Shown here piece after piece: positions 1 through 64,000 of a DNA stretch of 64,000 bases. The stretch is taken from assembly GCA_976551045.1 (NCBI GenBank), contig CDPCPM010000269.1, forward strand, positions 3,968,001 through 4,032,000, in the 5' to 3' direction. This DNA is from Glaucostegus cemiculus. Lineage: Eukaryota. How positions within the stretch are numbered: position 1 is the stretch's first letter; each line of letters begins with the position of its first letter. A model generated the notes under the pieces. The model was given only the letters and a program-made list of their open reading frames with translations. It was not told where the DNA came from and searched no databases. A program made the translations under genes and the position numbers.

Positions 1-651
1 ACTTAGTCATCAACAATACACAACTTTGTTTGCCATTTTTTTTGGTTCTTGTGAAGATGCTGATGGTAGAATTTAGCCAGATTCAGACCTTGTTCTGATC
101 GTAATTTATTTAGATCTGCCTACTAGCAACATGACATGCTGCACTGAGTGATGTGGAACTTGTTTGGTGGCAAAATCATATTGTGCTTGATTGATTGTTC
201 AATTACTCCTCCCTCAATGGTCTTCACACTGTTGCCTACTTGTCTCACAAGACCAGGTTCCTTGTATTAACAGATGTCTGCTTATTTGAGATCCTCTGTT
301 ATATTTAGGTCTTGGTGTCTGTCAGGTCTTGTTTCTTGGGGCTTTACCTGGTGGGATCAATCTCAGAAACAAACTTCAGTCATTCCAAGCAACTGTACTG
401 AGAATTCAGTCCACACTCTTCAAACAAGTGGTGTCGAGATATTTGTATGGTTGGATATGAGGGATTTGAGTGTATAATCCAGGTTAGCGAAGAGAGAACT
501 GTACTATTAAAGATGGCTTAAATAAATCTGGGCAAAACTGCTGTTTTTGATTCTTAAGTGAATTTTGATTTAAAAGTTAAGAATTCATGATGACATTGCA
601 ACCTCAAGGTTTAATAATTAAAATATGTATTGTATTTGTTTATGCTTACTG

Positions 652-1278
652 ACTGGAACACAGGAGGACATTTCGTCCACTGAGTGCATGCCAGCTCCCA
701 ACAGAGCAATCCCATCAGCACAAATGCCCTTTTGAGTTACTCCCTTGTTGGGTTGCAACTTATTCTCTCTTACATACTTTCCCGTTATCCATGACCCTTC
801 AAAAAGGAGCAATTTACAGTAGCTGTATAACCTGGCAGCACTATCGGCATGGTAGTGTAGCAGTTAGTGTAATGCTATCACAGCACCAGCGATCTGGGTT
901 CAATTCCAGCTACTGTCTGCGAGGAGTTTGTACGTTCTCCCCGTGTCTGCTTGGGTTTCCTCCGGGTGCTCCGGTTTGCTCCCACATTCCAAAGATGTAC
1001 AGGTTAGGAGCTGTGGGCATGCTAAGCATGGCAACATGTGCGGGCTGTCCCCAGAACATTCTGCACAAAAGATGCATTTCACTGTTTGTTTCGATGTACG
1101 TGTGAGTAATAAAGATGTCTCATCTTTTCTTATCTTATCTCTTGAATGTGGGAGGAGTCCCATGTGATCAAAGGGAGAATGTGCAAACTCCAAACAAGTA
1201 ACATCTGAGGTCAGGTTCGAACCCAGAACCCTGGTGCTATGAAGCAGTAGCACTAACCACTCTACCACCATGTTGCCC
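652..1278 (-). mobile_element. Older V-domain tRNA-derived SINE (HE1-like, CR1-type tail), split by a younger SINE at 846-1140
   Basis: Minus strand at 1141-1278 shows a tRNA-like head (A box ggtagagtgg, B box gggttcgaacc) and V core (ggagtttgcacattctcc). The remainder continues at 652-845. Confidence 0.75.
846..1140 (+). mobile_element. Full-length V-domain tRNA SINE with Rex1-like 3' tail
   Basis: tRNA head (gggttcaattcc), V core (ggagtttgtacgttctccccgtgtctgc..gggtttcctccgggtgctccggttt), tail atgcatttcactgt..gatgtacgtgtgagtaataaag plus (atctt)n. Close copies at 37007, 42848, 48109 and 52463. Confidence 0.9.
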
Positions 1279-4200
1279 TAATTCAGTTTACGTGAATGAC
1301 TTTCAAAGAAAGCAAGTCAGGGAAGATTTTTCCTTGGCACACAGCTTTTAACAAACACAAAATTGCCAAGTTTCAATAACGTCCACCTTTGTCTATTGAA
1401 CACCTTTGTCTGGAAATGGCACTTGCACGTTGAGGTTTATTTCATCATCTCTTCCAGATGGGGGAGATCTAACATGCTTCAGGGCTGCCTTGTTGAAACC
1501 TTCTGAAAATGGCCAATTCAACTTTTTATAAGTACGAACTCTTTATAATGACAAATGTCACTATAAAGTGTTGATGTCAAAGGCTGGAAGAAGGCAAAGT
1601 ATGTTTCTATCAAATGAGCATTTGTGGCAAGTTATGTGGTGAGAATAGAGAGAAGACATTCAAAATGTATGAGGGAGGGACAGGTTATTGCAAGATATAT
1701 AGTTGGTTGTGTCCCTCTGCCTAAGTGGTAAAAGAAAATGCTCTTTGCAACAACAATGCACTTTGAATGCTGCACAATGTCAAACGTTAAAATTAATTTT
1801 GCTTGGGCTGTTGTGGGGAAGGACTCAGTTAATGACCTTTCCCAGTTTTGGTAGTTCACTCATTTACATGATTACTCATCAATAAATATTGAAGAAGAGA
1901 TTGCATCAGTGGCTGAGGATATCATTGTTTTACACCATGGTTTCTATTAGTTGTGAAATCATTAATGGTTACGTCCTGTTCTACTGCCTTTATGTGCCTG
2001 TAAATGTGAATTATGACATTTTATGTGAAGGAATCAGGCGAGTTTATGCTGCATGTCTTGTTTCTGTATATGTCATAACTCTATTCTCAGGTTGCAAAGC
2101 AAAGCAAAACAAAATTGTCCTGGAGGCCAGTAGAATTTATTAAACCAAGGCCAAAGTCCATTGGGTACTTTAAGGACTGCATCGCATGTTACTTTGTGGG
2201 CAATTTGTTTGCGGTGCAATGCAAAGCATAACTCATCAAGATATGAACAGCCTTAGGCTTGGTTTCACTTTGCTAATTCAGTACTTCATGCACTATTTGT
2301 AGAGAGAAAGAACTGACATCAAGGAAAAAAATCTGGTCTGGAAAGACAGGAGAGTTTACTAAATTACAGAATCTTGCTGGCAGTCTAGCTTGTGGAAACA
2401 GAGTTGACCATCGACCACATTTTAATCTCAACTATTTTTTTTTAAGGAGGATTTTATAATTACTCCATCCATTACTACTTTGTCTTTCTGTTGATTGCTG
2501 TCTTGTGCCTTCCTCCCATTCTGTTGCTGGTGTGAATACTAAGTACAGACCTTGGCTTGAATTTCAAGGAACTACTTGTGTTGGAAAGCCAAAGGGTTTG
2601 GCTTGTCCATTGCTGTACCAGTTAACTCCAAGATGTTACTTTCAAATATATTTTGGCTCTCAAACCTTTTCTGTTGCTTGAGGATAAAATAATTGACCGG
2701 TGTCACTTATTTTTGAGATTTTTACTGTAGATGTTTCCCTAGAATCAGTGTTTAGGGGACTTGTTTGCGGACTTCATAAACTCAAAACAGTGTACCTTTT
2801 CCTATCTAATCTTTAGGCTGGTATCGCTGAGATTTTTACATCATAATGGAGATGTCTTCTGTGTGCTGGCTAGTAGATTGTATTGTGTAATCATCCTCAA
2901 CTTGAAAGACAGAAGGAATGCAATCTTATCATACCTAATCCCTGAATGGCTGGACTTGAAAGTAGCAGGTGTGAAAATGGTACGGTGCCTGCAAAATAAT
3001 AAATGTGTTGTTCACAGTAAAGATAACCCAACATACAGATTCACGGATTGCATTATGCAACATTTCACAGTGCTTGATTGACGTGAAGCTTTACAAGCTG
3101 AACACTTCTTACACAGATGATGGGCAATTAAAACAAACCCACTCTGTAGAGGCTGCTTGGATAAGTTTACTCACAGAAATATGACTGAAAGCCAGCATGA
3201 CATTGTAGTCAAACAGCAGGCACCGAGCAAAAGCATCTTTCAAATTTACAGTATACAGCTAGAGGTAACACATTACCTCTGTTTCTTGCAACCCCAGCCA
3301 TCAAAACGAATGAGAGCAGTAATGTTTTTGAGAACATTGTTTCTTTCAAATCCATTTCTCAAGTTATATAAATGGAGATAAGTTACTCATTCTTGATTGC
3401 TGGGACATACTGTATCTATTCAATAATATTGTTTCAAGGATGAATTCATGGGAGTCCTATCACCATTTCAGGGTAGTCGGAAATGGATAATAAATATACC
3501 TTTGCCAGGGTTGTTTACCCAACAAGAACAAATAAAAACAGCAAGATCACAATGTCAATGTTTACATCTTATGCATGTATTAGTCAGTCAATCTTTCACA
3601 ACAGCAGTGCATTTTATTTTCTTTCCCCATTAAATGAGGGCTAAAACAAAGCCCTTCTCCCAGTCAAGAATGGATATAGAAGTTGGATCCTCATGACTGC
3701 AATAGTAAATCAATGGTTCCAAGTTCCAACCCAGGCACAAAAATGAGCTGGTTTTAGAAGCTTCCTCACCAACATCCCCATCCCTTACTCCACCTCACCA
3801 AGTGACTGCCAAAGTGATTTGTACATTGAACAGGATATCTGTCATGAATCAGAAGAAAATGGGAAGCATTTAGAAAGTAATTTCAATTTTAAAAAACATG
3901 GAGAAATATTTTTGAACTGTAAACCCAGTAATTCTTCAACACGATTGTCCAAGCTGAAAATGGTAGATATGAGAAAAAAAAAATGAACATTTTCAATCAG
4001 ACCTTCTGGGTAATCTGATGCAGTAAGTTTTGACAGAATATTTCTGAGGATGTATGGCCTATAAATTGCTCCAATCCCTTTTCTAGCATTAAAGTAGTCC
4101 TGTTTGTCACCCCAAGTGCAGGGCGTTGAAAGATGTGTAAATAGGGAGAACTTCAGTTGCAGGACTCCCAGAACAATGTTGTTGGGTTTTCTTATGTATG

Positions 4201-5112
4201 CATGACAGTTTTAAAATGCAAAGCTTTTGCTATCCTAGCTGGAACCACTATAATCCTGATAAACTGCGATGGATGGAAAGCAGGAACTAAATCTCGATGT
4301 TACATTTAGCTGAGCAGCACGACTGATAGTGGATTCGGTCAGGCAGATGCATAACACAGAACTGTCAAATGTAAACCCTTGCCAGTAATTCTCCACTGCT
4401 TCTAATCAGGTGTAGTCAATCGTGAAAGGGGACGAATTAGCAAACAAGTCACCTAAACTAATATCATGTAGAAAGCTACTGTAGCTCTGATTGTCTCAGT
4501 CTCTCTCTAAGATGCTGGAGACTGAAAGTTACTTTTATCTGGGAAAAGATACATTGTGCCAAGCAATATTTCCTATAGTGACTTTACCTACAGAGGCAGA
4601 CTGGTTTATTGACAGTTCCAATAATTAAACAACACATCAAAAACATGAATAACACTTTGTCATATGTTCCAATTATTAACATTCTGCTAATTAAAACCAA
4701 TTGATATACTGTATGTGCAACAATGCTTTAACTTAAGGGATTGCTTTGGAGTTAGAACTCATAATATGCACTACGTTTGGCTGTTATAACAATACTTTTT
4801 ATCCATGTAGCATTTTTGACTTCCATAGAGGGATCATGTACAATGTCAACATTGGTAATTCATGGCTAAACTCAGTCATGTCTAGACATCACGGAAAGGA
4901 TCATTGGAGTTACTTTGAGCTAGAGTTTTGGGTAGAACTTGCCCGAGTGTGACATCAAGAGCCCTGGTAACAGTGAAGTCAATGGGCAACAAGGGGAAAA
5001 CATGTCCTGACTAAATAACGTCAGCAGTATGCAACTCGCAAAATTCATTTGCAGTAAGATGAAAATGAAAGTCCTTAGTTAATTACAGAACAACCAGCTT
5101 CTACTCAGAAAA

Positions 5113-5320
5113 TGAAAATCTGAAATAAAGACGAAAAGTGCTAGAGACACTCGATAGGTTGGGTGGCATCTGTGGAAAGAAGAACAGGATTAATGTTTCA
5201 GATTGAAGACCCTTCACCAGAACAGTTCTGATGAAGGGCGTCCAGTCTGAAACACCAACTCTGGTTCTCTTTCCATTCTGCTTGGCCTGCTGAATGTTTA
5301 CTGCATTTTCTGTTTTTAAC
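5113..5320. mobile_element. Palindromic Penelope-derived mini-element with hammerhead-like cores
   Basis: Inverted arms centred near 5224 (tttcagattgaagacccttcaccagaac / gttctgatgaagggcgtccagtctgaaa), containing CTGATGA..GAAAC. Confidence 0.7.
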
Positions 5321-5572
5321 CAGCTTTTACTAATCTTGTATCCCCTGAAACTGTTTTTCATTTGGAGAGTTTACATTCAAACTGCATTTTTTCCCCTCAG
5401 TGACCTCCAGCAATCTCAAATATAACCTCAAATTTAACCTCCCACACATGACCTGATTGCTTTGCCTGTGGAGGTCAGGGACATGATCGCTCTCAGCCTC
5501 ATACCCTTGAACTCATTTGAAGCTTCTGCTGCTTATCTCTGCAACACTTCACTGGAGAAGAGTCCTTGACCC

Positions 5573-5705
5573 ACAACTAGACAGATACATGGGTCGGAAA
5601 GGTTTAGAGGGATATGGGCCAAATGGGATTAGCTTAGATGGGAATCTTGGTCAACGTGGACCATTTGGGCTGAAGGGCCTGTTTCCATGCTGCTTAACTC
5701 TATGA
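5573..5705 (+). mobile_element. CR1 LINE 3' end fragment
   Basis: Encodes LDRYMGRKGLEGYGPN, followed by the gggctgaagggcctgtttcc 3' UTR. Confidence 0.85.
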
Positions 5706-6761
5706 ACTGGTCAAAATGGAGAAAGAACATTCAGGATGTTATTGTCCATATAGCAAGAGCATATAGAAGCTTCAACGACTGCCCAATCAGATTTACTGAA
5801 GTCCAGTTAAATGGTCCAGTTTGTTATCTTTTGCCTTTATTTTAATTAACATTTATGTTTTAAATTAATTTATCCCTGGAATAATTTATAAAATGTACAA
5901 ATTATTTAGAAGTTCTAAACCATTTTTCAAAATAATTTGTATGATTAAATTAAATCTATTTCAATTGTTTCCTTATGTCTTTAATTATCAGACATTTTGA
6001 AAAGCCTGTCTTTGTCAGCATGAGCTCTCTAATGATCATTAGTGTGATGTGGGGGCAGATGTTAGAATCTACCACCTGAGATCTTGTCTCCACTCTTGGA
6101 TGGGGCTGCCACTCCAGCTGACTGTGGCAACAAGGACTGGAGTGTAATTCGAACTCTTGTGCCATAAAAGGTTAATGAAGCCACAGGGGAACATGCAGGG
6201 TGTGAACACAAAATGCAGGACGGGTTGAATGTGACCCAGCTCAAAGCCTCTTAGCTACCTCACAATCACAATTTAACAAGAGAAATCTTGCAACCGATCT
6301 CCTCTGTGAAAGACTTTTAGGGTACTTTGTGAATTAAATAAATCTGAAACTTGATACTATATTTATTTTGTTTTGAACATTGTCATTCCCCAAATTGATA
6401 GTTATTTCCCAGATTATACTGCATACTTCTTTTAATTTCTGGTGTCAAATCATAATGGTCATTTCTACACATCCTCCCATTTTGCATATAGCATAATATG
6501 TTGCTACAGTAATCGATTCTATTCAAGAAGCCTGCAAGGAATTCACTTCAACAGGAGAAAAGCCGGCGGTGCCAGTCTTTATGTTGACAGCATTATTATC
6601 TCGTACAAGGGAAAAAGAGTGTAAAGATCTTAACATTTTTTGTGTAGTTTACCTTTGTATAAATGCTGACCCGAATACACAAATGGATTCATTGCCTATT
6701 TTGTGCCATAATAATTCCATGATGCTTTTTCATAATTGTGTTTTATTTCATATTCCTTATG

Positions 6762-7087
6762 ATGTCAGAGAAGGGCATTCAGCCCATCAAGTATATACCA
6801 ATGCCCAGGACATTGTCATTCTCCTACTGATTTCCCTGTACACTATTCTCTTTCACATGCCCATCACCTCCCTACCCACCTATATTAGGAATAATTTACA
6901 TCGACAATTAACCTATCAACCAGTAGGTTTATAGTTCTTGGGAGGAAACCACAGTACTTGAGGGAAACCCATTCATTCATAGAGAGAACATGAAAACTCC
7001 ACACAGACAGCATGCAGGGTCAAGATCAAACCCGAGGCACTGGAGCTGTGAACCAGCAAATTTTTGTGTTCACTCCCCACATGATGC
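6762..7087 (-). mobile_element. V-domain tRNA SINE with CR1-type tail, diverged
   Basis: Plus-strand gggaggaaacc..gagagaacatgaaaactccacacagacagc is the reverse V core; the tail is near 6770. Confidence 0.75.
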
Positions 7088-7479
7088 CCATGGCTCCATG
7101 GGTAGTTGACTATCTATACTCCTGAACTTCTGTTGAACAAGATATTCTTCCACCCGGGGTCACAATCATATAATTTCTCTCAATACTCTGCTTCAACCAA
7201 TCGTAACGAAACATTACACTCTGTGGCTCACAGCAATCTGTGACATTGGGCGTTTCCTCATTTTGTGAAACATGTAGTAATCTTACCCAAAATCCTTTGC
7301 AGCACAGCTTCATGAGGAAAATTTAATCCCTTGCCATGTTTGAAGATTTTCATTCTGTTGTTCATAAATCCATGCTGACGTTCCAAAATTAGGGGAGTTA
7401 CACTGTGGGAAGTGCCATTCTATAAGATGAGATAGTAAATCAGGCCCACCATCTGTCCTTTTCTGTTCAATCCCATGGG

Positions 7480-7903
7480 TGGTAAAACTCCATTAATCTG
7501 CTATCCTGTTGTTTAGAAATCCTGATGGTTCAGCATCTGGCTCACCTAATTCTGTTCTCTTCAAATTCACTAGAGCCACAGTTCATGTATTCCTTTTAAA
7601 CTCATCATGGCCCTATTCCCATACTCACTTTAAACTCACTTTGGCCACATTGCCAAACTCCCTTTAAATTCACTGAGGGCCCATTGCCACACCCCTTTTC
7701 AATTCTTTGGAGCTCCCTTTCCTGTGCTCTCTTTAAACTCGCCTGTTTATTTTTTGGAAAATGCTAATTTACCATAACACATATGACAGAAAAGTAAAAT
7801 AAAAGTGTGTTGGTCTATTATTAGGAATAGCCAAAAGTCTGGAAAATCTGCTTGTCCAGCATGACCAAAGTCCTGAGGGTGCCAGATTATCAGAGCTTTA
7901 CTG
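7480..7903. mobile_element. Tigger/pogo-like non-autonomous DNA transposon (MITE) with internal ~33-bp minisatellite, copy 1
   Basis: Terminal inverted repeats ggtaaaactccattaatctg / cagattatcagagctttactg. Termini and internal repeat match the copy at 43388-44210. Confidence 0.7.
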
Positions 7904-8074
7904 TCACTATTTGAAAGAAGGATTCTCCTCTTGTTCTGCTCAATGTTTGTTGCTTTATTGTTCATAGTACGTCGATGTCATTGGTAACACCTGGATTGTT
8001 TGCTCATTCTGAATAGCACAAAATGGAGGAGATGGTTAAGAGTCAAAGAGTTTTGTAGAATTGGAGTCAAATAT

Positions 8075-8308
8075 AGGCCTTTCTATGTAAGATTTTTTTC
8101 CCCAGTACGACATTATTGAATCAAATTGGCTAAATGACAGTCTGATAGTTTCATGCTTACTGTTATTGAAACAAGATTTTTCCAAAATTAATTTTTATTT
8201 TGTTACCTGAATTGAAATCCCCCAGTTGCCATGGTGAGACTTGAACTCCTTTTCAATGTTTTGGAACTCTGGCTGTTAATGCAATGGTTTAACCATTGTG
8301 TTACCATA
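8075..8308 (-). mobile_element. Old elasmobranch tRNA-derived SINE fragment
   Basis: Plus strand ctgaattgaaatccccagttgccatggtgagacttgaactc..aaccattgtgttacc is a reverse tRNA-like head. Confidence 0.55.
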
Positions 8309-10179
8309 TTCATGGATGCAGCTTTAAAGGTAAATCATCTGGTCATTCTAGTATTGCTTTCTGTGATCTTACTCTGTACAAGTTCCCTGTCACATTACAA
8401 ATTTCCTACATTACAAACTTCCAAAGCACTGTAAAATGTTTTGAGACCTCTTGAGATCACAAAAGCACTGTACAAATGTTAGCCATTCTTTCCTGAAAGA
8501 AGTCTTTCTCTGCAGTTAATAATATTCATAATATTTCATAAAAATGTTCTTTCATATTCTCTGTCACAGGTGAGAAATATTGCTTCATGGGTTTGGTACT
8601 GCTAAAGGAACCACTTTCCTATAATAAATTGTACCATGAATTACCTCAGTTTATCAACTTTTTTAAATCGTACAATCTTGCAGATATCGCTTAATATTGA
8701 TACTTAATTATTTTTAAAAAATCAGTAATTTCTGTGGTTTATTTCCTCTCACAAAAAGCTATTGTAATCATTTGGAATAGTCACCAGTCACTGCTCTCTT
8801 TCACTTACCTGGAAAAATGAGGATATTTTAAGAGTCAAATTATCATTTTCTAGACTTGGCCACTTTCTTGGTAAAGGGACTTACTCTGGGGAGGGGGTGT
8901 GCGTGAAATCAATGCTCAGGGCAACAAGAACCTCTGAGGCCCCTCAGTGGTGTTACATCCTGACAGTTCCTCATTTTTGGGGTATTTGTTTACCCCTGAT
9001 TCATTGGGTCAAAGCATGGTGTTGCTGAGTTGAACCTCTGTCAGTTGGTCACAAGTGTCTCACATCCATTAGAATGCATGGGGCTTACCCCAACTTACAC
9101 TGTGGCTTACAAAAATGCACAACACCTGTGTGCTGCACTGTAACTTCTTGATGGTGTGAATTCTCATTCAAAAGTGGTCACCACTACAACCAGACCTACT
9201 GTTCTTACAGTCCTTTCTCACAGATTGAAAATAACCGCAGCCCTAAATGAAGCATTATGGAGCACCAATTTTCATTTAGAGTGTGCAAATCATACCAGCT
9301 GCTTTTTGAATGAGGGATCAGGGAAATGCAGATTCAATTTAGAGTTTGATGAATCACATGCTGGAAATGAAACATAATTTACAACTGGCTTGTCACAATG
9401 AAAGGGATTTGGATGATGAAAAAATAAGTGATAATACACTTCCACCTGCCTATTAGCCTCCTCACAATTTGTTTTCCTAACTCGTTAAGTGAAATATCAT
9501 GAAGGCAGACATGATTAACAACAAACTAGATTGCATGTTTATGTGATGGCAGTTTCCATATTTGTTTTAAATGATAATTTTATTTTTGAGATTGATAGTC
9601 ATATTGATACATAGGTTTAAAAACAGTATGTGATGTATAATCTAAGCATTGAATTAAAACCTAGATCTAATATCCAGTTATGCCTTCCTTTGCCCTGTTA
9701 ATGGCATGTTTCTTTTCCACCTTTCCACATTATTGTAGCTTCCTTAAATGTAATTTCTGATTCAGTATGAGATTCTGAGTGTTGGAATGCAGTGGACCCA
9801 GATGAACAAAGAGCTATGTTAACCCTGCTCTGTCTCACTCCACACTCATCCACAGCAACAGAGTAAATGGAAACTTTCACCCCATGAATTTGAAATTAGG
9901 CCAATGTGATGAAAATTACAAACTACTCAACAATTTATCACCAATTGGCTTGAGTTAGAACAAGCAGTTGAAGTCACTTGAATTGACCAGTAGAATTCAG
10001 CACCACAATTCTGAAGTATAATTTTGTAAATTAAAATGCTGCTTGATTTATAATCACCGGTTGTAGGTCTCTGGTCAATAACCTCCTTGTGGAAAGTCAC
10101 CTTTGTCAGTGGTCCAGTTTAATCTTTACTTCATTTCGGGCCCTTTCCTCCATGACGAAATATAGGTTCTCTATCTCTG

Positions 10180-11280
10180 AGAGGCCAGATTACATGGATG
10201 AGTGAGGTCATGGCAGTTGGAAAATAATATGGAAAAATGTGGAGTTATCTGCTTTGGTAGAAAAAAAAATGGAGAAGTGGATTTTTTTTTAAATGGTGAG
10301 AGAGTGAAAGGTGTTGGTGTTCAGAGGGACCTGGGTGTCCTTGTACACAAATCACTGAAAGTTAATGTGTAGGTTCAGCAATCAAGTAAGCAAATGGTAT
10401 GCTTTACTTTGTTGCAAGATAGTTTGAGTATAAGAGTAAAGACGTCTTACTGAATTTATAGAGAGCCCTAGTGAGACTGGTTCTCGAATATTGTGTACAG
10501 GTCTGGTCTTCTGAGATAAGAGATTAAGGGATGGTCATTTAAAACTGAAGTGCATGTGAACTTCTCCTTGCAGAAGGAGATGGATTCTCTATCCCTGAGG
10601 GTTGTGGAGGTGAGATCACTGAGGATGTTTAAAGAGGAAGGAGATTCATTCCTGAAAGATTGGAGAATTGGTATGGAAGAGTTGAGGCCTGAAGCACGAT
10701 CAGTCATCATCGTACTGAATGGGTGGGGCAGGCTAGAGGGGCCGAGTGGCCTACTCCTTCTCCTGTTTCTTATGCTCTTATATTCCTACCAAAGGAATGA
10801 CAGATTTGTGATTGAGAGCACACAACAAACATTCATCAACTCGTTGGGATGGGGAGATTAAAAGCCAATTAACTCTATATTCTCTGGAGTTTAACAGAAC
10901 AAGAACACATTGAATATCATTAAACACAGAAAACATTGAATCCATTGGTGATCACATTGAATCATACCAAATTCTTCTTGGCAAGGTTGTTGTAGGGATG
11001 ATATTTACCCTTCCTGCAATGTCTCGTACCATGATTCACAATCTCGAAGAAAGAAGTCGGTCATTGGGGAAGATATTTCTTCACCCACGACTGGAGATCT
11101 TTGAAGTGTTCTCCTTAAGAAGGTTGTGAAAGCTCTGGCTCTGAATATATTCAGGATGAACGTTGATAGATTTTGGATAACAAGAGAATGCAGGGCTTTT
11201 CCCAAAATGTGCCACAAAGATATGACTGTAATGCTGCAAGGAACTGAATGGGCAACCTCTGCTTCCATTTCTTCTTATTT
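10180..11280 (+). mobile_element. Two consecutive decayed CR1 3' fragments (~10180-10780 and ~10860-11280)
   Basis: RT C-terminal motifs (cagagggacctgggtgtccttgtacac; LYRALVR-like) and CR1 3' UTR gagtggcctactccttctcctgtttctt. Confidence 0.8.
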
Positions 11281-11489
11281 ATTAAAATATGAATGGAAAT
11301 TTTAATCTACGACCTTCTGTCCAAAAATAGTGAAATATTTTTTATCATGTCAAGGGGATCGGCTGTATCTAGATCAATGTCTGAGTTTGGTTTAGAAGCC
11401 TGGGCCCACATTGAGCAACCATTGGAGTCAGTAAAACTTGCTCTGCTCACAATTGAGCTCTTCAAACATTTTCAGTCATTTTTAAAAAT

Positions 11490-11695
11490 AAAATTACTAT
11501 CTTGACATCCAGTGCCCCCTGGTGGAAAGAATGAACATTGGTTAAGGGTAAGAATTGGCTTGGCTTCAGTGCTTCCCTGTGCCTGCCAAGTACCAAAGTC
11601 TTGGCTCAGGCATAAAGAAGCTGTGCAGATAACCTGAGGAAATGTACACTAGGATGAATCAGCACACACAGGAAAGAAAGGGGGTAAGAGAATGA
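11490..11695 (+). mobile_element. LF-SINE-like relic (3' half), highly diverged
   Basis: atccagtgccccctggtggaaag..gcctgccaa..gtcttggctca..gaatcagca..aggaaagaaagggg follows my recollection of LF-SINE block order. Confidence 0.45.
11511..11525 (-). promoter_or_regulatory. CTCF-binding motif
   Basis: Minus strand CCACCAGGGGGCACT, near the consensus CCASYAGRKGGCRS. Confidence 0.6.
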
Positions 11696-11777
11696 AGTGA
11701 GGAAAACATAATTTAAAAAAAACTACAGCAAAGCAGCAACTAGGAAACATTAATATTTGTCACTCATGTTTCCTAAT

Positions 11778-12080
11778 GAAAGAGGAGGCCATTCAGCCCC
11801 TCAAGTCTATAGTGGTCTCAGCATTCTTATCAGTCCCATTCCCACATTTGTTTCCCAGGAACCTATTTTGTTTCACATGCTCATCAACTCCTCTGTCCCC
11901 AACACCCACCTACACTTGGGACAATTTACCGTACATAACCAGAATGTCTTTGGGATGTGGGAGGAAATCCCCCACGGTCACAGGGAGAACATGCAAACAC
12001 GATGGACACTGTGTCAAGTATCAGAATCAAATCAAGGTCACTGGAGTTGTGAAACAGCTGTGCTACCTCCAACACCACCT
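11778..12080 (-). mobile_element. V-domain tRNA SINE with CR1-type tail
   Basis: tgtctttgggatgtgggaggaaatcccccacggtcacagggagaacatgcaaac is the reverse V core. Confidence 0.8.
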
Positions 12081-12309
12081 GAATGAATGAAGGGAATTGA
12101 ATATACACTGAAACAAGGATAAAATTCTGTGATTCTACAGTGGATGTTCATGCCTAATACATTGGGTATCATCAGTGATTGATACCTCTTGAGATATTGT
12201 TGTTGATGAGCTCAAGTGGAAGTTTATGTGATACAGGTTTTCAAGAAATGGAGCCCAAGTTGTTTGACATTATCCTAGTGCAAGGCAAGACAACTTGGAA
12301 TGATTGGAA

Positions 12310-12505
12310 GTACCACCATAACCCCAGTTTGGCCTATCCTGCCGATTACCAGCAAGAGCTCTGAAATCTGCCTCACCTCCCCTCCGCTTTCCCCACTTCC
12401 CTGCAAACTGTACACTTGTTTAAGTGCATGTCCATCTCCCTTTTCAGAATTGCCATTCAACCAGCCTTCACTACTCCTCCAAGCCACACCCATCACATTA
12501 CAACT
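12310..12505 (-). mobile_element. Old CR1 3' end fragment
   Basis: Minus strand gggagatggacatgcacttaa..tttgcagggaagtgggga matches CR1 tail architecture. Confidence 0.55.
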
Positions 12506-14704
12506 TGCTGAGTATGAGAACTACTTCTCGCCTCTGGTTATGGCAAGAAAAATGATTTTGGAAAAAAAAACTGATGTGCAAAGCGAACTTTCGAGATAAA
12601 ACAAAATGTATCTGGGGAATTCGAACCACGAGTGAATGAATAACTCAGCATTCAGTCATATGCTGTGGGAAAAAAAGATTAATAATTAAGACCACAGCAA
12701 ATTAACACCAAGGTACCTTATCTGCAACACAAGAAACTGACATAATAAATGAAATTTGCTTGAAGGGATGTTTTGCTTCATTTGAAAGAATGCTGTATGC
12801 AAGCAATACAGCAAACCCTGCCTCCAAGCACTGGCCAGGAATCTATAATGTAGTCTAACTCATTACTTGGTTAACCAATAAGGTATTGCAATTGTATTCC
12901 CATAACCAGATTAAATTGAAATGGCTGATGACCTAAAAGCACATACATCTAATAATATTTTGTGTATATCAAGGTGAAAGTTGTTCTCGCTGCAAAATGT
13001 GGCATTTTTCTACCTCAAGTTTTTCAGTGGGCTACACTTTTGAGTTCATGAATGGAATGAAAATTAAATGAAGCAAGTAATCTGCTCCTTAGGTTATCGA
13101 GCAGGTGGTGAAGACAAAAATCTGTTTGGAAGGCCTGGACTTTTATCCTGGAGCTGAGATCTGTTTGAGGAGGCTGTTAGAAAATTGTATTTCCTGAATT
13201 CTGAATGTCTTTCAGAGCTGCTTTAGGTGGAGCTCCTGCCTGCAGGCAGACTGTAGGCAGGAAACTTGCTTGACAAGGAGGAAAAACAAGCTTACAAGAG
13301 CAACTGTGTTGCAGTAAATGAGATTGGATGGGGCTTCGGCTTCTGCAGAGCTATTGGTCTTTATTGTGCCACGAAATAGAGTAGATGAATCTGCCAGTGA
13401 ACCAGGTGCAGGGTGAGAGAGGCTGGTGTCCTGGAGAATGTGGTGGCTGAGGAAACTAGAAGATTGCAAGAGAGCAGGAAGATCCCAGAGTGCAATGATT
13501 GAAGGCTCTTTAGTGTTGCTGATCACTAAGGCAAATAACAGAGAGAGAGCTACCAACAGAGCATTCTTTAGAGAAGACCAACAACTCTCAACTAACAGCA
13601 GTACCTGGTACAACAGTGGATCAAAAGTCAGACCACATGATACAGGTGCACTTACACATCACACAGAGCAAGTTTGTTGGACTCGGAAGAAACACTCCTC
13701 CAAGACGACAGGCAGTGTTGCACACTGGATTCTGTCCTTTTTTGCTCCTCTAATTTTCTAGGTTTACTTGATATTGGTCGTAAATGTACTGTTACAATGA
13801 TGGCATTAGGGTCAATATAATATTCAAATGGCTAACCTGTTTCCCTACAAGCAATTGGCACCCTACCTCATTAGCCACCTGGGTTAAAACTGGAACCAGG
13901 AGTGTTTAATTGGGTTTGGTTGCCATTCCATTTTGATAGTTAACCTGTGAAATAGCAACGAGCTTAACATTTTAGGGAGTTAAAATTCAAGCCCTTAATG
14001 CTGGACTCATCTGGTTTGGGACTTGAAGATGCTAATCAAAAATGCCAAATGTGGTGATTCTTATGATCAATCAGTGCTGATGAAAGCGGGAAACTAAAAT
14101 AAGTTCTGTGGGAAGGAACCATTTTGGAACAAAATTTCTCTCCGTGTTTGTCTAACGGGATACATAATGCAGAATTGTTCTCTCATCCTGCAGTGACTCA
14201 TTCTGGGCTACAATGACATACATCTGACAGTCCTTTCAGCAGCTTACTCTATTCTTCTGTATGTCCTGCTGATAAATATTGCTTGAACAAGCACAATGTG
14301 AATTGATATCGGCAATGAGCAGAAGAATGCCAATGGGAAAAAAGCCCTCATGCAGACTTCAAAGGATTAGTACTTTGGCAAGTGAAAGGGATGTAACAGG
14401 CAACACGGGTAAACTGTCTGTTTAAGGTCTACTCTTGAGTAATCCAGCAGTTTTCTTTGTCCCTCGCCTGAACCTGTGAATGCTTCACTTAACAGACGCC
14501 TTAAACTTAATGATCATGATTAAACTAACTAACTGAGAGAACTAAGACTGGAAGGTGGCCATGGTCATGACAATAACCATGTTTTGTTATGACATTAACC
14601 ATGTATGGTCATGCTGATGAATGGAGATATGTTTGTCCTATTCTTATAGTTATCATACATTTAAGTACAGAAACTGAATGCACTCTCTCACACACCTTCA
14701 TTAC

Positions 14705-15130
14705 TGTCCTTATTAGCCTGCATGACCCCCACACCCAACTCCCATGAATCGCTACTGTGAGCAGATCTAAGGAGAAGTGTGAAGCCAGCAGGGTCCAGGC
14801 ACCTGTGATCAGAGTTCTTTCAATAAGGCCAGCTCCAGGTCCATAGCTTGCTATGATGGCTGTCCAGTCTGAGTACCAACAGTTCATCGTGAGGTTGTCT
14901 GCTGTGCAGGTTCAGGGCATTGATGTCCCTTCTCATTGCAGCTTCCACCATGGTGTCTGAGGCATCACGTTCACCCATCCCACAGGCAGCCTTCCAAGAC
15001 TGACTGGAATTGACCCTGGGAAGTAACTTGGTGGTGACCCACCTCGGCAAGAGCTTCTCATGGATCATCAAGGATATCAATATAGGTTCCAAGAGAAAGG
15101 GAGCAAACTTCCAGCAGCCAAATGGCAATC
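14705..15130 (-). mobile_element. Decayed RTE-clade LINE 3' end
   Basis: Minus ORF contains MRRDINALNL, resembling the RTE C-terminal K-R-D-x-K-A-L-N motif, then W-rich and Cys/His-like remnants. Confidence 0.5.
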
Positions 15131-16599
15131 ACACATTGGAAACTGCAGTATAATGCTGTGACATCAAAACCCACATATAATATAGTAAATCAGGAAAGAC
15201 AACAAACATAATTTTCAATTTTTCTATTATTTGATTTGTGTATCATTATGTAAGATAGAGATAAATAAGCATGATTCAAATACACTGTCATTTAGAGCAA
15301 ATGACATTTTTCATTGTGCAGTGATAAGTGGCATTGGTGTGGCAGCTACTAGCTTTTTCTGCAGATTTGCCATGCCTCACCTGGAAAAGTTGCTCTTGAA
15401 GTGTTGCCAGCAATATCGCAACCAGTTAATATGTCAACAGCTGAATACTTGAGGTCGTGGTCCATTTTAGTTGTAGCCTACTCTGTGGACTTTGGAATAG
15501 GTTAAGCCATCCGCAGAAAGTTGTGAAACTGCCAACTCGGATGTCTCTTGTCATAAGATAATGATAGAAGCAGTAAAATAGCACAATGTGCTCCCCATTG
15601 TACTGAGACTGTTCCATAACAGCCATATTGGAGCAACTTTGAGCTCCAATTTGTTTTGGTAAGGAGAGGTGCTAATTGTGACATCATTAGGTGTGTGGCT
15701 AACACTGTAAAAGGCTTAGTTGTGCCAGTGTGAATAGAAGATGAAAGTGCTCAGTCTGATATCACAATGGATACAATTTCAACAAAAAAATAATCGTTAG
15801 TGCAATCTGTTTGGGGTTCAATGAAATTTTGCACACTGGTGATTTAGCCAAAGGCAACCACTGAATCTGAGAAACAAACTTTAGTTAGAAATGACCTGAA
15901 ACTATATTTTAAATATGTGTCATCCTTGGACAGGTACTAATCCGAGATACTCAGACAGACATGAAATATCTTTCAACGTGTTTGGCGATGGAATCCTTTG
16001 TTCCTTAGCCAATATTTATTTGTCAACTGACATAACTAAACTAGATTTCCTCATGGAGTTTGCTTTGCACACATTTGACACATTCTTGTTTTATAACAAC
16101 AAATGTTCTTCCAGAGTACTTCATTGTCTGTAAAGTAGTTTAGCATCTCCCATGGTTATGAACTTGCTAAGTAAAGATTAATCATTCTTTGATTTTTTTT
16201 TCTTTCCAACTCTTTCATTGCTGTTTTAACAGTCTTCTTCTCAGCAGGATATCAGCACAAATTAAGTAGTCAATTCCAGTGAAGAGGACCGTAGAACAAT
16301 GAAATGCTCCCAAGCTAACTAGTATAAGACATTTTGGCACTGTGGTTTTATTCATAAATATCCAGCTGTTAGTTGATCACATATGTGCTTTAAGAAGGGG
16401 CAATAATGTATGTTGAAAGAGTTTCACAGGGACATTTGAACAAAATTCCTTTTTGCATACCATTTGGTCACATGAATGATGTTTGCAAAATGATATCAGA
16501 CACAAACCCTGGTCTGTGTGTAACAGGCACTTAATTTTAACATATTCTCACTTATTCATCGTATGCAATGGGGTAGGTAATAAATCAGAATGTATAGCC

Positions 16600-17700
16600 A
16601 GTTAATTGGCCTTGAAAAGATGTTGATGAGTTTCTTGAACTGTTGTGGTAAACGTGGGGAAAGCTTCCGTCAATCTGATTGCAGAGAGTTGCAAGATGTA
16701 ATTCAAGTGAAGGAAAGGCAACATGCTGTATGACCTGGAGGTGTTGGCAGTCCCAAACATCTACTGCCACTGTCCTTCGAACTAATAGATATTGAAAGTT
16801 TGGAATATAGTTTTGAAGAATTTGCTGCAATCTTTCTTGTCAATAGTACACACTATACCACTGAGCACCAGTGAAAGTGAATTAATTTTTAAGTTGATGC
16901 TTCGGGTGCTTTGTCCAGGTTAATGCCAAATACCTTGAATGTTTTTGGAGTTGAACTCATCCAGACACATGGAGAGTATCCTTTCACTCTCTTGATTTGC
17001 TCTATGTTGGTGGCAGAAAAGGCTTTGGAGAATCATTAGAGAATCCCCAGCCCCTGATCTGCATTTGTGGCCACAACATTAAGCTTCCAGCTAATGGTAA
17101 CCCACAGGAAGTTGTGGCCGACAAATCAGTGACGGTGATGTAACAGGAGGAGATAAGACCATATATTGCTGGACATGATCATTGATTGGCACTTGGGCAG
17201 CATCACTATTACTTGCCTCTGAAAAGTCTATCTGAAAGTTGTCTAGGTGTTGCTGAATGATGTTCATTCACACACCTGCGCACTGTGTATGCAAGAGGCA
17301 TGAAGAAGTCTGAAGTTCCATCATGGAACATAATACATGCTGGCAACAGTTCACAACCATCCCATATTATGTATAAAGAATCCCATTGATGAAATGTACT
17401 GCTCTGATTATTTATTTATATGGTTTAAATGACTTGGCACTACTTTACCACTGCATTGAATTCCTATTCTCAAGAAATTCACATTGCCACTCCGTTTGGC
17501 AAACCCTTCTGGCTTTGTCAATAAATTACCACAATTTTGGATCAAGCTCAACAATGCCCAGTTGGTAAAGCAGCAAACTGTGAACCACTGGAAGTCACAT
17601 CCTAGTCACTATTCTCTCATCTGCTTGGAAGACTCCTTGTATTCAAGCTCATATGCTGAAGGTTAATGTAATATTCTTAAAAATTTCAATGCAAGATACT
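16600..17700 (-). mobile_element. Old CR1-superfamily LINE 3' region (related pieces at ~24200-24420 and ~40555-40900)
   Basis: ctcatccagacacatggagagtatcc..aggctttggagaatca..ctgatctgcatttgtggccaca..aatggtaacccacagga matches a common elasmobranch LINE RT in antisense. Confidence 0.6.
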
Positions 17701-17924
17701 CTCAAGGGTGAGATATTCTACAAACTTGTTACTGTATCTATTGAATTATTCAGTACCTTTAAAATTTATTTTTTCATCTTAGTTCCTCGTACACAAATCC
17801 AACAAAAATGTGTACGTTGGTATTGAAAGTGCCATTTATTTGAACAACTCCACACTTGCCTGGGAGAAATTTGTTCTTGCTCAGTTATGCTTGGAAGCCA
17901 GTAGTATCATTGTCTATGGAATAT

Positions 17925-18130
17925 TTCACGCAAAGTGAAACCAGAGGGTGGTCCGTATGTGGAATGAACTGCCAGAGGAAGTGGTTGAGGCAAGTACATT
18001 AACAACATTTAAAAGGTACTTGGACAGGGACAGTTCAGAGGGATATGGGCTAAAGGTGGGGAAATGGGACTAGATTAGATGGCGTGGACCAGTTGGGCCG
18101 AAGGGCCTGTTTCCTTGCTGTATGACTCTG
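17925..18130 (+). mobile_element. CR1 3' end fragment, relatively young
   Basis: cagagggtggtccgtatgtggaatgaactgccagaggaagtggttgaggc..gggccgaagggcctgtttccttgctgtatgactct. Confidence 0.9.
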
Positions 18131-18359
18131 AAATTACAATGCTCAGGCAGAAAATCAAATTAAGCTTTTATAAATAATTTTATGGATTGTGCCGAAGAAG
18201 ATACAAAAAAAAAACATCTGCCACACCTGCAGATCCACTATTTTTTACTGATAAATGAGAAATAATTCATAAACAAAAATACATAAATAATAGTGTACAG
18301 TTAGGTGATACCAAACCTGCAGTCAGAGCACCTTTCTGACTCATGGAGAGGAAGATAGT

Positions 18360-18780
18360 GGCACATCGGTAGCAATAGTAAAAACTTTTTTTTAAGCTGT
18401 TCCGGAGTCCAGGGGGTCATTAAAGATTGCTAAGGACATCTTAAATGGACAGTAAAGAGATGACTGCAATATTAAATGTGTACTTCACTTCAGCCTTCTG
18501 TCTTGTAAACAATGTCTAACAACCAGATGTGAACTCCACATGAAGTAGTAAAATTGTAAATAGTAAAATACCCAAGGATATCTTCTGGAATACAGTAGGG
18601 AAATTTCAATTAGAGCTGACTACTGGTCCAAGTGATATCCACGCGCAGGTGAATAATGGCTTTGTGTGGCCTTTCCCTGTAAGTTTAACGACACACTGGA
18701 GTCAACAATTATAGTTTTAGATTGTAAGGATGCTCATCCAGTTCTGTTTTGACACATTCCAAGAAGTTAAAAGTCTGAAG
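18360..18780 (+). mobile_element. Old CR1 ORF2 internal fragment
   Basis: Remnants of ILNxYFxSxF, GPxDIH and DxKxA pre-RT motifs. Confidence 0.5.
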
Positions 18781-19277
18781 TTAGTACCTCTGCGGTGTAC
18801 TAATGTAAATATATAAATAAAACATATGATGCAGAACAGAGTGACCCTATCATGTGTATAAGCAGCAATAGGTAGTTTGTCTTGCTCTTAGCCCTCAATA
18901 AAGAATATACCTTTGGGTTGAAACTCATGTCTTGTAGACATTAGAGCTTCCCAGGACAATTCCAAGCCCATCCCAAAATACATTACAACTGGTGGTGATG
19001 ATGGTTCTCCAGTTTGGATTGGAACCTTGGAAAAGTCACAAGAGTTGTCCTGGCATCTCCAAAGAACTGGTCCCTGGGTCCTGCTCATCAGAGAACTCTG
19101 GGAAAATCTCTACAGTTATGCAAAAACAGCAGCAAGAACAATAAGAGACGGCTCGAAATTCCAAATCGGTTGAGCAGTGTCAGTGAGTTGCCTTTACACT
19201 GGTTTTGGAGGGTCGGGGAGAAGAAACTCAGTGATTTTGGCACAGCAATGATCTTAAAATGCCAAACGGGGCAGAAT

Positions 19278-19570
19278 AGTGGCACAGACAGTGGACCTCC
19301 AGTGATCCAGGTTCAATCCTGACCTCTAGTGCTGCCTGTATGGAGTCTGTTGCACATTATCCCTGTCACCACATGGGTTTCCTCCCATATCCCAAAGCAG
19401 GTTATTTGACTAATGTAAATTGCCCTGAAAGTGTAGTTGCATGGTCAAATCTGGGGAGAGTGGGGGAGCTGATGTGAATATGGAGAGATCAAAATAGGAT
19501 TAGTGTAAATAGGATCTTGGCACAGACTTGATGGGCTGAAGGGTCTATTTATTTGCTGTATGATCTTTTA
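19278..19570 (+). mobile_element. V-domain tRNA SINE with CR1-type tail
   Basis: ccaggttcaatcctgacctc..gggtttcctcccatatcccaaag..gatgggctgaagggtct tail. Confidence 0.8.
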
Positions 19571-20829
19571 TCCTTGACTGCACCACCTGATTTTTGAGGT
19601 AAAAATTAATGCAGGGCAAGGAATAGAATGACAAAAATTAATTCTAATAATACTGGACAAGTTGCTTGGTTTTGGGTGTGGTTTGCAGGATAGGGCTTGC
19701 TTTGGGCAGAACAATGACCATCCCCACTGTATGAGAGAAGATCCAGAGGTAGCTTGAGCTCAGTGGACCAAGGTGTCTTCTGTCACCATGAACGTTGTAT
19801 GAAATTGTCGTCAGTAACTGAAAGAGAGAAAAAAATTATAACACAGGATCTTCCCGTTATCTGATCCTGAAATCTGACCACTAAAGTCTAAAAATAATAC
19901 TTCATGCCATCAAGAAAAAAGCAAAGATAAGAGCAAAGTGCTTCTTTTTCCCGAAAGCTAGCTGTTTACACTTTAATCTCAGTAAACCTTTCTCTCCCCT
20001 CTGTGTTAGGAATCTGGACGTTTCCTTCTGGTTCACTGTCAAAAACCACTGATCTTCACAGCATCAGCATTATTTGGGGAATCTCTGAAATTCACGGACA
20101 TGTGGCTATCACCAACATTAGGAAAATTCAGGATAAAGGCTGGGCAGGGATGGTAATTCATAGAATGTTACAGATCATTGTGCCTGCACTATCTCTTGAA
20201 GAGAGCACTTTGAAATCCCAGTTAGTGCCAGTGAGCGATTTATCCAAGCTCAGATTGGTCCTGCCAGGCTCAAGCTGGTTCCTCGTGCTCAGGCCCAGGT
20301 TAGTGCCTGATATTCTAGCCTAGGGTTGTTGTTGCTGCTCGGGCAAAGATTCTTATGTGGGACCTGAGGACAGAGCTGGATCCAGCACTGGGGGGGATGC
20401 TTGGACCCTGGCCTGGGATGGGTGGACTCCATGGATATGGGTCCAGCAGGCAGTGAGTTTCACCTCCACTCGAGCTCCACCAATCACGGGTACACCACCT
20501 GGATAACACGTGGCAGAGGGAATCAGGGAAAATTAGGAAATAATGTCACCATCCAGTCCTTTTAAAGAGCTGAGGTTGTCCTGAACCTCATCACTTGTGG
20601 CCTTGGTTCACTTTGCAGGAAAGTTAGCATCCCATATCAATGTCACATGGCATAGACAGCTATATTTTCCATTATGCAATATTCCATATAATTAATGATT
20701 GTTAGCATCCCATAGTTGGATTAGAAATAAAATGGCAGCTCAAGGAAGTCTCATCGGCTGTCTAAGGCTCATAATAAGGCTTTTGAATAATTTGTATCCC
20801 ACATGGTGAGTTTGCGTTTGGAGGACTGT

Positions 20830-21390
20830 TTTCCAGACAGTATCTTCAAGGATGCTTACACAGGAATAACCAGCTACAAGGCACAAACCTGGTGTCAAAC
20901 CAATTGACTGTAATTTAAGGGGAGACACAGGGGGCTACAGATGCTGGAATCTGGAGCAATGCACAAAATGCTGGAGGAGCTCAGCAGGTCAGGCAGCATC
21001 TATTGGAGGGAAATTGACAATTGAAACCCTTTGTCAACTGTCAATTTCCCTCCATAGATGCTGCCTGACCTGCTGAGTTCCTCCAGTGTTTTATTTGTTA
21101 CTGTAGATTAAAGTTGGTTTCTTGTCCTAAAGGAGCCAAGTGGAAGAAAAGCTCAAGAAAGAGAAAGTAATGGGAGTTTTGGTCATAGTAACTCAGAACA
21201 TCTGCGCAGCCTCAGTAGTGGTCGTCCCAAAGGCAGATAAAAGAGTAAGACTGTGCAGTACTACAAAGCAATTTTACTTGAGATGGTTAATGATGAACAA
21301 TATTCCTCGCAGATATCCCTGGATCTTGCCAGAATCCGACCATTTTACTCAACTTGATTTGACAGCTTTCATGGATGGGGACCACATCCC
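20830..21390 (+). mobile_element. Ty3/Gypsy pol (RT N-terminus) relic, interrupted at ~20922-21103
   Basis: KPGVKPIDC before the insertion. After it: EEKLKKEKVMGVL..AASVVVVPKADKRVRLC and FTQLDL, matching Gypsy RT WAAPxVxVPKxxxxRLCxDY and FxKLDL. Confidence 0.75.
20922..21103. mobile_element. Palindromic Penelope-derived mini-element with centre deleted
   Basis: Arms 20971-21024 and 21034-21086 are near-perfect inverted repeats of about 53 bp. Confidence 0.8.
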
Positions 21391-22129
21391 TTAAGTGTAT
21401 CCTCAAACAGCCAGAGGTGCAGCTTATTCCAAAGATAAAAGTTAATCACTTGCAGCCTGTTAAAGGCAAAGCTTATGCTTTCATGTAAACCAAACGTCCA
21501 GAGAATAAGAAAAAATAATATTCCATATTCTTGCCTGGCTCTTGGATTGGCCATTGTGACAACATCATGAATGTAAAACAAAATTGTACTGAGATGCAGG
21601 TGAAATTGTATGATCAGTGTAAGTGCAGTTTTTCCAGTTAATTTTGAGAAAAACCCTAAGCCTGGCATGTTAAGGTACAGGCATTGTCATCAGTCATGAT
21701 AATGTGCAGGAACAACCTGTGACATTTGCTTTGCATGCTCTTACAAAGGCAATATGATTTGCAAACTGACAAGAAAGTACTATCAAGTATTTTCTGTCAG
21801 GGTCAAGTATACAACTGAGGAACTCAAATCAGTTGAGAGACCAGATCTGTAATGGTTATGTTCATACACTTGTTTCTAAAGAAAAAAAGGAGAATGGTAA
21901 ATTTATATATAACGTGAAAGTCGTATGAGTATAGAATATGACAAAGTTACCATGTAACCGAAGAACTATGTGTTGGTATGCCTTGCTGTTGGTCCTCAGT
22001 AAACATTCCAGTTCTGAAGTTCCTCTGTCCTGTAGAGATTATTGTGATTAGAACTTGCCAGCAGTCCAAGAATGGCCCAAGGTTATCCCAAAATGCATTA
22101 CAAGGCCTTGATTAACTAAAGGCCTTCAG

Positions 22130-23500
22130 TACTCAGTTAGAGCACAGAAAAGAGCATGTAGAGAAAACAAAGATTGTTATTAGATCTTGCTGAAATCTAA
22201 TGGAAAACAGGATTGTAGACAATTGTGAAAGTAATGAGAAAAGCTTTCTCGTTTATGTGAAGAGTGGGGGAGTAGTCACGGTGTTGGGCTGTTGAAGGAT
22301 GTTAAAGGATAGATTACAAATGACCTACTGGTATGGCTGACGTATTCAATGAGGATTGCCACAGCCTCAGTCTTCAAGATGATACTTGACTGTGAGACTT
22401 GAATGATCTTATTGCTGGAACCACCACTGATGTTGTATTGTTTTGGGAATAATTAAAAACTTGAAAATAGATGGGTGATGGAAGGTGGTGGTGTTTGGTC
22501 TTTGAGGAGTCTCTATATACTTAAAACTTCACTTTGGGAGAGCTCCATTAGACTGGAAGGAGGGTTGATTAGTTTGATGTCAGGAATGGGAAGGGTACTT
22601 GAGGAAATCATTAGAAATGCAATAAATGATAGCTCAGACAAAATGGGACATGTTATGGACACCTGCTATGGGTTTACAATGAAATCATGTCTTCTCAATC
22701 CAATTGCATTTTGGAATCGGTTCTGAAGATGTGACAAGATACTGCACAAGAGGGCCTGCTACTGGAATGAACCTTCAAGTATTAGTAGCAATACATTGGG
22801 CTGGATTAAAAAAAAATCCTGGGGTAATATAAAGGGAAACTTTCCACAGAGTGAGTGTTTATGGAATATACCATATGAAAGTATAACAGATGGAGATGGT
22901 AGTTTTCAAAATGGAATTGAATAAATATCTGAAGATTTAAAAAAACATTCAGGACTACAGGTAATAGGACTGATGGGATTGAACTTGAAGGATACAGATG
23001 GAAAGTAGTTATGGATGGATTTCAATCTGCTTGGAGATCAGTCAACAGTGGTGTGCCATTGGGTTCCAGGTCAGGAACACTGTCCTTTGGTTTTATTTAT
23101 ACCCTGCACATAGGCATTGAGGGCACAATCTTTAAATTTAAAGACAATGCAAAACTCAGTTCAAGTGAGAGTCCTGTGAATAATTTCCAATTGTTTCAGG
23201 TCTTGGAGGTTTGGACTTCTGATTGGTAAATAACTCCTAATTTGGAAAGGTGCAGCACTATATATCTGGGCAGGGTGAATGCTCAACATTGCAGTGTTGT
23301 TTAGGGTAAGCACTAAAAAATAATGGAGAATGAGACTGATCTGAGTGTCTTAATGCACATCTTTCCAAAAGTTTAAGAGCAATGTCATGAATTTATGAAT
23401 GAGGTGCATTCATAAATTCATGACAGTAGATTATAAGAAGTTTTGAGTGCAAAATCTTGATCTTGCCTTACATGGAATTCTGTGCACAAGTTTGATCATT
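22130..23500 (+). mobile_element. Old CR1 ORF2 RT relic with a nested CR1 tail (~22810-22990)
   Basis: ORF remnants YGFTMKSCLLNPIAF, SAWRSVNSGVPLGS and FKFKDNAKL match CR1 RT (HGF..KSCLTNL, VxSGVPQGS, KFADDTKL). Confidence 0.75.
23383..23425. repeat. Perfect 19-bp inverted repeat with 5-nt loop
   Basis: tgtcatgaatttatgaatg-aggtg-cattcataaattcatgaca. Confidence 0.95.
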
Positions 23501-23597
23501 GCATTTGTTCCTTCAGGTTATTCTTTTGATAATAACAAAATCTATTTTAATTTATTGCAACTTGCATCTTTCAGAAAAAAAAATCTATAATCATGGA

Positions 23598-24050
23598 TGT
23601 AGAACTGTTGCAACATACAAGGAGTCTGTTTGGCCCAACAAAGTCTGTGTTGGCTTCAAGTGGAGCAATCCAATCAGTCCCAGTTTCATGTGCTCTACCC
23701 ATAGTCCTGAATTTTTTTTAATGTTCAGATATTTATTCCATTTCATTCTGAAAATGACTAATCTCCATCTGTTATACTTTCATTCAGTATATTCCACATC
23801 ATAAACTCTCACTCTGTTGAAAGTTTCCCTTAATATTACCCTTGGATATTTTTTCAATCACCTAAATCTAGTCCTCGACACCTCTGCTGATGGGAATAGC
23901 TCCTCTTTATTTACTCTAACTAAACTCTTCAAGATTTAACACACTTCCATCAAATATCCTATCAGCCTGCTGTGGTTGCAAGGAGGTCAGTTCCAGCTTC
24001 TCTATTCCATTCTTCACCTACTGGACCATTTTCATTCAACCTGTATTATT
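23598..24050 (-). mobile_element. Old CR1 3' fragment
   Basis: Antisense CR1 tail (ctgtttggcccaacaaagtctgtg..ttccacatcataaactctcactctg..cctctgctgatgggaatagc). Confidence 0.65.
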
Positions 24051-26029
24051 CTTGCATCAAAATTATTTGCACCAGAATTTGGGAAGCTCTGGGAGGAGTG
24101 ATGAATACATGGAGAGAATAAATCAGGATTAATGGGTGCTTGATGGTTGGTGTGGGCTTGTTTCTGTGCACTTTCAACCTATGATTCACTCAGTCGACAA
24201 CTGTCAGGAGAGATTTTGTTGTTTTAAAAGTTGGCCAGATATGCTGTTGAACTCTTTGAGAAGTGAACTGCTTCTCTTATCTACTGTAAACGAGTGCAAA
24301 TTGTTTCATCACATTCCTTGACTAGTGGTTTGTGGATGCTGTTGAAGGCTTGGGAAGCAGGAGATATGCTGCTTACCCTGAAGGTGGTGTAACCAGAGAA
24401 CCTATGAGGACTTCAATCTTGAACATATAACTTACCTGATAAAGAATATCCTTGTCATTATGAGATTAACTTCTAAACGACGAGTGAATTTCTTCAAATT
24501 CTCATTGAAGGTGGCTCTGTAATTTTAATGGAAGCCTCAAGCACGTAGTTTCTTCTGAACTTCTGGTGAAGTCACTGTGCTGCAGTGGGAGGAACTGTGA
24601 CCATGGAGGCCAGTTGAGGTGAGTTAATTGAAGTTTCTGTGTTTCTGAAGTAAAGCGACAAAACAGAACTTCAGAAATTGGTCACTTTCGGAAAGGGCTC
24701 AAATACAGAAGTAAAAGATGTTGTTTTTACAAGCCTTGTAGTAAAGGATGCTAAGTGGATTTTAGTTTTGCAGGAAGAGTAATCAAGCTAGGAAATAGTG
24801 AAAAGTAAGGAAATCTTTCTCTTGGCTCCCAGAATTAGAGTTTGCAAATACTACAGTATCCACTGCCTGTTACATTTCCCCCCAGTATTCTGTTCCCTGA
24901 ATGTCAATGAATCAAATATTGAGGGATAAGTACAAAAAGGTAGCTGATATCATTAGTCAATGCCTCTCTGGTTTTCTATACAGAGGTCTGGTCAAATCTT
25001 GATTCAATTAAATATTTTCATATCTTAGAAATATCATGTTTTCTAAGTGCTAGGTGAAAGAATTATATTCCAAAGTTTTCAAGAAATACAGAACTGAATT
25101 AGCTTCAATGCACCAGATGGGTATTATTTCTGTTAAAGTGTGTCTGTCTTTGTCTGCAAAGCATTGACATTTATTTTTGAACACTCAGTACATCTTTTCT
25201 CTAATAAAGAACAAATTCTCCATCACAAAACCCCAATGGTCTCAAACTTTTTCTCAAAAATATCTCTAATTGGGTTATAAGAGAAAAACAGAGAAGATAA
25301 CCGGATCACTTCCTCCTATCACTACAGCAACAAATAAGACTTAGGAAGCACTAATATGTGGTAATATCAAAAAATCCTTCTACCTCTTTATTGCACTTTC
25401 TCACAACTAAGTTAAACTCCTACTACTTTCTTGAAATATTTCCACTAGATCTATTTTAGCGTATCTTATGGCTGAAGAAAGTTTTATTATATCTGCCTTT
25501 AGTTTTCTGCAAAAGGAGATTTGTTATGCCTTTTAACTTGTTTAGCATTTGATTGAACTGTTCTCAAGTGTTTAAATTCAGCACTTCTACCAAAAGTGAG
25601 TGAGACACAACTCCATTTTGCTGGTCAGAGGAAATAAACACATTCACAGCAGCCTGGAAACTGTAGTTTGATGAAATGCATTGTTTGATTTGTCAGATAC
25701 TTAGGGATATGCAGTCAACTGTCCTCACTGCATTTGAACTGACATGAATAGTGGTGTATATTATTCATGCTAATGTGATGTTACTCCCAATGGTCATTAA
25801 TGTACAATATGTAAACCCTAATGAAATAATTGGGTGGCAAAATGCTAGTTAGAGTGTGTATTTCATGACACATAGGTCTACCAGTAAATCAAGTGATAAG
25901 TTGAGTTTGTTTTCAGCTGTGCTGCCAGGCATCGTTCAATGATGAACAACTCCTCTGAGATGTTTTTGCAGAGCACAAGGGATCAGTGAACCGTGCCGAA
26001 CATGATGCACGCACAATTAGAACAAAACA

Positions 26030-26592
26030 ACTTTATGTGGACAAATAACTTCATAAAACATTGGTTAGACCACATATGGTGTATTGTTTGCAGTTCTGGT
26101 CACCACACTACAGGAAAGATGTGATTGCATTGCAGAGAGTACAGAGAAGATTCACCATGCTGTTGCCTGGATCGGAGCATTTCAGCTATCAGGGGAGACT
26201 GGATAGGCTGAAGCGGAGGGGGTAACCTAATAGAGGCCTATAAAATTATGAGGGGGATAGGGTAGACAGTCAATATAATTTTCCCATGGTGGGGGTGTGT
26301 AAAATGAGAGGGCATGTTTGAGGTGAGAGATGGGAGACTTAGAAGGGATCTGAGGAGATTTTTTTCCCCACATAGTGGAAGATTGGAGTCTGGAATGTTG
26401 CCTGAAAAGATGGTGAAAACAGATACTTTCACAACATTCAAGATGCATTTGGATAAGTATTTGAATCACCAAGGCATAGATAACTATGGACTGAATGTGG
26501 GTAAATGGGATGAGTGCAGATAGGTACAATGGGTAGCACGGACATGGGATAAATGGCCCGTTTGTCTGCTCTGTGACTCTAGACCTCTATGG
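26030..26592 (+). mobile_element. CR1 3' fragment
   Basis: aaaacattggttagaccaca..cagttctggtcaccacactacaggaaagatgtg (KTLVRPH..QFWSPHYRKDV) running to a gactcta tail. Confidence 0.9.
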
Positions 26593-26634
26593 AATAAAGA
26601 AATGACTATCCTCTTATCTGGGAAAGATGACTCG

Positions 26635-27400
26635 TGGAATAAGAAATCCTAGCAAATAGTTCCCGTTTCCCATCTGCCTTCCTCATTTCATATATATTCA
26701 TTTCTGCTTGGGTCCATTTCAGCCAAACCCTTTCACTTTTTTTTTCTTTTTAGCTATTTATCTAATTCCCTAATGGTATTCAGGTGAACTGCTTTTGATG
26801 TGTTTCATATCCCAATAACTCTTTGCTTTGAATAAAGATTTTCTAACATGCATTTCTAAATTTTCAAGCTCTTGTTACCAATTCACCGACTAAAGGAAAT
26901 TATCTCCCTCTATTTACTCTCCAGCTCCTCTCAAATATTTGTGACATTTCTTTTGGAGTATCCTTAACCTTCTCTGTTTGAATGAATGATCAAGTTAAGT
27001 CCCTCATTATTATCATCTTTTGATCTTCTTTGGAGGATTTGGTTTCCTTTCTCTTTTATTCAGTTCTAAAATAAATGAAATTTTATACACAGGAAATTAA
27101 GCTTTTGTTCTCTGACTGAAGCTGCAAAACTTCTGAAACACTTCCAAACCCTCCAAAACATTCAATGTATCTAGACCAAGCTTAGCATTCAGAATTCCAT
27201 ATCACCCCTCATACACTATATGTGGTTCCATATCTCAAAATAGTTATTAAGCCAGCAACAGGTTGTGCTCCTTACTGTAATAATATTTTTTTGGGAAAAA
27301 GAGGCTCAAGACACCATGCATGGTAAAATCAGCCTTGCATGCTTTCTGCATACAAAGGTCTTGCCTCCAATAGCTCCTCAAGAAATCATGTAAGTTACAG
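26635..27400 (-). mobile_element. Very old CR1 3' fragment
   Basis: Antisense tail features (tttatctaattccct, ttccatatcccaataactct-like, tctagaccaag). Confidence 0.5.
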
Positions 27401-28411
27401 TGGAATGAGATCAAGCTCTGGGTGAAGAGAGGATCAGAGCTTCAGAGGAGTCAAGGTATCTTGCGCGGAGGGGGAAGCTTGAGTCGTTATTGGCTGTCAA
27501 ATTTGGAAGCACGGAGAAAATGGGAAAGGTGGGGGCTACTGGTTGGTAGCCCAAAGAAAACTAGCAGGAAGGCAGGGTGGGTGAAAGAAAAAGGTTACAA
27601 CTTTAAAGGGGGCCCTCTGCAAGAGGACCCAGTTGCAAAACTATTTGGTGATGGGCCAGGAAAGCCTGCACCTTGTTGAGCAACACAGAGCTAAGACCCC
27701 ACGTCGTAATTGTGAGGCAGGAATACCAACATTTCTTTAAAGCAAGTGACATCCAAATGTGAGTTGAATGTCACTGCTGGTATCTGGATGCTTCCGTGCA
27801 CAAAGGCATCATTAGCATGGAAAATCAAGAGCAAAAATGAGGACCTAGGCAATGGGCATATGAAAGCAAAAGCAAATTCCTTAAATCTGATTGCACAGTG
27901 CAGAGAAGTACAATGGGTCCTGAGATAATTTCACTTGGTGTAAAGGGAATTTTCCTTACAGCCATCTTGAAGGATCTAAAAATAACATCCAGAATTGAAC
28001 AACTTTAACCTTTAGCCTTCAATGCTCCCTTAAAAATATCATCTTTCAGGTTTCTTTTATTTTACCATCTTTGCTGTAACCATCCCTCAGATTCTCCCTT
28101 TTCCATTTTTTTATACCTTCACAAGTTCCATGTTGACTGCCAGCTCATTCTTGAAAACTAATGTTCTATGATCTCCTGCTCCAACCAGTTTTTTTGAATC
28201 TGAAAACAAGTTTCATCGACTTTGATGTTAACTTGCTACTGCATTTAGCATGAACACCCAATTGGAACCCCAGTTAAAAATTGTGAAATTGGCCAGAGAG
28301 ATGTTAGAAACAGCAGAATCTTGCACTAAAATGGGACCCCACTCAATGTGATGCATCTGCCAACACTTTGTGTCAACCTGAGGAGGCATCAGCCCTTAAA
28401 GGCACATTCCC

Positions 28412-28660
28412 ATGGCAGCTAAATATGAGCAAAGTGCACCATGATTGCCACAGAGGAGAGAGATGCTGAAGGACAGGGAAGTGGGGTGGAAGAGGACTGA
28501 CCTATTAATCAATGAAATAACTGCTAGGAGGGAGAACCAGTGTTCTGGAGGAACTTGGATACCAGCCAGGGCCATCATGGGAAGATCCTGGCAAGAGGTG
28601 GGTCCAGCTGTATCCTCCAGATATGTGAACCACCCCCACCCCCACTCACTTTGAGATAGA
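28412..28660 (+). pseudogene. PIF/Harbinger transposon Myb/SANT-like (trihelix) ORF relic
   Basis: One frame reads MAAKYEQSAP*LPQ..LLINEITARRENQCSGGTWIPARAIMGRSWQEVGPAVSSR, fitting the AP-R-F..LLxEVxxRR..AWxEVAxxV pattern of Harbinger Myb proteins. The stop is a plausible CGA>TGA. Confidence 0.55.
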
Positions 28661-29129
28661 CGCCACTGAGGCATATGCAATTTAAGGTCAAGACCAGTGT
28701 CCACATTCTGGTGCCTTGACTGTGTTGTCCGTGGGGACTAAGAACATTGTTTTTCAACTCAAGACATTGCCAAGCAGCTGCAAAAGATCTCTGCAAGGCA
28801 GAAATAAATGTTGTGGGTAGTGACTTCTTTAGGTAGTGACTTCTTTAGGAGTGTTACTGACACAGAAAAAGTGTCAATCTTGCAAAGGTGAATTATACAC
28901 AGAATAGTCAGGTCCAATTTCTGAACGGGCGTGATTTCACTTGGGGAAAATCACTTATATGTGATTTGCACTTTAAAACAAAACAAGCACTAAAAGGTAC
29001 TATTTGTCGGCACTTGCCTCTTTTCATCGTACTTTCTCCTTGTAATCAACTGAAAATTGATTACAAAAATCAACAGAATGAATCTTCACCGAGGCTTTAG
29101 TTCAGCAATGCATGATATATCACCTTCAG

Positions 29130-29500
29130 TTTAAGTGTGGCCAAATTTTTAGTACTTACTTCTTAATGATCTATTTCTCCTTCATTTTCTTTGCTTCAAT
29201 AACTGATATTGGCAGCACCTTCTTATTGTTAATGGTGGATGCAAAGTCTTCATTTAGTGTCTTACCCAAGCCCTCTGCCTTCATCATTTCATCATTAATA
29301 AGTCACATCAATTCCCTTGCTTCATTTTTTTCCCGGTTATTTTCATTTTTCAATTCTTCTCTGCACTTTCTGTATTCAGCTTGTTTCTATAATAAACTGA
29401 ATTATGAGTTTGCCATGTGTTATAAGCCTCTATACTTCTCTTTTATTTCAACCTTTAAACCTTTGGTCATCCACAGAACTATATCTTTTTCCCCAAGTAT
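29130..29500 (-). mobile_element. Old CR1 ORF2 internal fragment
   Basis: Antisense pre-RT region (aatggtggatgcaaagtcttcatttagt reads as minus-strand LNEDFASTI-like). It explains the F/S-rich 170-aa plus ORF. Confidence 0.5.
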
Positions 29501-29777
29501 GACAGGTTGGGCAGTCCCGTTCAGAAACAAAACAAGTGGACAAATCAGAGCTCTTCTTCCAAAATTGGATAGGCTGCTGGAATTAGAGGTGCAAAACAAA
29601 ATATTGGAAGACCACTGGGAATGACCAAAAGGAAGGCAGATGTATTACTACACAAGAGCTCCCAAGCAGGAGCAGTGCACCAAAACCACCAAGGGGACTC
29701 TTTCACTGAAGAATATGCACATTCAGAAGGATGTTCCACTTGTCCTGGGAAATGAGAACACCACATCTTGATTTCAG

Positions 29778-30068
29778 TTTCATGGTGAGGCGGGTAAATT
29801 CAAAGGAGAGGTGGGGCAATTTTTTTTTACAGAGTGCCTGGAATGTGCTGCCAGTGGTGGTTGTGGAGGCAAATATGGTAGAGGGTTTGAAGAGGCTCTT
29901 GGAGGGGCACATATATGTGTGGGAATGGAGGGATACATTGTGTAGGCAGAAGGGATTAGTTTAGTTAAGCATTTAATTGCTAGTTTAATTAGTTGGGCAC
30001 ATCATGAGCTGAAGGGCTTGTTTCCTGTGCTGTACTGTTCTCTGTTCTGTAACTACTGGCTTGTTTTG
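29778..30068 (+). mobile_element. CR1 3' fragment, copy A
   Basis: ORF FFLQSAWNVLPVVVVEAN..FKRLL-like; tail tgtactgttctctgttct. Confidence 0.9.
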
Positions 30069-30204
30069 ATTTGTGGGAACCACAATCTTTTAGGACTGCT
30101 TAGGAAGGAGTATCAGTGATGCTAGTATTTCAAGAACATTGAGCTGAAATCAAGCAGACCAAGACTGGATGGTCATTTAATTTTCTTTGTCCTGTGCCTC
30201 ATCA

Positions 30205-30390
30205 CTTCCTCCGGGTGCTTCGGCTTCCTCCCACATTCAGAAGACGTCGGGGTTAGGAAGTTGTGGGCATGCTATGTTGGCACCGGAAGCATGCCGATAC
30301 TTGTGGGCTGTCCCCAGAACTCTCCACGCAAGGATGCATTTCACTGTGTGTTTTGATATACATGTGACTAATAAAGAAATCTTATCTTAA
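30205..30390 (+). mobile_element. 5'-truncated V-SINE with Rex1-like tail
   Basis: ttcctccgggtgcttcggcttcctcccacatt..atgcatttcactgtgtgttttgatatacatgtgactaataaagaaatcttatctta. Confidence 0.9.
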
Positions 30391-30444
30391 AGATAGGATT
30401 TGACAACAGTAATTGTTCCTTTGTTGTTATCATCTCTTTAAGGA

Positions 30445-30963
30445 CTAACTAGGGTGCAGAAGAGGTTTACCACGATGCTGCCTGGATTAGTGGATGTGCT
30501 ATGAGGAGGGGTTAGACAAACTTGGATTGTTTTCTCCGGAGTGGCAGAGGCTGAGGGGACAACTGATTGAAGTTTATAAGATTGAGGGGCATAGATGGAA
30601 TAGACAGCCAGTATCTTTTTCTCAGGGTTGAAATACCGAATGCAAGAGGGCATGCATTTAAGGTGAGGGGGATAAATTCAAAGGAGATGTGTGGGGCAAG
30701 TTTTTTTTTACAGAGTGATGTGTGCCTGGAATGTGCTGCCGAGGGTGGTAGTGGAGGCAAATACAGTAGAAGCTTTGAAGAGGCTCTTGCGTAGGCACAT
30801 GAATGTGCAGAGAATGGAGGGATGTGGACATTATGTACGCAGAAGGGATTAGTTTAGTTAGGCATTTAATTGCTAGTTTAATTAGTATGCCACAACATTA
30901 TGGGCTGAAGGGTCTGTTCCTATACTGTACTGTTCTCTGTTCTGTAACTACTGGCTTGTTTTG
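30445..30963 (+). mobile_element. CR1 3' fragment, copy B
   Basis: agggtgcagaagaggtttaccacgatgctgcctggattag running to the same tail as copy A. Confidence 0.9.
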
Positions 30964-32051
30964 CTTTAGTGCTTGATGAGAGAAGTTATAGTTGGAGGCT
31001 GTTTCAGAGGAAGAAACTGCAAGGATCCCTGCAAGCTCTGTAAACTTTAACAAGTACAAGTGTTTTTGTTGATAGTTAAAGTACCAACTAATTCCAGTAT
31101 GCAAAAGAGTGAACAGGAGAGATACTGAGACAGTAATATCAGTGCAGAAACCAGATTAGCCTTCAGGCGAAAATTCAGTTTGAATTATATTCAAAATCTG
31201 TTTCTTATCAGTGTTTATGCGATTTTTGTGTAATTGGGGAGGAATATGGCTCACATCGGCCAGATGACAAGTGTACTGGATGATACGACTTTGATACATT
31301 ATTGTACCAGCCTGTTCTTCAAGTTTAGTGACATGAAAAGCAAATTTATTTCTGAAGTATATTTGGGAATAGAAGAAGATTAGAAATCTAGTGAGGTTTG
31401 CTTTTTATATATTCAACCACAGTGGTTGAGTAAGCCATTTTTACAGATGGTGGCTTTTGAATAAAAGCACCAAATCAATTGTTATTTTCTGTAACACAGC
31501 AGGAAGACATTTGTAGAAGTTATACTTTGGAGCTTTTTATTTGAGGTGGCAACATCAAAGATTGAGCTGGCAGTCACCTTGAGATGACATTAGCACGATT
31601 GCTTCTTGTCTTGTGCAGTATCTTTATAGATTGCACAGTCTCCCTTTTTATCAGAAACAGATTAGAGAGGTCAGCAGTTTGGTAAGAGAAATCTTGAGGT
31701 GCATGCAGAAGATAGCAAAGAGAAAGACTGATTACTTATTGCAGTATCTTTATTCTTTGAACTGCAATCTCTGCACAAAATATCATCTGCCTCAACACTT
31801 TGACCAAAGGATTGTGGATGTGGAAGATTTTATTCACTATTAGGTGTTGATCAAAGAGTAGCTGAAAGATCCAAACATTTTAACATAACATGACACACAA
31901 AAGAAAAATGAAGTTCCTTGCATGGTTGGAAGAATGAAATAAGTGAACTATATGGAGAAGTGTGCATATTTCTCTGTACTGTGGATGACTACACAGGAGC
32001 ATTGCCATTTTGCTGTGAGCAGGAGGCTTAAACACTAATATGCAGCTGATA

Positions 32052-32054
<3 letters not shown>

Positions 32055-32128
<74 letters not shown>
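32055..32128. repeat. (CA)n microsatellite, about 37 units
   Basis: Directly visible perfect dinucleotide run. Confidence 0.98.
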
Positions 32129-32130
<2 letters not shown>

Positions 32131-32132
<2 letters not shown>

Positions 32133-32202
32133 CAAAATAATCGTGCATCAGGTTTATAACATACAAGTGTTCGTGTGACATTATCTTGATGAAAAGCCAC
32201 AC
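32131..32202 (+). repeat. Left copy of long-range inverted duplicate (perfect 30-bp core 32173-32202)
   Basis: gtgtgacattatcttgatgaaaagccacac is the exact reverse complement of 38166-38195. Confidence 0.9.
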
Positions 32203-32523
32203 CTTAAAATTATGCTGACAGCTGTTGGAATTTCTCAAAGTTTGTGTGAGATTGTTGTAATGTTAGCAGGATGGTGACACACTTTTCCCTCACCTCCTTG
32301 TAAAGCATCTAGTAAGTGAAGCACAGCAGAAGAACTCAAATTCATATGACAGCTCATTATCATTAATCCAAACATAACTTGAATAGGCAGACAGTGGCCT
32401 TATGTAATTCCATTCTCTGTATCTGTGCACAGAAACTTTCAATTTTTCAAAAAAGACTGAATGAAACCAAACGTTTCACCAAAGAAATGAGGATCTAGAA
32501 ATTCTTATGCATCTCCAAAGCCC

Positions 32524-32610
32524 CAGATGCTGCTCAACCTGCTGAATGACTCCAGCAAAATGTTTGTTGCTCCAAATTCCAGCAAATGCATTCTCTTATC
32601 TCTCTCTTCC
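32524..32610 (+). mobile_element. Single arm of the Penelope-derived mini-element
   Basis: cagatgctgctcaacctgctgaatgactccagca..tgttgctccaaattccagca. Confidence 0.7.
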
Positions 32611-33449
32611 ATAAAGCTGAAGTCATTTTGCAAATAGAAGAGGCCTTGGATACTGTATGCACACAAAGCCTTTGCCTTTACAAACTCTATAATTCCAACT
32701 CTGGTGGGCAATCAATTGTAAGGGTTAATGGGAAGAACTGGGACACCATTAGATGTCTTTACAAATTCCTGTCACCTCTGTCTCTAATTACAACCTTTTC
32801 TACAGTGGGGCCAATATTAATTTAATAACGTTTGGATTTTACGCATCAAGTCATGGATCATTTGAACGATGGGATTTTTATGGTAACCGATTTGGAAATT
32901 CCATTACTTACGTGTTCATGTTTTCTGCTATCTGAGGCATTCTATACAGTCGATAGCCTTCATGTTACCAAAATATTGCTGGAAACATTTTGGTTCAGCA
33001 TCCTGCTAGATCTCGAACATGAAGGATCCTGTAAAAATAGTTCTGCTTGGCAATTTATTTTGTGACTAAATATTGGTGAATTCAGAGGATTGTCCTTGAG
33101 ATTTAGTGCTTTTCCACTTTGCAGTCAGTGTTAGAATTGAATAATTTTAGGCCAGTTTTGCCTCTGGCCAGATCAAATGCAGCATAGCCATTTGAATCAA
33201 ACCTGGTATAAATCTGAACCCAGGTCCCTAAAGAGACAACATTATGTTTAAACAATAAAGCACTCAGTCCTTTCCTGGTGAAGTTTTGCAGAGTTTGATG
33301 TGACTCTGCAGGACAATTTAATTTTCATTGCTATAGATAACCCATGATTCTATTGGACATATGATATATTCCTGGTGAAAGTACATTATGGAGATTATGA
33401 AGTCATTGCAATAATATAATAACTTCTCCAAGGCAGGTAACTGAGGATG

Positions 33450-34065
33450 TCAAGTGGCAACATGGCAAGGATGGGGAGCATGACTTAAAGGAATGCAAGA
33501 CCAGAGAGACGTGAAGGGTGTTTGAAAGTGTGGCAAGTTAACAAAATAGTTAGTAGAGCACATGGCATGTTGGGCTTTGGAAATACAATGCAAAACACAA
33601 GAAGCTACACTAAAAAAAATGTAATTCATTCAATTCCAGTTGGACTCAAACTGTTGTGTCCTCTTCCGGGGAACACAGTTTGTAGAGGCTTTTTGATTAG
33701 TGCGCAAGAGTTTTACTAAAATGGTTCCAAGGTTAAGGAATGCTCTGGTGTGGGGAGATTAGACATGGTCTTGTTGCTCTCCTTTGAGCAGGGAAGGTTT
33801 AAAGGACATTTGATGGAGGTGCTTAAAATCAGTTAAATGGAGCATATAAAGAGAAACGGCTTCCAAGACCTGAAGCATCAAGGAGATGTGGGGAAACACT
33901 CACTGATACGGTGACTGGGTAGAATTTGGACAGAATAATGGATTCAGGCTTTATTGTAGAGAGAATCAAACAGATAAGTGAAGGAAATAAAACTCCAGGG
34001 ATTTTCAGGGAAGACTCAAAGGGCCAAGTGGCCTCCTTACGTGCTGCCTTACTATAAATCTATGG
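33450..34065 (+). mobile_element. Old CR1 3' fragment
   Basis: QVNKIVSRAHGMLGF motif and gggccaagtggcctcctt tail. Confidence 0.7.
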
Positions 34066-34211
34066 CTGAATAGATAGGTATGGAAAAGGAACTTGAAGGT
34101 GGGCTGAGACAGATTTGGGAAGAGGACAGCAGAGAATGAGTTGGGCTGCAGAAAGGTACTGCAAGGGAGAGAGGGATGCAAGAAGGTCAGAATCTAGAAG
34201 CTATCGGCTGA

Positions 34212-34410
34212 AGACACACGAGACGGCACCTGCTGTAGTCTGGAACAAATAGTAAGCTGCTGGAGGAACTCAGTGGGTTGAGCAGCATCTGTGGGTGGGG
34301 AGCGGAGGGGTGGAATGAATTGTCACTGTTTCAGGTCAAGACCCCACATCAGGACTTTATCCCGACAGATGCTGCTTGGCCTGTTGAGAACCTCTCGCAG
34401 TTTGGTTTTC
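34212..34410. mobile_element. Penelope-derived palindromic mini-element, partly deleted
   Basis: gctggaggaactcagtgggttgagcagcatctgtgg .. cagatgctgcttggcctgttgagaacctc. Minus strand agtcCTGATGT..gggtcttgacctGAAAC. Confidence 0.7.
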
Positions 34411-34649
34411 GCAGTAGGCTAGAGCGAACCCAAAGTCGGAGTTTGTGATAAAAAAGACAGATCTTAGAGCTCTGGGCAAATCTTGTGCTGTGACCTTATT
34501 GTTGACAATACCTTCCAGTGGGTGTGTGCACAAAAATAAACTTGGCTTCTCACACAGATCTGCACGCAGTTTAAACATCTGAATCACGAGTGGTTGGTAT
34601 TTGAATACGTTGAATGGTGCTGTTGTGATCTTCTAAGGTAACAGCACAG

Positions 34650-35000
34650 AAAAGGCCCTCACTGTGCATCATGCCTGTGGTGGAATATGATTTTGAATTT
34701 AATTTGTTGGGCAACGGGGAGCTGGTAGAAGTCAATGAAACTATGATGATAAGTGAGTGGGCTGAGGAAGAGGATTTGGATGCTGAAGGATTTGATTTAA
34801 TTAGCATTTATACCGCATGTGGCTCATGAGGGAAATAATAATCAAAGAAACTGCTTGAGTTGATAAGGGCTTGAATAAGATTTACAGCTCGAGTGAAATG
34901 ATCCAAATGTGAAAGCAAGCAATGGTGCAGAAGCAGAAGAAGGCAATTAAAGATTGGGTTGCTCCAAGTTCTGTGTAGGTTTGAACAGGAAGAGGCTAAA
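34650..35000 (-). mobile_element. Very old L2-like LINE fragment
   Basis: Purine-rich antisense motifs (tgataagggcttgaataagatttacagc). Confidence 0.35.
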
Positions 35001-36084
35001 GCTGTATTTTCTGTCCCTATTTAATTAATTTTATTTTGATCAAAAAATCTACTCGAATTTAAGTGATGGCTGCCCTCTCCCACTACGTTCTGTGGAAACT
35101 GGGCCAGGCTGATAGAACTGGAAGTTCATCTCGGTTAATATCTTCATTCAAGGTACAAAATGAATTGTACAGTGCTGTAATGAACGGGCAGAACCAAAGT
35201 CGTGTGCAGATTTATTTGCCTGTTGTTGAGTAAATGCTGCCTAGTTTTCCCATAATCGGACTATAGAAGAATTGTATTTCTCCTGCATGCTTTAGGTCTG
35301 GGAAAAACATTCAAACCCCTGCAAGTGAAGTGGACCTCACACCATCCAATTCCAACACCGTAAATTATGCCAAATCTGAGTAGTTCCAGCATTCTTTGTT
35401 TTTACTTACTACAACTTGAAAATCCTGAAAGAGACTTTCAGAGGTTTCTTTCAGAAGGCTGTTGTCTCTGACAAAGATCTCTCTGAAATAGCTATTTTGG
35501 GCTTTTGTGAACTGATTTTTCTTGCAACTTTTCCAATATTTTGTGCATGTAGTGTCTATGGTTTGAGGATACCTGAGTGTATTGGACGTTACGATTTTGA
35601 TGCATTATTATACAAGCCTGCTCTTCAAGTTTAATAACTACAATAAGGGATATTCTGTTGGTAGCTCTACCTTTGCTTTTGCCTTTGTAAGCAGCAAGAC
35701 TAATGACCCAAATGAATATGTAGTGCTTGACAAATAAAGGGAAGGATGTGAATAATGGAAGCCCTCACTGCTGCATCAAGCCTTGGAAGACATCTCAAAA
35801 ATTCACCATTCTGTAAGAAAAAGACTTAACAACAGTGAAAATAAATCCAACACCTATTTGGGGAAGAAAATAATTTTGGGAGCATCCTTACAGAAGCATT
35901 TCCTACTTGTATCTTAGTGCTCAGACTTCCCATGGTACACTGTGGTTTACCCCATGGGATTAGGTAGGGTGGTGGACGGTGGTGGGTTATTCCTCTGCTG
36001 GAGTCATGGCCACTTCCAGGAGTTACTGGGAAGTAAGTAAGAGCTCAAGGTGTTTAAGTTCTTTATTCTACCATCCTTACTCAG

Positions 36085-36200
36085 CAGTGATGAAGCCTGT
36101 CACAGTGTTTGCAGTCCTGGTTGATATCAGCTAAGCCCGGACATTATGTGGAACAAGGTGATCTCAGTCTGGTTTGTATAGCTTAGTACGATGTCACTGG
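36085..36200 (-). mobile_element. LF-SINE-like head relic
   Basis: cctggttgatatcagctaa..ctggtttgtatagcttagtac resembles an antisense LF-SINE 5' part (from recall). Confidence 0.4.
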
Positions 36201-36704
36201 GAAAAGTTACCCAGTGTAGCCACTAGCAATGGGGAATATGACAACCATCTCTTCTGAAAGATACCTACAAAGATGGTTTGCCATGATGCTGCACTGATTA
36301 ATCAGAGTTCTTGAACAATTTTCAACTCTTCCTGCAGTGCACAATAATGGAAACTTGTCAAGCCATCTCCATGCAGAATGATTCACGTGTGAAATTACAA
36401 AACCAATTTGACAGGAAGCAGGCAATTGCCTTCAATGAGCTCAGATTTCCTTTTGTTCTTATCAGACGAATGCCATTCCCAAAATGCTTTTTCTCGTTGC
36501 ATTATAATCAACCCTCTCTGATGTTACCATAGCATCGTGCTGCGTTCCAGCAGCTATACTAACTACTGAATTGGAGAATTCTCTCGTCTCAAGATTGCTG
36601 CTTAAGATTGCATCTCTGTGAAATGCTGGGGTGCAGAATGTGTAGAAAATGTGCCAGCATACCTCATCAATTGAGCCAATGTTACATCATCTTTCTGTGG
36701 CTGG

Positions 36705-36905
36705 AGACATAAGAAGCAGAAGCAGGTATTGGACACAAACCTCCTAGAGCCTGCTGTGCCATTTGACAAGGTCATAGCTGAGCTGCTGCGTAATTCCACC
36801 TCATGCTGATTCCCATATCTCTTGATTCCCCTTGGCTGAATGTCTTGATTCATGATGACTAAACATCTGCAGCCTTCCTTGGTAGGATATACTATTCACT
36901 CATGA
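36705..36905 (-). mobile_element. CR1 3' end fragment
   Basis: acataagaagcagaagcaggtattgg..cctcctagagcctgctgtgccatt..catagctga is an antisense CR1 tail. Confidence 0.75.
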
Positions 36906-37006
36906 ACAAAAAGCAGTGTGTGTTTTGGAATCATGCTAATTAAAATGTGCAAAAAAAATAGTATCTGAACAGCGTTTGTTCCATTTGCATTATTTGTTTT
37001 AAACTA

Positions 37007-37302
37007 GGGGACGGCATGGTAGCATAGTGGTTAGCGCAATGCTTTACAGCGCCAGCAACCTGGGTTCAAATCCGGCTACTGTCCGTAAGGATTTTGTACG
37101 TTCTCCCTGTGTCTGTGTGGGTTTCCTCCGGGTGCTCCAGTTTCCTCCCACTTTCCAAAGACTTACAGGTTAGGAAGTTATGGGCATGCTATGTTGGCGC
37201 TGGAAGCGTGGCGACACTTATGGGCTGCCCCCCAGAATCAATATTGCAAAAGATGCATTTTGCTGTGTGTTTCGATGTACATGTGACTAATAAAGATCTT
37301 AT
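37007..37302 (+). mobile_element. Full-length V-SINE with Rex1-like tail
   Basis: ggggacggcatggtagcatagtggttagcgcaatg..gggttcaaatcc..gatgtacatgtgactaataaagatctta. Confidence 0.92.
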
Positions 37303-38165
37303 GTGAAATCTATGTTCAAACAGTTGATCACATCACCCAATACTGACAATCCAATGTTCCTAATGAGTTGTCCAATGCTTGAAAGTAAATTTTCCAGTTG
37401 CACTCTGCTGCTGTGGAATTCGAACAAGTTTCAAGTTGCTTGTGTTTTTGGATAAAGCAAGTTCTAGTGTTGCTTTAAAAAAATGTCTGCCTCATAGAAG
37501 GATGCTCGTGCTAGTCATTCCAGTTTACTACAATCCACCGAGCTGCTTCCATTCTGATTCTTACTCATTGTGACATAGCTCTTCACCGCTATGTCACAAT
37601 GAAGAAGAGAAATTGTACCAAGCCAACCAATACTAAATTATTAAAATGAAGGCTTGTATTTCCATCTTCCTGATGGGTGTCATCCTCAGGCACTCTTTTT
37701 CCTGTCACTATCACCTTGTTTAACGGTATTTCTAACTACTCTGCAAATGCAAAGAAAAATGAAAATAAGAATTATAGGTATGAAATAGGACTATACACAA
37801 AAGATATATCATGCAGCTGTTATGATGCCATATTTATATAGCAGTTGGGTTGGATGGAAGAAAAATCTATCACTGTGCACTTGGAAGTAAGAGTGGTCCC
37901 CAGTTATACTATAGATGTTTAAATAGTATTGAAGAGATGTTTACTATTGTGCAGTCTTGATTCCTACCTTAACCCCAGAAGTTTATTTTAATTTGAAGTC
38001 TAGTCACGAGGACTTGTCTGTACAGTGACATCCAATATATCACAAAAGCCATGTAAGTAATCTTATATGCTGTATGTCATGGTCACAGGAATTGTACTTC
38101 TCCAGAATTTAATGGTTTTATGCAATGTGGTAGCTATTTTGTCATTGTTGTTGTTCTGTGTGGGT

Positions 38166-38348
38166 GTGTGGCTTTTCATCAAGATAATGTCACACTAACA
38201 CTCATATTATTGGTATTGGTTTATTATTGTCATTTCTACCAAGGTACAGTGAAAAACTTGTCTTGCATACCGATCGTGCTGGTCAATTCATTGCACGGTG
38301 CAGTTACATTGAGTTAGTATTATTAAAGCTGATGCAAGATTATCTTGT
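38166..38348 (-). repeat. Right copy of long-range inverted duplicate, interrupted by a Rex1 tail
   Basis: Core 38166-38195. Homology resumes after the insertion (taaagctgatgcaagattatcttgt versus the left copy's taaacctgatgcacgattattttgt). Confidence 0.85.
38208..38320 (-). mobile_element. Rex1/Babar 3' tail fragment with probable tattatt target duplication
   Basis: tattggtattggtttattattgtc..ggtacagtgaaaaact matches the Rex1 tails at 50737 and 45900-46000. Confidence 0.85.
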
Positions 38349-39739
38349 AGTATGGGTTAAACAGGTGTGTGTATATACAGGTGTGTGTACCATAACAAAA
38401 CTCCATTTGAAGCAAAACCACCATCACTTTTTTAAACAATGGGTCCCCAGGCCTAACATGCTGAGAACAATTTCTAAAGTTGCAGAAGTGTAAATTAGCG
38501 TTTTAACATTGTTGCTTCACTTTGCTTTCTTTCTCTAAATCAGATTCTCATTGTGCATCAAAAAATTCCCTGTAGCAGTGATGTTCGAGTAAGGATTACA
38601 AATGAATACTGAATCAATCTGAACAGGCTAGATCTGTTATTCACATTTTTGTGTTTCACTTGAGCTGGCTGTGCTGTTGAATGTGCTGCAAGATAGATTA
38701 TACTTTGTTCCAGGTATTGCCTGGTTTTGGAACAATTGTAAAACACAGACTTCCTCCTGATATCTGGCTGTAAAGCAGTTTAGACATTGCTGTCAGGAGA
38801 ATTCCACTGTCAAGGCCTGTCATTTGGCAAGGAATGGAAGAGTAAAAAGTTAAATCAGTGAAAGACTTTACTCTTAATAATCTTGGTTGTATGTTACCCG
38901 GAGTATTGGGATTTGCACCTCTTTAGTATAAGTGTACCACAAACAAAATAAATTTGTGGATTCATGCAGGCATTTGTCTCGAGAATAACTGCTCAAAATA
39001 ATGTGGCAGGGCTCACTTAATTGGGGGTCACATTGAGATAATTGATATAATCTGCTTTGGCTTGATCATGATACCACAGCATGAGGGTTCTGTTCCATCC
39101 CACACTCTGGCATCCCTCACTCCGATGGTCACACACTAATTCATAAGTACTAGATGGAGAAACACAGCAAACTGAACTACCCAAAATCCACATCATTAAG
39201 AACTTAATTTGTTCTTGAGTGACCTTCATTGATTTATGATTCAGAAGTCTGCAGGCTTCCACTTGCACCAGGAAATCAGAAACAAATTCATTAATCTTAA
39301 TCAACTGTGTGTCTTTAAAAGAAAAATATATGTGAGGGAATCTCCACACAGTTTAGCTGTGTGCTCTAAATGTCAGAAATGTTTACTGCTGTTTGCAAGT
39401 TTGAGGCTATCAGCAGGAAGTTAATGCAAGTTAAATAGGCCTGTGCTGATGTTGATAGATGTACATGGACTGTGCAGCCCTATCGTTCTTCAAGATCCAC
39501 TGTTGCTATGTTTAGATTTGTTTATTCTTACTTCCAGTATCCTCTGGTCTATGGTTTTGAGAGGACAGATTTATTAACACACATTGGTGATACTGGGAGA
39601 GAAAACTTTGTGTGCCTCAGATCACTCAGCTTATGCCTGATGACAAGTAACTAAGAATGAAAAAGTATAGAAAGCTGGCAGCAGTGCAATGCACCAGTGC
39701 ACCATCCATCTCTTCTCACTGAAGCATTCAGTTATAACT

Positions 39740-39880
39740 GAAAATGCAAACATGGAATGCTAGAAACAGACAGAAAGTCAGCCAGCATCTGATGGAGAAA
39801 GACTGGACTTAACTTGAAGCCTTAATCGTTTATTGGAATTCATCTTGCTATGGTTTCAGATTCCAGCAAATATCTGCACT
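39740..39880. mobile_element. Decayed Penelope-derived mini-element
   Basis: aatgctagaaac..gtcagccagcatctgatggagaaa..tttcagattccagca. Confidence 0.5.
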
Positions 39881-40211
39881 GGCACGTCCCAATGAAGATT
39901 CTTTAATCGGACTGGCAGGATATGCAATTACTTACCCTGTTCAACAGATGTCCTGTCACAGCATCTTTCCAGTAAAGAATGCTAAGTTATTGCTGACTAC
40001 ACACCATTTTGTAAGCTGCTTAAACATCACCAACAGTTGCACATAAGAAACAAAATGATTAAATTGTAAGTTTTGATATTGCAAATCACAGTCTGGATGC
40101 CAATTTCATTGTGTATTATTTCAGCATTGTTTGACATTCCAGTGTTACTTTCTACTCTATGGAGTGAAATGATCTTACTTTTAATTACAAACTATCATTA
40201 ATATTAATAAA

Positions 40212-40310
40212 AGATTTACATTTATATATCGCCCATCACCCAGAACATCCCAAAGTACACCACAGCCAATGAACTCTTTTCAAACATTTTATTTTTCTGT
40301 TGTAGAAATG
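40212..40310 (-). mobile_element. DeuSINE-like 3' end fragment
   Basis: catttatatatcgccc..aacatcccaaagtac..acagccaatgaa. Confidence 0.55.
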
Positions 40311-41984
40311 TGTTCAGAATGCAAAACTCCTAATCTGAAAAAAATATCACTCTGCTTGTTGTTCAGAAGAAACAATATCAGAGCTTTGCAGTAAGAAATT
40401 ATGATTGTGATAGATGTGTATATTTAGTTAATTATTGGTCAGCAATCGTTTCCATCCATGTTTAAGTGAGCTGTTAGAACAGAAGGGAAAGCGGGAGCGA
40501 TTAGCTCCACTCAGTCACTTGTCTAAATCATTCTCAAAAGAAGTGTGTTGTTAACTTGGCTGCATTTATTGTCCACCCCTTGCTGCTTCTGTGAATGCAG
40601 TGTTGAACCGGCTTAAATGTGTAATCTGTCTGGTGAAAGGGCACTGGCAACATTGGAAGAGAGCTCCACGATTTTGACCCAACACCGATGAAGAAGCAGA
40701 GATATACAGTATGTCAGTGTGAAGCATGGAGGTGATGATGTTGTAATCACCTGCTGCCCCTGCCCTCCTAGGTAATGGAAGCCAAATATTTTGACAGCTT
40801 CATTAGTTCATCAGTTGTCAATGAATTGCTCCACTGATGGAGGAACAGTCACTGGCAAAGTGATGTACAGCTGGCACCAAAGGTGCCTCTAATTAGCTGT
40901 AGATCATGTCTTATCAAGGGAATTAGCAGTCAATATAGGGAAATAACTTGAATGTTGTTGTAGAAAACAGGAACAAGAAACGCAAAGCTGAAATGAATGG
41001 CTTACTCTTTTATCCGAGATGTTCTCTAATGAGCAGGTCTCAGCGCATAGCCATCAACCAGGATTAAACATGTGATCTGACATTAATTCTGGAAAGGCGA
41101 AGGATAGCTTTGCTATCAGAGGTGGATATGTGTTGGCACAAATGATGTTTCTGCCTTCCACAGTCACCCCACCAGCACCTTCAAATGACACCTTGAGCAG
41201 TAATAAGCTCATGTTTCAGGAATCAATTATAGACCAATTACAGAAGGGACAAGATTAAGCAGCAGACAGAAGTTTCATTCTCCTTGTATCATCTGCCGTG
41301 CTGTAAAATCCCAGCTTCAGAAGAGAATTCTCAGCAGCACCAGCTGACATTTTTCATCTCACATCCAAAAGAGCTCGTGTGTAAGCTAAGGCTGTCAAAT
41401 CACAGAAATTTGCTGCAAACCCCTGTCCATTTGGGACGAGGCTGGGATTGTCAGAACTCATTTCATCGGTGACACGTAACAACCATCAGTGATCGCAGCC
41501 TCAATTACTTACCTCGAGTCTGTACCTCGCTGCCAGCATTGGAAACAACATTGTTTCAGGCAAGTGCTTGATCGACTGACCCATTAAGTTAATGGACAGC
41601 CATTAAAAATTAACTGTGACATTTGAAAGGGAGTAGTTTATACAAGAGCAAAGAAATTGCATTGCCACTTCAGAGATTGAACCAAAAACACAACAATATA
41701 ACCTTCTAAAATCCAAAGTCATATCAACAAACTGACAATGTATTTCATTTAGGTGCTTAACTCGAGAAAAGGTTCAATGATGTAAAATCTGGATAGCAAT
41801 TCACAAATCAACTTGTTTAAAAGAGGATATAGTGGATTGATTCCATGTACCAGAAAACTGAACAATGGAATAGTACTTTATCTGTGAAGTTGCAAACATT
41901 GTCAAATCAAATTTTCTGTAGTTGTAATGTATTGTTGGAAAGTGCAAATGTTATAAAGAAAGTAAAATTCTTTGGATTCTAGAA

Positions 41985-42805
41985 GAAGATGATCTTAGCA
42001 AAATGTAAAAGATCCTTTAAAAGAGCATGACAGGGTAGATATTGGGATATTTCTACTAGAATGAGGGGACATAGTTCCAAGGTTAGGGGATAGTCAGTCA
42101 AAACAGTGGTGAAAAGAAACAACTTCTTGCAGAGGGGAGTGAATCTTTGGAACTCTCTGCACCTGAAGGGTGTGGAGGTTAAACCATTGGGGGTATTTAA
42201 AGAGGAAATAGATAAATTATTGGTAATTGGTTTATTATTTTCGCATGTACCGAGGTACAGTGAAAAACTTGGTTTTGAATGCCATCCATACAGATCATTT
42301 CATTTCATCAGTACATCAAGGTAATACAAGGGAAAAGCAGCAACAGAATGCAGAATATAATGTTACGGTTACAGAGAAAGTGCAGTGCAGGCCGACCGTA
42401 AGATGCTAAGGCCATGACGAGGTAGATTGTGAGGTTAAAACTCCATTTTATCATACAAGAGGTCTGTTCAATAGTCTAATAACAGCGGGATAGAAACTGT
42501 CCTTGAACCTGGCTGCATGTGCTTTCGTATCTTCTACCCGATGGGAGGGGGGAGGAGAAGAGAAAATGTCCAGGGCGTGAGGTGTCTTTGATCATGTTGA
42601 CTGCTTTTCCAAGGCATTGAGAAGTGTAGACAGAATAATGGGGGGAGGCTGGTTTCATGATGTGTTGAACTGTGTCCACAACCTTCTGCAGTCTCTTGAA
42701 AGATCTGGGAGGGGAGAGCAATGAGAAACTGACGCAGAACAGAAAATGAAGCCTGAGGTAGGCTCGAGGGGCTGAATGACCTACTCCTTTCCCTAGTTTG
42801 TTAAG
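41985..42805 (+). mobile_element. CR1 3' fragment split by Rex1 (42218-42695)
   Basis: FLQRGVNLWNSL..FKEEIDK; gataaatt|cttgaaagat rejoins across the insertion; tail ggctcgaggggctgaatgacctactcc. Confidence 0.85.
42218..42695 (-). mobile_element. Rex1/Babar LINE 3' fragment
   Basis: Minus ORF RLQKVVDTVQHI..CLGKAVNMIKDTSRPGHFLFS.PLPSGRRY is the Rex1 C-terminal domain, followed by the 3' UTR. Confidence 0.9.
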
Positions 42806-42847
42806 CTTTTCTGAATCCATTTGGAGTTGGAACTTTGCCTCTGAGGA

Positions 42848-43138
42848 TCTTAAGATTTCTTTATTAGTCACATGTACATTGAAACACACAGTGCGCAGTG
42901 TTTTGCGTAGAGTGTTCTGGAGGCAGCCCGCAAGTGTCACCACGCTTCTGGTGCCGACATCGCATGCCCACAACTTCCTAATCAGTACATTTTTGAAATG
43001 TGGGAGGAAACAGGAGCACCTGGAGGAAACTCATGCAGACACGGGGAGAACATACAAACTCCTTACAGACAGTGGCCGGAATTGAACCCAGGCCACTGGT
43101 GCTGTGAAGCGTTATGCTAACCGCTACACTATCGTGTC
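42848..43138 (-). mobile_element. Full-length V-SINE with Rex1-like tail
   Basis: Reverse complement of the family at 846 and 37007. Confidence 0.92.
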
Positions 43139-43387
43139 TGCCTGATTGTCTCATTTGACTTGCTCCTCTTGTACCAACGGAGTTGTATGTTGCTGTTAAC
43201 TCAGGCAGTGAGTAAAGAAGGTACTGATGATGCAGAATTCCCTCACTGAATTCAGAAAAATGTTTTTAGCCAGAAGGTAGCAAGGCCCATAAGAAGTGAC
43301 AGAGGAGCCCCATTTCTGGAGTTAGTTTCAGTGAATGAAGGCAGGAAGGTGGAAGGAATATCAGTGGAGAGCACTATTGTGGTAGTA

Positions 43388-44210
43388 CAGTGAAACTTCG
43401 ATAATCTGCTATCCAATGAATCAGAGACCTCTCTGGTTCGCAATCTGTGAAAGTCGAGTTTATTGTCATGTGCACAAGTACATGTATGCACAGGTGTAAC
43501 GAAATACTTGCAGCAGCATCACAGGCACATAGCATCATATAAACAGCATTCACAAGAAAAACAAATTCAACACAATTTTGACAACAATGAACACAATTCA
43601 AACAAAAAAAAACAAAGTCCATTTTTGTGCAAAGTGGTCATGGTGTTGATTATACTGTAGTGATTAGTGTTGTGCTGGTTGGTTCAAGAACAAAATGGTT
43701 GAAGGGAGGAAGCTGTTCTTGAACCTGCTGCTGTGGGACTTCAGGCTTCTGTACCTCCAGCCCGACGGTAGCCGCGAGAAGATGGTGTGGCCTGCATGGT
43801 AGGGATCTTTGTTGGACGTTGCCTTCTTGAGGCAGCGCCTCCTGCAGATACTACCAATGGTGGGGATCAGTTGATGTTTGCCGCACTCCCTTTTGACTCA
43901 CCAAAGCCCCTGTTCCCATGCCTCCTTTCCACTCATCTGGGCCCCTGTTCCCTTCTCTCTCACTGGGATCCCAGTTTCCACCCGAGCACTGGTTCCCACA
44001 CTCCATTTCCACTCACCAGGTCCTTGGTTCCTGAGCTCCCTTAAACTTTCATGGTTCACTGCAAAATTTATTATAATATTGTGCATTATCAAAAAAAATC
44101 TATTAAAGATGTCTTGGGGTATTGATATAAAAACATCTGATCGTCTGGAAAAATATGCTTGTCCGTCAGCATCAAAGTACCGCATGTGCCGAAATATCGG
44201 AGTTTTACTG
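43388..44210. mobile_element. Tigger/pogo-like MITE copy 2 with TA target duplication, containing a Rex1 insertion
   Basis: ta|cagtgaaacttcgataatc .. gaaatatcggagttttactg|ta; internal minisatellite at 43880-44050. Confidence 0.8.
43451..43866 (-). mobile_element. Rex1/Babar 3' fragment (different subfamily) nested in the MITE
   Basis: aagtcgagtttattgtcatgtgcac tail; aagctgttcttgaacctg..cttcaggcttctgtacctc is the antisense Rex1 C-terminus. Confidence 0.8.
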
Positions 44211-45062
44211 TAATCATTAACTCAGAATTTACACAATAATGGAAAAGGACAAAGGTTGTAAAATGACACCAAGCCAATTTTACTGCACAGAGATATGATT
44301 TGGCAGAAGTGGATTCGTAACAGCTGCTTGATGGTAAATCAGTCTCAGAGCAATGGGAGGCATTCAAGAAGATGATTCAATGGGTTTAGGATAAACATGT
44401 TCCTACAAAAGAAAGGTGTGGAACTGCCAAATCCAGAGCCCTATGGTTGCCAAGCTGCATTAGAGAGCAGAATCAGGCAAAGGCAGCAAGTTTTAGTGAG
44501 ACACTAAGGGTTTAGAGCAGCAGAAAGCCAAAGGGACTGTAAGAGTGAAATTAAAAAGGAAATCAGAAGACCACAGTGGGCATGAAAAAGTACTGGCAAG
44601 TAAAATTAAAGAAAATCCACAAAAAGAGAGAGGAACAAAGAGTAAAATCTATAAGGGAGCAAATAAACACCATTGGTAATGGAGAATGTGGGTAGGTTCT
44701 TAATAAACATTTTGTGGCTGTCTTCACCAAGATGGGGGTGATGCAGTTGGAAAGGATGAGTGTGAAACATTTGATATGATAAATATAATAAAAGAGGGAC
44801 ATATTAAGAGGTTTTGTGTCTTTGGGCAGGCCTGGATGAAATGTATCCAAGCAAAAGAAGCAAATGAGGATATAGCAGGGACTTTGGCCATCATTTTTCA
44901 AGTTTCCATGACCTCAGTATTGGTGCCAGATGATTGGAGGACAGCTAATGATATTTCATTGTTTAAAAGGGGAAAAAGGGATAAGTGAGAAATTACCAGG
45001 CACTTAGTTAATCAGGGACAGCCAGCATGGATTTATTCAAAGAAAGTTCTGCCTGACTCATG

Positions 45063-46000
45063 ATTCTGCTCTAACTCCATCTACAAGTTTGCAGATGATA
45101 CCACCATTGTAGGCCATATCTCAAACAGCGATGAGTTGGAGTACAGGAAGGAGATAGAGAGCTTAGTGGAGTGGTGTCACAACAACAACCTTGCCCTCAG
45201 TGTCAACAAAACAAAAGAGCTGGTCATTGACTTCAGGAAAGGGGGCGGTGTACATGCACCTGTCTACATCAATGATGCTGAGGTCGAGAGGGTTGAGAGC
45301 TTCAAGTTCCTGGGAGTGAATATCACCAACAGCCTGTCCTGGTCAAATCACATCGAAGCCACGGTCAAGGAAGCTCACCAGAGCCTCTACTTCCTCTGGA
45401 GGCTAAAGAAATTTGGCTTGTCCCCTTTGACTCTCACCAACTTTTACCGACGCACCATGGAAAACATCCTATCTGGATGTATCACAGCTTGGGAAGGCAA
45501 CTGCTCTGCCCAGGACTGCAAGAAACTGCAGAGAGTTGTGGACACAGCCCAGTGCATTACAAACACCAGCCTCCCCTCCTTGAACTCTATCTTTACCTCT
45601 TGCTGTCTTGGTGAAGCAGCCAGCATAATCAAAGACCCCATCCACCGGAGACATTCTCTCTTCTCTCCTCTTCGGGTAAAAGATACAGGAGCCTAAAGGC
45701 ACGTACCACCAGACTTAAGGACAGCTTCTACCCCACTGTGGTAAGACTATTGAATGGTTCCCTTAAACAATGAGATGGACTATGACTTCACGATCTACCT
45801 TGTTGTGACCTTGCACCTTATTGCACTGTACCTTCTCTGTAGCTGTGACACTTTACTCTGTACTGTTATTGTTTTTACCTGTACTACATCAATGCACTCC
45901 GTACTGACTCAATGTAACTGCACTGTGTAATGAATTGACCTGTATGATCGGTTTGTAAGACAAGCCTTTCACTGTACAAGTGGCAATAATATACCAATAC
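45063..46000 (+). mobile_element. 5'-truncated Rex1/Babar LINE (RT C-half, C-terminal domain and 3' UTR)
   Basis: YKFADDTTIVG, then ORF 45136-45696 YRKEIESLVEWCHNNNLALSVNKTKELVIDFRK..VESFKFLGV..LYFLWRLKKFGL; ends with an aataccaatacc tail. Confidence 0.95.
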
Positions 46001-46574
46001 CACATGTCAGGGCTGACCAACAGCAACTTTCAGCTAATGTACATGTATATCTATTTTCAAAGAATAATCTGTTGTTGTGGGATATTCCTGTACACTACCA
46101 ACTGTACAGCGGCTCTACTGATAGATTTTTGAATACTAAAGGAATCAAGAGAAAAGGGATTAATGCAGGAAAGTGAAATCAAAGTTAAAGATAACATATG
46201 AGCTTATTAAATAACTGAACACAAATGAGGGGCCAAATGACTTATTCCTGCTTTTTTCTCATTTCCTTATCTTCTCATGTCATCTGCTGCCTGAAATAAA
46301 GGGGAAAGAAGCTGGAGAATTGTTGATATCTGTCGATTCTTTTCCATGTGAATGTTTGCCTTCGGGAGAGGAAGAGAGAAAACAAGCCAAAACTGGCACA
46401 AAAGTTACAAACAGGAACATCAAGTGCAAAGATCCAAGCTCAAAAATGTATTTCCAGCCTTAATTTGATACTGTATCACTTGGAAATGCCTTGAAGCACT
46501 ATGCAATGAACATCAAACTTAATGTCCATCTGAAAACATTAGTGGATTTATATACGTGTGGTTTGGGGAAAAAA

Positions 46575-47548
46575 AATAATTTGTGCAGTACCTTTCATGA
46601 CCTCAGGATATCCAAGAGTAATTTGCAGCCAGGGTTTTGAAGAGAAGTTGATGCAGTAACGTCTGAACAGTGGCTACAAAGTAAGATCCCATAAACAGCA
46701 AAATGTCAATAGAAAGGTCATCTGTTGAAGGATAAATATTGGTTGGGATGTATGAAGTACTCCTCTGTTCTTCTTCAAAAGTACCAGTGGACTAGAGTAT
46801 ACAAGCAAGGATGTAATGCTGAGGCTTTATAAGGCTTTGGTCAGACAGCATTTGGAATATTTTTAGCAATTTTGGGCCCTGTATCTAGGGAAGGATGTGC
46901 TGGCCCTGGAGACAGTCCAGGGAGGTTCGTGAGAATGATCCCAGGAACAAAAGGTTTAACATATGAGGAGCATTTGATGCTTTTTAGCCTTTACTCAATG
47001 GAGTTTAGAAGGATGAGGGGGGACCTCACTGAAACCTACTGAATATCGAAAGGGCTGGATAGAATGGACATGGAGAGAATGTTTCAGTTAGTCTAGGATA
47101 CGAGGGCACAGCCTCAAAATAAAGGGATCTCCCTTTAAAACTGAGCTGAAGAGGAATTTCTTCAGCCAGAAGGTGGTGAATCTGTGCAATTAGTTGCCAC
47201 AGGGGGCTGTGAAGGTCACATCATTAAGGAAGAGATTGTTAGGTTCTTGATTGGTTCAGGTTTACAGGGAGAAGATGGAAGAATGGGATTAAAATAAAAT
47301 CAGCCACGATTGAATGGCAGAGCAGACTCGATGGGCCGAGTAGCCTAAATCTGCTCCTATATCTTATTGTTTTATATCTCACTAAGGGGACAGACTAATC
47401 TTCAGCTTCACATCACATCTAAAAGGTGGCGCCTCTGACAGACTGGTCATGCATCAGTTTTGATTTTATGCTCAGACGTTGGAAGACTATCTCAAAATCT
47501 GCCAAATGAGAGATTAGAGTGCTACCCAACTGAGCGACAGCTGACACT
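46575..47548 (-). mobile_element. DeuSINE-like element split by CR1 (46790-47371)
   Basis: cctttcatgacctcaggatatccaa..aagatcccataaacagca..gttgaaggataaatattgg, and after the CR1 ggcgcctctgacag..gagtgctacccaactgagcgacagctgaca. Confidence 0.7.
46790..47371 (+). mobile_element. CR1 3' fragment
   Basis: LEYTSKDVMLRLYKALVR..QFWAPYL-like coding, running to a ctgctcctatatcttat tail. Confidence 0.9.
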
Positions 47549-47962
47549 GTTCAGTGACACACTTTAGGAAAAGATAAGTGTTGAAACACACTTTGTTGTA
47601 TTTTGTCAATGGCAACATGATCAAGGGTCTAAATTGTCTTCTTAAATCAAGCAAACGCAGAGGAGAATCCTGCTGTGATCCCTGTTTTGTCAACAAGTGT
47701 GTCATCCATCCTGCTCTGCAGTCAGAAGCAGCAGCTTAATGAAGGCTCAGCTAACCTACATGTCTTTGGTGGGAGTTGCTATATTTTTGATTGAATGAGA
47801 AATTGGGCCCAGAGGAATAGAAACCTACTCTCCTCTTTGTTATTATATTATGCGGGTGGGCTGGACGATAATTCAGGTTGGAGATCTTGCATCAGAACTA
47901 GAAAAGCAAGAAAATATGTTGTAGAGAGTGTAGGTGGAGGAGGAACAAATAGAGCAAAGAAC

Positions 47963-49482
47963 TTGCATAGAACACGGAAAAGGAACAGACCATTTGCCCC
48001 ATTGTCTGCATGATTCCGATCCAAACTAATCCCATCTGTCTGCACATGGCCTGTATTCCTCTACTTCATGTCTGTTCATGTGGCTGTCTCAGTGCATCTT
48101 AAGCATTGTGGCACGGTAGCATAGCAGTTAGTGTAATGCTTTTACAGCGCCAGTGACCTGGATTCAATTCCCACTACTGCCTGTAAGGAGTCTGTACGTT
48201 CTCCCTGTGTCTGCGTGGGTTTCCTCTGGTTTCCTCCTACATTTCAAAGACGTACAGGTTAGGAGCCATGGGCGTGCTATGTTGGTGCTGGAAGAGTGAC
48301 AACACTTGCAGGCTGCCTCCAGCACATTCTCAGCAACACAAAAAGACACATTTCACTGTGTGTTTCGATGTACGTGTGACTAAAATAAATATCTATTGTA
48401 TCTGCTTCTACTACTCTCCTGGCAGTGCATTCCAAGCACCTACCTCAGTGTTTAAAAAAATCTTGCCTCAGAAATTACCTCTGAATTTTACCCGTCCCAC
48501 CTTAAACTGATGCATTCTAGTGTTTGTAATTTCCACCATGGGAAAAAGATTTTGGTGGTCTATCTTATCCAAGTCTCTCATAATTTTATATACTTCTATC
48601 AGGTCACCCCTTAGCATCTGATGCTCCAGAGAAAACAATTTTGAATCTCTCCTTATATCTAATACATTCCAATCCAGGCAACATCCTGTGAACCTCTTCT
48701 GCCCCCTCTCCAAAGCCTCCACATCCTTCCTGTAACGCTGTGATCAGAATACCCCAAATGTGGGCAAACCAATGCATTATATTGCTGCAGCATGATTTCT
48801 CAACTGAATGCTCAGTGCTCCAACTAAAGAAGGCAAACATGCTTATCTATTTGTGTTGCCACTTTCAGGGACCTGTAGGCTTGCACCTTAAGATCTCTGC
48901 TCCCAAGGATCCTACTGCTTACTGCAAACTTTCCTCTTGTATTTGACCTCCAAAAATGCAACACCTCATACTTGTCTGGATTGAACTCAATCTGCCATTT
49001 CTCCCCTCAATTTTCCAACTGATTGATATCCTGCTGTGTTCTCTGACAACTTTCCTCACCATCCACAAAACCACCAATTTGCATGTCATCTGCAAATTTA
49101 GTAATCCGACCACCTATATTTTCATCTTAGATCATTAATATAAATTATAAACAACAGAGGTCTCAGCACTGATCCTTGTGGAACACCACTGGTCTTGGAA
49201 CTCTCGTTAGATAAACAACCCTCTACCATTAGCCTCTGTCTTCTATGACCAAGCCAATTTTGGAGCTAACAAACCAATTCACCATGAATCCCATGAGACT
49301 TGATGTTCTGGACCAGCCTATAATGAGGGACTTGTCAAATGCTTTACTAAACTCCATGTAGACATCATCCACTGCCCTCTTCCAATCTCCTCCTCCTCAT
49401 CATCATCATCTTCAGAGTTGTGAGATGGGACCTCCCTCACACAAAGCCATCCTTACTATTTTAATAAGTCCATGCTTTTTCA
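47963..49482 (-). mobile_element. CR1 RT plus 3' end (~1.2 kb), interrupted by a SINE at 48109-48395
   Basis: Antisense GVPQGSVL (agcactgatccttgtggaacacc), KFADD (gtcatctgcaaattt), EALERGQKRFT and LRGDLIEVYKIM. Confidence 0.9.
48109..48395 (+). mobile_element. Full-length V-SINE with Rex1-like tail, nested in CR1
   Basis: ggcacggtagcatagcagttag..gatgtacgtgtgactaaaataaatatct. Confidence 0.9.
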
Positions 49483-49604
49483 AGGGATCATCTCTGATTA
49501 GGTGAGGCTTGTCTTGCCATGGTAATACACAGTTTACAAAGATGTCCAGTTAATAGATTAGTGAGGGCAATCAGAGTGAGACAAAACAAACAAGGGGACA
49601 TGTA

Positions 49605-50145
49605 AAGCCCTGAAATGCAGGTCAGAGTTGTTGCAGAGACTGAAACCAAAAGGTGAATGTTGAAAATGCCCTGCAGATCAGACAGTCTCTGTGGAGAAGG
49701 CAATCCATGTTAATGTCACTGATGCATGACCTGAAATCAGAACTGACCAGAGAGAGTAAATTACCTGAATTTATTAAATTCAACACAGAGTTCCAAAAGG
49801 CTGCAATGTGCCCAGGTAGGAGATGAGCTGCTGTTCGTCAAGCTTGCATTGCAGTGCAGGAGGCCACAGTCAGATCGGTCAGGGTGGGAATAGGATGGAG
49901 AATTAATGTGATAGGTAACTGGAAACTCAGGGCTGCACCTGTTGATCACAGGTGCACTACAAAGCTGTCACCCCATCTACATTTGATAACTCCAGTGTAG
50001 AGTAGATCACTTTGTGAACATTGACTGCAGTGCACTAGATTGGAAGAAGTGTAAGTAAATCATTACTTCATCTGAAAGGACTGTTTATTTCCCTTGAGGG
50101 TGGGAAAGAACAAGATAAAAGAGCAGGTGTTGCATCTATTGGCTA
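49605..50145 (-). mobile_element. Penelope-like element 3' part: GIY-YIG endonuclease relic plus terminal repeat
   Basis: Minus strand RCNTCSF..KGNKQSFQMK**FTYTSSNLVHCSQCSQSDLLYTG..GDSFVVHL, then PEFPVTYHINSPSYSH..GLLHC, followed by one arm of the palindromic element. Confidence 0.85.
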
Positions 50146-50218
50146 GAGCCATGATGAAGGTCAGTGCACCTTTAATATCCTTTGTCCCATTTCTTGAGCA
50201 TTCAGCGGATAGACACGA

Positions 50219-50292
50219 GAGTGAAAGCAAGGTTCAGGAACATAGGGAGCTCTGAAATTCCCTCCCTATATCCCTGAACCTCGCTTTCTCTC
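50219..50292. repeat. 31-bp inverted repeat (27/31 matched) with 12-nt loop at the start of an L2 tail
   Basis: gagtgaaagcaaggttcaggaacatagggag / ctccctatatccctgaacctcgctttctctc. Confidence 0.9.
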
Positions 50293-50450
50293 TTCACCTT
50301 TAAGCAGCTCATTAAATATACCTCTGTGACTATCTGTCACTGTACCTTCTTTTATGGCTCAGTGCCAGCTTCTTTTTGATTTTGGAGTGTGATGTTTCAG
50401 AATTGTTTCTCTGTGTAAAACCATGATGTAGATGCATGCCATTGTTGATG
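50245..50450 (+). mobile_element. L2 LINE 3' end
   Basis: ctctgaaattccctccct..cctttaag..aaatatacctctgtgac; similar to 60650-60945. Confidence 0.6.
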
Positions 50451-50736
50451 TGGTATGAATAATAAACTGTAGAATACTCCCTTGTGATTTTTATTCAGCA
50501 GTATGACAACCTAAGCTCCAACTGTTTCGTGGGAACTAACATGTATTATTGGATCAAAAGAGGAGAGCCGAGAAAGATTGCCCTGTTTTTTTTTTGGTGT
50601 CTTGTAAGAAAATCAGTCAATCTTAGTCTGGAATAGTTATTGAAAGTTTTCCAAGTTACTATGTTAATGTCCAGAAATTCAACTGAGTATTTCCATCACC
50701 ATCCATTATTGTATCAGTTCATTATTGCCACATTGA

Positions 50737-51392
50737 AATTGGTATTAGTTTATTATTCTCACTTGTACTGAGGTACAGTGAAAAAGCTCATCTTAAATGC
50801 CCAATTGTACAGGTCAATTTATTACACAGTGCAGTTGCTTTGAGTTAGTACGAGTGCATTGAGGTAGTACAGGTAAAAACAACAGTACAGAATAAAGTGT
50901 CACAGCTACAGAGAACGTGCCATGCAATAAGGTGCAACGTCACAAGTTAGATCATGAGGTCAGAGTCCATCTCATCGTATAACAGAACTGTTCAATAGTC
51001 TTATCACAGTTGGGTAGAAGCTGTCCTTAAGCCTGGTGTTATGTGCCCTCAGGCTCTTGTACCTTCTCTCTGATGGGGGAGGAGAGAAGAGAGAATGACT
51101 TAGGTGGGTGGGGTCTTTGATCATGCTGGCCGCTTTGCCAAGGCAGCGAGAGGTAAAGACGTAGTCCAAGGAGGAGAGGCTGGTGTTTGTAATGCACTAG
51201 GCTGTGTCCACAACTCTCTGCAGTTTCTTGCAGTCCTGGGCAGAGCAGTTGCCGCACCAAGCTGTAATGCATTCGGATAGGATGCTTTCGATGGTGCATT
51301 GATAATAGCTGGTGAATGTCAAAGGGGACATACCGAATTTCTTTACCCTCCTGAGGAAGTAGCAGTGCTGGTGAGCTTTCTTGGCCATGGCA
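50737..51392 (-). mobile_element. Rex1/Babar 3' fragment, young subfamily
   Basis: Minus ORFs AKKAHQHCYFLRRVKKFGMSPLT..KKLQRVVDTA and CLGKAASMIKDPTH..RLKDSFYPTVIRLLN. Confidence 0.95.
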
Positions 51393-51700
51393 AGATATGT
51401 ACCAAAATACAGTGAAAAGCTTTTGTTTGTGTGCCATCCAGATAGATCATTCCATACATAAATACACCGAGGTAGTAAAAAGGAAAACCAAATGCAGAAT
51501 ATAGTGTGACAATTAAAGAAAAAGTAAAGGTAGACAAATAATGTGCAAGGGTCACAACCAGGAAGATCAGGAGATCAAGAGTTCATCTTTTAGTGTATGA
51601 GAGGTCCATTCAAGAGTCTGCTAACAGTGGAACTGAAGCTATCCTTGATCCTGGTGATATGAGCTCTCACACTTCTGTATCTTCTGCCCAATGGAGAGGG
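51393..51700 (-). mobile_element. Older Rex1 3' fragment; its extreme tail lies at ~50708-50732, so it hosts the younger Rex1
   Basis: ttcattattgccacat plus gtaccaaaatacagtgaaaagc rejoin into the Rex1 terminus. Confidence 0.8.
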
Positions 51701-52164
51701 GATCACACGATCATGGCTTCCAGATCAGATGGCATGGAATGCACTCATTTCTCATACGATGCTCCTTTATTCACATTGTTCGAGTTACACATGCTGTTGG
51801 GCACTTTCAGAATATCCCTGACTTTAATAACCCTCCTGGTTGAGCAGGTCCCATCTAGAACTGGGAATTGCATTTGGGTTGTTTTCCTTCAAGGCCCAAC
51901 AATCCAATCATTCCTCTCACCTCCAATTGCCCTCCATTGGCCAAGGCTGTAATGACCAGCAGCCCTTTCTCACTCTCCCACTGCCCGGACCTGGCCACAC
52001 CCCAGACTTTTTTTTGAAATTCTCCTTTAGACCCTGCAATGAGACAGCAAACAAAGGAAAGTGTGGACGGGCAGTCCAGCAGCAGCCATGCTTTGAGCCT
52101 GAGGAACCACCAAATTTTGCTGTAGCACAACTACATCAGTTATTGCCACACCACAGAAGAACAC

Positions 52165-52800
52165 AGGAAACAGAAGCAAGAGTAAGTCCTTGTGGCTGCT
52201 CCACTTAAGAAAAAATCTCACAACTGATCCCTTAACCATCACACCACTTTCCTGCACTGACCTCAACTCTTTGGATTCCCTTATTAGTTACAAACGATCA
52301 AATGCTGCCTTTAATATACACAGCAATCAATCCTCTCCAGCCATCTTGAATAGACAATTCCAATGATTCACCACTCCTCAGGGTGAAGAAATAGAACAGC
52401 TGATCCAACATTGGTGACCCCAGTTCTAGTCACCCCAGCCTATGGAAGCAACTTTCCTGCATTTAAGATATTCTTATTAGTCACATGTACATTGAACTGC
52501 ACAGTGAAATGCATCTTTCTGCATAGAGTATTCTAGGGGAAAGCCCTCAAGTGTCACCATGCTTCTGGCGCCAACATAGCATGCTGTCAACTTCCTAACC
52601 CGTATATCATTTGGAATGTGGGAGGAAACTCATGCAGACACTGGGAGAACGTACAGTCTCCTTACAGACAGTGGCCAGAATTGAACCCGGGTCGCTGGCA
52701 CTATAATAGTGTTACATTAACCGCTACACTACAGTGCCTGTCCTACCCTGTCAAACCCCATGAGAATGTTTTATGTGATAGCCTCTTATCACCAGGCAAT
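52165..52800 (-). mobile_element. Old CR1 3' fragment with nested V-SINE (52463-52740)
   Basis: Antisense CR1 tail (gaacacaggaaacagaagcaagagta; aattccaatgattcaccact; tttcctgcat|ctaccctgtcaaacccc). Confidence 0.75.
52463..52740 (-). mobile_element. V-SINE with Rex1-like tail
   Basis: taagatattcttattagtcacatgtacattgaa..gaattgaacccgggtcgctggc. Confidence 0.9.
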
Positions 52801-53504
52801 AACCCATCACTTCCTCGAGTGCCAATGAATCTCGAGACAAATGGGACAGAATAACCACACCAGATTCAAGGTTGGGCCCATTGCTAGCTCGAGAATTTGA
52901 AACATCTCAGAAATCTGACGCAGGACATGTTCTGGCTCATGTTTGTAAATGACGATATTTTTCTTCATCAATATTGAAAGAAAATATTTTCAGTGTTCAC
53001 TCTTTCTCACAATGCGTCTGCTCAAAGTAATTTCCTTTCACATTTATCATCAGCTTTCATTGCTATCTTTCGATGGAGAACGAGTTACAGGTCAACTCTT
53101 TTCCTGCTGAAACAAAGCTGCTGCTCATGAAACAACCTCAATGACCTCTGAGAAATTATTGGTTCTGTCCTGCGCAGGGATTTCAATTTGAATGTAACAG
53201 TAGCTGGGACAAAACAGGAAAGAGTAGTGAAATTCTTGTTAAATGCAATTGATCACAGTCAGTGAGGGAATCTTTTGAAGCAAACCAGAATTCACTAATG
53301 TGCTAGACTGTTTCACTCAAAACACAGAGCAAAACCAAGGTTTGATGAACGTAAGATTTTTCAGATGTTTCTGAGCATTATCTTCAGTTCAGCCTGATAC
53401 TTTCATATTCGACAGCTTATTTTTAATTTGAATTAAGTATCAGGAATAGAGTCCAAGACATTCATTCGATACATCACACAACATAGAAAATGAAAACTTA
53501 AAAA

Positions 53505-53760
53505 AAAATAAGATGCTGGAAATCCAAAATGTAATAAAAATGCTGGAAACACTGAGGAAAGAGAAAGAGATTTAATAATTCAGGTTGAAGACCCTTCATC
53601 AGAATTGGGAAAGAGAGAAAAATATTGCAGAAAAGGTGCAGAAGGGATGAAAAAGACAAAGGAAATAGCAGTGAAAGGATTGTGAGTTGATAAAGAGGCA
53701 GTTTGAGGGTGACAAAGAAGTGTGATGTGTTGCAAATAGCAGGTCAGGGTGTGTTAATCA
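53505..53760 (-). mobile_element. Penelope terminal fragment with hammerhead-like core
   Basis: Minus strand CTGATGAagggtcttcaacctGAAT; plus-strand gatgctggaaatc..aaatgctggaaacact arm. Confidence 0.6.
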
Positions 53761-53799
53761 AGAAAGTTAAAAAAAAACTGAGCCACAAATTCAACACAC

Positions 53800-54385
53800 G
53801 CAAGCATTCACCACTCTATAAAACATGGAAAGCAATGGATTTAGATCTAAAATAATAACGAGGAGAAATGTAATCTTGTTCATGGATCAGGTTTATGTGC
53901 TAAAGAGCTTTTGGGCTTATTTTTTGAGAGCAGCAGCTTCTACAGTTAATAGTGTAGATCAAAGCAGAGGTTGAAGAAGAGCATTACACTTTAAGTGAGT
54001 GGGAAAATCAATGGCAGCTCATATTCATTGTGGAGAGGCATTCATATGGACTTAAGTTAAACCAACATATCTTCTAAGAATCTGGGAATGACAAAGAAGT
54101 AGAGAGACCTAATGATCAAGTACAGAAAATCAAATAGAAAAGTATGTAAAAAAATTAAAATCTTACATAACATTGTCTTTGTCTCAAAGGACCTGGAATG
54201 TAAAGAGGTGGATGCAATAGAATAGTTTCCCAAAGCCTTAATTAGATGCCTAACTGCATTCTGTGTTTGGTTCAGCCACTTGGGAAGGATATATTTGCCT
54301 TAGATGAAGTACAATACAGATCGCCAGGATATTCCGGTTTAATGGTGTTAAGTTATGAAGGGAGTTTGTATGCAGGAAGTTCCCA
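53800..54385 (+). mobile_element. Very old CR1 RT fragment
   Basis: Remnants such as aatggcag, gagagaccta and cccaaagccttaattagatgcc. Confidence 0.45.
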
Positions 54386-54949
54386 GGTTACAACAGGGCT
54401 CCATTCCTGAGAGGTGCTTGTAACACAAACCTTTCATAAGTCGGAAATGAAGAGAAACAGCTGTGACAGGAGAGCAAGCAGGTACGCAAAGATCGGCTGC
54501 CAGCCGGCCTCCCTGACCCGGTGAGTGAGTGAGTCTGCTCAGTGCTCCCAGACCTGTTCAGCTCAACAGTCCCAAATTGTTGCAGCTTTGGGTGGTGGGG
54601 GGTAGTGGTGAGAGAAGACATGTGGAAATGCCCTGTTGCCACCTGGCAGAAGACGCCAGCAGCTGGCAAATCCATTCCCATCCGCCCGGTCTCCCAAAGG
54701 CTCATTCATACAAAGATACATGCCTGGTTCATCAGGTCTGTCCCAGTCAGGCTTGATGAAACTCAGACATGTGGATACGAGCAGAATAGGCAACATCTTG
54801 ACAAACAAGAACTGTGGCAAGTATGACCAGATTCCTGAATGGCAGTGTACCTTAATCTATCCCTTATTGTTTAAGGTGTTGTCAGTTAATCCAGATATGG
54901 ATAGTCACAGAGATTTCTTTTCTAATATACATCTGTACTCAACCTGAAT

Positions 54950-55710
54950 GTCCACCAAGGTTAAGACTTAGAGAATGGCAGGGACCTTCGGAGCGTTAAT
55001 GTACCTTGAGGGAGATCTTGGGATACAAATCCATAGCTCCCCGAAAGTGGCAATGCAGGTGGATAGGTTTGTGAGAAAAGCATTTGATATGCTTGCTTTC
55101 ATCGTCTGGGTCATTGTTTTTCAGAGATGGGATGTCATGTTGCAGTTGTACCAAACACTGGTTTGACCACACTTCAAGTATTGTGTATAGTTCTGGTTGC
55201 CACACTACAGGAAGGGTGTGGTAGCAATAAAGAGAGTGAAGAAGAAATTCACTTGGATGTTGCCTGCAATGGAGGGCTGCAGTAATGAGGAGGGATTGGG
55301 TAGGCTGGGTTTATTCCCACTGGAACGTAAGAGGCTGAGGGATGACCTTATAGAGGTTTACAAAATTATGAGGGGCATTGATCAGATAGATACAGAAACT
55401 TTTCCCCAGGACAAGGAAGTCTAAAGTGTTTAAGGTGAGAGGGGAGAAGTTTAACTTAAAGAAGGTCTGAGAAGTAAGCTTTTCACACAGAGGATGGTGA
55501 ATATTTGGAATGAGCTACCAGAGGTGGTTGCGGAGGCAGATACTATTACAACATTTAAAAAGCATTCAAACAGGTACTTTATTGGAAAGGCGCAGAGGGA
55601 TATGTGCCTAATGCGGGCAAATAGGATTAATGTAGATCGACATAGTGGTCAGTATGGATGAGGTGGGTTGAACGGGTCTGTTTTTGTGCTACACGCTTCT
55701 ATGATTCTGT
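54950..55710 (+). mobile_element. CR1 3' fragment
   Basis: DLGIQIHSSPKVAMQVDR..LQLYQTLV, PHYRKGVVAIKRVKKKFT, LRDDLIEVYKIMRG; tctatgattct tail. Confidence 0.92.
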
Positions 55711-55711
55711 G

Positions 55712-55945
55712 AGAACAAATAAAACTGCAGATACTGGAATCTGAAATAAAAACAGAAGTGCTGGAGGAACTCAGCCAGTCAAACCCCATGGAAAGAGAAA
55801 CCAGTCGATGTTTCAGGTCAGGGATCCTTTCTCAGCACGGTTCTGAGAGGGTATCTGACTTGAAATGTGAACTTGTTTCTCCTTCCACAGGTGCTGCTTG
55901 ACTGGTTGAGTTCTTTGAGCAATTCTGCGTAAGTTTCTCTTTTTT
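55712..55945. mobile_element. Palindromic Penelope-derived mini-element
   Basis: ctgcagatactggaatctg..gctggaggaactcagccagtcaa / ttgactggttgagttctt; minus-strand core CTGAGAA..GAAACATCgactgg. Confidence 0.75.
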
Positions 55946-56649
55946 TGTGTGGGAGGAAGAGTTTTATTATCAGCCCACACTTTGAAAAAGATTAATTCTT
56001 CCTGCAATTTATTAGCAATTAATTATGAAGTAAAACCCACAACAGTCTGTCAACAGTCACAGCTGCTTGTGTATCCTCTTATGCACAATTAATAAAGTCT
56101 AGTGAATGACAGATGGATTTCTATAATGATTTGTGAAAGAAACACGAAGGCAAGAGTTATTTATGCATCATGCAGTTGAGTTGGAGGAATATTGGTTCTG
56201 CTTTGACAGCTGCAAGGTGCTATTTGGCCCACAGAACAACTAATGGTTCAGCTGTATTGATGCAATTTTATATTTGTGTGTTTTCAAACATGTTATCTTT
56301 ATTCATAAGAAATAGCAGGCCAAAAGTGACTGAATACTCCTTCAGAAGTGTAGATCTTTATCAGAACTGAAGTTTTGCCCTTTTAATACAATTGTGTGAC
56401 TTGTGTGAGGATTTGTTTGTATTGTGCCTGAGGGCCAACAAGAGCATCTTTAGACAACATCATAGAAAGTAGTTTTGTTCATAGGGTGCGTCTGATGTTA
56501 GTGAGAGTTGCATCACAATATGCTCCATATTTTCCACTCCATAAAAGAACAAAGGATGCTTTGTTTTGAATAATGAATATGTTCTTTGAGAATTGACAAA
56601 TGTCAATGTTAAAGAACAAAATGCTCACCTTCTGCATATATTATACTTA

Positions 56650-56860
56650 TAAAGACACAGAGGGGGTTATTTGGCCGTTTGGGTCCAGACCAACTCCCAA
56701 GGGAGCAGCCCCATCAGTCCCATTCCCTCTCTCCATAACTCCCTGTAACCCAGCAGCACATTCTCTCTCACTAATGTCAATCAAATCATCTTCAATTCTT
56801 GCTATCATTAACCTCCACCAAGGACTAATATACATTAGCCGATCAATCAGTCTACTAATA
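56650..56860 (-). mobile_element. 3' part of a V-SINE with CR1-type tail
   Basis: Similar to 6762-6920 and 11778-11930. Confidence 0.55.
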
Positions 56861-56944
56861 TTCTTTGCTTGTTCTATTCCCACAAATTCAGTTATTGATA
56901 CATGGAGAACATTCTTAAATTCATTACAAGTTGTTAAACATGGG

Positions 56945-57290
56945 TAATTTTGAGAGCTGGTCAGAGAGTTAAGGGAGGAAATGCTGGTGTAGTTCCTGAA
57001 GAGCTGAAGACACACATGGGAGGAAGGGAACGTATGGAAGATAAGAGTTCTGGGAACATTGTAGGTAGATGGAGATTGCAGAAGCAGGGAGGAAGAACCT
57101 AGTGAAGACATTTGAACCTAGTGAAGACATTTAAACCTAACCATTAACACATTGAGTTCCAGGCAATGAGGAACTGGAAGCCAAGGTAGACTGGCATTGA
57201 TGGGTGGGATATTTTACAGCAGTTTTGGATAAGCAGAGATGTGAGGGAGGTGAGAGATCATGATGACTTTAAGACTTGTCTAATCAGTTG
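56945..57290 (-). mobile_element. Old L2 fragment
   Basis: ggagattgcagaagcagggagg..ggaagccaaggtag..cagcagttttggataagc is an antisense L2 pattern. Confidence 0.5.
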
Positions 57291-57539
57291 AGCGACTACA
57301 ATGGGACTCAATTTGATCCATGGTTCAGAATTGTTCTGCACCAGTATTGGTCAGAATCATTCAGTGGATTTAACTAAATTAAAAATTGAATAAAAACTAA
57401 AATGCTACAAATAATTAGAAACAATAAAGGCAGACAATGTGAGCACATCACTTAACTAAACTTACCTTTAGCTTCAAGGTGAAATGAAAGGGGTCACTGG
57501 TCAAACACCAGTCCTTCCTGCATAAAGCTTTCTTCAGCA

Positions 57540-57990
57540 TATCACATGGTCTGTTGCTGGGCTCAGTAGAATTTTTAATGTGGAGTAGATGGTCCTATGT
57601 GCTCGCACCTGACCTCCAGCTGCATTTAGACTGCCACGATTTAGTATGCATACCTGGAAGCCCAAGATGAATATCAAAAGACAGCTGGACCACTTGTTCA
57701 CCAGGGGAACCAGCTGCTGCTTGGCATGATGACTCAACCCTGACCATTTCCCATGTCAGTTTCTGAATGGCTGAAGGTCTTTGGCCAGACTTGTATCATC
57801 CATTCCTCATGGGAAGACAGCTCACCAATCACCTCTCTCAATACATTGCAGAGTCCTCTGAAATACTGAACCCAACACACAGGCCTGACTTTCATTGGTT
57901 TGCCCATTTTATTAACTGTGATCCAGGATGGCGATAGTGTTCCCCATGCTTTTCATTACATCACAGTTCTGACATTGAGATATGGCGATA
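57540..57990 (-). mobile_element. Decayed RTE-clade LINE fragment
   Basis: Minus strand MDDTSLAKDL resembles the RTE RMxDxRxPKxL motif. Confidence 0.4.
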
Positions 57991-58539
57991 CCTTTGACTT
58001 CATATCAAACCAACTGGAAAACAGTTTTGAAGTTAAATTATAAATTCAAGCCACTAGGTGATTTGGGCAGATTATTAAAAATTGAATCACAGCACATCAG
58101 AAGTAGTCTTATTATTATTATTACCTCAGTCAGGATAATAAATGGCATTGAGAGTAATGCTTATGAAAAAAAAATGTTCCAGTGAGTTGACAAGGAAAAG
58201 AATGGCCAATGAATGCAACATTTCTCTTTTAGAGAAATATACCTGTGAGGATAAGTTTTTTAAAAATTAAAAAAAAATCTGTATGCAAATTATCTGAAAG
58301 AAGTGGGAACGGTACCTATTGTTGCACTGAAACTTAAATGGGCTTGAAAGGATAATTTGAGATTATTTTTACATGAGCAATTTAGTCTCCAGACCCTTTC
58401 AAATACACTTGAGAGATGAATAGCATGGCAGCCACATACAGACACAGAAAGACCAGTGAACATTGTTGACAATCATTTTCTAAATCAAATAGAAAACATT
58501 TAACCTTGTGCTGAAGAACTGTACAGGCATGTGACTGCT

Positions 58540-59155
58540 GATTCTCTTCCATTTGGTCAACTCTTTTTCCTTTTGATTCAAAACTCCAAAGGATTCGATA
58601 TACAGGTCTCTGCTATTCTCAACTGTCTAACATCAGTCCTTCATTTTGTTACATCATCACTGCAGCTACTCAGGCATATTCTCACTTTAACCCATGATGG
58701 CCTCAAAACCCACCAGCAACATAACCTCTCTCATCCTGGTTACTTGAGCCGATTTAGAAATCAGGGGTACCTCTGCAAGACCAATGGATGCAGCCTTGAC
58801 TGGGCATCACAGCCAAATGACTTGGCCACTAACCATTGGTTTCAACTGGAGAACATAATGCCCTATTCAGTCCTCCTTGTATTTGACAAAGCTGGTCATT
58901 ATGCCCACTTTTTTCCTCTACTGCAAATCATCTTTGTAATCCCCCAGCCTGTTTCCCCCAACCTCACCATCAATAACAACTGTGAGGACCTTATAGACTT
59001 TGATTCGAAGACAACTGACCAAATGGTCTCAGCAGTATATCTATCCATTGGCTTTCATTTCTTAACCCACCATATAAAATCACTGACTCCCGATCACCCT
59101 GGCCTGAACTCACAACTTCTTGTTTTTTTTTCCCAATCCTACATGGTTTCAATGA
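58540..59155 (+). mobile_element. Old L2 ORF2 relic; its 3' end probably lies at 60650-60945
   Basis: QPVSPNLTINNNCEDLIDFDSKTTDQMVSA resembles the L2 pre-RT CEExxxFFxxKIxxI motif. Confidence 0.5.
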
Positions 59156-59159
59156 ACTT

Positions 59160-60600
59160 CAAGCAGCCAAATCTCTGTAATAGCCACAACATCATAATTC
59201 CACCTGCTGCTTCATGCTCTAAGTTCATCACCCTTATTTTTAATACTTCTCACATTCAAGTTAACACATTTTAATTGATCACATTTATGCCCTATCCACT
59301 GTCTATCCTTCCTCACAGTCTCTCTGCACGATGCATCTACCTTTACACTATCTGCTCCATCACCTGACCTTACACTCCAGTTCCCATCCCCCTGCCAACC
59401 TAGTTTAAACAAAGCTGCCTTCAAAGACATTGGTCCTTCTTGAGTTCAGTTGCAACCCATCCCTTCTCTACAGGTCATACCTTCTCCAGAAGAGATCCCA
59501 ATTATCTACAAATCTGAAACCCTGCCCTCTGCACCAACTCTTCCAGCCATGCATTTGTCTGCCATATCTTCCTATTCTTATCCTCACTGGGGCATGGCAC
59601 AGGCAGCAATCCAGAGATTACTATCCTTGAGGTTCTGCTTCTTAGCTTCCTTCCAAGCGCCCTATATTCCCTCTTCCAGACCTCATCCCTTATCCTATCT
59701 ATGTCATTGGTACCAATGTGTACCTTGACTTCTGGCTGCCTACCCTCCCCCTTAAAAATACAGTGGACTCGATCTGAGATGCCTCTGACCCTGGCACCTG
59801 GGAGACAACATACCATCCAGGAGTCTCGTTCTCATCCACAGAATCTCCTGTCAGTTCCCCTAACCAATGAATTCCCTATCACTCTCACCCTCCTCTTTCC
59901 CCCCCTTCCCCTCTGAGCCACAGAGCCAGACTCAAGTGCCAGAGACCTGGCTGTTGTGGCTTTCCTCCAGTAGGGTGTCCCCCACCAACGATATCCAAAG
60001 TGGTATACTTGTTATTGAGGGGAAAGGTCACAGGTGTACCCTGCACTGACTGCCTATTCCCTTCTTCTCTCCTGATGGCCACCCAGCTACCTGCAACATA
60101 GGTGCGACTGCCTCCCTGTGTCCTTTCTGTCAACGCCTCAGTCTCCCAAATGATCCAGAGTCCATTCAGCTCCAGTTCCCTAACATGGTCTGTAAGGAGC
60201 TGCAGCCCGATGCACTCCTCACAGGTGTAGTCATCAGGGACGCTGAAGATGTCCCTGACTTCCCACACCCTGCACATCACTGCCCTGACTGCCATTCTAC
60301 TGCTTTATCTGTGCAATAAGAAAGAGACCTTACTTGAACCTTACCTTTACCTCCACTCACCGAAGCTTCCTGAATCAATGCTGAATCAATGGTAACAACA
60401 AAATAAAAGAAAACCTCACCACCTCACTTAAGCCTGTTTTCCTAAAGAGGTGCTCTGACTCCCTACTCCTACTCTTGGACCACTAATTCTGCCTCTTCAT
60501 CCCAAAGCCTCTTGAGCCAAACCTCAGCTCTCTGCTCTAACACTGACCACTCCTACAATGGCCACTCTGCTCCACTTTACAATGCCTTATTTGCAAATTT
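59160..60600 (-). mobile_element. CR1 5' portion: 5' UTR, ORF1 (zinc finger plus SGNH esterase) and ORF2 endonuclease start
   Basis: CRVWEVRD..DDYTCEECIGLQLL; MVCCLPGARVR..HIGTNDI..IVISGLLPVP; LKCVNLNVRSIKNKGDELRA*..YDVVAITEIWL. Frameshifted. Confidence 0.92.
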
Positions 60601-60649
60601 CTCATTACTGGTTTTTAAGTTACTCTGTGTTTTGTACTGTTACCTTCTG

Positions 60650-60945
60650 AGGTATTTGTGTTCATTCTGTTCTAGAGTCCTGAGCTTCTTTGAATTGAAG
60701 CACTTGACAGTCATTCCTTCAGGTACCAAATCTCTACTATTTGATACTCCCTCTCTAAATCTCTCCACTTCCCTGCTTCACTTTTCTCCTTTTAGATGTC
60801 CCTTTGAACCTACCTCTTTGACCAAGCTTTTTGGTCAGCTCTCTATTATCTCCCCAAATTGCTCAATTTTGAATTTTGATTGATCATACTCTTGTTAAGC
60901 ACCCTGAGGTGTCTAGTTATGTTGAATGTATATAGGTAGAACCTT
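60650..60945 (+). mobile_element. L2 LINE 3' end
   Basis: ctccctctctaaatctctcc..gaacctacctctttgaccaagctttttggtca..gttaagcaccctgagg. Confidence 0.7.
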
Positions 60946-62159
60946 TTTTTGGTTTGCAACAGATGATCTTATCGTAAATTGTTTATTAGGGCAGCAATCG
61001 TTAATTATCTGAAATAGCAGATAATTAAATGCATGCAATGCTCCCTGTCCATTGGTTAAAGAATCTGGGAACCTCACCAACCTTTCTTGAACTTGAAGCT
61101 CTATATAACATTTATCAAATGTGGTTCTACACACGTAAGTGCTTCTTACATAGATTTCAGTACTACAGTTTTCTGTATATCAACAACCACAGAAACAATG
61201 TCGAGACCTTTACCAAACTTTGCTAAACTTTTGGTTAATACCAAACATTGGATGCTCAAATCAAGCTTCTTTATAATTTATTCCACACAGTTCTGAACAT
61301 TACAGTCTTGTGCATATCTCAGATTACTTTTAGAATGATTGTACAATACATTTGGCACATCTGCCCAACTCCAATTAGTCTCCTTCAAATGCAGAGGAGC
61401 TTTCTTCCCCACATTTCTTTGGACTAAAATTCTAAGTTTGAGCTGCTTGCAAAAATAAAGGATGGAAAGTTCAAGTCAGTATTCAGAAAGAAACAAATAG
61501 GCACAGTTAAAGAGAATAATACAGTTCTATAGTTAAAATATTGGACAAAGTAATTGTGAACAGATTGAAAGGAAATTAGAATTTTTTAAGGTTCCTCTTG
61601 AATATGACACCTAAAAACATGATGACTTGAAGAAATGAAGGCTTTGAATATTGAGCAGAAATTAAGCTTGCTCCTTTCCCATTGATTCATGACCATTTGT
61701 TTCAATATTTGTAATTTTGTAAAGCTATATATTTCAATCTGCATCAAGGTATTGTATGAAGCAATAATTTCCAGGCCCTTAGAAACTAGATTTTAAAAAT
61801 CAAACATAAATACAACTACTATTATGCATTGAAAAAAATCAGACCCTGGCAGATAAACAGGGAAATCTATCTCTCAGTAGCTCTTAAGTATGTTAGCTGC
61901 AGTTTTCCCTTCATTAATCTGCCAGAAGACAGGAGGTAGCATAGGACAGAAGATGATATATAATCTATTCAATGTTAATTGAATGTTATGGGGTGAAATG
62001 TTCATCCCTGGTCACTTGTATTAAATAGTAGCAGCAGGATTTTCCACTATGTTTTTAAAATTTGACAACATTGCCAGTTTCTGACTGGGGAGGAATTTTC
62101 AGATACCGGATCTTCACAGATCTCAGGGTGACTGGCTATTTGGAGGTTGAGCAAAAAAG

Positions 62160-62988
62160 TGCTGCAGCTACACAGCTCCAGTGACCTGGCTTTGAACCTG
62201 ACGTTGGTTGCGGTCAGGATATCATTAGGCTGGAAAGGGTGCAGAAGAGATTCACAAGGATGTTACTCAGACTGGAGGGCTTGAGTTGAAGGGAGAGACT
62301 GGATAAGCTGGGGCTTTTTTTTCTGGAGTGTAGGAGACTAAGAGGAGACCTGATAGAGGTATATAAAATCATAAGAAGCATAGATAAGTCTTTACCCCAG
62401 GATAGGGGAGCCTATAACTAGTGGGGATACATTTAAGATGAAAGGGAAAAAATGTAAATGGTATCCAAGGGGGAACTTTTTCACAAAGAGGTCGGTGGGC
62501 ATGTAGAACGAGCTGCCAGAGGAAGTGGTAGATGTGGGTACAATTACAACATTTAAGAGGCATTTGAACAGGTAAATGGATAGGAAAGCTTCAGAGGGAC
62601 ATGGGCCACACACAGGCAAATGGGACTAGGTCAGGTTAACAACTTGGTTGGCATGGATGAGTTGGGCCAAAGGGCCTTTTTCTGTACTGTACAACTCTAT
62701 GACTCCAAGGTGCATGCTTTCCCAGTGAACACATGGACTTCACCTATATGCTCCAGTTTCCTCTCACATCAATGCGCTGGTAGGTTAATTGGCTATGGGA
62801 AAAAAAAGAAAAAATTTCTTTCATGTAGAATAGAGGGTAGTGGTAGAACTGTCATAAGGTAATAGATGGGTATGTCTGAGAGAACAGATTACAGAGAGAT
62901 TAGTACCCGAATGGGGCTGATGGAGTTGGTCTGCGAGCTAGCATAGACCTGATGAGCTGAATGGCTCCTATGTCCTAAGAACATAAGA
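62160..62988 (+). mobile_element. Old V-SINE split by a CR1 3' fragment (62216-62705)
   Basis: Head cacagctccagtgacctggctttgaacctgac; the core resumes at tgcatgctttccc..ctccagtttcctctcacatc..taggttaattggct. Confidence 0.7.
62216..62705 (+). mobile_element. CR1 3' fragment
   Basis: DIIRLERVQKRFTRML..LRGDLIEVYKII; aactctatgactc tail. Confidence 0.92.
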
Positions 62989-63199
62989 GAAGTGTGAGGA
63001 GAAGTCATCAATTATAGTATCTTTTTTTTTGTTAAATATGTTTGAATGTCTGAATGGGTTTTCAGTTTGGTCAGTTCCATTGTTAGAAAAGTACATAACT
63101 CCTTGATAAGAGATCGTTCCACATAATCCTGTGCGATTTCAGATCCTGGAATAAAATAATTAACAAGGCATGTGAATAGTGGAAATTTTGGAATGGGAA

Positions 63200-63950
63200 A
63201 GCCTGTTTGTTCACTAAGTTTTCAAATGCGTGCTCCATTCATGGCCACCTTAACTATAAACTCACCACTGCTCCATTCACCCAAGAACTCTCATTTCCTG
63301 ACTTCCATTCCATGTACTTTCAACAGATTTATGAATTAATATCTATTCAGTCTGCCAAATTTTAATATTTAAGAAGCACTCAACCATTCAAGCCAATCTA
63401 TTGTTAACATCACCGTACAATTTTTAATCATGTTAAGAAAAAACTTCTGCAGCAATCCTTTTTGATACCAAGAACTTCTATCTATAAAAAAACCCTTAGT
63501 ATCTTTATTCCACCTCACTTCCCACTGTCTCCCTCAACCCACGACATCCACTTTCTAACATGTATTGATCTAGTTCTTTAAGAATGATAAATTAACTACT
63601 TTCTTCCAATTGTGTTCACAGATCAATGTCCTTGAGAGCTCAGGGGATCAGAATCCCAGTCATGTCTTTGTGCACGTTCATGTTGCAAAAATGTTTGCAA
63701 ACAACTTGTGTTCAAAATAGAAATGGCAATGCACTGCTACAGAGAGCTATTAATTTGATAATTTATTCATAACATACTAACTTGAATGAATTTCTTTGTA
63801 CTAGTGTGCAATTCATGGCATCCTCTGGATGTGCTTTCATTGGGCTCTGTCTGTTTAACAGCTCAGCACAGATACCTTAGGAACATGATTTCTATTGCAT
63901 ATTCTCTCTTTTCTCCTTTGTCATCCCTTTGTGATATTTGATTTTTATTA
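63200..63950 (-). mobile_element. Very old CR1 3' fragment
   Basis: Antisense tail and RT remnants (gctccattca, cagaatcccagtc, ctctggatgtgctttc). Confidence 0.4.
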
Positions 63951-64000
63951 TCTGAAACTGTTTTTCTTCACTCTTATTTTGCTCCCTTTTCCTCTCTCTT

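Follow-up and report, generated by a model that had tools for sequence, protein, structure and literature searches.

Repair-mediated duplications (RDs), as described by Pace, Sen, Batzer and Feschotte (Pace et al. 2009; PMC2671141), are two-copy sequences of 50-619 bp located on the same chromosome. They comprise local copies of conserved elements, also in opposite orientation, and have also been reported in zebrafish; an ad hoc proximal bin groups the pairs with donor and acceptor within 5 kb of each other (Pace et al. 2009). A different type of paired sequence is formed by the PCCRs (PMC8052449), complementary regions located in the introns of a single protein-coding gene and conserved in both arms, with a median arm of 13 nt.

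Here, we describe an inverted repeat in a stretch of 64,000 nucleotides of Glaucostegus cemiculus DNA, henceforth referred to as the window. Like the RDs of Pace et al. (2009), the pair is short, present in two copies, close by and inverted, copies conserved non-coding sequence and carries no poly(A) tail. Unlike their proximal RDs, its arms are 5.96 kb apart, just over the 5-kb bin; its acceptor also interrupts no recognised transposon, and a later LINE tail splits the copy. Since the spacing misses the 5-kb bin and no empty site was seen, the pair is assigned to the broad kind of repair-mediated local duplications and not to the strict proximal RD set. With PCCRs (PMC8052449), it shares near-perfect complementarity less than 10 kb apart, a predicted energy far below -15 kcal/mol and the location of one arm in conserved non-coding DNA. 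Unlike PCCRs, the arms have no host gene found around them, each is a 71-nt homologous duplicate, and the conservation observed here is that of the left arm. A distance within 10 kb and an energy of at most -15 kcal/mol are, moreover, true of any such duplicate. The inverted repeat is real and unique, and probably ordinary: in our view, both arms most likely go back to a single old repair event that duplicated, in inverted orientation, the edge of a conserved non-coding element, a reading to which we assign a probability of roughly 0.6.

Direct sequence comparison verified that the left core, 30 nt at 32173-32202 (plus strand), is the exact reverse complement of the right core at 38166-38195 (minus strand), as claimed in the initial annotation. 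The BLAST alignment of the arms spans 37 nt with 1 mismatch (32166-32202 / 38166-38202), and a second collinear piece, identical at 22 of 25 positions, pairs 32132-32156 with 38324-38348 beyond a 113-nt insert. Homology thus reaches approximately 41 nt outward of the core, in two collinear pieces and past the LINE tail, in agreement with the roughly 40 bp noted earlier once a Rex1 tail is removed, and the whole inverted homology amounts to 71 nt. The left arm accordingly occupies 32132-32202 (plus strand). The outer flank of the right arm (minus strand) consists of 38196-38211, where 10 of 16 positions are identical to the left arm, and of 38325-38348, past the LINE tail. On the inner side, homology ends sharply, with no sequence shared between the inner flanks of the two arms in a BLAST comparison; this abrupt stop had been noticed before. 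The arms are separated by 5,963 nt, on the same chromosome and near but not tandem, and the spacer (32203-38165) is composed of unique DNA with SINE and LINE fragments, in which no Pfam or Rfam family was found. The left arm also adjoins a (CA)n run, as previously observed, namely a (CA)37.5 microsatellite at 32055-32129 (plus strand). The inner end of the right core adjoins GT-rich sequence, and the inner junction is of low complexity (GTGTG/CACAC). Beyond the outer junction, 38349-38392 (plus strand) holds possible filler and a short tandem CAGGTGTGTGTA duplication; this low-complexity segment may instead be decayed homology to an ancestral short CA tract. Inspection of both ends of the right arm revealed no poly(A/T) tail.

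The outer flank is about 20% diverged between the arms, and its decay is uneven, as 6 of the 9 difference events fall within the 16 nt adjoining the LINE insertion. All three transition mismatches in the flank would be G-U pairs on the minus strand (P = 0.25, two-sided). The predicted duplex energy of the core is -51.2 kcal/mol on either strand; this value follows from the duplication itself and says nothing on function.

The insert in the right arm (38212-38324, minus strand, including the second copy of a target-site duplication) is the 3' tail of a 5'-truncated, Rex1/Babar-like LINE. Its minus strand aligns with the 3' end of another LINE in the window, the open reading frame of which (45064-45693) matches RVT_1 and ALKBH8_N/DUF1891, a domain pair that we take to mark the element as Rex1/Babar. 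Across 1.06 Mb, 26 other copies share 76-92% identity with the tail. TATTATT, a candidate target-site duplication of 7 nt, is present at 38205-38211, within the right outer flank, and at 38318-38324, with borders that are uncertain because the LINE tail is AT-rich. Since homology between the arms resumes beyond the tail, the duplication is older than the LINE insertion, as had been proposed, and that insertion sets the minimum age of the event.

A pattern search allowing up to 3 mismatches located the core 30-mer in two copies only in the 2.85-Gb genome, both in the window, while the backwards pattern, searched genome-wide as a control, gave 0 matches. DNA searches with either arm plus its flanks returned no further copy, and the flanks of both arms are single-copy; the DNA search skips very common words, whereas the pattern search does not. 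A scan of 24 nt of the core against metagenomes gave 0 matches, and a literature search found no description of this element. The earlier opinion that the pair is not an ordinary dispersed repeat is therefore upheld by the genome-wide copy number. Locally, exact inverted matches of at least 18 nt between low-copy sequences no more than 20 kb apart number 10 in 1.064 Mb, of which the core is the longest; together with the empty control, this points to more than a chance match. Two-copy local pairs within 50 kb number 34 in 1.064 Mb (19 inverted and 15 direct, the studied pair included), some of which may be low-copy transposon fragments.

To place the left arm in related organisms, contigs from sequencing runs of four other organisms (B, C, D and E; 4 of the 13 runs listed) were aligned to 31850-34850. 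One contig of relative B is colinear over 31850-32044 and 32144-34388, and one contig of relative C over 31850-32044 and 32144-32493, both containing the left arm without strand change from 32144 on; colinearity at this arm rests on B and C, as the contigs of D and E do not cover it. The single-copy block at 32144-32493, the outer edge of which coincides with the left arm, shows about half the local substitution rate. Relative C differs from the window at 12 of 350 nt there versus 184 of 2648 nt in the seven other main pieces (Poisson P = 0.005), with the proviso that 4 of these 12 differences are unplaced and that B and C, most of whose differences are common to both, do not count as independent. 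In relative B, no difference falls between 32015 and 32231 among the differences listed (40 of 326 rows), compared with 159 in 2245 nt overall; as no listed difference is specific to C or lies closer than about 30 nt to the end of a piece, the safe span for B is 32175-32231. The chance of this span being free of differences is 0.015 at a rate of 7.1%, and 0.13 for the 28 core bases alone. As the low divergence in B continues for 29 nt beyond the core, into DNA that has no pairing partner, it can be explained without pairing and is in keeping with duplication of the margin of a conserved element. The motif TGACA, a TALE-homeodomain site, occurs four times in 32144-32493 versus 1.1 expected, a small count chosen after the fact. 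Taken as it stands in these alignments, 32144-32493 is likely a conserved non-coding element.

Because the conserved block continues across the inner junction, we infer that the left arm is the donor and the right arm the acceptor. The event would have started with a break in GT-rich DNA near 38166, and strand invasion at a template in inverted orientation, 6 kb away, would have followed. Some 70 nt or somewhat more may then have been copied from the edge of the conserved element, pasted back to front and re-annealed. Synthesis-dependent strand annealing or a related template switch, helped by GTGTG/CACAC microhomology, is a plausible pathway. Later changes would have been the insertion of the LINE tail into this copy and the expansion of the CA tract next to the donor. 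The core may have stayed perfect while the right copy was neutral, because the donor is presumably constrained for a function of its own, probably as an enhancer; the clustering of differences at the LINE insertion site, and a scan that picks the best of many pairs, would contribute as well.

The initial annotation drew attention to the contrast between a perfect core and a decayed flank. Whether this contrast is unusual was evaluated with a longest-run test by shuffling, using as controls 21 of the local two-copy pairs counted above, each of at least 45 nt and located 150 nt to 20 kb apart. In the studied pair, 9 difference events fall within 71 columns, which include a perfect run of 30 nt (P = 0.027). 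Omission of the 9 nt adjoining the LINE insertion leaves 4 events in 62 columns (P = 0.25). Equally patchy profiles were obtained for 2 of the 21 controls (P = 0.006 and 0.021), both direct repeats that are unable to pair as RNA, one of them GC-rich and repetitive. None of the 13 inverted controls is as patchy (lowest P about 0.15), making the studied pair the patchiest of 14 inverted pairs. The core is thus indeed without mismatch and mildly unusual, but the contrast with its flank is weak after controls.

Several observations count against the repair reading. A flank divergence of about 20% implies an old event, and 30 untouched bases in an unconstrained right copy are then unlikely. In addition, no exact inverted low-copy match in 1.06 Mb exceeds the core in length, 0 of 13 inverted controls are as patchy, and all three flank transition mismatches are G-U-compatible on the minus strand (P = 0.25). 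The spacing just beyond the proximal bin of Pace et al. (2009) also counts against it, and no empty pre-insertion site was seen. A rather improbable elaboration is that selection took over an enhancer-edge duplicate which had arisen by chance during repair; the core would then have been held perfectly complementary to the donor over a long period, either by bridging 6 kb as RNA in a non-coding transcript or by serving as a second regulatory site. The stakes differ accordingly. If the repair reading is true, the locus matters little, as one more local repair duplication, in this case in a cartilaginous fish, a group absent from the species listed in the available text of Pace et al. (2009; PMC2671141). 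If the right core turned out to be conserved across elasmobranchs, it would represent a datable recruitment of a neutral duplicate as an intergenic RNA duplex or a second enhancer site near two neuronal genes.

Maintenance of the arms as a pre-mRNA duplex, the function favored by the initial annotation, calls for a host gene. All 589 open reading frames of at least 45 aa (stop-to-stop) in the window were scanned against Pfam, yielding retroelement domains and weak sub-cutoff matches only. Within 300 kb on either side, the best 300 of 948 exon-like candidates gave RVT_1 and two ZCCHC3-type domains, with one member each, and in a further 400 kb, the top 70 of the ranked candidates, read by eye, were retrotransposon frames. 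Exon-like frames at 29160-29620 were rejected, being read instead as a decayed LINE that we take to be of CR1 type; frames at 58504-59271 have a sub-cutoff Piezo match only, and an open reading frame at C269:5,415,540 matched neither Pfam nor PDB. Among the 23 matches listed for the TIR-domain, none is on contig C269. Farther away, two BRINP exons, one of them 94% identical to a shark protein named BRINP1, came from forty samples of 10 kb each, in which 10 of 526 candidates were scanned. Family searches showed that the BRINP domain ends at C269:3,295,952 (plus strand) and that the first astrotactin exon starts at C269:5,583,445 (plus strand). The arms, at about 4.00 Mb, consequently follow the end of BRINP1 at a distance of 0.7 Mb and precede the astrotactin gene by 1.6 Mb. 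The latter is provisionally called ASTN2 by linkage and not by a sequence test, because the human BRINP1 and ASTN2 genes occupy the same locus (PMC4818446). As far as searched, the arms are intergenic with respect to protein-coding genes, with about one fifth of the gap sampled outside 3.468-4.532 Mb and small exons able to escape. The human counterpart of the BRINP1-ASTN2 desert is linked to neurodevelopmental disorders.

These Pfam and exon scans found no protein-coding host gene for the arms, which speaks against the pre-mRNA duplex in its original form. It is unlikely, though less so than the readings below, that selection maintains long-range RNA pairing of the arms, within a non-coding transcript lacking annotation or within an extremely long read-through crossing the desert. 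The core energy on either strand, the left core unchanged in B among the differences listed, the rank of the pair as the patchiest of 14 inverted pairs and the three G-U-compatible flank changes on the minus strand are consistent with such a duplex. However, besides the missing protein-coding host, Rfam at gathering score returned no family in the whole window, and its one match on 31500-39000 is at chance level (E = 0.11) and lies on a SINE. Moreover, conservation reaches into unpaired sequence, the core tolerated a LINE tail at a distance of 10-16 nt, and direct pairs can be equally patchy. The sequence TGATGA...CTGA in the left arm resembles what we take to be a C/D-box motif; this candidate was dropped, as it is without Rfam support and its boxes are less than 25 nt apart.

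Alternatively, the repair origin may be the same and the right core may have been kept by selection as DNA, as a duplicated transcription-factor module that would give BRINP1 or the astrotactin gene a second enhancer site. The donor block is constrained and TGACA-rich, and Pace et al. describe predicted binding sites that were duplicated, with 100% identity in 7 of 21 (Pace et al. 2009; PMC2671141). Yet the motif count that points this way (4 versus 1.1) is small and was picked post hoc, and we regard this alternative, too, as doubtful.

A staggered-break inversion is expected to leave a segment bracketed by an inverted duplicate, and the sharp inner end of the homology would suit a 6-kb inversion of this type. 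An inversion scar was among the alternatives of the initial annotation; a recent inversion is contradicted at the left arm by the B and C contigs, which cross it colinearly. An event older than the split from B and C is very improbable as well, given that the conserved block spans the would-be breakpoint at 32202/32203.

The step-like identity profile of the arms, with 0 difference events in 30 nt followed by 9 in 41 nt, could also have arisen if the inner 30-37 nt of an old duplicate had been re-homogenised later by one-off gene conversion or a template switch. This profile is, however, within the range of the control pairs, and homology this short is unfavourable for gene conversion at 6 kb; such a later episode thus has very little to recommend it. 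The earlier suggestion of terminal inverted repeats of an unrecognised DNA transposon, in favor of which inverted arms bracket 6 kb, is largely refuted by copy number and anatomy and scarcely credible: the locus is single genome-wide, the spacer lacks a transposase domain and starts with conserved unique DNA, and identity declines outward from a maximum at the inner end, contrary to the anatomy of such repeats.

Extra contig depth over the left arm in relative B (19.5 versus 14.7) was considered as a sign of the right arm mapping there; this explanation was dropped, because a heterozygous 61-nt bubble fits equally well and explains a similar excess in relative C. Next to the same arm, the CA-run region comprises 99 nt in the window versus about 33-34 nt in relatives B and C, and the run therefore appears to be a recent expansion.

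The spacer between the two arms of the inverted duplicate contains a perfect hairpin with a 15-bp stem and an 8-nt loop (window positions 37565-37602), and TGTGACAT is present in this hairpin as well as in the arms. Because about a dozen comparable perfect hairpins were found in a scan of the surrounding 1.06 Mb, the spacer hairpin is not considered exceptional.

Other duplicated pairs lie within the window. Another unique inverted pair occupies 22804-22963 and 23696-23859; its arms, about 165 nt long and 83% identical, are separated by 733 nt, and the stretch that they enclose holds a perfect 19-bp hairpin at 23383-23425. A two-copy direct duplicate at 31270-31327 and 35576-35633 (58 nt, 86%, 4.2 kb apart) straddles the left arm of the ~6-kb inverted duplicate and is a further case of local duplication, its orientation matching that of the flank. 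Moreover, two Rex1-like LINE fragments (45358-45977 and 50801-51391) are found in inverted orientation 5 kb apart; the 54-nt exact run common to them is longer than the perfect 30-nt core of the arms, but lies within a high-copy repeat.

On the contig carrying the window (C269), the interval from BRINP1 to the astrotactin gene spans about 2.3 Mb (3,295,952-5,583,445), and no coding exons were found between the two genes in the parts searched. In human, TLR4 is located in the BRINP1-astrotactin interval; no TIR-domain match on C269 was present among the matches listed. A second BRINP-astrotactin pair, arranged head to head, is carried by contig C21.

In the middle of this gene-poor interval, a CpG- and GC-rich island (L063:1560-3150; C269 about 4,293,560-4,295,150) has a core of GGAC/GGGA repeats together with internal duplications, and may be either the promoter of a non-coding transcript or the remnant of a repeat. 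An LTR retrotransposon-like element at C269 4,392,753-4,399,475 (L073) has near-identical direct terminal repeats and is therefore a young insertion. Finally, a young direct two-copy duplicate at C269 4,308,604 and 4,313,114 (L062-L064 region; 195 nt, 96%, 4.3 kb apart) resembles a textbook proximal repair duplication.
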